Source: Candidatus Heimdallarchaeota archaeon (GTDB taxonomy: Archaea; Asgardarchaeota; Heimdallarchaeia; Heimdallarchaeales; Heimdallarchaeaceae). Taken from it: a stretch of DNA of 64,000 bases. The stretch is from the NCBI GenBank assembly GCA_016840095.1, contig JAEOSZ010000031.1, forward strand, positions 32,001 through 96,000. The letters are read 5' to 3'. The notes beneath the pieces are model-generated. The model was not told the DNA's origin and did no database searches. It saw nothing but the letters and a program-made list of their open reading frames with translations. The position numbers were made by a program, and so were the translations under genes. This document shows, one piece after another, positions 1 to 64,000 of the stretch (position 1 is its first letter; every line of letters begins with the position of its first letter).

Positions 1-134
1 TTTTTTGCACCAGAATACTGTCCTCTTTCCAAAACAACTGTTTCGATCCCAGCTCGAGCAAGAGTTAAAGCAGCTGCAACACCAGCTGGTCCAGCTCCAA
101 CAATAACTACGTCGAAATCATATTCTTCTGACAT
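1..134 (-). CDS. fixC: FixC-like FAD-dependent oxidoreductase (ETF-associated), 5' part only; runs off window start
   Basis: Manual translation MSEEYDFDVVIVGAGPAGVAAALTLARAGIETVVLERGQYSGAK: GxGxxG FAD motif plus ERG..GAK typical of FixC; downstream of etfBA on the same strand. Confidence 0.7.
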   Translation of the reverse strand, partial: MSEEYDFDVVIVGAGPAGVAAALTLARAGIETVVLERGQYSGAK

Positions 135-184
135 TATGGTTTGATTTCAAAATATTTCTTTATAAACTATGCTAATTGTCAAAC

Positions 185-883
185 TTATTCAGAAGAGTTC
201 AAACCATATCCCCAATTGCCATTCTCATCATAGTTAAAAGATTTAAACATTCCACAAGCTGTCCAAATATCATCAAACCATGATTGAAGTAATCCAGAAG
301 TGTTCTCCAATTCAGCATAATCTTCTATATAGATTTCTTCTAATTTGATGATATCCTCGACTATAGGTATTGGAGTAGCCCCTAAGATTTCTTTATTTAA
401 TTTCATGAGATATCCTTCAACACCAACTAAGGAAAGATACATACTGAAGGGTGGTTTAACATTGATTCTCTTAAAAACCTCGATATATCCTGGAATTGCT
501 AAAATAATCTCTTTTTCGAAATCAATGCTCGGAATTTCTTTTTTATCAACTAGTGGTTTAAGAAGACTTGCTTCCACAGCTTCAATTATACCTCTACGAT
601 AGAGATGTGCATAAGATCTTGCTCCCCCTGAAAGGTCAGTTGTATATGTAAGAAAACCATCAAAAGTATGACTAAGCTCCATCCCCATGTATTTAATTGG
701 CTTTAGATACTTAGGGTTGCGAGAGATAATTTCAATGTTATAATTTTTATCAATTGTAGAAGATTCTTCAGCTATCAAGTGTAAAACTATCTTAGCTGTC
801 TCCAGTATTTTGATTGGTGCTCTGTTGTTTTTCAGCTCTGTGATTCGTTCATTCCTGAATATGCCTTTCACAGAAATAACCAA
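185..883 (-). CDS. Hypothetical protein resembling the C-terminal domain of Schlafen/AlbA_2-domain proteins; N-terminal domain absent, possibly truncated
   Basis: Motifs FRNERI, KIVLHLI, SYAHLYRRGIIEAV, PPFSMYLSL, WFDDIWTACG..SFNYDENGNW; TTG start, in-frame stop a few codons upstream. Confidence 0.45.
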   Translation of the reverse strand: MVISVKGIFRNERITELKNNRAPIKILETAKIVLHLIAEESSTIDKNYNIEIISRNPKYLKPIKYMGMELSHTFDGFLTYTTDLSGGARSYAHLYRRGIIEAVEASLLKPLVDKKEIPSIDFEKEIILAIPGYIEVFKRINVKPPFSMYLSLVGVEGYLMKLNKEILGATPIPIVEDIIKLEEIYIEDYAELENTSGLLQSWFDDIWTACGMFKSFNYDENGNWGYGLNSSE

Positions 884-923
884 TGTATCTGTTTATTTAA
901 ATTTATTTAAAAAAGAAGAAAAA

Positions 924-1892
924 TTATCCTTGAAGCTTTTGCTTCAGGATAGGAAGAATTGCGTGTAAATCTCCAACTATACCATAATCTGCATAATTGA
1001 AAATGGCTGCTCCTTCGTCTTTATTAATTGCAATCAATGTTTTGGCTTTGACACCACTAAGATGTTGAGGAGCTCCACTGATACCAGCTGCAATATAGAG
1101 ATCTGGTGAAACAGATTGTCCAGTTTGACCGATTTCATAGGTCTCTTCAATCCAATTTACATCAGTACAAGCTCTAGTTGCACCAATTTCACCACCTAAC
1201 AATTTTGCAAGGTCACGGATAATCTGGAATTGTTCTTTTCCACCTACACCACGTCCTCCAGCAACTATTACTTTGGCATCTTTTAGGTTAACAGTTCTCT
1301 CAGCTTTCTTGATTTCAATGTGTTTTACCAGTTTATCTTCTTCACTGAATGAGATATCAACAGTCTCAATATCTGGCAAACTACCTGATGGATTTTCATT
1401 TACAAAGAATGCACCCGACCGAGAAGTAGAGAATTTAATTGCACCCTCAATCTTGTAAACTTTCATTGCTTGATCATCTCTTACTGGAGTGTGGAAATGG
1501 AATTCATCACCTTCAATGGTCAAGTCTGTTATACGTTGAGCACAAGAAACTCCATGATGAACGGCTAATCTTGGGATTAAGTCCTCACCATAAACTGTGC
1601 CAGCTGCCATAACTAAACTTGGTTCAGATATTTCTATAACTTCTAGAATTGATTTAACATATGGTCTACTAAGATAGACTTCTAATTCAGGAGCTTTGAC
1701 TGTATAGACTTTGTTGACGCCATGCTTTCCAAGTTCTTCAATTAGTTCATTGCTAACATCAGCACCTAAAAGCGCACTTTCTATTTCAGTTATTCCAGTC
1801 ACACTTGTTAGTTTGTTGATAACCCCTAGAGTATTTTCCTCTATGTTACCTTCTCTAATCTGTCCAAAAACTAATACTTTCATCATAATCAC
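924..1892 (-). CDS. etfA: Electron transfer flavoprotein alpha subunit
   Basis: VIVAGGRGVG, IGQTGQSVSPDLYIAAGISGAPQHL, IAINKD..AAIF..ADYGIVGD. Confidence 0.95.
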   Translation of the reverse strand: MIMMKVLVFGQIREGNIEENTLGVINKLTSVTGITEIESALLGADVSNELIEELGKHGVNKVYTVKAPELEVYLSRPYVKSILEVIEISEPSLVMAAGTVYGEDLIPRLAVHHGVSCAQRITDLTIEGDEFHFHTPVRDDQAMKVYKIEGAIKFSTSRSGAFFVNENPSGSLPDIETVDISFSEEDKLVKHIEIKKAERTVNLKDAKVIVAGGRGVGGKEQFQIIRDLAKLLGGEIGATRACTDVNWIEETYEIGQTGQSVSPDLYIAAGISGAPQHLSGVKAKTLIAINKDEGAAIFNYADYGIVGDLHAILPILKQKLQG

Positions 1893-2746
1893 GCTCCTAG
1901 TTTCACCTCATCTTCCTTCAGCTTTGCAAGAAGATTGTCTACTTTTTCTTCAGGTTCTCCTTCAGTAATCATGTAGCTCTCTTTATCTAGCACAATGTTT
2001 GAGAAAGACACTTCTATCAACGAAGCGGCTTCCTTTCCAACAACATTTGAGCTAAGTCCTAATTCAGATGCTGTCCATACAGGTACAACAGCTCGCTTTG
2101 CAGTAAGGATTCCTTTCATCGAAGTATATCTTGGAGTAAAATATTGGCTGTCACTGCAACTAATAACTCCTTTCTTAGGAATTGTTACAACCTGTCTTCC
2201 ACCTTCCAAAACATGTTCAATTTTGTAACCTGTTTCAATTACCTCAAGCTCTTCTGCATAAAGAACACTTGGTAATCCAAGTTTTTCAGCTAACATTGCT
2301 CCAATAGCATAGGAACCTGTAGCTTGATCTTCAACTCCCAATAAAACTAAATCAAACTCTCCAATTTTTTCTAGAATTCCAACGTAAACTTTAGCTAAGA
2401 GAAGAGGATCATCAGTGTGAATGGTTTCATCAGCTATTTCAATAGCATCAGTACAACCCATAGCAATCGCTTCTTTCAAAGCTTTGTTAGGTTTCAAACC
2501 TTTAGCGCACACAGCTGTAACTCTTGCTCGATGTTCATCTGTCATTTCGTCACCAAGTTCAGCTTTCATTTTTTCATCAAAGTCATCTTTTAATTTAAGA
2601 GCTCCTTCAAGAGCATTCTTACTTGTAGGATTTATGACAAAATCATCTTCACTAACTTCTGAAGAATCGAAATAATCGACTCCTTGAAGCTTAACCTGTG
2701 TGCTTACTATTTGCTCTATAAACACTATAATCTTCATATTGCTCAA
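1889..2746 (-). CDS. etfB: Electron transfer flavoprotein beta subunit
   Basis: VINP..KNALE.AL, A.AMGC..A, DLVLLG, PRYTSMKGILTAK; overlaps etfA. Confidence 0.92.
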   Translation of the reverse strand: MSNMKIIVFIEQIVSTQVKLQGVDYFDSSEVSEDDFVINPTSKNALEGALKLKDDFDEKMKAELGDEMTDEHRARVTAVCAKGLKPNKALKEAIAMGCTDAIEIADETIHTDDPLLLAKVYVGILEKIGEFDLVLLGVEDQATGSYAIGAMLAEKLGLPSVLYAEELEVIETGYKIEHVLEGGRQVVTIPKKGVISCSDSQYFTPRYTSMKGILTAKRAVVPVWTASELGLSSNVVGKEAASLIEVSFSNIVLDKESYMITEGEPEEKVDNLLAKLKEDEVKLGA

Positions 2747-2871
2747 CGATTCTGAAAAAGTGGTGTTAAATAAAGCTTACTACCTATCAAATATTTGGTA
2801 TGAAACTAAAAGTACTGATTTCAGAGAGAAAATCTTAAGATAATGTAAAGTATCAAAGAATTTGAAATAAT

Positions 2872-3930
2872 ATGACTATAGATAAACAGAAAGTCATCGA
2901 TACACAAATTGAGTTAAGTAATCTGATAGGATGCCCAGGACATGAGGATGAAGTTACAGAATACATCCTCATGAAATTAGAAAAACTTGCAGTAGATAAA
3001 GCGTGGATTGATCCTCTTGGTAATGTTCTAGCAATCAAAAAAGGTTCTGATCCTAACGGACTTAGAATTATGCTTGATGCTCATGTTGATGAAGTTGGAT
3101 TCATGATCTCTCATATAAGTGATGATGGTTTCCTCACTATTGAGACACTTGGAGGGATTGATAAAAGACTGATGCTGGGAGCTCTTCTTCAATTTCAAAC
3201 AGAAGAAGGTAAACGAATACTTGGTGTTGTAGGTGCGTCACCTCCTCACATAACTAAACCAGAAGAAAGAGAAAAGGTTCCAGCTATAAACGAGATGTTT
3301 GTTGATATTGGTTGTGCTTCATATCAAGAAGTTAGGTCGCTGAACTTAGATATTGGTTCTGTAGGAACTTTTTATACAGAGTGTAAACAGCTAAATGAAA
3401 ATGTTCTACTCGGAAAAGCCTTTGATGATCGAACAGCGTGCAATGTTTTGCTACATGTTCTAGATCAGCTGAAGGAAGTAGAAATTCCAAATACTTTGTT
3501 AATTAATTTTGCAGTTCAGGAAGAAGTTGGGGGCAGAGGAGCTACTGTTGCGGGTTTTACACTGGAACCGAGTATTGCATTAGCTTTAGAAAACACAATA
3601 GCTAGTGACGTTCCTGGTGTTTCTTCTTCAAAGATGATAACAAAGCTAGGAAATGGTCCTGCAGTAACAGCTGCAGATAGATCTCTGATAGTTCCAAAAA
3701 AGATTCTTGATAGAATCAAGAAAGCTGCACATCTAGAAGCAATTTCTTGGCAATACAAGAAACCTACTTATGGAGGAACTGATGCAGGATATATCTCAAA
3801 AACAAGGTCAGGTGTTCCTTCTGGTGTAATCTCAGTTCCTTGCAGATACATTCATGCAAATGCAGGATTACTTCATGTAGATGATATCATAGAAACAATA
3901 AAACTTGTAGTTAATTTCTGCAAGATTTAA
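2872..3930 (+). CDS. M42 family (TET/FrvX-like) aminopeptidase
   Basis: DAHVDEVG, KAFDDR, QEEVG.RGA, GGTDAG, PCRYIH. Confidence 0.93.
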   Translation: MTIDKQKVIDTQIELSNLIGCPGHEDEVTEYILMKLEKLAVDKAWIDPLGNVLAIKKGSDPNGLRIMLDAHVDEVGFMISHISDDGFLTIETLGGIDKRLMLGALLQFQTEEGKRILGVVGASPPHITKPEEREKVPAINEMFVDIGCASYQEVRSLNLDIGSVGTFYTECKQLNENVLLGKAFDDRTACNVLLHVLDQLKEVEIPNTLLINFAVQEEVGGRGATVAGFTLEPSIALALENTIASDVPGVSSSKMITKLGNGPAVTAADRSLIVPKKILDRIKKAAHLEAISWQYKKPTYGGTDAGYISKTRSGVPSGVISVPCRYIHANAGLLHVDDIIETIKLVVNFCKI

Positions 3931-5450
3931 TCCTTTTTCTTTTGGAACGGATCTGGTCCTCTGAACCAAGAGAAGACTGTAGAACCAATCATAAAAATTG
4001 CAAATACAGCAAAAAGAACTTTCATTGCAGGTACATAGTTAGTTGCATCAGTTAAAAGCCCACCATTTCTTTTTTGGAAGAAATTCTGACTATAAATAAA
4101 GACAGCTGTTGCTAAAGCAGTTCCTATACTAAAACCAACATTAGTGGAAAGACTGATCATACTGTTTGCAACACCCAATTTATCTTCAGGGGCAGCAGAC
4201 ATAACTGATGTATTATTAGGGGCAATGAATGAACCGAGTGCTATACCTATAATAACTGCAATAATTGCAAGTACCCAGTTTTTAACAACATCTGTTGTGA
4301 AAACAGCACCAAATATTAAAGAAAGCGCCATTACACCAATTCCAAAAGTTGTGATGTACTTAGCATCGTATCGATCTGCTAAATATCCAGAAATAACAGC
4401 TGTTGCAGCCATTGCAATTGGAGTTCCTAGTATTATTAATCCCGTTTCAAGTTGAGTTAGTCCCAATATAATTTGGACAAAAAGAGGTAATTGATAAACG
4501 ATAACACACAACCCAATATAAGCTAATACACTTGAAAACACACCAACCATAAATCTTCGATTTTTGAACATTTTCAAATCAACTATAGGATGTTCCGTTT
4601 TCTTTTCCCACCAAATGAATCCTATTAAACATAAAATGCTTACTCCGAAGAATACGCCAGCTAATATCTTTGTAATGCCATTTCCAAAGATAGGTTCATC
4701 TTCAAAAATACTTGCAAAAACACTGAAGCAAAATACAAGCAAAAACAAGAATCCAGCTAGTAATACGGAACCAAGAATGTCAGCTTTTCTTCGTTGGTTG
4801 CTAATTGGAGGTGTTGCAGGTATAATGAATTGAACCCAAAATAATCCTGCTATTCCAACTGGAACATTTATCATAAATATCCAGCCCCACCTCAAGTATT
4901 GGGTTATAACACCACCTAATATTGGTCCTAGGGATACAGCAACAGCTATAATTAAGGAGTTTAAACCAATCGCAAATCCTCTTCTCTTTTGAGTAGTGAA
5001 GCGCGTTATAATTGCCATTCCATTTGCTACTAAACCTGTAGCTCCTATTCCTTGTAAAATTCTGAAAAGAATTAATGCAAGCAATGATTGCGCAAAGAAA
5101 CAGAGACCTGAAGCTAGTGTAAAAATCCCCATCCCTATCTGGAAAATTAACTTGTTAGAAATTCTATCACCTAAATCTCCGGCAATTGTCGTGAATGCAA
5201 TCATTGTTAAAAGATAACTTAAGATTACCCATTGAATTTGATTCTGTGTAGCACCAAGATCATCTTGAATAGTTTTTAATCCCAGATTGACTATTGTACC
5301 ATCTAAAGAGGCTAGAAATGCTCCTAAACCAGTAGCTGAAACCAATACCCAGATCTTAATTGGTGGCTTAGACGTTTCATTATTCTCTGTAGATATAATA
5401 TTCATCTGAATAAGGGGAATTCTTTTTACTTGAATAAAAAACTTGTGCAA
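3927..5450 (-). CDS. MFS drug/H+ antiporter (DHA2, EmrB/QacA-like, 14 TM)
   Basis: LD.TIVN, G.LGDR, R..QGIG, GPILGG, W.WIFMINVPVG. Confidence 0.9.
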   Translation of the reverse strand: MHKFFIQVKRIPLIQMNIISTENNETSKPPIKIWVLVSATGLGAFLASLDGTIVNLGLKTIQDDLGATQNQIQWVILSYLLTMIAFTTIAGDLGDRISNKLIFQIGMGIFTLASGLCFFAQSLLALILFRILQGIGATGLVANGMAIITRFTTQKRRGFAIGLNSLIIAVAVSLGPILGGVITQYLRWGWIFMINVPVGIAGLFWVQFIIPATPPISNQRRKADILGSVLLAGFLFLLVFCFSVFASIFEDEPIFGNGITKILAGVFFGVSILCLIGFIWWEKKTEHPIVDLKMFKNRRFMVGVFSSVLAYIGLCVIVYQLPLFVQIILGLTQLETGLIILGTPIAMAATAVISGYLADRYDAKYITTFGIGVMALSLIFGAVFTTDVVKNWVLAIIAVIIGIALGSFIAPNNTSVMSAAPEDKLGVANSMISLSTNVGFSIGTALATAVFIYSQNFFQKRNGGLLTDATNYVPAMKVLFAVFAIFMIGSTVFSWFRGPDPFQKKKD

Positions 5451-5467
5451 TAGGTATCGAAAACTAA

Positions 5468-6040
5468 CTATTTCTCATATAATTCTTTGAATTCACTAGC
5501 CAAAATATCCATTACATAGATATCATGGAATTGACCTTGAAGAAAATAAGCCTCTCTTTTCTGACCAATTTTCTTGAAACCAACCTTTTCATAAACATGA
5601 ATAGCTCTCTTGTTGTAAGCAAACACCCATAATTCCATTCTATGCAAATTGAGTACTTGGAAACCAACCTTTAACAAACATATCGTTGCATCAGTTCCAT
5701 ACCCTTTGTTGTGATTTTCAGGATTGTGAATTGCCATTCCGATTTCGCAAGATTTGTGTGGTTGCCAGATACTATCAATACCACATGTTCCAAGAAACTC
5801 TTTGTTTTCCAGAGTTTCAATTGCGAAATTGTAACCTCTACCAGCTTTGGCTTGTTCATGAGATCTCTGGATGAAATCTTCTTCCATCATTGAGGACATA
5901 GGAATAACATTTGCTAAACCTATACGACTCTCGTAGGTGTTCCAATGTTTCATTATCTCATCTAGATCACTCTTTTCTAGAGCTCTCAATCGAACTTTTT
6001 CTCCTTCAAAAGGTGATTTTGATTGATAGATATCTGTCAT
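5468..6040 (-). CDS. GNAT N-acetyltransferase (RimJ/RimL family)
   Basis: VRLRALE..D, HNKGYGT, LNLHR, N.RAI.VYEKVGF. Confidence 0.9.
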   Translation of the reverse strand: MTDIYQSKSPFEGEKVRLRALEKSDLDEIMKHWNTYESRIGLANVIPMSSMMEEDFIQRSHEQAKAGRGYNFAIETLENKEFLGTCGIDSIWQPHKSCEIGMAIHNPENHNKGYGTDATICLLKVGFQVLNLHRMELWVFAYNKRAIHVYEKVGFKKIGQKREAYFLQGQFHDIYVMDILASEFKELYEK

Positions 6041-6186
6041 AAATTTTTGTTACATGTGAGATTTTAAGAACATTTGGTTCTTTTATTTAAAGTAGAGGTC
6101 TATTTTCTTTTAGAAAATAACAATTTATATACTATATAGGGTATATGACGTCTAATTAAACATATAATGCAACACAAGGATGAATC

Positions 6187-9100
6187 ATGAACTACATTAA
6201 TAATCTACTACAAAAAACATTCAAAAGAAGGCTTGGAAAGAACATTGGTACTTTGATAGCAATTGCTCTAGGTGTTTCTTTAATGGTGGGAGTACAAATT
6301 ACAATTACAAGTTTTACATCAACAGCTATTGATTTCTTTACAGATGCAATTGGGGAAAATGACATCGTAATCAGTGGTTTGGGTTTACCAATTACTGGAT
6401 ATGAAACAATTCTCGATACAATAGAATCTTCTGATATTGAAATTGCTGCGATTAACGCGAGAATATCGCAAACAGTAGCTGTTTATAATCTTGAATCAGG
6501 AGAATTAGAGAAAGATGTAACCTTCACGGGTGTAGATATACGGGAGGATCCAGTTTTTGGTCTATTCTATGATGAAAATGGAACAAAGATGAGGAGATTA
6601 GACTTAATAAATTACTTTGAAAATGAATCACATGTTCTAATGGGTTCAGAACTAAGAAAAGAGCTGAATGTTACCGTTGGTTCTGATATCAAAATAAGAA
6701 TTGGAGAGTTTAATCCTCTAGAACTTAAATTTGATTATATAACATATGACCTAAAAGTCGTTGCTTTCCTCAATGATGAAGGTAAAGGGAAAGAATTTGG
6801 CGGTTGGACAATGTGGACAGATATTGATAACCTCCGTTCAATTGCAGGATTTGCTCCAGATCAAGTTACAGATATAAACATTGCACTCAGTGCTAATCAT
6901 GATGAAGATCCTGTAGATAATGATTATGCCACACAAGTTGAAGAACAATTGAAAGTGCTTCTAAATGCTGAAGCAAATGGGTTGATAATTCTAGCTTTTC
7001 GAGCTTTACTTCTAGAGACAGCTGATGAGGTGTTAGCTGATGTTCTTCTTGCATTCAATCTTTTTGGTGCACTAATTATTTTTTCAGGTATCTTACTACT
7101 AGTAAATATTCAGCTTATACAAGTTGAAGACAGAATTCAACAGTTAGGAATATTAAGAGCAGTTGGAGCTAGAAGAAGAGAAATTGTCAGATTGTTCATG
7201 GTTGAATCAGTAATTTTAGGATTTATAGGTTCATTTCTTGGGGTTGCTGGAGGATATGGGATGTCTGTATTTCTAGTAGATAGAATAGGAAAAACATTCT
7301 TTGATACATCATTAGGATTAACACCTACAGTAACTGGAGGAGCTATAGGATATTCAATTGCTCTAGGTTTGATATTGTCAGTAGGAGCGGGAGTATTTCC
7401 TGCAATAAGAGCTGCAAGAATTGATGTAATTGAAGTTATTAGAGGAATTAAGAAGGTAGGAAGAAAAAGGACTGGTAAGGTAACTTTGGGTCTAGGTTTA
7501 GCCTTCCTATTAGGTGGAATAGGAATCTTAGCAGCTCAATATGTTATGTTTGATTCATTTTTCACAAAGGCAGGTTGGGATCAATCTTTAGAACAATGGA
7601 TGTTTATGGGAGCAGCTGCAGCGATTCTAATAGGGATTAGCTTATTACTTGGTTATCTATTCTCAAAAAAATTTGTAGGGAATGGTATAGGTCTTACTTT
7701 TATAGGAATTGCAATAGCCATGTTAATTTTCAGTGTTCCTCAACTTAAAGAAGTTCGACAAAATATGCAAATTCTTGTTACACTTGCTGTAGTATTGGCA
7801 CTAGGTTCAATAATTTGGGTAGGAGTGAACTTGAAATCAGTAACCAATTTCATAAGAACAGTCCTATACAGAACTAGATTGAAGAAAGGTGTTTCTTTAG
7901 TTTCAAGCAAATATATGACTTCTAAAACCATGAGAAGTTCTTTGACATTTGGAATTTTTGCACTTGTTTTGACTATGAATATTTTCGCTGCTGTCTATCA
8001 ATCAACTTATGCTTACAATACATTAGAATCAGTTGAATTCTTAAGCGGGGGTGCTCCAATATTTATTGAATTAGACACACCTATTGCAAATGAAACACTC
8101 GTCAATGTAGAACAAGATCTTTACAGTGTTGATTCTGCAATAACCAACGTTAAGGGGATCAATTCAACTATTGTAATTATACAAACGGATAAGGAAATAG
8201 ATCTTGAAATCCCCACGGATATTTTTCCCTCATATGTTCATTTGATTTACAATGACACATTCAAAGATGGGAATGACTATCAGTTCGATTTCATGCTAGA
8301 TGCATCCATTCCATTCTTTTTCGATGATTATAAACCAGGAGGGTCAGAAAATTATCAAAGAGAATATAGTCATAAAATCTGGGATTTCTATTATAACAGA
8401 ACAAGATTCAATAGAGAAGGTACAGGAATAAACAACACTCATGGATTACCTACAGTATTAACAACAAGTCCATTTCTATTACCAGGAGATATATTCAATA
8501 TTACTAGCTTTATTGGAACTCCAGAGGAGGTAATAGTCTTAGCTAATGTTAGACAGTACCCCTTCAGTCAAACAGGAATGTTACCGTCACTTCTAATTAC
8601 TCCTGATTTGTATCCTAAGCTTATTCCTAACTTTGCTCTCTATCCAAAGCACACTAGATATCTAGTCAGCACAAGTGAAGATTTCAAAGAAGGAAGAAAC
8701 ACAGAAATTGCTAGTGAAATTGAAGAATTCTTCAATGGAAATGATTCCCTACTTGTTCAAAGCGAGGATTTTGTAGCAGCATCAGCATTCAATGTTTGGG
8801 AAGTGATGATTGAGTTAGTAGATTTTCAAGTAAAAACATTTGATTTCCTTCAATATTTTGTAGGTTTCGGGTTGATAGTTGGAGCTTTAGGAATGATAAT
8901 TATTGCAGTGAGAAATGTTGCTGAAAGAAGAAGAGAAATAGGAATGATGCGAGCTATAGGTTTCACGAAAAGACAAATCCTAGGAACGATAATGATAGAA
9001 ATATTCATTCTTGCAATTTTAGGATTGGTTATGGGATTCCTTAATAGCTTGATGCTAGGATGGGCGTTTGCGAATATTTATGATTGGATATTAATTCTTC

Positions 9101-9222
9101 CAGGAATTAGAATTTTGATTTACACGGGAATAATGATTGGAATAGCATTAGTGGCGTCCATTGTGCCGGGCATAAGAGCGAGTCAAATAACTCCAGCAGA
9201 AGCAATAAGGTATGTAGGGTGA
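6187..9222 (+). CDS. ABC transporter permease, duplicated FtsX/MacB-type
   Basis: Two FtsX repeats (DRIQQLGILRAVGA; ERRREIGMMRAIGF), two large extracytoplasmic domains, PAIRAA and PAEAIR ends. Confidence 0.9.
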   Translation: MNYINNLLQKTFKRRLGKNIGTLIAIALGVSLMVGVQITITSFTSTAIDFFTDAIGENDIVISGLGLPITGYETILDTIESSDIEIAAINARISQTVAVYNLESGELEKDVTFTGVDIREDPVFGLFYDENGTKMRRLDLINYFENESHVLMGSELRKELNVTVGSDIKIRIGEFNPLELKFDYITYDLKVVAFLNDEGKGKEFGGWTMWTDIDNLRSIAGFAPDQVTDINIALSANHDEDPVDNDYATQVEEQLKVLLNAEANGLIILAFRALLLETADEVLADVLLAFNLFGALIIFSGILLLVNIQLIQVEDRIQQLGILRAVGARRREIVRLFMVESVILGFIGSFLGVAGGYGMSVFLVDRIGKTFFDTSLGLTPTVTGGAIGYSIALGLILSVGAGVFPAIRAARIDVIEVIRGIKKVGRKRTGKVTLGLGLAFLLGGIGILAAQYVMFDSFFTKAGWDQSLEQWMFMGAAAAILIGISLLLGYLFSKKFVGNGIGLTFIGIAIAMLIFSVPQLKEVRQNMQILVTLAVVLALGSIIWVGVNLKSVTNFIRTVLYRTRLKKGVSLVSSKYMTSKTMRSSLTFGIFALVLTMNIFAAVYQSTYAYNTLESVEFLSGGAPIFIELDTPIANETLVNVEQDLYSVDSAITNVKGINSTIVIIQTDKEIDLEIPTDIFPSYVHLIYNDTFKDGNDYQFDFMLDASIPFFFDDYKPGGSENYQREYSHKIWDFYYNRTRFNREGTGINNTHGLPTVLTTSPFLLPGDIFNITSFIGTPEEVIVLANVRQYPFSQTGMLPSLLITPDLYPKLIPNFALYPKHTRYLVSTSEDFKEGRNTEIASEIEEFFNGNDSLLVQSEDFVAASAFNVWEVMIELVDFQVKTFDFLQYFVGFGLIVGALGMIIIAVRNVAERRREIGMMRAIGFTKRQILGTIMIEIFILAILGLVMGFLNSLMLGWAFANIYDWILILPGIRILIYTGIMIGIALVASIVPGIRASQITPAEAIRYVG

Positions 9223-9226
9223 TAAA

Positions 9227-9931
9227 ATGAGTGATGAAATAATACTAAAAACAGAAAACTTGCATAAGAAGTATGCAGAAGGTACTCCGATGGAAGTTCA
9301 TGCACTTAGGGGAGTAAATATAGAGATTAAAAAAGGAGAAATGGTCGCAATAATGGGACCAAGCGGTTGTGGAAAAACAACTCTTCTCAATCTATTAGGA
9401 GGTATTGATCAGCCTACAGAAGGAATAATATATATCAACAATCAAGATATAAATGAATTATCAGATATTGAAGTAACTGATTTCAGATTGCACAATATCG
9501 GATATATCTTTCAATTGTTTAATCTATTTGAGTTCCTCCCAGCTTTAGATAATACTGTACTACCATTATTACTTACAAAAACTACTCGCTTGGAAGCTGA
9601 AGAAGAAGCTAAAATGATGTTACGTCAGATGGGTTTGGGTGACAAAATCTTTCACCTACCAAATGAACTGAGTGGTGGAGAACAGCAGAGAGTTGCCGTA
9701 TCTCGTGCTCTATTGATGAACCCAGCAATTATCCTTGGCGATGAGCCTACCGGTGATTTGGATAGAGATACTTCAACAGATATAATGAATCTATTTGTAT
9801 CAATCAACGAAAATTACAATCAAACATTTCTTGTTGTAACTCATTCTGAGTATATAGCACAGTTTTGTCATAGAATTATTAGAATTGTTGATGGGGAGAT
9901 AGTAGATGATGGGAAAGAGGTGTCAAAATGA
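9227..9931 (+). CDS. ABC transporter ATP-binding protein (LolD/MacB-type)
   Basis: [27 protein letters not shown]. Confidence 0.95.
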
Positions 9932-11784
9932 GTGAAACTGTATTAACAATGAAAACCTTTGAAAAAGTTGAATTAACACTTGGAGTTCTGATTAACAAAT
10001 TGAACAGAGACTCACTTGAAGTATTAACCAAAAGAGTCAGCAGGTTTCTCAAATTTAGATTAAAAGCTTTATCAGTTGATGTTCTAGAAGTAAATACATT
10101 TCTATTCTTTACTTGTAGTTTTCCACTTACAGAAGTTGAAAATGAAGAACAAAGAAAATTGGTTGTTAACAAAGTTGAGCAGATAATACAAGAATACTGT
10201 AAGAACGAATGCGGTATGTATGCGAGACAAATCAGGAAGAATGTGGAAATTAGAGATATAACAAAAATGATAATACAGCTAGTTAAAAGCTCATCATCTG
10301 AAAAAGATAAATCTCTGATTGAAAATATAGTCAAAACAGCAGAAGATATAGATGATAGAGTCATACATCATGTAAGTGATGTACTCCAAAACAGCTTTAT
10401 TGCTATCTGGGACTTTCCTGATGATTCACCCGATATCATTATGTTTCCTGACCTAATCTTGAAAAGAGAAGTTAGTGATAAGAAACAAAACTATCCTCTT
10501 AGGTTAATAGCTGAAAACTTACTTATTATGCAATTTGGAAAAGCATGTTCTAACAATCTTTCGCCTATATTGAAATCTCTGGAAGAAGCCATACAAATGC
10601 TAGAAACTATGCTTCAAGATTCTGAAAAGATTAATTATATTGAAGACATGATGAGTAATAAGCTATGGAGAACACTAAGAGTGATTTTTGGCTTGCTATC
10701 TTCAACTCAACAAGTTGTTTCAGTGCAGTTGAAACAAATAACTAGAATAGCTCAAGTAAGAGATGATCTAGTTGATGAGGTTAAAGAACTTGATTACCCC
10801 CCATTGTTGGACTATTTGATGCTTTTGGATACAATAATGAACTGTTCAGACCATATTGAGCGTTTGAACTATCTTCAGAACAAAGTCAAACAGAACTATC
10901 AAACATTGTTGAATATTATAAACAAGTTCAAAGATGTACCAGACAAGGAGATTGAAGATGTAGAAGACATTTCTTTGATTTTCATCAAAGTATTATCAGA
11001 AATACAACTTATGAAATTCTTCTCAGATAAATTTAGAGATTTAGCTTATTTCCAAACAATTCCTACAGAAGTGTCTTTAGAAAAAGTTGAACAGATTGAC
11101 ATAGATAAGAACATCATTCTCAAGGGAGTAGCACTGTTCAAAACTTATCGTTTAGTTGGATCAACAGTTTATGCTCTGAGAGGAATAGATATAGAAATCA
11201 AAGAGGGAGAAATGGCTGCATTAGTTGGTCCGTCTGGAAGTGGCAAAACAACATTGCTAAACCTTCTATCAGGACTTGATACACCTAACAGAGGTGCAGT
11301 ATTTCTTTTAGGTAAAAACATAGATACAATGACAGATGCTGAAGTTTCTATGTTCAGAAGAAAAAACATGGGTTTCATTTTCCAATATTATAATTTGATA
11401 CCTCAGCTAACAGTACTTGAAAATGTTATGTTACCAGCTTTAATGATAAAGCGTCCTAGGAAAGAAGCGAAAGAAGAAGCAATAAAACTTATTAAAGAAG
11501 TAGGTTTGGATAGATTTCAAAATCAGTTTCCAATTAAACTATCTGGTGGACAAATGCAACGAGTTACAATTGCAAGAGCCATGATAAATGATCCAGCAGT
11601 ACTTTTCGCTGACGAACCGACTGGAGACTTAGACTCACAGACAGGTGAAGTAGTAATAGACTTAATCAAAAGATTTGCTAAAGAGAAAAACACAGCTGTA
11701 ATCTTAGTGACTCATGATCCAGATGTTGCAAAAATCTGTGATAGAGTAATCACAATGGGAGATGGAAGAGTAGTTGAAGCTTAA
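9928..11784 (+). CDS. LolD/MacB-type ABC ATPase with ~390-aa N-terminal domain of unknown function
   Basis: C-terminal [28 protein letters not shown]; N-terminal region soluble and largely helical; overlaps upstream gene by 4 bp. Confidence 0.85.
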   Translation: MSETVLTMKTFEKVELTLGVLINKLNRDSLEVLTKRVSRFLKFRLKALSVDVLEVNTFLFFTCSFPLTEVENEEQRKLVVNKVEQIIQEYCKNECGMYARQIRKNVEIRDITKMIIQLVKSSSSEKDKSLIENIVKTAEDIDDRVIHHVSDVLQNSFIAIWDFPDDSPDIIMFPDLILKREVSDKKQNYPLRLIAENLLIMQFGKACSNNLSPILKSLEEAIQMLETMLQDSEKINYIEDMMSNKLWRTLRVIFGLLSSTQQVVSVQLKQITRIAQVRDDLVDEVKELDYPPLLDYLMLLDTIMNCSDHIERLNYLQNKVKQNYQTLLNIINKFKDVPDKEIEDVEDISLIFIKVLSEIQLMKFFSDKFRDLAYFQTIPTEVSLEKVEQIDIDKNIILKGVALFKTYRLVGSTVYALRGIDIEIKEGEMAALVGPSGSGKTTLLNLLSGLDTPNRGAVFLLGKNIDTMTDAEVSMFRRKNMGFIFQYYNLIPQLTVLENVMLPALMIKRPRKEAKEEAIKLIKEVGLDRFQNQFPIKLSGGQMQRVTIARAMINDPAVLFADEPTGDLDSQTGEVVIDLIKRFAKEKNTAVILVTHDPDVAKICDRVITMGDGRVVEA

Positions 11785-13136
11785 ATTCTCTTCTTCTCAA
11801 TTTTCTTTATTTTTTTAACCCACTTTTCGAATTTATCTGGTGTTTCTGGATACTTTTGTGATAACCTTTTGATTCTTTCAGCAAGTAATAATCCCTTAGC
11901 AACTTTGAAGAGTAATTTAGGTTTTCTCATCCCTTTGATAATTTTCTTAAATATTGGTAATTTCACAGAATAGTCATACATTATAGCATCTACATCATCT
12001 TGAGAGATTATGCCTTTTTCAAACAGAAAAGAAAAATCACTGAAGGGAACGGAATTGAGTAATTTATGAACTGCAATTCCCAATCCTCCGTCGTACCCAT
12101 ATTCTTTCCAGATCCTGATATTATATCTCCATAGAAAACTTTCACTTACATCTTCATTCCTGATAGCTAACTCAATTGTTTCTGCAGCAAAATAAGCACT
12201 AATTAGTGCGGGACCATGTCCTTCGCCACTTATTGGATTAACAAGAGTTGCTGCATCTCCACATGTAACAAAACCATCACAGACCATTGAATACTGAGGT
12301 AAGCGTCCAGATAAAGTATCTCCAGCTCCATCTAAAACTTTAGAATCTGGAAAGATTTTATTTCTAAGTTGAGCCAAAATGAGTTTTGTATTTGAATCTT
12401 TATTCGTTTCATTAAGCAACCATCCAACACCAATATTAAGAGTATGTTCTCCTTTAGAGAATATCCAGAAGTAACCTGGTGGAGGCATCTCATCATGATA
12501 TTCTATTCTCATTTGTTTTTGATAGTTGTGAGGAGATGGAGTTTCAATTATTTCTCGATAAGAAACTATAGTCTCATATTTTGGTAATTTTGTTTGGAAC
12601 TTGTTACTTACTGATTCTGGTATTGTCCTTCTGACTATTCCAGTTACTCCTGAACAATCTGCAACAATCTTTGCATAGATATTAATGATTTTACCATCAT
12701 ACTGACGGACTTTACATCCAACAACTTTGTTATTTTCAACTATTGTTTCTACAGCTTTATGTTTGGATTTGAAAGAAACACTTGCATAATCTGTTAAGGA
12801 TTCTAATAGTCTTTGACCATATTCTAATCTGTCTACAGTTTGTGATTTGAAGTCGATTGAAAGTTCAAAATCACTTACAGGACGAAAATGTGCTGTAGCA
12901 AGATTCTCAGAAATTTCTTTACCTCTTGGTTGTTTTATTCCTGAGAGTTCGAATAGCCTTCTGGTAGAATTTGGACTTAAAGCATCTCCACAAGGTTTGT
13001 AACCAACATTCTTCTTAGGTTTCTGATCAATTAGTATTGTAGAGATATTCTTTTTACCAAGATTAATAGCTAAACAAATTCCAGCTGGACCAGCTCCAAC
13101 AACTAGTACATCAGTTTCCATATCTTGTTTCAGCAT
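11781..13136 (-). CDS. Geranylgeranyl reductase family protein (DGGGPL reductase-like)
   Basis: GAGPAG, KPCGD, PPPGYFWIF (PxxYxWxF), GDAA.LVNPISGEG. Confidence 0.85.
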   Translation of the reverse strand: MLKQDMETDVLVVGAGPAGICLAINLGKKNISTILIDQKPKKNVGYKPCGDALSPNSTRRLFELSGIKQPRGKEISENLATAHFRPVSDFELSIDFKSQTVDRLEYGQRLLESLTDYASVSFKSKHKAVETIVENNKVVGCKVRQYDGKIINIYAKIVADCSGVTGIVRRTIPESVSNKFQTKLPKYETIVSYREIIETPSPHNYQKQMRIEYHDEMPPPGYFWIFSKGEHTLNIGVGWLLNETNKDSNTKLILAQLRNKIFPDSKVLDGAGDTLSGRLPQYSMVCDGFVTCGDAATLVNPISGEGHGPALISAYFAAETIELAIRNEDVSESFLWRYNIRIWKEYGYDGGLGIAVHKLLNSVPFSDFSFLFEKGIISQDDVDAIMYDYSVKLPIFKKIIKGMRKPKLLFKVAKGLLLAERIKRLSQKYPETPDKFEKWVKKIKKIEKKRI

Positions 13137-13234
13137 TGAAGTATCAATGAATTTAATGGATTAAAAATCTTTCATACGGATATAATTTCAACTAATGATA
13201 TATCTTAAATATACAAATTGATACACATCCTCAA

Positions 13235-13696
13235 ATGGAATCAAATTCAAAAATGCAGTTCTACCAAGACATTATTAAAAAAGCTCATGACGCTTTTCGA
13301 GAATTTCTTACACATCTACCTGAAGATATTCTGGATTGGACTATACATGAATCATTGAATTCTGTTAGATGGATAGTTGAGCATGTGATTCATGATCAAA
13401 TGTGGATAGCCAATGTGATAATGGATAATTCAGAAGAAGGTTATCATTTTGAGAAAAGTATTAAACAGTATACCTTGGATGAACTCATTGAGAAATATGA
13501 TGATGTATTTATCGAAATTGAAGAGAAATTTACAGATCTCAAACGAGAGCATTTACTCGAAGCAAGAATGTATAAAGACTTCAGCATGACAGTAGAAGAT
13601 TGGCTCTATGAATATATCCATCATCTAAATCAACATAGTGGTGAGTTAGGACTGATTCTTTCTGCATGGAAAAGAAAGAAGAGATCACTAAAATAA
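13235..13696 (+). CDS. DinB/YfiT-like four-helix-bundle metalloprotein
   Basis: SVRWIVEH ... HHLNQHSGEL histidine pattern. Confidence 0.8.
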   Translation: MESNSKMQFYQDIIKKAHDAFREFLTHLPEDILDWTIHESLNSVRWIVEHVIHDQMWIANVIMDNSEEGYHFEKSIKQYTLDELIEKYDDVFIEIEEKFTDLKREHLLEARMYKDFSMTVEDWLYEYIHHLNQHSGELGLILSAWKRKKRSLK

Positions 13697-13703
13697 GTTA
13701 TTT

Positions 13704-14612
13704 CTATTTCTCAAGAAACTCTTCTGGTAATGCAGGTTCAATGTGAATTATTAAGTCACGAAAATCATCATCTTCTTCCAATTCAGCTTTAACTTCTTCA
13801 GAGATTTCATGGGCTTTGATTATTGACAATTCTGGATTAACTAAAATATGGAAATCTCCTGTATAAGCACCTAAACTTAATCTTAATCTAATGATATGAA
13901 CTTCTTCAACATGTTCAAACTTAAGTGCAGTTTTCTTTAGCTTTTCAACAACTTCCTGAGGAGGACCTTTGTCTAGTAACTCTGGTAGAGAGCTTTTTGT
14001 TATCTCAAAACCCGTATATAAAATCAGAACTACTATAACTAATGCAAAAGCTGGATCTAGCCACCATACATTAAGTTTAACTCCTAGATATGCAAATCCA
14101 ACAAACACTGAAGATATTGCGTCTGTTCTATAGTTTTTTGCATTTGCAATAAAAACAGGAGAATTCAACTTTTTTCCAATAGTCATCAATCCAAGATATA
14201 GTAGAATCTTTCCAGCAAAAGAAATAATAGCAGCAACTAAAATTAGAATGTCTAAATCATAAGATACTCCGGTAATTAGCTTCGAAATGGCATCATCAGC
14301 AATGAAATATGAAGAAAGCAACATTGTCGTTACTATAGCTAAACTCGAAATTGTTTGAAATTTGTGATGACCAAATGGGTGGTCAAAATCCGCTGGTTTC
14401 CTGCTTTTGCGTTCTCCAAAACCAGCAACAGTTGCAGAAACAAGGTCTAGTACAGAATCGAATCCATCAGCTATTAAACTGATTGAACCAAAAATGAAAC
14501 CTATGACTAATTTAAGAGTCATGAGAATTAGGTTTCCACCAATTGAAAGAATATTGGCCACTGCAGCTAAACTAAGTTTTACCATTAGAAACCAAATTTC
14601 ACTATTAAGCAA
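13704..14612 (-). CDS. Cation diffusion facilitator (FieF-like) transporter
   Basis: S.SLIADG.DS..D, PAD.DHPFGH, D..SS, C-terminal IHIEP dimerisation domain. Confidence 0.92.
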   Translation of the reverse strand: MLNSEIWFLMVKLSLAAVANILSIGGNLILMTLKLVIGFIFGSISLIADGFDSVLDLVSATVAGFGERKSRKPADFDHPFGHHKFQTISSLAIVTTMLLSSYFIADDAISKLITGVSYDLDILILVAAIISFAGKILLYLGLMTIGKKLNSPVFIANAKNYRTDAISSVFVGFAYLGVKLNVWWLDPAFALVIVVLILYTGFEITKSSLPELLDKGPPQEVVEKLKKTALKFEHVEEVHIIRLRLSLGAYTGDFHILVNPELSIIKAHEISEEVKAELEEDDDFRDLIIHIEPALPEEFLEK

Positions 14613-14674
14613 TAAACGTTTTGCTTGAACTGTAAGTTAGCGGTATTTAAAAATAATAAGAGAAGAAAAGAAAA

Positions 14675-16024
14675 TTATTTTCCTCCACTTATTCGAAGTG
14701 GAGAAAGCAACATCCATGGAGCTTCATGACCGCTACGACTTTCTGTTTCCTTACTCATATTCTCTATTTTATTAAAGAGTTCAAATATAGTACATCCAAT
14801 TACAGCATTCTTGATAGGATACTTTAATTCTCCATCTTTCACATAAAATCCTTGATTTATTTGTGCTGAAACTTGAGGATTGTCTCCACTTGAATGAATT
14901 GATGAAGACATCAAATATATGCCTTCTTTCATATCTGCAAGAAGTTCATCTTTTGACACTGCACCAGCTTTAATTTTCATTGTATATGGAGCTGGACGAG
15001 GTCTAGACGCAAATGAACCTCTTGATGCATGACCTGTGTTCTCTAATCCTACTAAAGGAGCAGAATATGAGTCTGTAATGTAGGTTTGAAGAATACCATT
15101 CTCTACAAGTGTAAGCTTCTTTGGTACAACTCCTTCGTCGTCAAAACCTGCTGAATCTGTTCCTTCTGGTATAAAGGGGTCATCAATTATAGTAAGCTTG
15201 TTTGAAGCTATTGAATCACCTATCTTATCAACAAAGAAAGCTGTTCGGTTAAACACACTAAAAGCACTAATTCCGCTTGAAAGAATCGGATCAATAGTTC
15301 CATAAGTACTATCAGGATCAAGCAGAATCGGTAATGAAGTTGTGTCGATTTTTTGAGAACCTAACATCTTTTTAGCCCTACTTCCTGCTTCTTTTCCAAT
15401 TTTCTTGTGTTTAAAATTCTTCATCAAAGTTGCTGCATCATAATAATAAGCATTACCAATGTCTTCTCCATTTTGGATTTTGACTCCTAGATATCCACTT
15501 ACTGATGTTTGAGAAGCAAATCTGTCAATACCTTCTGAATTAACGATATATCTCTCTCCAATACCTGCAGTAAAACTTCCACTTACAATAGCATCATCGG
15601 TTATTGTTGCTTCTTGTATAGCTTCAAGAATAAGTTCTGTAAACTCTTCAACGGAGATTTCTTCAATCGTACTATCATATCGTCCAATAATTGTAGGAGC
15701 TTCTCTAGTGTCAATTGGTAACGATTTGAAATTTGGATCTGGAGGGCTGACCTTTGCTAAAGCATAAGCATCTTTAACTGTTTTTTCGATGGAATCTTCT
15801 GTAAAAATTGTAGTAGATGCCATACCAATAGCCTTATTCTTAACGACTCGAATTCCTAAACCTGAATTACTTGTATCTGTAAAACGTCTAATTGAACCTC
15901 TTTCAATCTGAACACTTTTTGCAGATCCAAAAATAGTATAAGCTTCAACTTGATCAGCGCCAAGTGATTTACCTGAATTTATAACATGTTCTGCTAATGT
16001 ATGAAGATCATCTTTTGAACTCAT
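14675..16024 (-). CDS. pmbA: PmbA/TldE family protein (non-catalytic subunit)
   Basis: GLGIRV, FDDEGV, TGHASR; no HExxxH; adjacent to tldD. Confidence 0.88.
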   Translation of the reverse strand: MSSKDDLHTLAEHVINSGKSLGADQVEAYTIFGSAKSVQIERGSIRRFTDTSNSGLGIRVVKNKAIGMASTTIFTEDSIEKTVKDAYALAKVSPPDPNFKSLPIDTREAPTIIGRYDSTIEEISVEEFTELILEAIQEATITDDAIVSGSFTAGIGERYIVNSEGIDRFASQTSVSGYLGVKIQNGEDIGNAYYYDAATLMKNFKHKKIGKEAGSRAKKMLGSQKIDTTSLPILLDPDSTYGTIDPILSSGISAFSVFNRTAFFVDKIGDSIASNKLTIIDDPFIPEGTDSAGFDDEGVVPKKLTLVENGILQTYITDSYSAPLVGLENTGHASRGSFASRPRPAPYTMKIKAGAVSKDELLADMKEGIYLMSSSIHSSGDNPQVSAQINQGFYVKDGELKYPIKNAVIGCTIFELFNKIENMSKETESRSGHEAPWMLLSPLRISGGK

Positions 16025-17418
16025 TATTTTGTCCCTCCTACAACAAGATTAGAAACACCGAGATCAGGACCACCTGCAGAAACAGGAACCCATTGTCCGC
16101 CTTTACCACATGTACCAAGAAATTCCGGTTTCCATGGTTTACCAATTGCAAAGGTATTTTGTAAAACTTCCAAAGTCATTCCTGACATTCCAACATTTCC
16201 CATCATGTCTGTAATCTCTCCTTTTTCAATGAAATAGCCCATTTGACAAGAGAAGTAAAATTGACCTTTAGCTGGAATAACATAGCCACCATAAGATTTC
16301 TTCAAATATACCCCTTCTTTAGCAACTTCAGCAATTTCATCAATATTCATGTCTCCTCCATCAACATAGGTGTTAGCCATTCTTGCTTGTGGAGTAACGT
16401 TGAAGTTCATCGCCCGACCAGAACCATTTGGTTCCATACCCAAAGCAGTTGCAGTCTCCAAAGTGTGGAAGAATTCCTTTTGAATACCATCTTCAACAAG
16501 AACACGTTTTCGAGCTTTAGTTCCTTCGGAATCAAAATCAAAGGACCCTCTTAGACCTTTGAGTGTGGGATCATCATATACATTTACTCCCTCTACACCA
16601 ACTCTTTCCCCAATTTTATCTTCAAGTATCGAGGTTTTGGCAATAACACCATCAGCTTCACAAGCATGTCCAAAAGCTTCATGAATGAAAACGCCAGTAA
16701 GTGAGGGGTCCATAATAACATTCATTTTGCCAGAAGGAGGTTCCTTTGCAATCAATAGTTTTTCAGCCATAATTGCAGCTTTTAATCCTTCTTCTTCTGG
16801 ATCCCAATGCTCAACTAATTCCCATCCTCCAGCTCCTCCTGTTGAATCAAAAACACTCTGCATTTTTGTACCGTCTCTTCCAACTACATTTTTCATAAGC
16901 CGAATAACATGTGTTTCATTCTCAACTTTAGTTCCTTTGTTATTGATGATTATTTCTTTACCATGAGATTCTTGATAAGTGGAAGAGGACTCAGCAATTG
17001 AATCAGAATATTCTCTTGCTGATTTTTCTGTATTAACAACCTTTTCGAATTTTGTTTCTTTATCAATTTCTCTTGGATCAATTTCAACTGTTGTGGTTCC
17101 TTTTCCTTCAAAAACCCAACCATCTCCAATAGTTCTTTCCTGCTTTGCGTATTTTGAGCCAGCTTGTGCCATTTTAATTGCTTTATTAACAGCCTGCAAA
17201 ACAGAGTCCTTATCAGTTTTGACTATTGTTGTAAATCCCCAAGCATTATCAATTAAAGCTCTAATAGCTATGCCACCTGTAGTTTGATTACTCACACTAT
17301 CAAACCTACCATTTCTAACAGTGAAAGATTCTCCCATAGCATAAGCATATCGAACATCAAGAAAATCTTTAGATGAGATTGACACTTTGTTGATTACTTG
17401 TTCTAAAATGTCTAACAT
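16024..17418 (-). CDS. tldD: TldD metalloprotease
   Basis: HEAFGHACEAD zinc motif, RMANT, CGKGGQWVPV. Confidence 0.93.
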   Translation of the reverse strand: MLDILEQVINKVSISSKDFLDVRYAYAMGESFTVRNGRFDSVSNQTTGGIAIRALIDNAWGFTTIVKTDKDSVLQAVNKAIKMAQAGSKYAKQERTIGDGWVFEGKGTTTVEIDPREIDKETKFEKVVNTEKSAREYSDSIAESSSTYQESHGKEIIINNKGTKVENETHVIRLMKNVVGRDGTKMQSVFDSTGGAGGWELVEHWDPEEEGLKAAIMAEKLLIAKEPPSGKMNVIMDPSLTGVFIHEAFGHACEADGVIAKTSILEDKIGERVGVEGVNVYDDPTLKGLRGSFDFDSEGTKARKRVLVEDGIQKEFFHTLETATALGMEPNGSGRAMNFNVTPQARMANTYVDGGDMNIDEIAEVAKEGVYLKKSYGGYVIPAKGQFYFSCQMGYFIEKGEITDMMGNVGMSGMTLEVLQNTFAIGKPWKPEFLGTCGKGGQWVPVSAGGPDLGVSNLVVGGTK

Positions 17419-17487
17419 ATGAATTTTTCGTTTAAATTTGATATTATAAAGTTAATTGTAAAACAATAAACAAATCATCTTGTTAAG

Positions 17488-18513
17488 TTACTGCTTAATA
17501 GGAGCTTGAATCCCGCAATTTTTACATTTACCAATCTTTGAAAGCTGCTTGATTTTAACATTATAATATACTCTCTCAATTAGAGTTTGACCACAGTTCA
17601 AACAGAAAGTTGTGTTTATTTCTGAGTACGGAAGATTACCTGTGAAAACGTAGTTTAATCCCTCCTCTTCTGCAATTCTTCTAGCTTCAATTACAGTATC
17701 CACAGGTGTTGGTTTTACATGCTGCATTTTGTAATGGGGATAAAATCTGCTAAAATGAATAGGAACGTTTTCATCCAATTCGTTAAGAACCCACTGTGAA
17801 AACTGTTTAATTTCATCAGGAGAATCATTATAATCAGGAATGAGTAACATTGTTAATTCTATATGAACGCCTTCAGACCACATCTTAATAACATTCTGCA
17901 GAATATATTTCAGTCCAGGAAATCCTGCTACTTCTTTGTAGAAATCATCTGTAAAAGCCTTGATATCAACATTTGCAGCATCAATAATCGGCAATAACTC
18001 TTCAAGAGGTTTTGAATTAATCAAACCATTAGAAACAAGAATATTACCAATATTATTTTCATGAGCTAATTTACCTGTGTCTCGAATCCATTCCCAGTTT
18101 ATGAGTGGCTCATTATATGTGTAAGCAATTGTATCACATCTGTTTTTTCGAGTCATTTCAATTGCATTCTGAGGTGTAACCTGAATCAAATTATTGCTTT
18201 CTGCTGAGATTTGACTGATGTTCCAGTTTTGACAATGAGCACAATGAAGATTGCATCCTGCTGTCCCAAAACTCATTGTAGATGTTCCAGGTTTATAATG
18301 ATATACTGGCTTCTTCTCTATTGGATCAGCATGAACTGAAGTAAATCTGTTGTATCCAAGAGCGTAAAGTTTTCCATCAATATTTTTCCTAGCTTGACAA
18401 TTTCCTAAGCTATTTGGTTGAATAACACAATTTCGTGGACAAAGCACACATTGAACTTTCTTTCCCTCTTTTTTATCGTAATATTCTGCTTCAAATAATG
18501 ACAAATGAATCAC
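17488..18513 (-). CDS. AmmeMemoRadiSam-type radical SAM enzyme
   Basis: N-terminal C..CPRNC...C, DPIEKKP.YH, GCNLHCAHCQN, AYTYNEP, FSRFYP. Confidence 0.9.
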   Translation of the reverse strand: MIHLSLFEAEYYDKKEGKKVQCVLCPRNCVIQPNSLGNCQARKNIDGKLYALGYNRFTSVHADPIEKKPVYHYKPGTSTMSFGTAGCNLHCAHCQNWNISQISAESNNLIQVTPQNAIEMTRKNRCDTIAYTYNEPLINWEWIRDTGKLAHENNIGNILVSNGLINSKPLEELLPIIDAANVDIKAFTDDFYKEVAGFPGLKYILQNVIKMWSEGVHIELTMLLIPDYNDSPDEIKQFSQWVLNELDENVPIHFSRFYPHYKMQHVKPTPVDTVIEARRIAEEEGLNYVFTGNLPYSEINTTFCLNCGQTLIERVYYNVKIKQLSKIGKCKNCGIQAPIKQ

Positions 18514-18688
18514 TTAACACCCAATATGCCGATAGGTGAATAACGAGAGGTAAATTTGACTTTAAATCTGTCGATGATTGATGTTTTCTAAAATCTATAT
18601 TTTTGGTAAAAGATTAGTCTTAAAAAGATAAAGCACTCTATTTACAATTAAGATTAATTTGCTTTTAATCATTTTAAAATACAGAGGT

Positions 18689-19063
18689 ATGAAAATGGCA
18701 AAGACTAAAGAAATAAAGAAACGAAAATATTGGATTAATCCACATGTTCATTGTGGATGTGATTGTGGAACTAAAACCGAAGAACACGAAGAAGGATGTG
18801 CTGATATTGAAGATGAATATCGTCTGATATATGAGTTACCTGGAGTGAAGAAAGATAATATCTCAATCAAGGTAGTTAAGAACGGTCTAAGGTTAAATGC
18901 TATAAGAGACGAACATTTCGAATTCGTCAATGAATATCCTTTCTTGACAGAAGCTGATCCTGATGGAACTGTTGCACATTATAATGAAGGATTACTAGTT
19001 ATTCATGTTCCTATTATTGGTGATGATCCGTTCAAAAAAGTAGAATCAATTGATATAGGTTAA
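18689..19063 (+). CDS. Small heat-shock protein (Hsp20/alpha-crystallin) with Cys/His-rich N-terminal segment
   Basis: ELPGVKKDNI, A.YNEGLL.I.VP; GAGGT upstream of ATG at 18689. Confidence 0.85.
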   Translation: MKMAKTKEIKKRKYWINPHVHCGCDCGTKTEEHEEGCADIEDEYRLIYELPGVKKDNISIKVVKNGLRLNAIRDEHFEFVNEYPFLTEADPDGTVAHYNEGLLVIHVPIIGDDPFKKVESIDIG

Positions 19064-19155
19064 TCAATTTCTACTCATCTTTTTCTATTTTTCTTGTTAC
19101 TCTAATTTGAAGAACTGTAACCAAAAACTACAAAAGGCAGAGAATTGAGTAAACC

Positions 19156-19845
19156 ATGGTTACGGGTAGCATGACTGAGGATAAATCAGAAGCAAAAGAT
19201 TTGAATATTATTAAACTGAAGAAAGGGGAGACTGTAAATATCAGTAAAGCTTTAGGTTCAAATAAAAGGCTTGCTATTCTAAGAATCCTTTCTGAAAGTG
19301 AATTCAATTTATCTGAAATTGCACAAAAAATTGATAGTACTCCTCAAGCTGTATACCACCATTTGCAGATACTTGAGAAATCAAAACTAATCTATGTAGT
19401 TAGAGAAGAGAGCATCAAAAATATGGCTAAGACTATCAAGTATTACCGCGCAAGTTACCAACCTGATTCAATTAATCTTCTTCTTTGGGCTCCTCTTGAT
19501 GAATTAGAAACTACAGAACTTGAAGAAAGAGTGCCAATACCAGAAAGACCTGTTCAACGTATTGTTAGAAAGATGGCAGATAAGGTTTTCAAAGATGTAA
19601 ATGATTTCAAGATTGAACTACTTACAACTGTAGTTAAAGATATGATTGATTTGACCCATCACTCAATGAACACTTTAAAAGATGACTATGGATTAGAAGT
19701 AGATGAAAAACTTTGGAATTTAATGTTACTATTTTCAAATCTTTCAGTTCTAAATTCCGCAAAGAAAATGGCAGAAGATGGAGAATACAGAAGTAAAGTT
19801 AACGATTTACTATCTCTATTATATGAGGAAATAGAAGATATGTAA
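19156..19845 (+). CDS. ArsR-like winged-helix transcriptional regulator
   Basis: KAL....RL.IL..L.....LSEIA......PQAVYHHL..LE. Confidence 0.85.
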   Translation: MVTGSMTEDKSEAKDLNIIKLKKGETVNISKALGSNKRLAILRILSESEFNLSEIAQKIDSTPQAVYHHLQILEKSKLIYVVREESIKNMAKTIKYYRASYQPDSINLLLWAPLDELETTELEERVPIPERPVQRIVRKMADKVFKDVNDFKIELLTTVVKDMIDLTHHSMNTLKDDYGLEVDEKLWNLMLLFSNLSVLNSAKKMAEDGEYRSKVNDLLSLLYEEIEDM

Positions 19846-19853
19846 AAAATTTA

Positions 19854-22484
19854 TTACTCTTGTTTTTCGTCTTTATTCTTGTTATTTGTCAAAGATAATG
19901 AGAAATCTAAGGTTTTTTGACTAGATGTTTGAATATCTTTGAGTTCTACCTTGACTCCTATTCGTTTCACATCTCTTATTGCTTCTTCCAAATAATGTTC
20001 TCTGTCAATTTTTTGAACATCAACAATTGAAGGATGTTTAGCTCTTTTGTATAATGATGAACTTCCTTCTAAAATTATGAATGGAAATCGTTCATACTCT
20101 TTCCAAATCTCGTTTAAGTTTAGATCCATTCTCATAGAATAATCTTCAAGCGCCCCTATTGCAGGAGTTTTTGACTTGTAATCTTTTGGATTCCTTCTGA
20201 CTGGACCAAGAATAGTTGTTTTCTGAATAAGTTCTTCTCCAGAAATTTTTTTGAATTCAAGACAGAGCTCTATAACTTTCTTTCTAGCTTTTTCAAGATC
20301 TCCATCTTCAAGAACACAATGTAATGCAGCTGTTTGAACTTCTTTCGCAAAAGGTGAAGTGTCACTCCTAATTGCCTCAAAACCAACTATTGAAAGGTCA
20401 TTTGTGACAACACTGATGTAACTATACCGTTTCTTAGTTTCAGGAGCAAAAACAATTCTTAATGCTAAATCTACAAATTCTAGTTCCATTTCTTTTGGTA
20501 GTTTAGATTCATAAAACTCAAGTAATTCTTGGACTTCTGGAACTTCGGATAATGAGAACGTTTGTCCTTCCTTTATTTTTTCAAATAATTCAAACACAGA
20601 GTTTTTATCAGAAAGTTTGACGAAAATACTATCAGTATCTCCATATATCACCTGACATTTGTTCTCAGATATTTCTTGAGTCCATTTATCAATTTTCTTG
20701 ATATAATCCTTTGCTATACTTGTGATGGCATTTGAAATTTCAGTATTGTAAAAACGGCTTCCAACATAGTTGTGACTGCCATAAAGGGAATTAGCTGTTA
20801 CTTTTAATGCACTGGATTTTATTTTAAATTTATGAAGGTCTTTCTTGAGTTCACTTATCGTCTTTTGATCTGTATCTGTCCTTAAATAAGTTTCAAGGTC
20901 AGAAATCTTCTTTTTAACTTCCTTTCTCTCATCTAGAAGACCTTTCATCATGATTCTGAGGCCACTGTCAGGTTCATTAAGGAATTTTTTCTCAGGTAAT
21001 GCCATAGACCCATCATAACTTTCACCTCCAATGTTGAAAGCTACCATAATAGAAGGGAACATAGATCTAAAATCAGCTATTAAAACAGCTTCATGGAGAG
21101 TTCCTTTAGGAACCAGAACAAATCCACCAATCGCAAGAGATCGAGTGCTTTTTCTATAGGCTAACTCTTCTCTAGATGGCTCTGGTGGAACTAATGTATC
21201 TTTGTCTTTTAAAACTCTAAAGAGCTGAAATTCTCCAATGTGTCTTGGTGTCGAATAAATACCTTCTGATGGACGAATTCCTACAAATTTAATTACTTCA
21301 ACCCATTCTTCCATTCCCATTTCAAAGAATAAATTATAGATTATCTTAGCATCCAGAGAACAAGCTGTTGTGAGTTTTTTCTTGTGATTTTTCTCATTAT
21401 GTTTGTATGTTTTATTCCATAATTGATTGATTGACCCATAATCATCTTTTCTCTCAATTTTGAGAAGTTCTTTAGAGAACTCGGTTAGATTTTTCTTTCC
21501 AGATTTAGTTCTTAACCATCGAGTGCTTTTAACAAGATCATATGTTATGTAACCTGGAATTCTAAAACCAAGATATCCAATAGGAGGTTTTATTCTAGCA
21601 TCTTGAAATGGTCCTAGTTTTTCAGGATCTAGACCTAGATTTTCCATCCGAGCAAAAAGATAGGGGAGTGTAACCAGATTTCCGTTAAAGGTAACTAGAA
21701 TGTCAGGAGAGACAGAATGAATTTGAGCAATTAAATCTTTGATTAATGTTCTCTCACTATCATTATCTTCTTTCTCAAGAAAGAAGTTTCTTGTTTCCAA
21801 ATCACTTCCATCTTTGCTCCAGCATACTGATGCAGTAACAATTCTTTGTGTCTTATCTTCTAGAATGCTCGAGAAATTCTTAATTTTCTTACCTTCATCA
21901 GTAAGAGAGTTTATAACTAGATTTAAGCTGAGTATGGTAAATTGAAATGAATTTTTCTTTTCTATGTTTTTGATATCGTGAAAATCAACTTCAATTACTT
22001 TTCCAAACTCGTGAGATTCTTTTTCTTCATAGTTTGCTATTTCAATCCAATTTAAACATCTTAAATTATTATCTATCAGAAAACGAGAGACATAAGAAAT
22101 ATCATTTTCATAACTTTGTATGCCTTTTTCTTTCAGATTATTACTATATTTCTGAATACGCCAGGGATTTCTCCCAAGTATTTTGTAGAGAAAAATTGGT
22201 TTGTTCTGATAATATCTGTATTTAGTTACTTGATAATGATCTTTTATCCAATCTCCAAACTCTTTGTCTGTATAAAGAAGGCTTTGAATAGCGTTAGTAG
22301 TCTCCGCAAGGTCGTCAATATAGAAATAGGGATAAAATCCAGTTACATGAATAATTAGTGTTTGATTTTCAGAAGTCTTTCCTCTAATTCGAATTACTGG
22401 TTCCTCAACTTCATTCTTCTTTTCTCGTATGAAAAAATCTAAATCAATCAATACGCATTCTAATGGAGTGGGAGTGTCATTCAT
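19854..22484 (-). CDS. polB: Family B DNA polymerase with degenerate 3'-5' exonuclease motifs
   Basis: DFRSMFPS, K..ANSLYG, YGDTDS and KKRY intact; Exo I/II acidic residues missing; C-terminal PIP-like QKTLDF. Confidence 0.92.
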   Translation of the reverse strand: MNDTPTPLECVLIDLDFFIREKKNEVEEPVIRIRGKTSENQTLIIHVTGFYPYFYIDDLAETTNAIQSLLYTDKEFGDWIKDHYQVTKYRYYQNKPIFLYKILGRNPWRIQKYSNNLKEKGIQSYENDISYVSRFLIDNNLRCLNWIEIANYEEKESHEFGKVIEVDFHDIKNIEKKNSFQFTILSLNLVINSLTDEGKKIKNFSSILEDKTQRIVTASVCWSKDGSDLETRNFFLEKEDNDSERTLIKDLIAQIHSVSPDILVTFNGNLVTLPYLFARMENLGLDPEKLGPFQDARIKPPIGYLGFRIPGYITYDLVKSTRWLRTKSGKKNLTEFSKELLKIERKDDYGSINQLWNKTYKHNEKNHKKKLTTACSLDAKIIYNLFFEMGMEEWVEVIKFVGIRPSEGIYSTPRHIGEFQLFRVLKDKDTLVPPEPSREELAYRKSTRSLAIGGFVLVPKGTLHEAVLIADFRSMFPSIMVAFNIGGESYDGSMALPEKKFLNEPDSGLRIMMKGLLDERKEVKKKISDLETYLRTDTDQKTISELKKDLHKFKIKSSALKVTANSLYGSHNYVGSRFYNTEISNAITSIAKDYIKKIDKWTQEISENKCQVIYGDTDSIFVKLSDKNSVFELFEKIKEGQTFSLSEVPEVQELLEFYESKLPKEMELEFVDLALRIVFAPETKKRYSYISVVTNDLSIVGFEAIRSDTSPFAKEVQTAALHCVLEDGDLEKARKKVIELCLEFKKISGEELIQKTTILGPVRRNPKDYKSKTPAIGALEDYSMRMDLNLNEIWKEYERFPFIILEGSSSLYKRAKHPSIVDVQKIDREHYLEEAIRDVKRIGVKVELKDIQTSSQKTLDFSLSLTNNKNKDEKQE

Positions 22485-22666
22485 CTCTCAAACACTTTCA
22501 CGAACTGTATATAGTACCTCTTTCCACCCGTATTATTTAAACCCTTTTTAAATACTGGGGGGAATTTTAGTGACTATTTAGAAAAACAACAAGATTTCAG
22601 TATTTAAACAGCCTTTCTATACGTTAAATTTTTAATCTATAAGATACAGTTTTATTATGTTGTTAT

Positions 22667-23044
22667 ATGTCTTCTAGAAGAATACCTCCAGATGTATATA
22701 AAAATAAGAAGAAATTAGAGCTATCAGCTGAAACTAAAAGTGGAACAATTGAAGAAACAATTACACTTACAAAACCATCAGATGATGATGATCCTAGACC
22801 ACATTATTGGTTTGTTCTGATGCTGTCTTTCGGGCAAAGATCAGGTTATGTGTATGATAGAAGCGGATTACATATCCCTGAACCAGATGCCTATGTATAT
22901 AGTGTTGAACTTTGGAAATTCAAGGGATCATTACTAAAGGGTGTGGAAACTGTTTCAAATAAAGTTGATTTTGATACTGCAGTTAAGACCTTTCAGAGTC
23001 TACAAGACGATTTAGTAAAACAAACATTCAAAATAATTAATTGA
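22667..23044 (+). CDS. Hypothetical protein; C-terminal half weakly WGR-domain-like
   Basis: ORF divergent from polB; YSVELWKFKG...DFDTAVKTFQSL..DLVKQTF. Confidence 0.55.
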   Translation: MSSRRIPPDVYKNKKKLELSAETKSGTIEETITLTKPSDDDDPRPHYWFVLMLSFGQRSGYVYDRSGLHIPEPDAYVYSVELWKFKGSLLKGVETVSNKVDFDTAVKTFQSLQDDLVKQTFKIIN

Positions 23045-23049
23045 GCTAT

Positions 23050-23613
23050 TTAAATAAAACTCGCAAGAATTGTAGCTGCTGCGGGAATTAAAAAACTTAA
23101 TGTAATAAAGAGTATTTTTTTAGGCTGGTAGAACGGTTTCTTAAGATCAGCAAGTCTTGCTTCATCTTTCTTCATTGTAAAGATATTGAAGTAGAGTAAT
23201 GCAGCAAACATAACCAAAACAACTACAGTTACTATCAAAATCTTCCAAAAAGCTAATGATTTTTCAAAATAGACAATGGCAAAACCATAGACTGGAAGAA
23301 AACCTATATAAAAATACATAATTTGTAAAGCAAATTGTGCTGAAATAGTTTTTGTAGGTTCAAGTTTGACCATGAACATTGATATTTTGGCCGATAGAGA
23401 AACAGCTGCTATCACGAATACAGTTGATAATACAAGTAGTATTATTCCTAGAGCTCCCAGTCCTACATGTAAGATATGTTTTGCGAAACTATTTAGTATC
23501 AATGCTTGACTTCCCCCAAGAAAGCCAGCAAAAAAAATCGCACCTAATGGATTTAGAGTTTTTGGTTTCTTTACAACAGGTTTGGATAGTAGATCCTTTT
23601 CAGATAATGCCAC
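23050..23613 (-). CDS. Hypothetical integral membrane protein (~5 TM)
   Basis: Multiple hydrophobic segments; directly downstream of NUDIX gene. Confidence 0.7.
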   Translation of the reverse strand: MALSEKDLLSKPVVKKPKTLNPLGAIFFAGFLGGSQALILNSFAKHILHVGLGALGIILLVLSTVFVIAAVSLSAKISMFMVKLEPTKTISAQFALQIMYFYIGFLPVYGFAIVYFEKSLAFWKILIVTVVVLVMFAALLYFNIFTMKKDEARLADLKKPFYQPKKILFITLSFLIPAAATILASFI

Positions 23614-24063
23614 TTAGTTCCCCTCTAGAGGTTCTTTTGCGAGTTCATTCTCACGTAAATACCTTTCTGCTGCTCTTATAACTTTTCTTGTGTTTTCAAA
23701 AGTTAATGTCTTTAATGCATCTTCATATGTACACCATAAGTAACCTACATGTTCTTTGGAGATGTGTACTTCAGTTACTGCCGATATTCCTATCAGATAA
23801 ACAACAGTCTTCTTAATTTTCTGGGAACCTCTTTTGAAGTAATATGTAATCTTATGTTGAAATTCTTCTAAAATAGAAATGTCTTTGATTCCTGTTTCCT
23901 CGTATGCTTCTCTTAATGCGGCTTGCATTATTGTTTCATTATTTTCAATTCTACCCTTTGTCAGTCCATACCTGTTTTCAGTGATTCTGCTTCGTCCATA
24001 GTTAAGCAGCAAATATCGGCCAGAATTATATATCACAATACCTGCAGAAGTTTCAAGTTGCAT
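23614..24063 (-). CDS. NUDIX hydrolase, Ap4A hydrolase-like
   Basis: KGRIENNETIMQAALREAYEETG Nudix box; SAG, KTVVY, SKEH motifs. Confidence 0.9.
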   Translation of the reverse strand: MQLETSAGIVIYNSGRYLLLNYGRSRITENRYGLTKGRIENNETIMQAALREAYEETGIKDISILEEFQHKITYYFKRGSQKIKKTVVYLIGISAVTEVHISKEHVGYLWCTYEDALKTLTFENTRKVIRAAERYLRENELAKEPLEGN

Positions 24064-24168
24064 ACAATCATCGACGTTTTTATTAAAGATTTACAATATT
24101 ATTATTAAGCTTATTGTATTCGTCCAACAAGGGATAATTTTATCAAGAATCAATTAGATAAGGAATCA

Positions 24169-25014
24169 ATGATACATCTCGTGGCCTTCATGGATATAGA
24201 GACAGGTTTAGGAAGAACTATCTATCAGGATAACACACTCAAAGTAAGCGAAATACTCATCTGGCCTATGATAAGCGCTCTGAATAACTTTGTTATTGAG
24301 TGTACAGCTAGTGAAAGAGGATTAGTAAATGCTGCTCTTGAAGACATCAAAATCTATTTGTACTCACCTTTAGGAGAATCTAATCCACTTAGAGTTGTCT
24401 TTTTCACTGATCTTTTTGATAATAACGAGTATTTAGAGAAAAAAGGACAAGCAATCTTTAGTGTTCTCTCACAGCATATCAGTTTTGAGACTTTTGAACC
24501 ACCTATCGATATGCTTGGTAAAGCAGTTGAAATAGCGAAGTATACTCAGATTTTTCCATCAGATTCTCTTGATTCCAATTTTCTTGACATCTTGAGAAAG
24601 AAATTGATTAACTTAGAAAGATCAGGTAGTATTTACGTTGCAGATTTATTTATTGGAGATATAGATCAAGGGAAGGTCTTCACTTTTCTAGAAAGTGCTG
24701 AACTACAGGAAAAAGACAGTGTGTTGCTATTCTCTGAATTACTAACTGCTTTTTCTATTGATAGCGAAATATTTGTCAAATCCTCATTATCTGAAAAAGA
24801 AATGGCTAGTTTGAAAAAACTTGAAATTCAAACTGAGAATCTGATTGAAGGATGGTTTTTAAAGCAATTATCTGACGTTGAAAGCGATTTTTGGTTAGTA
24901 GGGTATTTCTATTTTACTAAGCAAAAGGAAGAAGAAATTGTTCAGTATCTTAATTGGGCAGCAGAAGGAATTAAGGCACGCTTAGGTGATTTCAATCAGG
25001 GAAGACCTTTTTGA
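24169..25014 (+). CDS. Putative longin-like domain protein (possibly tandem)
   Basis: MIHLVAFMDIETG ... LIWPMISALNNFVIE ... beta strands ... helix pattern typical of Asgard longin-like domains. Confidence 0.5.
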   Translation: MIHLVAFMDIETGLGRTIYQDNTLKVSEILIWPMISALNNFVIECTASERGLVNAALEDIKIYLYSPLGESNPLRVVFFTDLFDNNEYLEKKGQAIFSVLSQHISFETFEPPIDMLGKAVEIAKYTQIFPSDSLDSNFLDILRKKLINLERSGSIYVADLFIGDIDQGKVFTFLESAELQEKDSVLLFSELLTAFSIDSEIFVKSSLSEKEMASLKKLEIQTENLIEGWFLKQLSDVESDFWLVGYFYFTKQKEEEIVQYLNWAAEGIKARLGDFNQGRPF

Positions 25015-25023
25015 TTGTTTCAA

Positions 25024-26532
25024 TCACTCTGCTTCTTCATTTACATCTTCTTCCTCTTCTTTCTGAACAGGAAACTTCCAAGCCATAAGAAGATTAAATG
25101 GAAAGAGGATCATACTGATTACAAAAACGGTTAAGAAATTAACTCGAGAGATGATAAGTCCAGCAAGGAAGGAAGTTGGAAACCAACCTACTTGATGCAA
25201 TCCTTGAACCATACCATAAGTTTCAGCTCTTCTTTTCTTATCAAAGTTTGTTAGTATAGACATTATTCCAGGCATCCAGAAAGCAACACTTGCACCTAAC
25301 CCTATCCAACCTATCATGATGATGTATAATCTGAATTGTGGAAGTGTAAAATAAGCAATTATATTTGCAGTAAAAAATAAACCTCCTGTAAGTTGGCTTA
25401 GTAGAAGAAGTTCACTTTTCTTCAATTTATCAGATATTTTAGTTACTGGAATGAAGAATAATAATGTACTTACATTGAAAATTAGTTGAAGTATCGCAAT
25501 GTTACCCTCATTGAAGTTATATTGAGTTACTAAACTTCCCCAAAAGATGCTTAAGCTTAACCCCCATGTTAATGCATCAAGTATAAAGAATACTATAGCA
25601 TAGGGAACTCCAGGATTCCGGAATATCTCTTTGAATAAATTGAGATTTGTTTCAATTTCATTATAATAGTTGTTTTTTTCAGATTGTTGTCTTCTTCTTA
25701 TGAAGTAATAGGGAATTGAAAGATAAAGAAGAATTGACTTAAACATCTGTAGGAACATCTGATATATAGCTTTGAGCGATTGAGTAAATTGTTTAAGGAA
25801 ACTAGAAGAAAAATCCTTGACTACATGTGATTCTTTCAATGCGAATAACTGATATAAAAACATGAAAATTCTAAGAGCAGCTAGGATGTAGAAATATACC
25901 CATAACTCTATTTTATCTGTTAATACTCGAATGACTAATGGACCTATTAAACCTGTAGCATAAAATGCTAAGCTAATTATACTAAAAGATGAAGCTGTTT
26001 TCTTTTTTTCTGCGCTTTCAGCTACTAATGCACTATTTGCAGGATCACCAAAACCAAAGGCAAGAGACGTACATGACAAACCAAGGAAAGCAACAGCTAA
26101 AGCATAGGTGATTGGAAAACTACTCGCTACGCCTTCAGATAGTGATACTAACTCTAAAGGAAATTTAGCTCCAAAAGAATAATACTGAAGAGGAAAAACA
26201 ACAGAAAGGAGTCCAGATGTTCCCAATAACACCATTGATATTGGTAGGAATATGAAACTACCTAGCATAACTCGTTTTCTACCTATTCTATCACTTATTT
26301 TTGAAGCAAAAATCATTGGTATGATTTGAACAACAGAAGCAACTGTCATGATCATTCCTAAAGTTTCTTCTGGCTTGACATGTTTTCCAGTTAATTCTAT
26401 TAATTCAACTAAGAATGGTTGGATGATTACATTATAAAACCCATAAATCAAGCCAGAAAAGAGGTTAGCTATTGCTAGAACACGTATGTTTACCTTTCTT
26501 GAAGGATGAAGCTTAACCTCATGAAATGCCAT
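25024..26532 (-). CDS. MFS transporter
   Basis: KISDRIGRKR motif A, second-half KISDKLKK, 12 or more TM segments. Confidence 0.88.
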   Translation of the reverse strand: MAFHEVKLHPSRKVNIRVLAIANLFSGLIYGFYNVIIQPFLVELIELTGKHVKPEETLGMIMTVASVVQIIPMIFASKISDRIGRKRVMLGSFIFLPISMVLLGTSGLLSVVFPLQYYSFGAKFPLELVSLSEGVASSFPITYALAVAFLGLSCTSLAFGFGDPANSALVAESAEKKKTASSFSIISLAFYATGLIGPLVIRVLTDKIELWVYFYILAALRIFMFLYQLFALKESHVVKDFSSSFLKQFTQSLKAIYQMFLQMFKSILLYLSIPYYFIRRRQQSEKNNYYNEIETNLNLFKEIFRNPGVPYAIVFFILDALTWGLSLSIFWGSLVTQYNFNEGNIAILQLIFNVSTLLFFIPVTKISDKLKKSELLLLSQLTGGLFFTANIIAYFTLPQFRLYIIMIGWIGLGASVAFWMPGIMSILTNFDKKRRAETYGMVQGLHQVGWFPTSFLAGLIISRVNFLTVFVISMILFPFNLLMAWKFPVQKEEEEDVNEEAE

Positions 26533-26629
26533 ATTTCTTGAGTAGATGAAGCAATTAAAAATTAATTGGTGTAATCCAGTTTTTTGTCCAAAGGATATAT
26601 TTTATATACACTTTAAGTGTGAGAAGCTT

Positions 26630-28012
26630 ATGACAGAATATTTGGATACACCAATATCTTGGGGTTCAGAGATATTGAATCACTTTGTACCAATTGAGTA
26701 CAAAGATCAAACAAAATTCTTACATCCTCCTGAATTTTCCAAGCAACCAATGTTCGAGGGAACAGTCAAGGAAGCTTTAATGAGAAAGCTAGATGACCCA
26801 ATTGGTTATAATCTCACTTTTGATGAATTAGTCAAAGAAAAATACGAAAGCGGAAAACCAATCGTATTCGTTATTGATGATTACACTAGGCCTAATATTC
26901 ATACAAAGATTATCCTGCCAATGATGATTGAAAAGATTTTATCATTAGACGTTGCAGAAGATGATTTTAGAATTCTAATCGCAACTGGAACACATAGACA
27001 ACCTAAGGAAGAAGAATATCCAAAAATGGTTGGAGATCAAGTCTATGAAAAATACAGATCACAGATTGTATCACATGATTGTGATGTAGAAGGTGTTTAC
27101 GTTGGTGAAAGTGATGCAGGAACTCCTATGGAATTTGATAAATTGGCTTTTGAAGCATCAATTCTAGTTCCTATTACTGATAGTGAACTTCATTACTTCG
27201 CTGGTGTTGCTGGAACAATCAAAGAGATGTGTCCAGGAATTGCTAGTAGAAAAACAGTTCGACAAAATCATCCAAAAATGTTTAACAGAGAATTAGGATT
27301 TGATCCTGGCTGTAAATTGGGTGGAACAAAAGAAAACCCAGTAATTACAGATATTAAAAATATGGTAAATATACTAAAAACTAAAGTTTCAATTTTTGGA
27401 ATAGATACAATTGTTACTGAAGGAGAAATAGTCCATATTAGCACTGGTGATTTAGTAGAATTACATGATGAAGCAAAGAGACATATTGTTGAAATGAGAA
27501 CAGTAAGGCTTCCTAAGGCTGCAGGAATTGTAGTTAGTGGAATGCAAAGCTGGGGTATCAATCTATACCAAGCTGGTAAAGGCATTCACGCTGCTTGGAA
27601 TGCAACTAAACAAGACGGGAAAGGTATAATTATTGCAGTTGCACCACTTCCAGATGGTGTTGGCAATGCTAATTATGAACAAGTTATGAAAGAAACTGGT
27701 GACATGCCTCTTCAAGAAGGACTTGAATACATCCTTGATAATTACTGTACTACTGAGACTTTCAAAATTGGAAATCAGAAGCCTGTAGATACAATGAGAA
27801 TTGTTAAAACTATTGGTAAAGGAAATCTGAAGATGATTTCTGACTGGGATGCTGAACAATTAACAAAATATTACAGAGTTACACCAATAAAACAACCTGA
27901 TGAATCTCCTGTAGACGCACTTCGAAAAGAAATCAAATCATATATGGCAGATAATCCAGATGAACTAATTTACATAATGGATGATCCTGGCTTATACGTA
28001 ATAATTGAATAG
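26630..28012 (+). CDS. larA: LarA-family nickel-pincer racemase/epimerase
   Basis: DDYTRP, ATGTHR, HYFAG.AG..K...PG, INLYQAGKG; start taken at MTEYL. Confidence 0.85.
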   Translation: MTEYLDTPISWGSEILNHFVPIEYKDQTKFLHPPEFSKQPMFEGTVKEALMRKLDDPIGYNLTFDELVKEKYESGKPIVFVIDDYTRPNIHTKIILPMMIEKILSLDVAEDDFRILIATGTHRQPKEEEYPKMVGDQVYEKYRSQIVSHDCDVEGVYVGESDAGTPMEFDKLAFEASILVPITDSELHYFAGVAGTIKEMCPGIASRKTVRQNHPKMFNRELGFDPGCKLGGTKENPVITDIKNMVNILKTKVSIFGIDTIVTEGEIVHISTGDLVELHDEAKRHIVEMRTVRLPKAAGIVVSGMQSWGINLYQAGKGIHAAWNATKQDGKGIIIAVAPLPDGVGNANYEQVMKETGDMPLQEGLEYILDNYCTTETFKIGNQKPVDTMRIVKTIGKGNLKMISDWDAEQLTKYYRVTPIKQPDESPVDALRKEIKSYMADNPDELIYIMDDPGLYVIIE

Positions 28013-28017
28013 ATTTC

Positions 28018-28275
28018 TTACAATTCAAGGGCTTCTTCAGGCCACATTTTTTCTTCTACTTCATTATTACATTTCATACACAGATTCTTCTTTTGAATAA
28101 TCCCATCTTTATCTGTTGTAAAATTTTGAATTAAACCACGATCACAGAGAATGTCTGATTTACAATCAGAACAATAAAAATATCTTCCTTTTTGTTTGGG
28201 TGACCACAAATATTTGCTGCAGGAGGCACATCTATCTCTGAAGTCACACTTTAAGTGCTGAGCAATGATTGTCAT
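28018..28275 (-). CDS. Small Cys-rich zinc-finger protein
   Basis: Three CxxC pairs plus additional Cys and His; coupled to upstream gene. Confidence 0.7.
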   Translation of the reverse strand: MTIIAQHLKCDFRDRCASCSKYLWSPKQKGRYFYCSDCKSDILCDRGLIQNFTTDKDGIIQKKNLCMKCNNEVEEKMWPEEALEL

Positions 28276-28502
28276 TACTTTTCCTCCTTCTTTAGATACC
28301 AGTCATGGTATGCTCTTTTTCGATCTCGTTCCTTCTTTTCAGTTTCTTCAGTGGATTCTCCAATGACTTTTTTCTGCTCCGCTCGAACTTCAGTTTTAAC
28401 TCTATCGAGCTCTCCTCTCCTGAACGAAAGACCACAATCTAAACAAACCATAAAAGGAGCCTTATATTTCACTTCACCGCCACAATCTGGGCATCTTGCC
28501 AT
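28275..28502 (-). CDS. Small zinc-ribbon protein
   Basis: CPDCGG...CLDCG followed by charged helix; GGTG upstream of start. Confidence 0.8.
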   Translation of the reverse strand: MARCPDCGGEVKYKAPFMVCLDCGLSFRRGELDRVKTEVRAEQKKVIGESTEETEKKERDRKRAYHDWYLKKEEK

Positions 28503-28603
28503 AAATACACCTTCTGTTAATGATTAATAAGTGATTGTATTTTAAAAGTTAGTCTATTGTGTCAAATAAGTGATTTTAGGTTAAAGAGAAGTCAAGAAGT
28601 TCT

Positions 28604-28677
28604 TGGTGCACGCACCGGGATTCGAACCCGGGTTGGAGGCGTGGGAGGCCTCAGTCCTACCACTAGACTATGCGTGC
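28604..28677 (-). tRNA. tRNA-Gly(CCC), intron-less, genomically encoded 3' CCA
   Basis: GCACGCATAGTCTAGTGGTAGGACTGAGGCCTCCCACGCCTCCAACCCGGGTTCGAATCCCGGTGCGTGCACCA: acceptor stem GCACGCA/TGCGTGC, anticodon arm GAGGC-CTCCCAC-GCCTC, TTCGAAT T-loop. Confidence 0.97.
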
Positions 28678-28744
28678 TGAGTTATACGAAGGTTAATTTT
28701 CCAATTTTTATCTCTTTCTTTACATTCTAATCATGTCTTTGAAA

Positions 28745-29941
28745 TTACACATCTAAAATTGATGAAAGTGTTTCTAAGAAGATTAGTATCTCCTCTTCAG
28801 TGTTGTATATATGAGTAGAAACTCTAGCTATATCGTTGTATTTCAGTTCATACATATACAAATGGGAACACAAAGCTCCACTTCTAATCTGTATACTTCT
28901 AATATCATCTAAAACAAGAGCTAAGTCATGAGCTTCAATCTTGTCACACCCGAAGGAAAGTATTGGTCCATACTCAACCCCTTCTATTTCATTGATTTCT
29001 ATGGAAGAGATATCTTTTAGATTCTTCCTTAATTCTTCATGTAACTTTTTCTCATGATCTTGAATCTTAGACAAACCAAAGTTTGACAATATTTCAAGAC
29101 TATTAACCATAGCATCAATATTAGCTACATTGACTAAACCTGTTTCAAATTTGGAACCTGAGGAATTTAGAAAATATGAATATTCTTCAAGTGCTATAAT
29201 TGAACCTCCTCCTACAATCAGAGGATCCATTGATTCATAGATCTCTTCACAAGTAATCTGAAACGCGGTCCCTAAGGGACCTAAAGCACCTATACAACCT
29301 GATGAAACAACAATATCTGGTTGAATAACATCAAAATTAGTAACTTCATGACCAACTGAATAACTGATATCAAGGATGAATGTAGCATTAACTTCTTTAC
29401 AGATTTGTGCTATTTTACCCCAATCTCTCTTCACTCCATTAGTAGCGGTTAAAGAAGAAAGGAGAACAACGTCCTTAGATGTTTGAATCTTTTCACTTAA
29501 TTTCTCAATTATATTCATTTCATCTTCTAAATTAAGATAATCTATATTTGTACCAAAAGAATTGTTTACTCGAATTGCAGGTGCAAGCACAGAGTGCTCT
29601 TCTAGAATACTTGTTGTTATTCTTCTTTCCTTAATATTGGGAATTGAGTGAAAAACATTTGTTAGAAGTGTTTCTCTTGTAGGAAAAAATGAAATCTGAT
29701 TAGGAGATATTTTGAAAATATCAGCAAGAGATTTTCTATTCTTATTCAAAAGTTGATTACTTGCAGATATTTCACTATGGATTCCTCTAACTGGAACTCC
29801 TCCAGTGGAAGCATAATAATCGATCATCTTCTTAATGGAAGAGACTGGAAGTTTTCCTACTGTTGCAGAATCTAAGTAAATTTGTTCTTGTTTTAGGTTG
29901 AATTCAATTCCGAATCTTGTAGAAGTTGTCATAAATCCCAT
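28745..29941 (-). CDS. SufS/Csd-like class V aminotransferase-fold protein lacking the PLP lysine
   Basis: YLDSA, RGIH, LIVGGG, KFETG, IRSGALCSH; SGCIGALGP replaces SGHKxxGP. Confidence 0.85.
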   Translation of the reverse strand: MGFMTTSTRFGIEFNLKQEQIYLDSATVGKLPVSSIKKMIDYYASTGGVPVRGIHSEISASNQLLNKNRKSLADIFKISPNQISFFPTRETLLTNVFHSIPNIKERRITTSILEEHSVLAPAIRVNNSFGTNIDYLNLEDEMNIIEKLSEKIQTSKDVVLLSSLTATNGVKRDWGKIAQICKEVNATFILDISYSVGHEVTNFDVIQPDIVVSSGCIGALGPLGTAFQITCEEIYESMDPLIVGGGSIIALEEYSYFLNSSGSKFETGLVNVANIDAMVNSLEILSNFGLSKIQDHEKKLHEELRKNLKDISSIEINEIEGVEYGPILSFGCDKIEAHDLALVLDDIRSIQIRSGALCSHLYMYELKYNDIARVSTHIYNTEEEILIFLETLSSILDV

Positions 29942-30044
29942 TTGTTTTACAATAAGGAGATATTAAAATTTTCCTTGTTCAGAAATCAAAAGGTTTGAAT
30001 AGTATTGAAATAAATGTACATTAGGGAAAATCTAGAGGATGATC

Positions 30045-30080
30045 GTAAGGCATTTGGTAAAGCATTTGGTAAAGCATTTG
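30045..30080. repeat. 3 x 12-bp tandem repeat (GTAAAGCATTTG)
   Basis: gtaaggcatttg gtaaagcatttg gtaaagcatttg. Confidence 0.9.
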
Positions 30081-30121
30081 CTAGGCCAGAAAGAAGCTAA
30101 GGTGACCTATGATTTTCTCTC

Positions 30122-31312
30122 TCATATTTCTGACATTATTGAATCAAGAGTTTCTAAAACAGTATTAATGTCATTTTCTGTGTTATACAAGTGAGTAGAT
30201 ATCTGTACTAAAGATTCTTTCTTTATTTCATCCATAAAGAGGTGTGAACATAACGCACCACTTCTAACATATATATTTGATAAATCTTCAAGAATTATTG
30301 CAATATCATGAGAATCAATTTCGTCACTGAAGAAGGATAAAATGGGTCCAAACTCAAGTCCTTCTTTTTCAATAATCTCTATATTCTTAATCTCTTTTAG
30401 ACCATCATAGAGAATCTTTCTTAAATTTTGTTCATGTTTTTTTATTTTTTCGAATCCAACATTTGATAGCAATTGTAAACTATTGGCTAAACCTGAAATT
30501 GCTGCAAAATTAAGAGAACCTGGTTCAAATTTATAAGGTGAAGATGACAGTTTGTAATCTGATTTATTAACTGAAACTACTGCTCCTCCGCCAATCAATA
30601 TAGGATGGAGATTATTGTTAGTTTTATCATTAACAATTTGGAATGATGCCCCATAAGGACCAAGCGCTCCGATATTCCCTGATGAAATCGTAATGTTAGG
30701 AGAAACATCACTAAAATCATAGTTTGTATGACCTATACTATTGGATAAATCCAAAACAAAGAACAATCCATTGTCTTCAGCAAGTTTAGTAATGGCTCTC
30801 CAATCTCGTAGAACACCTATACCTAAGGTTAATGAAGAAAGAACTATTGCCTTTGTTTTAGGGTTTATTCTTTCTTGTAGAGAAGCTACCAAATCAACTT
30901 CATCTTCAATTCCAGTGAAAATGATTTTGGATCCGAAATATTTGTTTACATTCAATAATGGAGTTATCACAGAATGATCATCTAGTGAACTCGAAATGAT
31001 TTCATCATCGCTCTCAAAACGTTGAGAAAATAGAGTATTAATCATTGCAGTTTCTCTGGATGGAAGAAAAGATATTTGAGAATTTTCAACAAAAAATATT
31101 TTACTAATTATAGAACGAGATTGTTCCAGAGAGCGACTGGCATAAAGTGCTATTTTATGAGTACCTCTATTAATACCTCCACCATGTTTAGAGTAAAAAT
31201 CACTCATTGCTTTAACAGAGGATTGTGGAAGCTTACCAGCAGTTGCTGAATCTAGATAGATTTCATTCTCTTCAATGATAAAATCTATGCCAAAGTGGTT
31301 TTTGACAGTCAT
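30122..31312 (-). CDS. Second SufS/Csd-like paralog lacking the PLP lysine
   Basis: YLDSATAGKLP, RGTH, KFEPG, VRSGALCSH; SGNIGALGP replaces SGHKxxGP; start taken at MTVKNH. Confidence 0.85.
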   Translation of the reverse strand: MTVKNHFGIDFIIEENEIYLDSATAGKLPQSSVKAMSDFYSKHGGGINRGTHKIALYASRSLEQSRSIISKIFFVENSQISFLPSRETAMINTLFSQRFESDDEIISSSLDDHSVITPLLNVNKYFGSKIIFTGIEDEVDLVASLQERINPKTKAIVLSSLTLGIGVLRDWRAITKLAEDNGLFFVLDLSNSIGHTNYDFSDVSPNITISSGNIGALGPYGASFQIVNDKTNNNLHPILIGGGAVVSVNKSDYKLSSSPYKFEPGSLNFAAISGLANSLQLLSNVGFEKIKKHEQNLRKILYDGLKEIKNIEIIEKEGLEFGPILSFFSDEIDSHDIAIILEDLSNIYVRSGALCSHLFMDEIKKESLVQISTHLYNTENDINTVLETLDSIMSEI

Positions 31313-31397
31313 TGACGATAGTGATAAAAATAAGATTGATTTAAACATTTGTTTCAGAACACCATTTTTTTATATATCTTCAAAATTTCAAGCATGC

Positions 31398-31853
31398 ATG
31401 GACAATAATCTAGGTAAGTTAGAAGAAAACATAGAGAAGGAAATTAGGGCATATATTAGTAATTTCAACGAAATATTGGACAATTTAACAAGCTTATCTA
31501 GCAGTATCATCAATAATAAATTCTGGAAATTACGATCTGATTTAGAGTTACTTATAATCGAGATGAAATTATATCTAAAGAAGGAAGATCTAACCGAAAG
31601 ATGGCAAGCTTCTTTTAAAAATGAACTTAAAGGAACGTCCTCTAGAAGTAAAGCTGGGATTATACTAAAGGAGTATAGGGTGAGTGTTGAAGATTCTATT
31701 AGTGTTTTCAAGAAAAAACCTGAGACAACTTATAAATATCTTTGGAAATTAAAAGAAACTATTTCCTCAGTGCTATCAGCATTTCCTGTTGAGAGAATAG
31801 AATTGTTTTATGGTGAGAAAAAACAGGTTTCAGAAGATGTGTTCGAAATCTAG
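31398..31853 (+). CDS. Hypothetical alpha-helical protein
   Basis: ORF from MDNNL; fills the gap between divergent sufS-like gene and ARPC4-like gene. Confidence 0.65.
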   Translation: MDNNLGKLEENIEKEIRAYISNFNEILDNLTSLSSSIINNKFWKLRSDLELLIIEMKLYLKKEDLTERWQASFKNELKGTSSRSKAGIILKEYRVSVEDSISVFKKKPETTYKYLWKLKETISSVLSAFPVERIELFYGEKKQVSEDVFEI

Positions 31854-31901
31854 TTACACCTAACACTAAATATAAATTGGACCAACACTCTGAATACTTG
31901 T

Positions 31902-32390
31902 ATGAGTGCTCATTCAGCTGAGTTCCTTGAAGATAAAGATAAAATCAGGAAAGCTCTTAAGCTTGAACGATATGTCTGTCCACACAGGGAGATTAACTAT
32001 CCTTGTGTTATTTGCAAAGACTGTAGGGAGATGGATTTGAAACAGTATCCATTAAAAAACGGTTTTATCGAAAAAACAAGAAACTCAAGCTTGATTTCAT
32101 TGATTTTAGAACTTAGAGACCCTTTTGATGATATGTTACTCAGAAGGCTAAGTTTAGCACTCTATGAATCTACAGGAATAGTTCAAAAAGAACCAGAACC
32201 AGGTTTTTCGATAACGTTCTACATATCTGAAGCATTGTTAGACAAAATAACAGAAATTGAGAAACTAATTGACTTTATTGCAGATTTTCAACACAAATTC
32301 TTATCAGAAACAATAGCAGCAAGAAGTGCTTTGAATAAGTGGGAGCGGTCAACAACTAAGAGGTTATTGTGGGATATGAGTATTCAATAA
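31902..32390 (+). CDS. Arp2/3 complex subunit 4 (ARPC4)-like protein
   Basis: Colinear similarity to remembered ARPC4: ALKLE/ALCLE, FIEKTRNSSLISL/LIEGSINSVRVSI, QKEPEPGFSITFYI/RRKPVEGYDISFLI, KLIDFI/KLVDFV, long C-terminal helix; similar length. Confidence 0.75.
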   Translation: MSAHSAEFLEDKDKIRKALKLERYVCPHREINYPCVICKDCREMDLKQYPLKNGFIEKTRNSSLISLILELRDPFDDMLLRRLSLALYESTGIVQKEPEPGFSITFYISEALLDKITEIEKLIDFIADFQHKFLSETIAARSALNKWERSTTKRLLWDMSIQ

Positions 32391-32394
32391 TTTA

Positions 32395-33540
32395 CTAAGA
32401 AACACTTTTCCAGTAAAGACCTAGTTTATCTGCATGATTTCTGACTTCATACATTTCTGTAGTAGAAACCCTTTTGTTAATTTCTGGAAATCCACTAGTT
32501 TGAAGGACTTTATAATCTGGGTGATATTGAGCCATGATGTTTACTAAAGGTGTTTTCAGATTCTCACTCACCCAATTCAAGAGAGGTATTGAACAACAAT
32601 TTGTGTGATTTGGCATAACTAAGTGTCGAATTATATACTCACCAGTTCCTCTCTCTTCAATCATTTTCATATTTCTTTGAAGAGCTTCCCAATAATGTGG
32701 AGCTTTGGAATATTTAGATGCACACTCTTTGTTTGCATATTTCATATCTGGTAACCAAATATCAAAAAGATCTGCAATCAATCTCATGCTAGTGTCTGTT
32801 AAGTACATATTACTATTCCATAACATAGGTACATCCACTTGAGAATGGTGAAAAGATTCAAGAATTACATGGAGATTCGGTGTAGGATCTCCCCCTACAA
32901 AATTGATATTTCGAGCATTTTGTTTAACAAGTGTATAGTAATGCTGAGCGAGTTGAGTCGGTGAAGACCCTCTTCCTTTTACTCTATCTAATTCAAATTC
33001 ATGACTAATATCCCAATTTTGGCAGAATTGGCAATGCATAGTGCAACCAAGGAAGAAAATAGTTCCACTTGGAACGATTGGGCTTTCTTCTCCCATGTGG
33101 ATAAATGCAGAACTGACATAAGCACTTCCATCAACTCCACATTTGCCAATTTGTCCTTCCTCTCGATTAGCCTTACATTTGTTTTCACAAAATTCACAAG
33201 AAGAGAGCATATCTTTCAAAATAGCTAACTTTAATGACAAATAATTATTTTTTTCTAAATCTTTATCCTTGAACAGATTTTCAACCTCTTTCTCAACTTC
33301 CTCTAAAGAAAGATGTTGTTTTTCAGAAACCCAATTCTTGAATTTTGAATGATTGTGTTCATGAATATTCAATAGTTCATCTTTATCTTTGAACTCATTG
33401 AAGGGTACATAGAATAATCGAGCTAGTTTATACCTAGGAATTCTCTTACCTTGGAATATTTCTCTATAGTGAACTAATCGTTCTTTAAATTCAACCTGCT
33501 GCCATACTGTCATAGCATCTCTTCTTAAAACCGCCCACAT
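32395..33540 (-). CDS. PflX-like radical SAM protein
   Basis: CEFCENKCKANR, H.GEE....PSGTIFF.GCTMHCQFCQN, VGGDPTP, IRHLVMP. Confidence 0.88.
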   Translation of the reverse strand: MWAVLRRDAMTVWQQVEFKERLVHYREIFQGKRIPRYKLARLFYVPFNEFKDKDELLNIHEHNHSKFKNWVSEKQHLSLEEVEKEVENLFKDKDLEKNNYLSLKLAILKDMLSSCEFCENKCKANREEGQIGKCGVDGSAYVSSAFIHMGEESPIVPSGTIFFLGCTMHCQFCQNWDISHEFELDRVKGRGSSPTQLAQHYYTLVKQNARNINFVGGDPTPNLHVILESFHHSQVDVPMLWNSNMYLTDTSMRLIADLFDIWLPDMKYANKECASKYSKAPHYWEALQRNMKMIEERGTGEYIIRHLVMPNHTNCCSIPLLNWVSENLKTPLVNIMAQYHPDYKVLQTSGFPEINKRVSTTEMYEVRNHADKLGLYWKSVS

Positions 33541-33697
33541 TAACTTATAGTTTGATTAGTATCTGAAATACTTTGTGTTGAAAACTAGATTAGAAGAATC
33601 AAATCAGTAATTTATTTCTTCAAAAAAACAAATCAAATATTTCCCTCAAAATAGATGTTAGTTTAATAAAATTTAATAATGAAGTTCAAAGAGTGTC

Positions 33698-34738
33698 ATG
33701 AAGCCGATGTCACAGTCTACAATGCACGAAGCTGAATACTATGAAGTAATTGATGAAGGTAATAGAGTAATTCAATGTCAACTCTGTCCAATTAAATGTA
33801 CATTATTGATAGGGGAAAGAGGTAAGTGTTTTTCACGTGTAAACGTTGAAGGAAAACTGTACTCCTTGACTTATGGATATACAGACATGAAAATTGATAT
33901 GATTGAAAAGCAACATGTTTATCATTTTCATCCAAATTCAAGAGTTCAAACATTTTCTACTTTCAATTGCAATCTGGACTGTGATTACTGTATGATGCCT
34001 GAAAAAATCAGTGTTGATCCAGCAGATACTGGAGCCAAAAAATTAGCGCCAGATCAAGCTGCAATGTTTAGTATGGCTTCTGGATCTAAGGTTATTGCTT
34101 TTGGAGAAGCTGAACCTTTGATTTCTTTTGAATGGGTTCGAGATACAGCCAAGCTAGCTCAGCAAAGAAATCTCAAAGTGTTACTCAGAACAAATGCTTA
34201 TTTCTGTGAAGAGCCTGTAACTGAAATACTAGAATTCGTTGATGCAGTTACAATTGATGTTAAATCGATGTCTGATTCTGGATACCAAGATAAGTGTCAT
34301 GCAGGTACAATAAATGACATTAAGAAAATTATTAAGCTAATCTTCGACAAAGGAAAATTAGTAGAACTAAATCTAGTAATTCATGAAGCTCTTGGAAATA
34401 CAGAAAATCAAACAAGAGAACTAGCTTCGTGGATTATGGAAGAACTCTCGTCATCAGTTCCGCTCCACTTAGCAAGGCTAATACCTTCTCATAGACTAAA
34501 AGAGCTACAACCAACATCTGTAGAATTACTGGAAAAATGTTATGATGTAGCTAAGGAAGTAGGTTTAGAATTTGTTTACCTTGATAATGTACCAGATCAT
34601 GAAGCAACGCATACTTATTGTCCGAAGTGTAAAGAACTACTTATACACAGAGGAGCATCAAATACAGAAGTAAGGAGAGTTTCTCTACACGGTACTTGTA
34701 ATAAGTGTGAAGCTCAGTTAAATATAGTTTTCAAATAG
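33698..34738 (+). CDS. Divergent AmmeMemoRadiSam-type radical SAM paralog
   Basis: CQLCPIKC...C, CNLDCDYC, TYCPKC, CNKC; colinear with 17488..18513. Confidence 0.82.
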   Translation: MKPMSQSTMHEAEYYEVIDEGNRVIQCQLCPIKCTLLIGERGKCFSRVNVEGKLYSLTYGYTDMKIDMIEKQHVYHFHPNSRVQTFSTFNCNLDCDYCMMPEKISVDPADTGAKKLAPDQAAMFSMASGSKVIAFGEAEPLISFEWVRDTAKLAQQRNLKVLLRTNAYFCEEPVTEILEFVDAVTIDVKSMSDSGYQDKCHAGTINDIKKIIKLIFDKGKLVELNLVIHEALGNTENQTRELASWIMEELSSSVPLHLARLIPSHRLKELQPTSVELLEKCYDVAKEVGLEFVYLDNVPDHEATHTYCPKCKELLIHRGASNTEVRRVSLHGTCNKCEAQLNIVFK

Positions 34739-34745
34739 ATTGACT

Positions 34746-35066
34746 TCAGACAATTGATTCAATATTGAAATCTACTATTGTTACATTTAGCTGACCTTGA
34801 ATTTCTTCAGTAACTAAATCTATGAATCTGTGGATATCCTCAGTTCCATCCCTATAAGACGCCCTGAACATTAACTGAATTTCTATCCAATCCTCTCGAA
34901 AAAAGGTAGTTTCTAGTCTAGGTTGTCTTTTTGGTTCTTTTTCTTCAAGCTCTTTTTGAGTCATGTGTAAATGAAGATCAAAATCTCCCAGGTCTTCATA
35001 CTGTTCTTCATCGTTTGGTTGAGCTGTAATCCCACAATAATAGTGGTAAAAACCTGAGGTAGTCAT
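34746..35066 (-). CDS. Hypothetical protein
   Basis: 106-aa ORF starting 6 bp downstream of lonB on the same strand. Confidence 0.65.
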   Translation of the reverse strand: MTTSGFYHYYCGITAQPNDEEQYEDLGDFDLHLHMTQKELEEKEPKRQPRLETTFFREDWIEIQLMFRASYRDGTEDIHRFIDLVTEEIQGQLNVTIVDFNIESIV

Positions 35067-35072
35067 TTGGGA

Positions 35073-37019
35073 TCATTTCTTTTGATTATTGTTCTCTAAA
35101 ACTGTGTGTTCTAAAGCTAAATCTTCATACTTCTTAGCAACGTAGCTGTAATCTTTTGGAAGAGCATTGCGAAGAACCTCATGGAAGTTTGAGACTGGTA
35201 TAATTTCTACTTTGTTTTGGTATCTCTCTTCAAGTTTTACATCATCTATATTCTGAATTGGAACAATAACTCTTTGTATTCCTGCTTCAGCAGCTGCTTC
35301 GATTTTTGCAGTAACTCCACCAACAGGAATAACTACTCCTCTAACAGTCAAACTTCCTGTCATTGCAGTATCCTGTCTGATAGGTGCTTTTTCCAGTGCA
35401 GAAATAATTGAAACAGCGATTGATATAGAAGCTGAATCACCTTCAACTCCAGCATATGCTCCTACAAATTGAATATGATAATCGAAATCAGAGATGTCTT
35501 TTCCAACATATTTTTTCACTATTGCAGAAACGTTTTGAACTGCTTCTCGTGCAATAATTCTTAGTTGTCCAGTAGCTATGATTTTACCTTCTCTTCTACT
35601 AAAAGCAGGAACAACTTCTGCTTCAATTGGCATAACTATTCCTGATCTTTGATTAATAACAGCAAGACCATTAACTCTACCAACTTTGGCATCATCTGTT
35701 TCAAATATTTTGTAGAGTTTTCTTGAATCAGCGTAAGAATCACTCATCTGATTTTCTAAGGTTCTTGCAATCACTTTTGCATTTCTGAGTGTTTCTGCAG
35801 ATACTAAATTCTCACCTGTTTCCTTGGCTAAATCTCCTGCAGCTCTTATCAATCCACCTAATTCCCTTAATCGAAGAGTAAGATGACCTTTCTTGTCAGC
35901 TCTTCTTTGAGCTTCATAGATGATTTCTTCAACAGCTTCATGGGTGAAGTGAGGTATTTTTCTATCTTTCACAATTTCTTGAGCACAGAATCTAGCAAGT
36001 TTACGTCTGTTTTCTTGTGTATCTGGCATGGTGTCAGTCATATAAACTTCATATCCAGAACCTTGAATACGAGATCTAAGAGCAGGATGCATGTTTCGAG
36101 TAGTTTCAATATTACCAGCTGCAATTAAAACAAATTTACATGGAACCGGTTCACTTCTAACCATTGCACCACTACTGAGTTCTGATTGACCTGTAATTTG
36201 CAGCTTACCTTCTTGCATAGCAGTTAGTAATTTTTGTTGAGTTCTCATTTCAAGAGTACCGATTTCGTCACTATAAAGAACACCTAAATGTGATTTGTGG
36301 ATTAACCCACTTTCTACTCTTTCATGTGGGGGTGTTCCCAATCCTCCCGATTGGAATGGATCATGTCTTACGTCCCCTAAAAGAGCACCAGCATGTGAAC
36401 CTGTAGCATCATTAAATGGCGCTTTATCCCGTTTACTATTATCAACCAGTAATTTCGGCACCAAAGCTTCAGATTTTGATCTCGATTGATTTAGCATAAA
36501 GAATATGAAAAATCCTACAAACATAGCCATCAAAAGAGTTGTAGGCTGACTTGCTGGATTGCCAGCTGTAGCAATTAATGCATACCCAATTATAGCTAAT
36601 AAAATAGCGATTGAAATAATAAAACGTTTGTTTCCACTCTTTCGAGCAACCTCTGCGTCCATTTCTACTTTTCTAGCTCCATGTCCAGCTGGAAGAGTAG
36701 CAACTCGAGGTTGATTTGGATATTTTGGATTAGCAATACACAGAACATCAACAAGTTCCTCTTTTGGAAGCAGCTCAGCCATAGCTTGTCCGAGCATACT
36801 CTTTCCTGTTCCAGGCTCTCCAATTAGAAGAACATGTCTTCTTTGCAAAGCTGCTTTCTTAATAATTTCTGTAGCATTTTCTTGACCAATAACTTGATCA
36901 ATAAGTCTAGGGGGTACAGAGATTTCACTAGTATCATTGAAATCTATGTCTAGAAGAGTTTCTCTTTTAGCTCCCGATTTCGTCTTTTTCTTTCCCTTAG
37001 GTTGCGTTCCAGACCCCAT
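35073..37019 (-). CDS. lonB: Archaeal membrane-anchored Lon protease
   Basis: GEPGTGKS, two TM helices within the AAA domain, GDVRHDP, VEGDSAS (Ser), PVGGVTAKI (Lys). Confidence 0.96.
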   Translation of the reverse strand: MGSGTQPKGKKKTKSGAKRETLLDIDFNDTSEISVPPRLIDQVIGQENATEIIKKAALQRRHVLLIGEPGTGKSMLGQAMAELLPKEELVDVLCIANPKYPNQPRVATLPAGHGARKVEMDAEVARKSGNKRFIISIAILLAIIGYALIATAGNPASQPTTLLMAMFVGFFIFFMLNQSRSKSEALVPKLLVDNSKRDKAPFNDATGSHAGALLGDVRHDPFQSGGLGTPPHERVESGLIHKSHLGVLYSDEIGTLEMRTQQKLLTAMQEGKLQITGQSELSSGAMVRSEPVPCKFVLIAAGNIETTRNMHPALRSRIQGSGYEVYMTDTMPDTQENRRKLARFCAQEIVKDRKIPHFTHEAVEEIIYEAQRRADKKGHLTLRLRELGGLIRAAGDLAKETGENLVSAETLRNAKVIARTLENQMSDSYADSRKLYKIFETDDAKVGRVNGLAVINQRSGIVMPIEAEVVPAFSRREGKIIATGQLRIIAREAVQNVSAIVKKYVGKDISDFDYHIQFVGAYAGVEGDSASISIAVSIISALEKAPIRQDTAMTGSLTVRGVVIPVGGVTAKIEAAAEAGIQRVIVPIQNIDDVKLEERYQNKVEIIPVSNFHEVLRNALPKDYSYVAKKYEDLALEHTVLENNNQKK

Positions 37020-37182
37020 AAATATCACAAATTGATATAGAAGTATTTTCAATTGATAGGGATTACTAACGTTAATAAACATATGTTTTTGGTCAAAAAA
37101 TTAACTTCTTTTGATGTTTGAATATCTTTTACTAGAAATGAAAAGGCTTTAATTTCCATCTAATATTGTTTGCTTGAGATAG

Positions 37183-38073
37183 ATGAAAATTCTTGCAGGT
37201 CCTAATTCTGAGCAAATGACTCAAAAATTAGTAGAGCATTTGAATCTGAATCAATTAGGTTTATCTTACAAATATTTTACTGATGGAGAAACGTATCTTC
37301 AAGTTGAAGGAATACTGGATAAAGATGATGTAATTATTGTTCAAACAACCTTTCCTCATCAAGAAAAAAGTTTGCTTGAGCTAATCTTTCTTGCTAAAAC
37401 TGTAAAGGAAATGGGAGCTGACAAGGTTATTGCAGTAGTTCCATACCTAAGCTATGCGAGAGCTGATAGAAAAAGAGTAGAAGGAGAAGTTATTTCCCAT
37501 AGTGTAATTATGGATTTACTTTCAGCTGTTGAAATCGATACTATGGTTACAATCAATGTACATAATCCTGAAGCTTTTCATAAAACTGCAGAAAAAATGG
37601 AAAAATACAATCTAAGTGCTATACCTGCAATAATTGATTATTTCAAAGAAAAAACAGATAAAAATTGGATTGTAGTAGGTCCTGATAAAGGAAGCAAAGA
37701 GGATATAGATGTTCTTGCCCGAGAATTATCTCTTCCAAGTTATATTTTAGAGAAATATAGAGATCCAATTAGTCATGAAGTCAATTTTGAAGAAGTAAAA
37801 TTTGAGTGCAAATCAAAATCAATTATTCTTTTGGATGATATAATCACTTCAGGTGGAACAGCTCTAAAAGCAATTAAGATGTTACTTGAGAAGAATCCTT
37901 TGAGTATCCAATTTGTAGTTATACATCCACTTGCCGAAGGTAAGGTTTTCAATGAAATGAGAGAGATGGGAGTTAAGGATATTCTCACAGTTAATACAGT
38001 ACCAAGAGAAGATATGGAGCAAATTGACATTAGCTATATGATAAGTAAATTCATTGAGGAAAAATTTCTATGA
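37183..38073 (+). CDS. prs: Ribose-phosphate pyrophosphokinase
   Basis: F.DGE, PYLSYARAD, PDKG, DDIITSGGT. Confidence 0.93.
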   Translation: MKILAGPNSEQMTQKLVEHLNLNQLGLSYKYFTDGETYLQVEGILDKDDVIIVQTTFPHQEKSLLELIFLAKTVKEMGADKVIAVVPYLSYARADRKRVEGEVISHSVIMDLLSAVEIDTMVTINVHNPEAFHKTAEKMEKYNLSAIPAIIDYFKEKTDKNWIVVGPDKGSKEDIDVLARELSLPSYILEKYRDPISHEVNFEEVKFECKSKSIILLDDIITSGGTALKAIKMLLEKNPLSIQFVVIHPLAEGKVFNEMREMGVKDILTVNTVPREDMEQIDISYMISKFIEEKFL

Positions 38074-48606: not shown

Positions 48607-49158
48607 TTATTTGATTTTCTGATGATTATTATTTTCCAATTTACGTTGTTTTCTATTTTCACTCCTTTTCATTCTTTTGTCAAGAAATCTGGGACTGAAA
48701 GTCCACAAATCATTCCAGATGAAGTTATTAACTAAACCTACGAAAAATGCAATACTAGTAACAAGATATTTGTTCCCACCAAGTTTAGTATGAAAACCAA
48801 AAATTATAGCTGTATACATAGCAAAACTAGTAATTCCTATACCTGCAAATTGGAGAAATTGCACAAATGCTGTGGGTTTGTAACCTTTCTCTTGATCTTT
48901 GAATGTCCAAAATTTATGTGAAAGAAAGGTAATTACCATAACAATTGTAATCGACATCAAAGATGATACTAACACCTTGTCTATTTCTAATGACCAGATT
49001 ATGAAAAGTGGGTCATAACTGAAGAATCTATTGAACATCATTAGAAATAAGAAAATTAGAAGCTCATTTATTCCCCAACCAATAAGACCTATTATTACAA
49101 ATTTTGCAAATCTTTTTCCTCTGTTAGTTGAGAAAAAGTTTTGTTTCTCCTCTGTCAA
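48607..49158 (-). CDS. GtrA-like membrane protein
   Basis: KF..IG, F..HKFWTF, QFLQF, NFIWN..WTF. Confidence 0.85.
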   Translation of the reverse strand: MTEEKQNFFSTNRGKRFAKFVIIGLIGWGINELLIFLFLMMFNRFFSYDPLFIIWSLEIDKVLVSSLMSITIVMVITFLSHKFWTFKDQEKGYKPTAFVQFLQFAGIGITSFAMYTAIIFGFHTKLGGNKYLVTSIAFFVGLVNNFIWNDLWTFSPRFLDKRMKRSENRKQRKLENNNHQKIK

Positions 49159-49199
49159 TATATCAACCAGCTATGAAATAGAAATAAAGAAAAGAAAAG

Positions 49200-50444
49200 T
49201 TAGAAGATTTTTAATTCTCTTCCTAAGTCTTCGAATTTCATTAGAGCAAAATCAAGATCTTCTTTTGTCAAACCAGCATTCATCATGACACGAATTCTAG
49301 CAGTTCCTCTAGGAACCATTGGGAAGACTATTGGTAATGCAAAAATTCCTTCTTCCATGAGTCTATCGCTTAAATTCTTAGCAACATCATTTTCTCCACA
49401 AATGATAGGAACAATTGCTGTTGGACATTTTGCAGAAGCAGCTGTTATCTCATGTCCATACCCCATATCAACTATTTTACTCTTGAAGTAATCACAGTTA
49501 TCTAGAAGTTTTTCTACAACTGGTTCGTGGAATGGTGATTTAGGATCTAATACTTCTAAGGAACCAAGTGCTGCACCAGCAACTGCTGGAGGTTGTGATC
49601 CACTCAAAAGATAGGATCTTCCAGTATTTCTAAGATAATTGACTAAATCTTGAGAACCTACTATTGCACCACCGACTACACCCATAGCTTTAGAGTAAGT
49701 ATTCATCTCAACTTGGACTTTACCTTGTAATCCGAAGTGATCAACGATACCTTTACCTTTCTTATTACGACCTAAAACACCGTCACCATGAGCATCGTCT
49801 ACAAAAATCATTGCACCGTATTCTTCAGCTAGCTTTTGTATGTCGTCTAGAGGAGACATATCTCCATCCATAGAGAAAACACCATCAGTAATAACTAAAA
49901 TTCTCTTTTCTCCATTTGGATCTGCAGCATCAGCTTCTTTCAATCTCTCTTCTAAACTACCCATATCACAGTGATCATAAATAGTTCGAACAGTTTTTGT
50001 CAAACGAACTCCATCAATAATTGAACCATGATTTAGTTGATCAGAAATAATGAAATCATCTCTTCTAACCAATGTTGGTATTGCTCCTTCATTTGCAATA
50101 AAACCTGACATCCATACAATTGATGCTTCTTGTTCTTTAAATTCTGCATGCTTTCTCTCCCATTCTTCATGAATGGCCATATTTCCAGCTATAGCTCTCA
50201 CTGAACCAGAACCTGCACCGAATTTTTCTGTAGCTTCTATTGCTTTCTTTTTGAGATGAGGATGATTGCTCAAATTCAGATAGTTGTTTGAACAAAGCAT
50301 TAGTAAATCTTTACCATCTACTTTTACTTTTGTCTCAGAAGGAGTTTCAAGTGACCTGTGCACCCATTCTCTACCTTCAGCTTGTATTTTTTGATATTCT
50401 TCTTTCAGAAATTTTGTTGGGTCTCTTTTTACCATATTCGACAC
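49200..50444 (-). CDS. Alpha-oxoamine synthase (glycine C-acetyltransferase Kbl/BioF family)
   Basis: CSNNYL, NHGSIIDG, DGVFSMDGD, DDAHG, TYSKA (PLP Lys), FPMVPRG.ARIR. Confidence 0.92.
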   Translation of the reverse strand: MSNMVKRDPTKFLKEEYQKIQAEGREWVHRSLETPSETKVKVDGKDLLMLCSNNYLNLSNHPHLKKKAIEATEKFGAGSGSVRAIAGNMAIHEEWERKHAEFKEQEASIVWMSGFIANEGAIPTLVRRDDFIISDQLNHGSIIDGVRLTKTVRTIYDHCDMGSLEERLKEADAADPNGEKRILVITDGVFSMDGDMSPLDDIQKLAEEYGAMIFVDDAHGDGVLGRNKKGKGIVDHFGLQGKVQVEMNTYSKAMGVVGGAIVGSQDLVNYLRNTGRSYLLSGSQPPAVAGAALGSLEVLDPKSPFHEPVVEKLLDNCDYFKSKIVDMGYGHEITAASAKCPTAIVPIICGENDVAKNLSDRLMEEGIFALPIVFPMVPRGTARIRVMMNAGLTKEDLDFALMKFEDLGRELKIF

Positions 50445-50599
50445 CTATCATTCTCTAAAGTCTTATCAAACCATCCTTTTTTATATTTTATCCTTGATAG
50501 TTAAAACTAAATTATTATTTCTTCGGTTTTTTTAAGGGAAAAAGCTGTTTCGGAAAATCTTTTTATATTTATCTTATTAATTCATTCTCAAGTCATAAT

Positions 50600-52099
50600 G
50601 TGTTGAGAACTATGGTTTCTGTAAAGTATGATAAAGTGAGTATTGCTTATGATGATTTTATTGCTATAGATAATGTAACACTAAACATTCCTGATGGAGA
50701 AATAACCACATTGTTAGGACCATCAGGATGTGGAAAATCTACTCTTCTAAGAGCACTTGCAGGTTTTGTTGAACCTTTTGAAGGACAAATATTTCTAGGA
50801 GACAGAGAAGTAACTCATCTTCCTCCACAAAAAAGAAATACTGCAATGATTTTCCAGAATTACGCCCTCTGGCCTCATTTAACAATATTCAAAAATGTTG
50901 AATATGGACTCAAGTTAAGACTGAAACAGAAAATTGTCTATATCGCTGATATCTCGCAAAAGGAAGTTATTGAAGGACTTACCCATAACAAATACGGATC
51001 TTCAGATGAATTAGCTAAAAATGCAGAAGAATTTAAAGATTTCATGATCGGGAAAAACGTAAAGGATGTTTGGAGTTATACTCTAGAAGATGTACTTCCG
51101 GCTTTCAAAATTCCTAATAATAAGAATGCTAAATTTCTGCTAGGCGCACTGCAGAAAACTATCAGAGCTTACTATGAATTAGTCATTAAGGAACTTCCAG
51201 AATGGATTCCTCCAAGGAAAACCAGCTTTGAAAAAACAAAGATAAGAAAGAATCCTGTTCTCTATTTCTTCTGGTTAACAAAACCTTACTACTGGGTAAA
51301 TAGAAAAGTAAAATATATAGATGCTAAGGCAAGGATTGATCCTGCATTTAGTTTTAGAAAACAAAAAGTAGAAGAAGTTCTCGATATAGTTCATCTTGCT
51401 GATCAAGCAGAAAAGCATCCTACAGAACTCTCTGGAGGTCAACAACAACGTATTGCTTTGGCAAGAAGTATAGTAGTTGAACCTGATATCCTTCTGTGTG
51501 ATGAACCATTGAGTAATCTAGATGCTAAGCTTAGAAAAGAGTTGAGAACTGAAATTCGCTCTATCATTAAGAAGATTGGAATTACCTCAGTTTATGTAAC
51601 ACACGATCAAGCAGAAGCTCTTGCCATAAGTGATAGAATAGCAGTGATGAACATTGGATTTATTGAACAATATGGTACTCCCTTAGAGGTTTTCACAGAC
51701 CCGAGAACATTGTTTGTTGCACAGTTTATTGGAAGTTCAAGTACTATTTCAGGAAAAGTAGTCAAACCAAATGCTGTTGAACTTCCAGGAGGAGAGATAG
51801 TTAGTATAGCAACAAAGGAGAATCTTGCAGTAGATACTGAAGTTGATCTTGTTATCAGACCAGAAAATATTCTAGTCGCTGATAAGTCAGATTCTAGTGT
51901 TGAGATTGAGATAAATACAATAGAATATCTTGGAACCGAATTAAATATGACCGGTTTATTGAAAGATGGTTCAATACTTTTAGTAGATCTAGTTGAAGAA
52001 GCTGAGAAGTATGCTAAGATGGAAGTAGGAGAAAAAATCAACGTTAATTTAGTTCCTACAGAAATCTTCGTTTTTGTTGATAAAAAGAGAGTATACTAA
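50600..52099 (+). CDS. MalK/PotA-type ABC ATPase with ~140-aa insertion and C-terminal TOBE domain
   Basis: GPSGCGKS, FQNYALWPH, LSGGQQQR, DEPLSNLD, VTHDQ.EA, IRPE. Confidence 0.9.
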   Translation: MLRTMVSVKYDKVSIAYDDFIAIDNVTLNIPDGEITTLLGPSGCGKSTLLRALAGFVEPFEGQIFLGDREVTHLPPQKRNTAMIFQNYALWPHLTIFKNVEYGLKLRLKQKIVYIADISQKEVIEGLTHNKYGSSDELAKNAEEFKDFMIGKNVKDVWSYTLEDVLPAFKIPNNKNAKFLLGALQKTIRAYYELVIKELPEWIPPRKTSFEKTKIRKNPVLYFFWLTKPYYWVNRKVKYIDAKARIDPAFSFRKQKVEEVLDIVHLADQAEKHPTELSGGQQQRIALARSIVVEPDILLCDEPLSNLDAKLRKELRTEIRSIIKKIGITSVYVTHDQAEALAISDRIAVMNIGFIEQYGTPLEVFTDPRTLFVAQFIGSSSTISGKVVKPNAVELPGGEIVSIATKENLAVDTEVDLVIRPENILVADKSDSSVEIEINTIEYLGTELNMTGLLKDGSILLVDLVEEAEKYAKMEVGEKINVNLVPTEIFVFVDKKRVY

Positions 52100-52165
52100 T
52101 ACTCATTTTTCTTTTATTTTTGTAAAATCTTTATATATGTCTAATTTACGTTTTAATCGATTACT

Positions 52166-52846
52166 ATGTTTGAATATGAAGGAATCAAAATTCATTGGTT
52201 AGGACACGATGCTTTTTTGATAGTAGCTAAAGGAAAACACATCTACCTTGATCCATATAAGTTAGGTAAATCTGGGTTGCCAAAAGCTGATATTATTATA
52301 AGTAGTCATGAACACTTTGACCATTGTAATCCTGAGGCAATCAATCTAGTTTCTTCAAATGATACTATGTTGATTGGACCATCGGTTGTTCAGGATATAT
52401 TTGAAGAGAAAATCGATTCAAAGAAAGGAATGAAAGTATTAAATCCAGGAGATTCTATAGACTTAGAAGGATTTAAAATCTCTGCAATTGCTGCTTATAA
52501 TATTCATAGATTCAGAGATCCTGAAACAAAAACACCATTCCATCCTAAAGAATCAGGACATATAGGTCCAATAGTAGATATTGATGGTGTCACAATATAT
52601 CATGCTGGTGATGCAGATAAAATTCCAGAGATGGATGGTCTGAATCCAACTATAGCTCTAATACCTATTTCTGGAACCTATGTGATGGATGTTGATGAAG
52701 CTGTTGAAGCTGCAAAAGCAATAAACGCTAAAATTACCATTCCAATGCATGTAGGTAGAGGAATAGGAAAATTAGAATTCATTGAAGAATTTAAAAACAA
52801 ACTTCCAGATTATGAAATAGTAACTATGGAATTAGAAGAAGATTAG
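52166..52846 (+). CDS. Metallo-beta-lactamase-fold hydrolase
   Basis: WLGH, DP, SHEHFDH, YHAGD, PMH. Confidence 0.9.
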   Translation: MFEYEGIKIHWLGHDAFLIVAKGKHIYLDPYKLGKSGLPKADIIISSHEHFDHCNPEAINLVSSNDTMLIGPSVVQDIFEEKIDSKKGMKVLNPGDSIDLEGFKISAIAAYNIHRFRDPETKTPFHPKESGHIGPIVDIDGVTIYHAGDADKIPEMDGLNPTIALIPISGTYVMDVDEAVEAAKAINAKITIPMHVGRGIGKLEFIEEFKNKLPDYEIVTMELEED

Positions 52847-52853
52847 AATATAT

Positions 52854-53984
52854 CTAATTCTTTTTCTCCTCTTTTTTCTCATATTCCCAAGGCAAAACTA
52901 GTGGAATAGTATTATCTACTATGAAAACTCCAATTTCTTGATTAGGATAACATCTAATATCATCCCACATCCCCAAAATTGTTCCATATCCTGGAGCGAG
53001 TATTGTTTCTTTAACTTTACCAAAAATATCTCTAACTTCAAAAATAGGTGTATCTTTTTCAACAACTTTACCTGCTTTGATAAGAGGAACAAAGAAACCA
53101 GAATGGGTGGTTCTTATTGTAACTTCTCTCCACATTTTCTCATCTAATACTGGGAAGCTAGTAACTTTTTCTATTTCTCCTTCAAGATTTCCAGCATGTT
53201 TTAATGCATTGAAAACTCCGATTTTTGCACTACTCACAATATCAGTCTCAACATATCCAGAAGCTCCTAACTCAACAGTGAAACCTGGTTTTCTATATTT
53301 ATTCACAAAGCTTCCTGTTGTTGATCTCTGAAGATTATTCTTAAAATAGTACTTTGGAGGTCCTTCTAAAACAAGCGTGAAACCAAAAGCTTCTACAAAT
53401 TCTTTTGTTTTATCAAAGAGCTTTTGCGATTCTTCTTTCTGACCTTCAATTTTTTCATCATAATATACTCTATCTAAGTAAGAGAAAGGCAAAGAACGTA
53501 TCGCATGACAATGCAGATCTATATAGAAATCTACTTTATCAAAAATTTCTGCAAATTTAGTGTAAAAGATTTCTTGAACATTTGGATAATTCTCAGAATC
53601 AAGATTTGCATCAAATGGATCTTCATATTTGAGTTCTGGTTTCTTCTTAGGTTTTGGATCTGGCCAAAGTCTATTTGGGTCTTTGCTAATATAGAGTGGT
53701 GTTCTGGTCATCACTAAAAGACCAGCTGGATTCAAAGAAGGGATTATTATAATAGTGCCTTTAACTTTGGATGGATTAATTTCTTGAATTAGTTCTTGAA
53801 GAGTAACTAAACCATGAAGCTCATCTCCATGGATATTTCCTGATAATAGGAATGTTGGACCTTCTTCAATACCCTCAATCAAGCAAATTGGTAATCTCTC
53901 TTTGGTTCCATGTGGGTATTCTAACATGTCAATATAACCAAATATTTTCTCGCCTTTTTTGCTCTGTATATCAAAAACTTGCAT
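52854..53984 (-). CDS. Succinylglutamate desuccinylase/aspartoacylase (M14) family protein
   Basis: HGDE, DPNR.WP, DLH, TVELG. Confidence 0.88.
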   Translation of the reverse strand: MQVFDIQSKKGEKIFGYIDMLEYPHGTKERLPICLIEGIEEGPTFLLSGNIHGDELHGLVTLQELIQEINPSKVKGTIIIIPSLNPAGLLVMTRTPLYISKDPNRLWPDPKPKKKPELKYEDPFDANLDSENYPNVQEIFYTKFAEIFDKVDFYIDLHCHAIRSLPFSYLDRVYYDEKIEGQKEESQKLFDKTKEFVEAFGFTLVLEGPPKYYFKNNLQRSTTGSFVNKYRKPGFTVELGASGYVETDIVSSAKIGVFNALKHAGNLEGEIEKVTSFPVLDEKMWREVTIRTTHSGFFVPLIKAGKVVEKDTPIFEVRDIFGKVKETILAPGYGTILGMWDDIRCYPNQEIGVFIVDNTIPLVLPWEYEKKEEKKN

Positions 53985-54036
53985 AATAACTCAATTTCAA
54001 AGAAACGAATAACTATATAGATTTTTCTAAAAAAAT

Positions 54037-55335
54037 CTATTCAAATTCTTTCATTATTTGAAAAGTAATTACATCTTCAATCCAGGGGAGTTTTGCAATA
54101 GATTTCTCCACTAAGCTGAATGCTTTTCCAATACTTCTCATTTTAACATTGATTAGAAGGTCATAGGTTCCTGTGATGAAAGATACACTTTCAATTCCTT
54201 TCATCTTGGACAATTCTTCTACATCTATTGCAAATCCTTGCTTAGCTTTTGCTAAGAATATACTTTTGGTTTCAGATACTGCTAAAGCAATAACTCCAAT
54301 CAATATAAGAACTGATCCTGAAAGTTTTAGAACTATATCAAGAATTACATTTTCTCCTCCGAAACCAAAGATATCTGATAACCATATACTTGCTATTCCT
54401 ATTATCGGAAATGTTGTAACTACACTTACACTGTTCAAAGCTTTAACTATTGACATCTTACCCATTGTTAAAGCTCTGGAATAGAAGACTATAGATAAGA
54501 ATGCTAACAGCATAGATACAATAACTGGAAAGAGAGCTGCTTGCCAGGAATTACTGACTTCTATAAAACCACCTTTGGTGAGAGCTGGTATTGCTGCAAT
54601 TGTTTGACCAAAAGTAATAATCAACATTGTCCATATTCTAAGATTTATTGAATCATACAATTTACCATGTTTATCTTTTGTTGTTAGTGCTTTCTTTTGA
54701 AAGAAAATATAGAAAGCAGTAAAAATGGAAAAAGGTCCCATGATTAATAGCACATCAATAAGGAAATCTGTAAAAGAACCATCTCCCCCTACTCCTGAAA
54801 TTGAAGCAATTATCACTCCAAAGGCTATCATTGCAATTGATTGAATTTCTACAATCACTGGTTTTTCTCTTTCAGAGATTGCATCTCCGATTAGCAGATA
54901 AATAAGTACGAATTGACTAAAAGGCATTATAACAGATGAACCTTTTCTATTCATTAAATAAAAGTACAAAATTGTTGATCCTGTAGCAAACAAACCTGCA
55001 AAGAGTGTGTATATTGCTATTTTTCCTGTAGGAAGTCTTAGTTTTTGGAAATTTCCATCCAATTTATAACCTAAATTGAACTTCTTACCTAGTTTCGTCT
55101 CTCCTTTTCCTGGGATATGAAGTAACAGAACAAGTAGAAAAGTAACAATGAAACCAACAATCATCTCAAAAGCTCCGAAAATGAATGGGTCTGTAATTAG
55201 TTTGAAATTTACGTAATCATCTAATACAACATAGATACTAGTGATTATTCCACTTGCTAATGCTAGCATATAGAACGTACTTTTCCTTCGAAACCTACTT
55301 ACAGGTCTGTTTTCTGGAGTTGGCATATAATTCAC
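54037..55335 (-). CDS. DMT/EamA-like membrane protein fused to a C-terminal Lrp/AsnC (RAM) ligand-binding domain
   Basis: About 10 TM in two repeats; C-terminal GIESV.FITGTYDLL...I.KLPWIEDVIT. Confidence 0.75.
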   Translation of the reverse strand: MNYMPTPENRPVSRFRRKSTFYMLALASGIITSIYVVLDDYVNFKLITDPFIFGAFEMIVGFIVTFLLVLLLHIPGKGETKLGKKFNLGYKLDGNFQKLRLPTGKIAIYTLFAGLFATGSTILYFYLMNRKGSSVIMPFSQFVLIYLLIGDAISEREKPVIVEIQSIAMIAFGVIIASISGVGGDGSFTDFLIDVLLIMGPFSIFTAFYIFFQKKALTTKDKHGKLYDSINLRIWTMLIITFGQTIAAIPALTKGGFIEVSNSWQAALFPVIVSMLLAFLSIVFYSRALTMGKMSIVKALNSVSVVTTFPIIGIASIWLSDIFGFGGENVILDIVLKLSGSVLILIGVIALAVSETKSIFLAKAKQGFAIDVEELSKMKGIESVSFITGTYDLLINVKMRSIGKAFSLVEKSIAKLPWIEDVITFQIMKEFE

Positions 55336-55580
55336 TCTTTTAGTACTTCTTTTTCAATTACAGCTGTTTGAGTTTCTGTGATTCCCTCAATCATATGAAC
55401 TTGTTCTGTGGTTACAGTGAAAAGTTCTTCTAAATCCTCAACAATAATTTTTGTTACAATATCATATTCTCCTGTTACAACTGCAACATTTACGATATTA
55501 GGAATTTTTCTTAAAGCATTGATTACATCTTGTGTTTTTCCTAAATCTACTGTAAAGAAAATGTATGCTGATATGGTCAT
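55332..55580 (-). CDS. Stand-alone Lrp/AsnC ligand-binding (RAM) domain protein
   Basis: AYI...V..G....V...L..IP......VTGEYDI.....GI.ET.T; no HTH. Confidence 0.9.
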   Translation of the reverse strand: MTISAYIFFTVDLGKTQDVINALRKIPNIVNVAVVTGEYDIVTKIIVEDLEELFTVTTEQVHMIEGITETQTAVIEKEVLKE

Positions 55581-55712
55581 AAGCTTTCAAATTCTAAGGG
55601 GGAAATAAAATTTTCCACATAAGTGAAATCTACTCAGAAGAAATAGTTATCAATAAGCAAATTTTTTTTAAGGATAAGGACAGATACAACTTAACATCGT
55701 TGTGAATCAAAA

Positions 55713-56639
55713 ATGCGTTTTACTGGTCTAAATCCCGAAGATAAACTCATGGAAAAAATCCAACAATCTTACGATGAGGAAGATGAGGATATCGATGAGA
55801 TACTAGGTCAGAAGAGTTTCACAGAGTCTGATGTTAAAGAACTTCAGGAAAGAAATAGAATTCTTCTTGAAGCACTGAGGAAAGTTAAGCTTCTTGTTGA
55901 GCGACTCTTAGTTCAAAATAGAGATCTTAAGAAAAGAGTTGAAGGTTTAGAGATCGAATTCAAAGAACAGAACAAAAAAGGAGTAAAACTGGTTTCTGCA
56001 GCAAGATATAATGAGATGCAGAATAATGCAACAGAACTTGCAAGAAGTTTGCCCAAATTGATTAAACTAATTAAGCTTCTAAATCAAGAAAACAAACTTG
56101 TAAAAGACAAGTATGCTGCTCTTGAGAATGAATTCGAAGATTTAATTGATGAGAGAGATGATTTGAAAGATAAAATCATTCTGCTTAACGAAGCCAATCA
56201 AGAACAGGTTTTAACTGAATTAACCGAACTTTTCCCAACAGAAGCGCTTGCTGCGAAAGCTGCCAAAGCAATGACTGCGTCACAAAAACGGAAAGCAGTC
56301 ATTGAAAATGGAACTATTGGTCCAGAATCAAAAACTATAGCTGAAGCAACTAGTGAATCAGTTGTGAGTTTTGAAGACCAAGCTAAGACTGATCTTGAAT
56401 CAGTATCTGGTTTCAGTAATGAACAGATTTCCAAATTAGTAAACCTTGTAATGGAGATTAATGATAAGATTGAGAATCTAAGCGGAACCATGGTGGTTTC
56501 TGCTCCAGTAAGAAGGAGAGGAAAAGTTGATCTTGATTTGAGTGATGCTATAACAGAAGGGGAGATTGAAAAACCTGATGAACCTCCAGATAGACCTGAT
56601 TTGGAAGAAGTTCTTGATGATATCTTAATTTCAGGCTAA
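55713..56639 (+). CDS. Coiled-coil protein of unknown function
   Basis: Long heptad-repeat region followed by acidic/Pro-rich tail. Confidence 0.75.
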   Translation: MRFTGLNPEDKLMEKIQQSYDEEDEDIDEILGQKSFTESDVKELQERNRILLEALRKVKLLVERLLVQNRDLKKRVEGLEIEFKEQNKKGVKLVSAARYNEMQNNATELARSLPKLIKLIKLLNQENKLVKDKYAALENEFEDLIDERDDLKDKIILLNEANQEQVLTELTELFPTEALAAKAAKAMTASQKRKAVIENGTIGPESKTIAEATSESVVSFEDQAKTDLESVSGFSNEQISKLVNLVMEINDKIENLSGTMVVSAPVRRRGKVDLDLSDAITEGEIEKPDEPPDRPDLEEVLDDILISG

Positions 56640-56665
56640 TTTATCAAGTATGTTTTGGTGTTTAA

Positions 56666-57112
56666 ATGTCTAACGAAGAGAGCTTTGAATATGAAATTTC
56701 TATGATTAGAAAGGACAAGTATAAATTTGAAATTGATTTTGGAAATGAAACAATTCCAAATCTTCTTACAGATGAATCAAAAGCAGTTCCTGGTGGAGAA
56801 GGTCTTGGACCAACACCTTCAATGCTTCTTGCAACTGCAGTAGGAAATTGCTTATCAGCATCCCTAACTTTCTGCATTACAAAAATGAAGCTAGAAGTAG
56901 TAAATTTGAAGACACTAGTTAAATTTACCCGAAAAAGAAATGAAGAAGGCTTCTGGAGAATCTCTCAAATTAGTGTTAATTTAGAACCTGAAGTTGAAGA
57001 TAAAGATTCTTCCCAATATCTCAAATGCATCGATATTTTCAAGAAATACTGCATAGTTAGTGGAAGTGTAGAAGAAGGTATACCGGTTAATGTAACTATT
57101 GACGGAAACTAG
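56666..57112 (+). CDS. OsmC/Ohr-like protein
   Basis: DE....GG...GPTP..LL..AVG.C and second Cys in KYCIVS. Confidence 0.88.
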   Translation: MSNEESFEYEISMIRKDKYKFEIDFGNETIPNLLTDESKAVPGGEGLGPTPSMLLATAVGNCLSASLTFCITKMKLEVVNLKTLVKFTRKRNEEGFWRISQISVNLEPEVEDKDSSQYLKCIDIFKKYCIVSGSVEEGIPVNVTIDGN

Positions 57113-57178
57113 AGCGAGTTTTTGCAATAAGACGATATACTTATATCAAGATCAAACATCCTTTTAGGAGAGATTAGA

Positions 57179-57625
57179 ATGAGTAAGAATGATATTTTTG
57201 AATATGAAATTAGTATGAGCAGAAAAGACAATTACAAGTTTGAAGTTGATTTTGGAAAAGATTCAATTCATCCTCTCATAGTAGATGAGCCAGAACAAAT
57301 TCCTGGTGGTGAAAATGCAGGACCTATGCCTTCAATGTTAGTTGCTACAGCTGTAGGACACTGTTTATCTGGTTCACTAATTTTATGTTTATCTAAAATG
57401 AAAACAGAAATTGCTAACATAAAGACAAAAGTTAAGGTTACTAGAACGTGTAATGATGAAGGAGTCTGGAGAATCTCGCAACTAACAATTAATATTGAAC
57501 CTGAAATTGAAAATAAGAACTCTATAGAATATCTAAAATGCTTAGACGCTTTCAAAAGCTATGCTGATACTGCTAATAGTGTAGAAGCTGGAATCCCATT
57601 AAAAATAACAGTTGATGGAAAATAG
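57179..57625 (+). CDS. OsmC/Ohr-like protein, tandem paralog lacking the second conserved Cys
   Basis: Colinear with the upstream gene; SYADTA replaces KYCIVS; AGGAG ribosome-binding site. Confidence 0.85.
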   Translation: MSKNDIFEYEISMSRKDNYKFEVDFGKDSIHPLIVDEPEQIPGGENAGPMPSMLVATAVGHCLSGSLILCLSKMKTEIANIKTKVKVTRTCNDEGVWRISQLTINIEPEIENKNSIEYLKCLDAFKSYADTANSVEAGIPLKITVDGK

Positions 57626-57797
57626 AGAGAGTTTCAGCTCCCCGTTTTTCTTGCATTACTCTCGTTCAATGTAGTGCATGAACATCATTAACTCTCAAAT
57701 GTATATTTTGGTAGCATCTAATATTATTTTTGTTCAATCAGTCGATTTTTCATATCTATAAATTTCTTGTTTAGGCAAAAACTTTATATTGAATCTT

Positions 57798-57819
57798 ATA
57801 ATACGCAAATAATACGGGT
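57798..57819 (+). promoter_or_regulatory. Direct repeat ATAATACG x2 (11-bp period) between TATA-like box and start codon; putative operator
   Basis: ttataatacgcaaataatacgggtaagGTG; TTTATA element at ~57783. Confidence 0.4.
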
Positions 57820-57822
57820 AAG

Positions 57823-58848
57823 GTGAGAATAATTCCACCAAAAACAAGCGGTAATAGAGCTTCTAATGTTTATACTATAAATGTTCCTGCAAATTTCAAG
57901 GATGCGGTTCTAGAACAATCTAGACAATTTGGAGGAGCAAGTCAAATAATTACTTTGTCTCTTGATGATTTAGCATTAAGAGTAAGAAAGATGAAAAGCC
58001 GAATTAACATAATTGAAGAACTTAATGATTATATTAAATTGGAAATTCTTTTGATGAAAAGATACGAAGAAGAATCGAAAAAGAAACAAGATACTAAACT
58101 ATCATTTCGATTGAAGGATCAAGTAAGTGCTGAGAGCCTTATGTCTCTTAAGAAGAAGACAGGTTGGTCAACATCTAAGACAGTAAGAATCTCTCTACTT
58201 TGGTATCTTTACGCGAATTTTGATGAATTTGTTGCTTCAGAGAATTTTGTACCACTACTGAGATGTTCATTCTGTGGATTTGTGACGCATGATCAAAGAG
58301 CACTAGGAGTTCATGTTCAAACCCTACATGAAACAATATGTCCATACTGTGGAAAACATCATCCAATAACAGAAGAACATCACTGTAAACAGAAAGAGAC
58401 AGCAGCACTACAATTCGATGAGACTCCAGTTCGTCCTGATCAGACTACAATAGATCAATTTACTACAGGTCCTATAGGTGAAATGGATTTAGATGAATCA
58501 AAATTATTGCAGGAACTTGGTTTAAATGATTTAGGTTCATTGCAGCCTTCAGCTGACGAGTCTCGAGTGTCTGAGTTAACTTCTAAAGTTTCAGAACTAT
58601 CTGCTTTGCTTCCGGATAAAGAAGTCTTTGATGAATCAGAAGAACAATTAGAAACTATAAGTGACGAAATTTCAAGAGTTGGAGGAACACTTGTTGACCT
58701 CCCAGATGGAAGTACTTTGAGAGATCTAATTGATGAAAGAAGGAAGACACAGAAATCTAAGAAAGACAAAGATGAGAAAATTGACCAATTACAAGATGAA
58801 ATCTCCGAAATCCTTGAATCTTTGAAAGAAGACGGACTTTTAGAGTAA
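57823..58848 (+). CDS. Putative DNA-binding protein: RHH-like repeats, C2H2 zinc finger and acidic tail
   Basis: CSFC-x12-HVQTLH classical C2H2 spacing; second CPYC...H.C finger; beta-alpha-alpha segments N-terminally. Confidence 0.65.
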   Translation: MRIIPPKTSGNRASNVYTINVPANFKDAVLEQSRQFGGASQIITLSLDDLALRVRKMKSRINIIEELNDYIKLEILLMKRYEEESKKKQDTKLSFRLKDQVSAESLMSLKKKTGWSTSKTVRISLLWYLYANFDEFVASENFVPLLRCSFCGFVTHDQRALGVHVQTLHETICPYCGKHHPITEEHHCKQKETAALQFDETPVRPDQTTIDQFTTGPIGEMDLDESKLLQELGLNDLGSLQPSADESRVSELTSKVSELSALLPDKEVFDESEEQLETISDEISRVGGTLVDLPDGSTLRDLIDERRKTQKSKKDKDEKIDQLQDEISEILESLKEDGLLE

Positions 58849-58906
58849 TTGATACAATGACAAATATAAAATAAAAGTAACTCTATGTAAGTATGGAAGT
58901 GTCTCA

Positions 58907-59758
58907 TTGACAGGTAATCTAAAAATACTTCTTTGTGAGGATGATGATGATATTGCTTTTCTAATTAAAGTTAACATTTTGAAAGCATATCCTGATGCAG
59001 AAGTTGAGATTACTAAAACAAAAGAAGACACATTGAACCTTTTATCTGAGAAGAAATACGATATTGATGTTATTTTACTTGATTATTTATTGGTAAATAC
59101 AACAGGTTTAGAGATACTTGAAGAAATACGACAAGTAACAGAGATTCCTGTCGTTGTAATAACAGGACAAGGTTCAGAAGAAGTTGCTGTTAGTGCTATG
59201 AAACTTGGTGCTTCTGATTATATTGTAAAACGAGGGAGATTCTTTAATCAAATTCCAAATGTAATTGACAAAGTGACTAAAGTTGAATCAAAATATGATT
59301 TAGATAAAATCTTTGTTTCCTTCTTTAGATTTGGTGATTCTGGAACCGATCCAATTTATATAGAGAAAATTCCAAGCGAGTATGAAAATGTAAGAGAAAC
59401 AGTTATTCTAGCTTTAGGAGTTCTTTTATTTACAATTTTTGGAATGGGAGAACTAGATATGCTTGAAACTGGAACTATTTCTGGGCCAGTAAAAATACCA
59501 AAAATGAAACAGTATAATGCTACAAGTTTCCTCTATGTTGTGAGTGATAAGAACCAAAAAGATCCAAGATTCAGAGGTGTTGATTACTGCATTGTTGCCT
59601 TAGGTTATCCTGCTGAGTACTCTGATTTAGTTTATGGTATTGATAAGATTAAGAATATTCTTAACAAATTCTTTGAAGGAGTTAAAGACATTTCTGAAGT
59701 AGAAGAAAGCGCAAAAATAGTAGAAGAACAAATTTACAATGTTGTTCGCAGATTCTAA
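58907..59758 (+). CDS. Response-regulator receiver domain plus unknown C-terminal alpha/beta domain
   Basis: EDDDD, LLDY (phospho-acceptor Asp), ITGQG, GASDYIVK. Confidence 0.85.
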   Translation: MTGNLKILLCEDDDDIAFLIKVNILKAYPDAEVEITKTKEDTLNLLSEKKYDIDVILLDYLLVNTTGLEILEEIRQVTEIPVVVITGQGSEEVAVSAMKLGASDYIVKRGRFFNQIPNVIDKVTKVESKYDLDKIFVSFFRFGDSGTDPIYIEKIPSEYENVRETVILALGVLLFTIFGMGELDMLETGTISGPVKIPKMKQYNATSFLYVVSDKNQKDPRFRGVDYCIVALGYPAEYSDLVYGIDKIKNILNKFFEGVKDISEVEESAKIVEEQIYNVVRRF

Positions 59759-59760
59759 TT

Positions 59761-60924
59761 TTATTCAAATTTCTGCAAGGTTTCTTTATACAACTTTTCT
59801 ATTTTGATAATCTCTGATTCCCAATTGAAAGTACTTTTGTATAAATCAGCTGCCTTTTTCTTCATATTCTCTAATCTTTCTTTATCTTGTAGAAGTGTTT
59901 CAATTGCTTCAGCTATTTCTTCTGGTGAAGTTGGGTCAATGAGTATTCCTATGTCTTCAGTACCTAAAGTAGCTCTTCTCAGACCTTCAAAATTCGAACC
60001 TATGAAAGGTACTCCAGCAGAACAATATTCGTACAATCGATTAGGAATTCTTAGAAAATTATTCTTTCCAGGTTGGAATAAAATCATACCTACATCACAG
60101 CTTCTCATAATGGACAATGCATCAATGTAATACATCCATCCTGTGATTTTGAAGTAATCAGAAAGATTATACTCTTCAATTAGTTGCTTCATAGGTTCTA
60201 ATGATGCTCCTTTTCCCATAATGAGGAATTCAAGTTCTGATGACTTGAATTTATTACTTAATATTTTAGCCGCTTCTACAGTCTTATCGTATCCGAGGTT
60301 ATGGTACATAACACCAAAATGCACAACCCTAAATTTTTTATCTGAGACATATTCCTTTGGAATATCTTTTTTGTGTGCAGCTTCAACATCTGTTCTAGAT
60401 GGGTAATTAGCTATCCATGAGCTTTCTGCTTTGTATTTTCTTTTTAGATTTTCAGAGTAGGTTATACCTGCTGTTACAATCCCACTGACTCTTTTGATAT
60501 AATATCTTTCAACCCAAGTATATCCCCACAGACCTAAAAAACCGAATGTTTCAGACATCTGTTCAGGAAAATTTTCATGGCTATCATAGATGGTTATCTT
60601 TGTGTTTTTTCTCAGTCTTGTTGTAAGAGGAAGAACATTAAGATCATGAAGATGGATAATATCATACTGTTTTTTTCCTACTAATTTCTTCACATTTTTC
60701 CAGAATTCAAAATACTTGAAGAATAATCTCTTAGTACTTGGTACTCTAAGAATAGTGTATCCATCTCTTTCTTCTTCATTGTCTAATTCACTTGTAGGAT
60801 TAGTTCCAATAACAGTAACTTTGTGACCTTTACTTGCTAAATATCTTGCTTCTTTTTCAACTCTCACATCAGGAGCAACTGTGCTTAGAACAACCATTAA
60901 AATATTCCAGTTATCTTGAGACAT
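59761..60924 (-). CDS. Glycosyltransferase family 4
   Basis: D.RV.KEA..L, HLHD, YDSHE, PNRLYEY..AG.P. Confidence 0.9.
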   Translation of the reverse strand: MSQDNWNILMVVLSTVAPDVRVEKEARYLASKGHKVTVIGTNPTSELDNEEERDGYTILRVPSTKRLFFKYFEFWKNVKKLVGKKQYDIIHLHDLNVLPLTTRLRKNTKITIYDSHENFPEQMSETFGFLGLWGYTWVERYYIKRVSGIVTAGITYSENLKRKYKAESSWIANYPSRTDVEAAHKKDIPKEYVSDKKFRVVHFGVMYHNLGYDKTVEAAKILSNKFKSSELEFLIMGKGASLEPMKQLIEEYNLSDYFKITGWMYYIDALSIMRSCDVGMILFQPGKNNFLRIPNRLYEYCSAGVPFIGSNFEGLRRATLGTEDIGILIDPTSPEEIAEAIETLLQDKERLENMKKKAADLYKSTFNWESEIIKIEKLYKETLQKFE

Positions 60925-61004
60925 TGAATTTAGAAGAGTAATTCAATTTTTTAAAGTTTAGTTCTGCTACACATTTAAATACATTTTAGAATAATATCAG
61001 TTTC

Positions 61005-62336
61005 ATGAGTGAAAGATTCAGGTTTCCAGATGAGTTTCTGTGGGGTTCAGCTCAATCAGCATATCAAGTTGAAGGAAATAACTATAACAATGATTGGTAC
61101 GAATTTGAACAGATTCCTGGCGTTATCAAAAATGGAGATAGATGTGGTGAATCTTCTGACCATTACAACTTATTCGAATCTGATTTTAAGCTTCTAAGAG
61201 AACTAAATCAGAATGCTCTTAGAACTGGAATTGAATGGAGTAGAATAGTTCCAGAGGAGAACGTAGTAAATGAAGATGAGTTAGAACATTATCACAAAGT
61301 TATAGAATCATTGAGAAAAAATAATCTGACTGGATTCATTAATATCTTTCATTTTACAATTCCAATTTGGTTAGAAAGAAAAGGAGGATTTCTGAAAACT
61401 AAGAATCTGGAATACTTTCAACATTATTGTGAGGTTTTGGCAAAGAATTTTCCAGAAGTAGATTTTTGGAATACAATTAATGAACCTGGAGTAGTTCCTT
61501 TACTTGGTTATTTGTATGGAGATTTTCCTCCAAGAAAGAAATCCATCACTGCTTTTGCAAAAGTATATAGGAATATGATAAGAGCTCATGCTATTGCATA
61601 TAGGAAAATCAAGGAATACAATCCAAGAAGTCAAGTTGGTATAGTCAAAACCATGCCTTATTTTTATCAAAAATACCATAGTCGGTTATGGAAAAAATGG
61701 ATTGTTTCAGCTATGGATTTTGCATACAATCAAGTTATGTTTAATGCATTAAATAAAGGTAAGCTTCCTTTTGTTCCATTTTCGCACCACAAAATGATTA
61801 AGGATTCTTCTGACTTCTTTGGCTTGAATTATTATGATCCTGTATTTTTCAAGTTTAAATTTGGTATTCCTCTTGAAACTGATTTTAAATTACCAGAGCA
61901 ATCAGAAACTACTCAAATGGGTTGGGGGATATACCCAAAGGGTCTTTATGAGGATATTATGAGAGTAAAAAAAGAATTCAAAGGACCTATATACATTACT
62001 GAGAATGGAATAGCTACACTTCAAGATGAACAGAGACAAAAATTCATCGTAGCTCATTTGGTAGAAGTCCACAAAGCAATCTCAGAAGGTGCAAACGTCA
62101 AAGGATTCTTTTATTGGTCTTCACTTGATAACTGGGAATGGGCAGAGGGATTTGAACCTAGATTCGGTTTGATTGGAATTGATTATAAAACTAAAAAACG
62201 AGAAGTAAGAGAATCAGCAAAGATGTATGGAAGTATTGCAAAAGAAAATGGGATATCAGAGGATTTGCTGAGCAAATATGAGATTGAAAATCCTTACAAA
62301 ACTAATATAACAACTAAGAAAGATTTGGTTATTTAA
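61005..62336 (+). CDS. Glycoside hydrolase family 1 (beta-glycosidase)
   Basis: FLWG.A.SAYQVEG, INEP, ITENG, DNWEW..G...RFGL. Confidence 0.95.
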   Translation: MSERFRFPDEFLWGSAQSAYQVEGNNYNNDWYEFEQIPGVIKNGDRCGESSDHYNLFESDFKLLRELNQNALRTGIEWSRIVPEENVVNEDELEHYHKVIESLRKNNLTGFINIFHFTIPIWLERKGGFLKTKNLEYFQHYCEVLAKNFPEVDFWNTINEPGVVPLLGYLYGDFPPRKKSITAFAKVYRNMIRAHAIAYRKIKEYNPRSQVGIVKTMPYFYQKYHSRLWKKWIVSAMDFAYNQVMFNALNKGKLPFVPFSHHKMIKDSSDFFGLNYYDPVFFKFKFGIPLETDFKLPEQSETTQMGWGIYPKGLYEDIMRVKKEFKGPIYITENGIATLQDEQRQKFIVAHLVEVHKAISEGANVKGFFYWSSLDNWEWAEGFEPRFGLIGIDYKTKKREVRESAKMYGSIAKENGISEDLLSKYEIENPYKTNITTKKDLVI

Positions 62337-62337
62337 T

Positions 62338-62847
62338 ATGTCATTCAGTCTTACTATCTTCTATGATCCAACAATTCAATATGATATTGTTGATCAAATA
62401 ATAAAAGCTCTGAAAGATGTGTTTAACATAAATTTCGTGAGTATTATTTCAAAACCTCTTCTGAAGAACACATTTGATAAAGGACGAAATCAATATGATG
62501 GTCAAAAATTATTGAACTCATTAATTGACAAAGAGAAATTAACATACTTCCTTTGGTTAGTTGATAAAGATCTATATGTACCTGGTCGAAATTTTGTATT
62601 TGGATTAGCCTCTCAATATTTCGGAGCTATAGTCTCTTTTCATAGATTAGAAACAATGAAGATGAAAATCAAAGAGAGCATCCATGAATGTGGTCATATT
62701 CTTGGTTTAGGACACTGCAAAGAGAATTGTGTTATGCAATATTCAAAGAACATAGAAGAAGCAAATTACAAACCAAATACACTCTGTTTGGATTGTAAAA
62801 AATTGTTACTTGAAAACGAAAAAAAAATTGATGAAAACAAAGATTAA
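62338..62847 (+). CDS. amzA: Archaemetzincin (M54 zinc metalloprotease)
   Basis: R.QY, DLY....NFVFG.A, HECGHILGLGHC..CVM..S, C..C. Confidence 0.9.
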   Translation: MSFSLTIFYDPTIQYDIVDQIIKALKDVFNINFVSIISKPLLKNTFDKGRNQYDGQKLLNSLIDKEKLTYFLWLVDKDLYVPGRNFVFGLASQYFGAIVSFHRLETMKMKIKESIHECGHILGLGHCKENCVMQYSKNIEEANYKPNTLCLDCKKLLLENEKKIDENKD

Positions 62848-62892
62848 ATAAGTGCGATACTTTTTTTAGAATTGTAGCAAGGTGCTATTTAG

Positions 62893-63147
62893 TTGTATCA
62901 GAAATATGTAGATTCAATAGTTGAGAGTTGCAAAAAGGACAATAGTTACGTTGTAATGCTAAAATGGGATGCAATTGATGAAGTCCATGAGAAACTTTCA
63001 AAGAATGGAAAACTGATACAAAAAATTGGTAACATGGTTGAGAAGTTTCAATTTGAGAATAACAGAGTATCATTCTACAGAACAGGAAAACTAATGCTTG
63101 TTGGAGTAGAAAACATTGAGCAATTTCTCGCGCAAATACTGGAGTAA
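62893..63147 (+). CDS. Small hypothetical protein resembling the C-terminal extension domain of some MoeB/ThiF proteins
   Basis: SCKKDNS ... SFYRTGKLMLVG; 5 bp upstream of the IscS-like gene. Confidence 0.5.
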   Translation: MYQKYVDSIVESCKKDNSYVVMLKWDAIDEVHEKLSKNGKLIQKIGNMVEKFQFENNRVSFYRTGKLMLVGVENIEQFLAQILE

Positions 63148-63152
63148 AACTA

Positions 63153-64000
63153 ATGTCAAACATAGAAGGATTGTTGAAACAACATGGAACCCCTGAGAAG
63201 GAAGTCTATCTTGATTGGGAAAATGGTTCTGTTGTTGATAAAGAAGTCTACAAGGAGATGAAACCTTTTTATCTAGAAAGGACTTTCGGGAATCCTGCAA
63301 TAACACATCATATGGGATGGGAAACTCTAGACTTTTACATGAAAGCAAAAACCAAGATTGCAAAACCACTAAACGTTGATCCTCAAGCTTTAGCTCTAAC
63401 ACACAGTTTCTCAGAATCAAATAATCTTGCAGTTAGAGGACTTGCAAAAATGAATAAGAAAAGAAAAAAGATTATTGTTTCAGAAGTAGAACATCTTAGT
63501 GTTATTCACACAGCAAAAGCAATGTTTAATGACCAATATCAAGTTGAAATAATCCCAGTTTCTAATGATGGTACTGTTAACCTTGATATTCTCCAAGAAA
63601 AGATAGATAGTGATACTCTGCTAGTAAGTTTACAGACAATAAATCATGAAATCGGAACTATTCAACCTGTAAGAGAAGCTTTAGAGATTGTCAAAGATAA
63701 AGATGAAAGTATATTCTTCCATACAGATGCAACCTCAGCTTTTGGTAGAATACCATTAGATTATAATAAGGTTGAAGTTGATTTAGCCACATTCAATAGT
63801 AACAGAATTCTAGGTCCAAAAGGTATTGCAGGACTCTATATCAAAAAAGGAACTAAACTTAAAGCAATATATGAAGGACAACTAAGCGTTGAAGTTCTTG
63901 CTCCAGATGTAGAAAATCCAGCACTTCTAGCAGGTTTTGCAAAAGCAGTTGAGATACAGTTTGAAAAATTTGATGAGATTAACAATCAGACAAAGAAACT
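63153..64000 (+). CDS. IscS/NifS-like protein lacking the PLP lysine (partial, runs off window end; absent from ORF track)
   Basis: Manual translation MSNIEG...YLDWENG...FGNPA..H...ESNNLA...VEHLSV...NHEIGTIQP...HTDA...FNSNRILGPKGIAGLY; frame open to 64000. Confidence 0.85.
   Translation, partial: MSNIEGLLKQHGTPEKEVYLDWENGSVVDKEVYKEMKPFYLERTFGNPAITHHMGWETLDFYMKAKTKIAKPLNVDPQALALTHSFSESNNLAVRGLAKMNKKRKKIIVSEVEHLSVIHTAKAMFNDQYQVEIIPVSNDGTVNLDILQEKIDSDTLLVSLQTINHEIGTIQPVREALEIVKDKDESIFFHTDATSAFGRIPLDYNKVEVDLATFNSNRILGPKGIAGLYIKKGTKLKAIYEGQLSVEVLAPDVENPALLAGFAKAVEIQFEKFDEINNQTKK

What the first reader, a model, noticed from the sequence alone, without database searches (positions are those of the whole stretch)
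28745..31312. Tandem SufS-like pseudo-desulfurases: no PLP lysine but conserved persulfide cysteine
Seen: two full-length diverged paralogs carry SG(C/N)IGALGP where desulfurases have SGHKxxGP. The DxxQ PLP motif becomes DISY or DLSN, and the phosphate loop FTxGTTE becomes FPTRET or LPSRET. The active-site loop RSGALCSH is identical in both. Known: the Lys-PLP Schiff base is required for desulfuration, and Archaeoglobus IscS, which lacks this Lys, instead donates its Cys as an Fe-S ligand. Inference: this may be an undescribed SufS-fold sulfur carrier or Fe-S ligand protein, perhaps a heterodimer or the partner of an active enzyme, possibly using sulfide rather than cysteine.
Basis: partly seen in the sequence, partly recalled or inferred. 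Interest (0 to 1): 0.8.

Follow-up and report, generated by a model that had tools for sequence, protein, structure and literature searches.

The report
Lysine-less SufS-like pair in Asgard archaeon
Two neighbouring genes of a Heimdall-group (Asgard) archaeon encode well-conserved look-alikes of the sulfur-mobilising enzyme SufS that have lost the whole vitamin-B6 (PLP) site but kept the sulfur-carrying cysteine, and they belong to a family, found almost only in Asgard archaea, that I found described in none of the papers I could search.

Summary
Window 28745-29941(-) (A, 398 aa) and 30122-31312(-) (B, 396 aa) are full-length paralogs, 44% identical, with a SufS (type II cysteine desulfurase) fold. 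Ile replaces the Schiff-base Lys in both. The loss goes beyond that Lys: the residues aligned to E. coli T95, H123, N175, Q203, H225 and T278 are also replaced, and B has lost the substrate Arg. The Cys loop RSGALCSH and the residues aligned to R56 and R359, which act in persulfide transfer, are kept.

The genes are not decaying (dN/dS 0.12-0.23). They belong to a Lys-less clade present in Heimdall, Kari, Thor, Hel, Hermod, Odin-like and Ran lineages. A motif scan of 185,579 species genomes returned 55 Lys-less loci, and every one whose record names a lineage is Asgard. The A/B duplication arose inside Heimdallarchaeaceae.

The same genome keeps a slower-evolving Lys-containing SufS-like gene and a Lys-less IscS-like/IscU pair. 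No sulfur or Fe-S gene was a recurrent neighbour.

My best reading, which is inferred, is a PLP-free dimeric sulfur (persulfide) relay or cluster-ligand protein. The function is not shown. First readers of this scan flagged the same tandem in several other genomes.

The parts
28745..29941 (-). Paralog A (P0001, 398 aa): Lys-less SufS-fold protein. It keeps the Arg aligned to the substrate-carboxylate Arg (R373).
   Evidence: AlphaFold model pLDDT 93.1, pTM 0.93. Foldseek best hits are SufS-type desulfurases with TM 0.85-0.89.
30122..31312 (-). Paralog B (P0002 from Met13, 396 aa; an upstream ATG at 31346-31348 would add 12 residues): Lys-less SufS-fold protein with Gln at the substrate-Arg position.
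   Evidence: Most B-type homologs are 396-397 aa.
29276..29305 (-). SSGCIGALGP in A: the former SGHK PLP-lysine loop. Ile217 (29291-29293) sits at the Lys position and Cys216 at the His position.
30656..30685 (-). SSGNIGALGP in B: the former SGHK loop. Ile226 (30671-30673) sits at the Lys position.
28862..28885 (-). RSGALCSH loop of A. Arg353 aligns to E. coli R359 and Cys358 (28868-28870) aligns to the persulfide Cys C364. Both are invariant in all 77 aligned family members.
30242..30265 (-). RSGALCSH loop of B, with Cys367 at 30248-30250.
28823..28825 (-). Arg373 codon (AGA) of A. The matching codon in B is Gln382 (CAG, 30203-30205). This is one of only three positions fixed differently between the A and B clades.
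29591..29605 (-). LEEHS in A (LDDHS in B at 30971-30985): the former EHHS motif. The first His, aligned to E. coli H123, is replaced by Glu in A and Asp in B. Only the second His is kept.
   Evidence: The role of H123 is taken from PMC11507941.
29942..30121 (.). 180-nt spacer between B and A. The two genes need not be co-transcribed: a TnpB-type insertion separates them in one relative, and they lie on different contigs in another genus.

Best explanation
A and B are PLP-free descendants of a type II (SufS-like) cysteine desulfurase. They have given up the cysteine-cleaving half-reaction and kept the sulfur-handling half.

Each most likely forms a SufS-type dimer, A-B or homodimers. In that dimer the invariant loop cysteine (Cys358 in A, Cys367 in B) would take up sulfane sulfur and pass it to an acceptor. 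It is flanked by the conserved arginines aligned to E. coli R56 and R359, and by the His aligned to B. subtilis His342. The donor would be another source, such as the genome's own Lys-containing SufS-like enzyme or environmental sulfide or polysulfide. A close variant is that the cysteine lends itself as a ligand to a nascent Fe-S cluster.

In Heimdallarchaeaceae the gene duplicated and the copies became asymmetric. Only A carries an Arg at the old substrate-carboxylate position, so A may still bind a small carboxylate ligand while B does not.

Shown: the fold, the loss of the PLP site, retention of the Cys/Arg set, purifying selection, and the phylogenetic distribution.

Inferred: dimerisation, persulfide carriage, and the identity of donor and acceptor.
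For: 1. Fold and type. The match to Aminotran_5 is full length. The model has pLDDT 93 and is closest to SufS structures at TM 0.85-0.89. It has a short Cys loop and a predicted beta-hairpin at 248-258.

2. PLP site dismantled. Columns that are 96-100% conserved in 28 Lys-containing relatives are replaced in A and B. These are the columns aligned to E. coli T95, N99, H123, N175, Q203, H225, K226 and T278. No Lys is conserved across the family.

3. Sulfur-handling set kept. Cys358, Arg353 and Gly355 are invariant in all 77 members. Arg52 is kept in 93-100% of A and B, and His338 in 70-96%. In E. coli SufS, R56 and R359 variants have moderate desulfurase defects but major transpersulfuration defects (PMC11507941). 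B. subtilis His342 binds the zinc of the acceptor SufU (PMC8918507).

4. Selection. dN/dS is 0.12-0.23 on unsaturated ortholog pairs of both A and B.

5. Age and breadth. The Lys-less state is shared by Heimdall, Kari, Thor, Hel, Hermod, Odin-like and Ran lineages. All Lys-containing rows fall on one side of a branch with 99% support.

6. A candidate sulfur donor exists. A Lys-containing SufS-like gene was found in 27 of 30 family genomes, at 82-91% identity within the genus, so it evolves more slowly than A or B.

7. Both copies kept. 20 of the 21 genus genomes with a hit have two. The only fixed A/B differences are at 167, 370 and 373, the last aligned to the substrate Arg.

8. A+B complex model. 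ipSAE 0.90 against a best control of 0.00. That mark was reached by 58 of 80 solved complexes and 2 of 110 mismatched pairs, counts that hold only roughly here because my own alignments were used. The runs share at least 82% of contacts and the partner's pLDDT is at least 90. The interface is SufS-like, so this pass may only reflect likeness to solved SufS dimers.
Against: - No conserved neighbour links the family to sulfur or Fe-S metabolism. Heimdall synteny here is general collinearity. Thor neighbours are GlmS, a saccharopine dehydrogenase and a nucleotidyltransferase-like gene. Hel and Odin-like neighbours are SepRS and endonuclease V.
- No SufE was found in the genome, and no SufB/D core (89% complete). 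The only IscU-type protein sits beside a different Lys-less partner, the IscS-like gene.
- IscU is near-universal in Asgard genomes (357 of 400), so co-occurrence says nothing.
- In type II enzymes the Cys is buried near the dimer interface, so loading it from outside needs a partner that has not been identified.
- No fused forms were found that could hint at a partner.
- Retention of the residues aligned to E. coli D200 and H124 could mean that some other ligand is bound.
- There is no biochemical evidence at all.
Confidence: 0.4

Rival explanations
1. They work as an Archaeoglobus-IscS-like scaffold partner. The dimer binds an IscU-type scaffold and donates its loop Cys as the fourth ligand of a [2Fe-2S] cluster built from free sulfide, with no persulfide chemistry.
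For: There is a precedent: Af IscS has Lys replaced by Asp199, has no desulfurase activity, and its Cys ligates the cluster in the IscS-IscU complex (PMC8918507, PMC13066941). The loop Cys is invariant, and the His aligned to the SufU-zinc ligand (B. subtilis H342) is kept in 70-96% of members. The genome encodes an IscU-type scaffold. A SufB/D core was not found in this genome, nor in 19 of 23 genus mates.
Against: The genome's IscU gene is adjacent to its own Lys-less IscS-like partner, not to A or B. Type II loops are short and helical, and reach partners less freely than type I loops (PMC8918507). IscU is present in 357 of 400 Asgard genomes whether or not the family is present, so co-occurrence is uninformative. 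No adjacency to IscU was seen in any lineage sampled.
Confidence: 0.2
2. They carry out new chemistry in a rebuilt pocket. The old PLP and substrate cavity now binds another ligand or metal, and the loop Cys acts as nucleophile or ligand in a reaction unrelated to sulfur relay. A would be the ligand-binding subunit.
For: The residues aligned to E. coli D200 and H124 are kept. His360 and His377 are 100% conserved in A and B. Cys216 occupies the old His225 position in 80% of A sequences. A re-fixed an Arg at the carboxylate-binding position, while B and 89% of other Lys-less members have Gln. The other fixed A/B differences (167, 370) flank the same pocket. Af IscS shows that a Lys-less protein can still hold PMP (PMC8918507).
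Against: The aligned phosphate and ring ligands of PLP/PMP are replaced (T95 by Glu, H225 by Cys/Ser/Asn, T278 by Ile/Ser/Leu, Q203, N175), so a vitamin-B6 ligand is unlikely. His377 is also present in the Lys-containing T. onnurineus enzyme, so it is not a new feature. No neighbouring genes suggest a pathway. I could not read model coordinates, so pocket geometry is untested.
Confidence: 0.15
3. They are non-catalytic regulators (pseudoenzymes). A and/or B bind the active Lys-containing SufS-like enzyme or another protein and tune it. The Cys loop is conserved only for folding or binding.
For: Pseudoenzyme paralogs often regulate their active relatives. An active paralog is present in nearly all genomes of the family. 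A and B evolve faster than that paralog: 56-79% and 50-83% identity among relatives, against 82-91% for the active paralog within the genus.
Against: Absolute invariance of Cys, Arg353 and Gly355 across lineages only about 25-30% identical is hard to explain by folding alone. A and B share only about 24% identity with the active paralog, so mixed dimers are not obviously favoured. That pairing was not modelled.
Confidence: 0.12
4. They are still cysteine desulfurases and use a different lysine or non-covalently bound PLP.
For: The overall fold and the Cys loop are intact.
Against: No Lys is conserved across the A, B and other Lys-less groups. The best-kept ones, K30 and K264, lie away from the aligned PLP-site positions. 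The aligned acid-base His (E. coli H123) is Glu or Asp, and Q203, N175, H225, T95 and T278 are replaced. B and most of the clade lack the substrate Arg. NCBIfam SufS scores are 185 and 201 bits against a cut-off of 475.
Confidence: 0.03
5. They are decaying gene copies with no function.
For: Loss of the catalytic Lys is the classic mark of a dead enzyme.
Against: The frames are open and full length in all 15 genus genomes I extracted for both genes, and full length in the other Asgard lineages sampled. dN/dS is 0.12-0.23. Motifs are invariant across the phylum.
Confidence: 0.01

Closest known systems
Type II cysteine desulfurases (SufS/CsdA), for example Thermococcus onnurineus CDS (PDB 5b7s), B. 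subtilis SufS and E. coli SufS
   Same: Same fold (Foldseek TM 0.85-0.89) and the closest sequence match in the PDB (E 9e-40). The short RxGxxC loop is shared, as are the residues aligned to E. coli R56, R359 and D200 and to B. subtilis H342, and the terminal YNT motif. The modelled dimer interface is SufS-like.
   Different: There is no Schiff-base Lys. The residues aligned to E. coli H123, N175, Q203, H225, T95 and T278 are replaced, and B lacks the substrate Arg. Scores are far below the curated SufS cut-off, 185 and 201 against 475 bits. No SufE or SufB/D core was found in the genome and the only IscU/SufU-family gene sits beside the IscS-like gene; none was seen next to the family in the loci sampled.
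Archaeoglobus fulgidus IscS (PDB 4hvk, 4eb5), the one characterised inactive desulfurase paralog
   Same: It is also an archaeal class-V-fold protein without the PLP Lys that keeps its loop Cys. It is thought to work without cysteine cleavage, possibly with sulfide (PMC8918507).
   Different: Af IscS is type I, with a long flexible loop. It is encoded with IscU, and it still binds PMP or PLP non-covalently (PMC8918507). A and B are type II, have no adjacent scaffold gene, and have lost the other cofactor ligands too. The true counterpart of Af IscS in this genome is a separate gene at window 63153 onward, with Lys replaced by Arg, next to IscU.
The same genome's Lys-containing SufS-like gene (G000 contig C152, 73166-74437; locus L001, 1423-2697)
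   Same: Same superfamily and fold class. It has a Cys loop (RSGNMCVHP) and is present in the same genomes.
   Different: It has SVHK, DEAQ and the substrate Arg. It scores 384 bits on the SufS model, against 185 and 201 for A and B. It is 82-91% identical within the genus, so it evolves more slowly. It is only about 24% identical to A.

Membership tests
Pfam PF00266 Aminotran_5 (class V fold) | Full-length match above the gathering score | tested here: met
   181.3 and 207.3 bits against a cut-off of 21.5, covering profile positions 1-369/370 of 371
SufS-family (type II) cysteine desulfurase, NCBIfam TIGR01979 | Score above the curated cut-off | tested here: not met
   184.8 and 200.9 bits against a cut-off of 475.1
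SufS-family (type II) cysteine desulfurase | Type II architecture: SufS-like fold, short Cys loop, beta-hairpin | tested here: met
   Foldseek best hits are all SufS-type, TM 0.85-0.89. RSGALCSH aligns without gaps to RSGHHCA. Strands are predicted at 248-252 and 255-258.
SufS-family (type II) cysteine desulfurase | Schiff-base Lys of SGHK holding PLP | tested here: not met
   Ile217 in A and Ile226 in B. Lys is at 0% in the A, B and other Lys-less groups, against 100% in 28 Lys-containing relatives.
SufS-family (type II) cysteine desulfurase | Acid-base and ring-stacking His (E. coli H123) and the other PLP ligands (Q203, N175, H225, T95, T278) | tested here: not met
   By alignment these are Glu/Asp, Tyr/Asn, Ala/Leu, Cys/Asn, Glu and Leu/Ser in A/B. 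Only the residues aligned to D200, H124 and S223 are kept. The assignment of most E. coli residue numbers rests on my own knowledge of the SufS sequence. The roles of H123 and K226 are from PMC11507941.
SufS-family (type II) cysteine desulfurase | Persulfide Cys with flanking Arg (E. coli C364, R359) | tested here: met
   Invariant in all 77 family members
SufS-family (type II) cysteine desulfurase | Substrate alpha-carboxylate Arg (E. coli R379, B. subtilis R376) | tested here: inconclusive
   A clade 100% Arg, B clade 100% Gln, other Lys-less members 89% Gln
SufS-family (type II) cysteine desulfurase | Cysteine desulfurase activity | not testable with these tools
   Needs purified protein
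Af IscS-type inactive desulfurase paralog (MIS-like IscS/IscU pair) | Type I (IscS/NifS) sequence type with a long Cys loop | tested here: not met
   NCBIfam IscS and NifS scores are only 41-59 bits, against 185-201 for SufS. Structural neighbours are type II.
Af IscS-type inactive desulfurase paralog (MIS-like IscS/IscU pair) | Encoded next to an IscU-type scaffold | tested here: not met
   No NifU_N gene lies next to A or B in the window, and none was seen among the neighbours annotated in the other lineages, not all of which were annotated. The genome's one IscU lies beside the separate IscS-like gene.
Af IscS-type inactive desulfurase paralog (MIS-like IscS/IscU pair) | Lys absent, loop Cys present | tested here: met
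Af IscS-type inactive desulfurase paralog (MIS-like IscS/IscU pair) | Non-covalent PMP/PLP and a Cys-ligated [2Fe-2S] cluster | not testable with these tools
   Loss of the aligned phosphate and ring ligands argues against the cofactor. Cluster ligation needs an experiment.

The most novel reading that the evidence does not exclude
Asgard archaea carry a dedicated PLP-free 'half-SufS'. This is an ancient family, seen almost only in this phylum, that has separated persulfide carriage and transfer from cysteine cleavage. It would be loaded by a separate desulfurase or directly from sulfide or polysulfide. In Heimdallarchaeaceae it has become an asymmetric A-B heterodimer in which only A binds a carboxylate ligand. 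That would be the first type II pseudo-desulfurase with a defined role, and a new node in archaeal sulfur trafficking.
Probability: 0.3. Interest if true: 0.75.

Novelty: new variant of a known kind. Interest (0 to 1): 0.62.

Why it matters
How anaerobic archaea move sulfur into Fe-S clusters and thio-cofactors without the bacterial relay proteins is still unsettled. The reviews I read (PMC13066941, PMC8918507) leave the sulfur source and carriers of the minimal archaeal systems open. They describe only one inactive desulfurase paralog, Af IscS, which is type I.

This is a second, independent case in the type II lineage. It is conserved under selection across most Asgard classes, including the Heimdall group close to the eukaryotic stem. 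Its cofactor site has been erased far more thoroughly than in Af IscS.

The family offers a clean test of whether the SufS scaffold can act as a stand-alone persulfide or cluster-ligand protein. Current annotations call these proteins 'aminotransferase class V-fold PLP-dependent enzyme' or 'cysteine desulfurase/selenocysteine lyase'. They should not be counted as desulfurases in metabolic reconstructions.

If the proteins turn out to be only regulators, the interest is modest.

Tried and rejected
- Gene neighbourhood as a guide to function. The Heimdallarchaeaceae block (Lon, two radical SAM genes, an ARPC4-like gene, a 151-aa ORF, B, A, tRNA-Gly, LarA-like, MFS, NUDIX, PolB) is conserved as a whole, so it reflects general collinearity. 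Thor loci share GlmS, a saccharopine dehydrogenase and a nucleotidyltransferase-like gene. Hel-like loci have SepRS upstream, and Hel-like and Odin-like loci have endonuclease V downstream.
- SepRS link rejected. SepRS was found in none of the Heimdall families f1-f8, and it lies about 240 kb away in the complete Odin-like genome.
- The 151-aa divergent neighbour as a sulfur carrier: rejected. It has no conserved Cys or His.
- Fused forms as a clue to a partner. The only longer hits, of 885 and 761 aa, contain Lys. The tool itself calls such a negative weak.
- IscU co-occurrence: uninformative, since IscU is in 357 of 400 Asgard genomes.
- SufB/D loss as a correlate of the duplication: no clear pattern.
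- A+B complex job. It passes its controls, but it cannot separate hetero- from homodimers and may pass only because SufS dimers are solved. I could run one job only, so A+A, B+B, A with IscU and A with the Lys-containing SufS were not modelled.
- Scanning genome contigs with the wide alignment A2 failed because no stretch was conserved enough. A narrower alignment (A3) worked. Its single archaeal non-Asgard hit, Ca. Hecatella orcuttiae, contains Lys, and the Dyadobacter hit is a 31-residue chance match.
- Model coordinates are not exposed, so I could not measure whether any Lys, Cys or His points into the pocket. I used family conservation instead.
- Literature searches found no description of a Lys-less type II clade. 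Subscription-only papers were not searchable.
Full report
**What is there.** The window has 32-36% G+C. It belongs to an Asgard archaeon of the Heimdall group: all named close homologs are Heimdallarchaeota or Heimdallarchaeaceae, and an ARPC4-like ORF lies nearby. On the minus strand lie two ORFs. A is 28745-29941 (398 aa, P0001). B is 30122-31348 (408 aa, P0002), but its 396-aa homologs indicate the ATG at 31310-31312. The two are 44% identical without gaps and are separated by 180 nt. Both match Pfam Aminotran_5 end to end. Their best NCBIfam model is SufS, at 185 and 201 bits against a cut-off of 475.

**Checking the observation.** In the alignment to the solved Thermococcus onnurineus desulfurase 5b7s (E 9e-40), SGHK lies over SGCI and RSGHHC over RSGALC. 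So the Schiff-base Lys is Ile and the persulfide Cys is kept. The same holds for B.

I then asked which columns are 96-100% conserved in 28 Lys-containing relatives and what A and B carry there. Besides Lys, the residues aligned to E. coli T95, N99, H123, N175, Q203, H225 and T278 are replaced. H123 is the first His of EHH and is Glu in A and Asp in B. The residues aligned to D200, H124, S223, R56, R359 and C364 are kept. R379 is Arg in A but Gln in B. Most of the E. coli numbering comes from my own knowledge of the SufS sequence. PMC11507941 gives K226 as the base that removes the alpha proton, H123 as the residue that deprotonates C364, and R56 and R359 as mainly needed for transpersulfuration. 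No Lys is conserved across the family. The best-kept ones, K30 and K264, lie away from the aligned PLP-site positions.

**Fold.** An AlphaFold model of A, built on a 77-sequence family alignment, has pLDDT 93.1 and pTM 0.93. Its closest solved structures are all SufS-type desulfurases at TM 0.85-0.89. The short Cys loop and a hairpin at 248-258 mark it as type II. The type features are taken from PMC8918507.

**Not decay.** Nei-Gojobori dN/dS on unsaturated ortholog pairs from 15 genus genomes is 0.14-0.22 for A and 0.12-0.23 for B.

**How wide the family is.**
- About 85 close homologs, all Heimdall-group where named, lack the Lys and keep RSGALC(S/A)HL.
- A search of 1.84 billion cluster representatives found more distant Lys-less members. 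Those carrying a name are annotated Promethearchaeota, Kariarchaeaceae or Ranarchaeia.
- In 400 genomes of the phylum, 21 of 24 genus genomes have a hit and 20 of those have two. A second genus has two unlinked copies. Three further genera of the family have one copy. Single Lys-less copies occur in other families, including small Odin-like genomes.
- A scan of 185,579 species genomes for VRSG[LQY][LIV]C[AS]HP returned 59 loci. Fifty-five of the 56 that I could extract are Lys-less. Where their records name a lineage it is Asgard (mostly Thor, plus Hel, Hermod, Heimdall and Kari), apart from one record titled as a bacterium that the genome set used here places in this phylum. The one other archaeal hit, Ca. 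Hecatella, has SGHK.
- In a quick LG+G4 tree of 89 sequences, all Lys-containing rows lie on one side of a branch with 99% SH-aLRT support. The Heimdallarchaeaceae clade has 100% support, and the A/B split lies inside it with 98%. The tree is unrooted and the search was short, so a single loss of Lys is likely but not proven.

**A versus B.** Only three positions are fixed differently between 30 A and 28 B sequences: 167 (Thr/Gly), 370 (Asp/Ser) and 373 (Arg/Gln). Position 373 aligns to the substrate-carboxylate Arg. The single-copy relatives and 89% of other Lys-less members have Gln there, so A probably regained Arg. That inference is by parsimony. A also has Cys216 at the old His225 position in 80% of sequences.

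A complex model of A+B gave ipSAE 0.90 against a best control of 0.00. That mark was reached by 58 of 80 solved complexes and 2 of 110 mismatched pairs, counts that hold only roughly here because my own alignments were used. The runs agree in at least 82% of contacts and the partner's pLDDT is at least 90. The interface is the SufS one. Because SufS dimers are solved, this shows likeness only. It does not show that A binds B rather than itself.

**Context in the genome** (89% complete).
- A Lys-containing SufS-like gene (SVHK, 384 bits on the SufS model) lies on another contig. It was found in 27 of 30 family genomes, at 82-91% identity within the genus.
- A Lys-less IscS-like gene (Lys replaced by Arg) with an adjacent IscU starts at window 63153.
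- No SufE and no SufB/D core were found. SufB/D was found in only 4 of 23 genus mates.
- Neighbours give no functional lead. The SepRS adjacency in Hel-like genomes is lineage-specific.

**Interpretation.** The family has lost everything needed for the PLP half-reaction and kept what E. coli work assigns to persulfide handling. The most economical mechanism is a PLP-free dimer that uses its loop Cys to carry or hand on sulfur, or to ligate a cluster as Af IscS does. I put this at 0.4, and the Af IscS-like variant separately at 0.2. A rebuilt ligand pocket (0.15) and a pure regulator (0.12) remain open. A working desulfurase (0.03) or a decaying gene (0.01) is unlikely.

**Novelty.** The searchable literature describes one inactive paralog, Af IscS. 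It is type I and still binds PMP (PMC8918507). I found no description of a Lys-less type II clade or of its restriction to Asgard genomes. I therefore class this as a new variant of a known kind.

First readers of this scan flagged the same tandem in several other genomes. One of their notes says the PLP-stacking His is kept, which my alignment contradicts.

Noticed in passing
window 63153-64000 (+), continuing beyond the window (L004 1450-2661, then 2674-3186): A third Lys-less desulfurase homolog. It is an IscS/NifS-like gene with FNSNRILGPKG (Lys replaced by Arg) and an intact SSGSACTS loop, followed directly by an IscU-type scaffold gene (LPSVKTHC). This is the real counterpart of the Archaeoglobus IscS/IscU pair, about 32 kb from A and B.
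   Followed up: partly
window 31902-32390 (+) and 31398-31853 (+): An ARPC4-like ORF (Pfam PF05856, E 2.5e-7) lies beside a conserved 151-aa helical ORF that matches no Pfam or NCBIfam family. The latter is transcribed divergently from paralog B, or from the single-copy gene, in all five Heimdallarchaeaceae genera sampled. It has no conserved Cys or His.
   Followed up: partly
window 28604-28677 (-): tRNA-Gly(CCC) lies 68 nt downstream of paralog A.
   Followed up: no
L018 1871-5466 and L020 4656-8168 (Helarchaeota-like genomes); L021 and L022 (Odin-like): SepRS (TIGR00470, 497 bits), the Lys-less SufS-like gene and endonuclease V lie in a row on one strand. The Odin-like genomes also have endonuclease V directly downstream. 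SepRS was found in none of the Heimdall families searched, so the link is lineage-specific, but it might hint at a tRNA-related role.
   Followed up: partly
L013 2533-4740: In one genus relative, a 735-aa TnpB/Cas12f-like gene and other ORFs are inserted between paralogs B and A. The pair is therefore not an obligate operon.
   Followed up: no
whole genome G000 and genus mates: The SufB/D core (PF01458) was not found in this genome (89% complete), nor in 19 of 23 genus genomes searched, though it is present in sister genera. SufE was not found in this genome either. Fe-S assembly may rest on the IscS-like/IscU pair.
   Followed up: partly
window 32395-33540 (-) and 33698-34738 (+): Two radical SAM genes lie here. 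The second reaches the cut-off of the AmmeMemoRadiSam radical SAM model (221 bits against 220). They are part of the block that is syntenic across the family.
   Followed up: no
window 26546-28012 (+): A LarA-like ORF (lactate racemase N-terminal domain, E 2e-39) lies downstream of the pair. It is syntenic in relatives.
   Followed up: no

What the first reader, a model, noticed from the sequence alone, without database searches (positions are those of the whole stretch)
31902..32390. ARPC4 (Arp2/3 subunit 4)-like protein with a Cys/His cluster
Seen: end-to-end similarity to remembered eukaryotic ARPC4 blocks. The segment CPHREINYPCVICKDC occupies the position of the ARPC4 SSQxVERHNKPEVE loop and could bind zinc. 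Known: ARPC4 and ARPC2 form the filament-binding backbone of Arp2/3, and ARPC4-like genes are reported eukaryotic-signature proteins in Asgard archaea. Inference: a possibly homodimeric, metal-binding ancestral actin-associated subunit. No actin gene is present in this window.
Basis: partly seen in the sequence, partly recalled or inferred. Interest (0 to 1): 0.72.

Follow-up and report, generated by a model that had tools for sequence, protein, structure and literature searches.

The report
Lone archaeal ARPC4 relative with four-cysteine site
This Heimdall-group Asgard archaeon encodes a true relative of ARPC4, a core part of the eukaryotic actin-branching Arp2/3 machine; the family is already catalogued, but this copy stands alone, has a conserved four-cysteine probable metal site that eukaryotic ARPC4 lacks, and is predicted to pair with itself.

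Summary
The ORF (31902-32390, +, 162 aa) and the segment CPHREINYPCVICKDC (residues 26-41) are real. Homology to ARPC4 holds. Pfam PF05856 scores 30.9 bits against a cut-off of 22.2. A family profile hits solved ARPC4 chains at E 1.9e-12. An AlphaFold model superposes on ARPC4 at Z 14.1, against 8.7 for ARPC2 and under 5 for other folds. Sequence similarity covers only residues ~52-156; the N-terminal third matches by structure only.

The cluster is Cys4, not Cys/His. C26, C35, C38 and C41 are 89-100% conserved across 37 non-redundant Asgard relatives, and His28 is not conserved.

A symmetric homodimer through the C-terminal helices is predicted (ipSAE 0.78, best control 0.00). That is a model, not a measurement. 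The genome has a eukaryote-like actin, an ARP-like gene and gelsolins elsewhere. It has no detectable ARPC2, ARPC3 or ARPC5.

The gene is present in 69 of 400 Asgard genomes. In Heimdallarchaeaceae a 151-aa helical-bundle gene always sits directly upstream.

The family is a known eukaryotic signature protein, and this scan has reported it on other genomes. Metal identity, dimerisation and actin binding are all untested.

The parts
31902..32390 (+). ARPC4-like gene, 162 aa, single copy in the genome
   Evidence: ORF. Pfam PF05856 30.9 bits over the 22.2 cut-off. One hit in the own genome. Within the genus dN is 0.11-0.14 with dS saturated.
31977..32024 (+). Four-cysteine cluster C26-x8-C35-x2-C38-x2-C41, a probable metal site between helix 1 and strand 1
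   Evidence: C26, C35, C38 and C41 are invariant in Heimdallarchaeaceae. They are 100/97/89/100% conserved in 37 sequences non-redundant at 80%. His28 is not conserved. The sequence profile does not align this region to eukaryotic ARPC4.
32061..32369 (+). Region with sequence-level match to eukaryotic ARPC4 (residues 54-156), including the invariant N61-S62 and the EPGFSITF strand
   Evidence: Pfam profile positions 61-165 of 167. Alignments to chains 3dwl_F and 1k8k_F.
32121..32180 (+). Helix 74-93, first half of the predicted homodimer interface
   Evidence: Interface list of complex prediction.
32244..32387 (+). C-terminal helices 115-162, second half of the predicted homodimer interface; contains near-invariant W147
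   Evidence: W147 is present in 84% of 37 relatives and is Y in one clade.
31854..31878 (+). Conserved intergenic block ending in TAAATATAAATT, 24-35 nt before the ATG; a likely archaeal TATA-type promoter giving a leaderless or short-leader mRNA (inferred)
   Evidence: The block is conserved in six loci of the same genus while the flanking spacer varies. No intrinsic terminator-like site was found.
31398..31853 (+). Conserved upstream gene, 151-aa helical bundle. The real start is M42 of the 192-aa ORF 31275-31853. Candidate partner.
   Evidence: It lies directly upstream on the same strand in all 15 Heimdallarchaeaceae loci examined. Model pLDDT 87.7, six helices. No significant fold or family match.

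Best explanation
The gene encodes a stand-alone Asgard homologue of ARPC4 (shown). Its alpha/beta domain and long C-terminal helices have the ARPC4 fold (predicted, high confidence). In place of the eukaryotic helix1-strand1 connector it has a compact loop held by four conserved cysteines. This loop most likely binds a structural zinc ion (inferred from conservation and variable spacing). Two copies most likely pair symmetrically through helix 74-93 and the C-terminal helices. In eukaryotes ARPC4 uses the same elements to pair with its structural relative ARPC2, so the dimer would be a homomeric counterpart of the ARPC2-ARPC4 backbone (predicted, untested). The most likely role is a small dimeric scaffold that binds actin or the ARP encoded elsewhere in the genome.
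For: Homology: Pfam above cut-off; profile against solved ARPC4, E 1.9e-12; Foldseek E 3e-8; Z 14.1 for ARPC4, 8.7 for ARPC2, under 5 for the rest. Model quality: pLDDT 86.3, and 86-89 over residues 21-40.

Cys4. The cluster is kept in proteins named Heimdall-, Wukong-, Njord-, Freya- and Sigynarchaeota. Where the spacing changes, four Cys are still present (C-x8-C-x7/8-CC).

Dimer: median ipSAE 0.78 and best of 3 controls 0.00. This mark was reached by 20 of 30 proteins solved as pairs of one chain and by 1 of 23 proteins solved as single chains. The runs share at least 94% of contacts, and the partner's pLDDT is at least 84.

No partner subunits: no match to ARPC2, ARPC3 or ARPC5 in the own genome, which is 89% complete.

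Actin toolkit in the same genome: an actin scoring 447 bits (E 2e-160 to yeast actin), an ARP-like gene and gelsolin-domain genes.

Selection: dN 0.11-0.30 with synonymous sites saturated.
Against: No experiment exists for any member in the papers I could search. The metal and its identity are not shown, and I could not read model coordinates to measure Cys geometry. The dimer pass may come from the model's memory of ARPC2-ARPC4. Interface columns are no more conserved than other columns of the same region (entropy 2.35 against 2.24). The gene is missing or only weakly matched in most of the largest sampled family (4 of 135 genomes, all below the cut-off). The tool does not name that family. 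Overall only 69 of 400 Asgard genomes score over the cut-off. There is no conserved actin-related neighbour: the contexts in Wukong and Njord genomes are unrelated. The fold is shared with dimeric secretion chaperones and YbjN.
Confidence: 0.55

Rival explanations
1. The ARPC4 fold acts here as a dimeric adaptor or chaperone-like module unrelated to actin. On this reading eukaryotes recruited it to Arp2/3 only later.
For: The next structural neighbours after ARPC4 and ARPC2 are type III secretion chaperones and YbjN, which are small dimeric binders. In small genomes (1.3-1.4 Mb) the domain sits in a 383-394 aa protein, after a domain matching PF14196 ATC_hydrolase (28.5 bits, cut-off 28.1) and before a CPYC-containing tail. 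The distribution is patchy, at 69 of 400 genomes. Published work says all Asgard phyla possess actin (PMC7444086).
Against: The specific sequence and fold match is to ARPC4, far above the chaperones (Z 14 against under 5). The same genome has a very eukaryote-like actin and gelsolins.
Confidence: 0.3
2. The four cysteines hold an iron-sulfur cluster that makes the protein redox- or oxygen-sensitive, rather than a structural zinc.
For: C-x2-C-x2-C plus a distal C-P recalls ferredoxin-type ligands (sequence). The host is an anaerobe-type archaeon. The window neighbours include SufS-like and radical SAM genes.
Against: The order is reversed relative to the ferredoxin motif C-x2-C-x2-C-x3-C-P. The spacings vary (x7-x9, x2-x5). 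One clade has C-x8-C-x7/8-CC and one protein lacks the second Cys. That tolerance is typical of structural zinc sites; horse liver alcohol dehydrogenase has C-x2-C-x2-C-x7-C (established knowledge). The SufS-like gene is a neighbour only within the family, the radical SAM neighbours were seen only in this window, and both are absent in the Wukong and Njord loci. No Fe-S family matched.
Confidence: 0.15
3. The physiological partner is not a second copy but another protein. Candidates are the conserved upstream 151-aa helical-bundle protein or an ARPC2 analogue too diverged to detect.
For: The upstream gene is adjacent in 15 of 15 Heimdallarchaeaceae loci spanning five genera. Eukaryotic ARPC4 is an obligate heterodimer partner of ARPC2 (established knowledge).
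Against: The upstream gene is absent next to the Wukong and Njord homologues. A conserved promoter-like block separates the two genes. The homodimer prediction is strong. No ARPC2 match was found. Neighbourhood alone is weak evidence.
Confidence: 0.2

Closest known systems
Eukaryotic ARPC4 (p20-Arc, Pfam PF05856; chain F of 1K8K, 2P9P, 3DWL, 6W17)
   Same: Same length class (162 against 168 aa) and same fold (Z 14.1, 136 residues aligned). Shared motifs are N-S in strand 3 and P-x-G-[YF]-x-I-[ST]-F. The C-terminal helices serve as the pairing surface.
   Different: About 21-23% identity. The helix1-strand1 connector is replaced by a Cys4 loop that does not align to ARPC4 by sequence. No ARPC2, ARPC3 or ARPC5 is detectable in the genome. 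It is predicted to pair with itself. W147 is an Asgard-specific, near-invariant residue.
Asgard 'ARP2/3 complex subunit 4' eukaryotic signature protein, e.g. the hypothetical protein HeimAB125_10170 of Heimdallarchaeota AB_125
   Same: 92% identical to this gene and of the same length. This gene is a member of that catalogued family.
   Different: Nothing essential. The published mentions I found list only the homology (PMC7444086, PMC7522288, PMC12583498). They do not describe the Cys4 site, the dimer or the upstream partner gene.
Eukaryotic ARPC2 (p34-Arc, PF04045)
   Same: Same alpha/beta domain and C-terminal helix (Z about 8.7).
   Different: ARPC2 has two such domains and is about 300 aa long. 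No sequence match was found.
Type III secretion chaperones and the YbjN family
   Same: Same general alpha/beta sandwich, in small dimeric binders.
   Different: Only Z 4-5 and no sequence signal. They lack the long C-terminal helices and the Cys4 loop.

Membership tests
ARPC4 protein family (Pfam PF05856, homology) | Profile match above the curated gathering score | tested here: met
   30.9 bits against 22.2, residues 54-156 on profile positions 61-165 of 167. 0 of 14 control genomes match.
ARPC4 protein family (Pfam PF05856, homology) | ARPC4 fold: N-terminal helix, alpha/beta domain and long C-terminal helices superposable on chain F of Arp2/3 structures | tested here: met
   Z 14.1, rmsd 3.1 A, 136 aligned residues, model 9-146 against 10-155. 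Foldseek E 3.4e-8, TM 0.65. The model is predicted, pLDDT 86.3.
ARPC4 protein family (Pfam PF05856, homology) | Conserved core motifs (N-S strand; P-x-G-Y/F-x-I-S/T-F strand) | tested here: met
   Alignments to 3dwl_F and 1k8k_F. N61 and S62 are 100% conserved in 37 Asgard relatives.
Arp2/3 complex (seven-subunit actin nucleator) | ARPC2 partner and the ARPC3 and ARPC5 subunits encoded in the same genome | tested here: not met
   No match to PF04045 or PF04062, and only sub-threshold noise for PF04699. The genome is 89% complete, and very diverged forms could escape detection.
Arp2/3 complex (seven-subunit actin nucleator) | Dedicated Arp2 and Arp3 paralogues | tested here: inconclusive
   One actin and one 489-aa ARP-like gene are present. 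The ARP-like gene matches Arp1 and actins about equally. No phylogeny was made.
Arp2/3 complex (seven-subunit actin nucleator) | Binding to the side of an actin filament and nucleation of branches | not testable with these tools
   This needs biochemistry.
Structural Cys4 zinc site | Four conserved Cys ligands close in sequence | tested here: met
   C26, C35, C38 and C41 are 100/97/89/100% conserved. A variant clade keeps four Cys in another spacing.
Structural Cys4 zinc site | Tetrahedral geometry and bound zinc | not testable with these tools
Metal analysis is needed.
Ferredoxin-type [4Fe-4S] site | C-x2-C-x2-C-x3-C-P motif with fixed spacing | tested here: not met
   The order is reversed (C-P ... 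C-x2-C-x2-C) and the spacing varies among relatives. No Fer4-type Pfam match.

The most novel reading that the evidence does not exclude
The Asgard protein is a zinc-stabilised homodimer that clamps onto the side of actin filaments. On this reading it is the pre-duplication form of the ARPC2-ARPC4 backbone of Arp2/3. In Heimdallarchaeaceae it would act with the conserved upstream helical-bundle protein as a minimal filament-organising module.
Probability: 0.2. Interest if true: 0.8.

Novelty: new member of a known kind. Interest (0 to 1): 0.42.

Why it matters
How the seven-subunit Arp2/3 machine arose is an open question in the origin of the eukaryotic cytoskeleton. A small, soluble, single-gene ARPC4 relative sits in a genome with a very eukaryote-like actin. 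That allows a simple bench test of whether the filament-binding backbone predates Arp2 and Arp3 and began as a homodimer. The conserved Cys4 site and the family-specific upstream partner gene are concrete handles for that test. The gene family itself is not new.

Tried and rejected
1. The profile search of the 5.8-billion protein set returned only Asgard proteins. I therefore had no eukaryotic ARPC4 sequences for a tree or for a residue-level alignment of the N-terminal third.

2. The 'longer' search found nothing, although a fused 383-aa form exists (P0061). That search is uninformative.

3. Interface against non-interface conservation showed no difference.

4. dN/dS could not be given as a number because dS is saturated.

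5. The upstream helical protein has no Pfam or NCBIfam family: Focal_AT E 0.03 and FlgK E 0.11 are both far below cut-off. Foldseek gave nothing below E 0.17. The top rows mix the talin VBS3 fragment with designed bundles and cytochrome b562, so this is a generic bundle only.

6. The Pfam profilin search found nothing. Asgard profilins are known to be very diverged, so no conclusion follows.

7. A functional link to the neighbouring SufS-like and radical SAM genes was rejected. The SufS-like gene recurs only within the family, the radical SAM genes were seen only in this window, and the Wukong and Njord loci have unrelated neighbours.

8. The sigma-70 promoter scan is not applicable to archaea.

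9. Cys-Cys distances could not be measured because no model files are readable.

10. I did not test the claim in earlier scan notes that actin-contact residues are retained, and I do not rely on it.

Full report
**Observation.** The window has an ORF at 31902-32390 on the + strand, 162 aa. Residues 26-41 read CPHREINYPCVICKDC, nt 31977-32024.

**Identity of the organism.** The closest proteins are 87-94% identical hypothetical proteins of Heimdallarchaeota/Heimdallarchaeaceae MAGs, including AB_125. The window lies on contig C163 of a 3.44-Mb, 165-contig genome, 89% complete.

**Homology to ARPC4.**
- Pfam ARPC4 (PF05856) scores 30.9 bits against a curated cut-off of 22.2, over residues 54-156 on profile positions 61-165 of 167.
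- The single sequence hits solved ARPC4 chains only weakly (E 0.003).
- A profile of 18 diverse Asgard relatives hits them at E 1.9e-12 to 2.1e-11. Nothing else falls below E 0.2.
- An AlphaFold2 model (pLDDT 86.3, pTM 0.82) finds ARPC4 chains first by Foldseek (E 3.4e-8, TM 0.65). ARPC2 chains come next.
- VIA-align gives Z 14.1, rmsd 3.1 A and 136 aligned residues, model 9-146 against chain 10-155. ARPC2 scores Z 8.7 or less, and type III secretion chaperones score under 5.

The protein is therefore a real ARPC4 homologue. The sequence signal is confined to the C-terminal two-thirds. The N-terminal helix and the connector that follows are equivalent by structure only. The Cys segment lies in that connector. 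My recollection of the eukaryotic N-terminal sequence is from memory and was not tested.

**The cysteine cluster.**
- In 16 Heimdallarchaeaceae sequences C26, C35, C38 and C41 are invariant. His28 varies (H, T, Q, K, R, N, M).
- The library of 1.84 billion representatives holds only 18 relatives at E 0.001 or better. The 10 of their clusters that I looked up carry Wukong-, Njord-, Freya-, Sigyn-, Hermod- and Heimdallarchaeota names where a name is given.
- These relatives keep the cluster with spacings C-x7-9-C-x2-C-x2-5-C. One Hermod/Prometh protein has lost the second Cys.
- One clade of large genomes has either a five-Cys version or C-x8-C-x7/8-CC, so four Cys remain.
- Over 37 sequences non-redundant at 80%, conservation is 100/97/89/100% for the four Cys. 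At position 28 the commonest residue is K, at 43%.
- The profile does not align this region to eukaryotic ARPC4.

This is an ancient, Asgard-wide Cys4 site and not a Cys/His site. I read it as a structural zinc site. The spacing is tolerant, and C-x2-C-x2-C with a distal fourth Cys is a known structural zinc pattern, as in alcohol dehydrogenase (established knowledge). An Fe-S cluster is not excluded. Geometry could not be measured because model coordinates are not readable.

**Oligomer.** Two copies were folded with the 18-row alignment. The median ipSAE was 0.78, against 0.00 for the best of three controls. The tool's calibration says this mark was reached by 20 of 30 proteins solved as pairs of one chain and by 1 of 23 proteins solved as single chains. 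The runs agree in at least 94% of contacts, and the partner's pLDDT is at least 84. The interface is symmetric: residues 74-93 and 115-162. The Cys loop is not among the confident contacts. In Arp2/3 structures ARPC4 and ARPC2 pair through their C-terminal helices (established knowledge; Robinson et al. 2001). The pass may therefore reflect likeness to that solved pair. Interface columns are not more conserved than neighbouring columns. W147, which lies in the interface, is near-invariant in Asgard proteins and aromatic in the rest.

**Genomic setting.**
- The gene is single-copy in the genome.
- No ARPC2, ARPC3 or ARPC5 match was found.
- The genome does encode an actin scoring 447 bits on Pfam, with E 2e-160 to yeast actin and E 1e-196 to a solved 'HC1 actin'. 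It also has a 489-aa ARP-like gene and two-domain gelsolins.
- Across 400 Asgard genomes PF05856 is over its cut-off in 69. It is common in the own family (25 of 30) and in several others (21 of 22, 6 of 6, 4 of 4). It is almost absent from the largest sampled family (4 of 135, all sub-threshold).

The gene is therefore widespread but dispensable for Asgard archaea in general.

**Neighbours.** The ORF called upstream (31275-31853, 192 aa) is conserved only from its M42, giving a 151-aa protein (31398-31853). A homologue (29-50% identity) lies directly upstream on the same strand in all 15 Heimdallarchaeaceae loci examined, which span five genera. Its model is a six-helix bundle (pLDDT 87.7) with no significant family or fold match. 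It is absent beside the Wukong and Njord homologues, whose neighbours are unrelated. Between the two genes, a 25-nt block ending in TAAATATAAATT is conserved within the genus, 24-35 nt before the ATG. I read this as a TATA-type promoter for a leaderless or short-leader mRNA (inference). The SufS-like and radical SAM neighbours do not travel with the gene outside the family.

**Fused form.** A 383-aa protein places the ARPC4-like domain, with its Cys cluster, after a PF14196 ATC_hydrolase-like domain (28.5 bits against 28.1) and before a CPYC-containing tail. Open frames of 383-394 aa in genomes of 1.3-1.4 Mb match the same family. This fusion gives no support for an actin role and keeps the non-actin rival open.

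**Selection.** Against genus and family relatives, dN is 0.11-0.30 while synonymous sites are saturated. The protein is under strong purifying selection.

**Literature.** Papers in the library mention Asgard homologues of Arp2/3 subunit 4 only as catalogue entries. They state that some Heimdallarchaeota may contain a distant homologue (PMC7444086, PMC7522288, PMC12583498). A 2026 preprint lists ARPC4 among catalogue-matched structural clusters (10.64898/2026.10.28.762692). I found no biochemical study and no description of the Cys4 site.

**Earlier scan notes.** This scan has already reported the same family on at least six other genomes, with similar readings: metal site, self-pairing and an Odin-type fusion. 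Those notes are not independent evidence. I reached the homology, the Cys4 site, the dimer prediction and the fused form from my own calls.

**Verdict.** This is a well-supported new member of a known Asgard signature-protein family. What goes beyond the published catalogue is the conserved Cys4 site, the predicted homodimer and, for this family of genomes, the conserved upstream helical-bundle gene. Function remains untested.

Noticed in passing
window 31275-31853 (+): The 192-aa ORF is probably over-called. Homologues in 13 related loci start at the position of M42 (31398), giving about 146-151 aa. Conserved motifs are LWxIRxxLE, WQ, YxxLWxLKExI, AFP and a C-terminal IFEI.
   Followed up: partly
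window 28745-31348 (-): Two tandem SufS-like paralogues (398 and 408 aa) score far below the NCBIfam SufS cut-off (185 and 201 bits against 475). One SufS-like gene also lies in this position in Heimdallarchaeum endolithica (L006).
   Followed up: no
window 32395-33540 (-) and 33698-34738 (+): Two radical SAM genes lie back to back. The second just reaches the AmmeMemoRadiSam radical SAM model (221.4 bits against 220). The first is a diverged relative (44 bits) with a roughly 150-aa N-terminal extension.
   Followed up: no
P0061 (383 aa); open frames of 383-394 aa in G300-G303: Three-part protein in genomes of 1.3-1.4 Mb: an ATC_hydrolase-like domain, an ARPC4-like domain with the Cys cluster, and a CPYC-containing tail.
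   Followed up: partly
L019, L023, L026, L027, L029, L033, L041 (family f5): A clade of ARPC4-like proteins in 4-6 Mb genomes has the cluster rearranged to C-x8-C-x7/8-CC, often with D-P-D-H before the CC pair. Some genomes carry two copies (G070, G075).
   Followed up: partly
L003:841-2310 (own genome, contig C107): A 489-aa actin-related protein. The Pfam actin match is split (positions 4-106 and 109-407) by an insertion, and only residues ~220-487 align well to solved actins and Arp1.
   Followed up: partly
L002 (contig C119, start) and L005 (contig C118, end): The main actin gene begins at the very edge of contig C119. A separate actin N-terminal fragment sits at the edge of C118. This suggests an assembly break or a second actin copy.
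   Followed up: no
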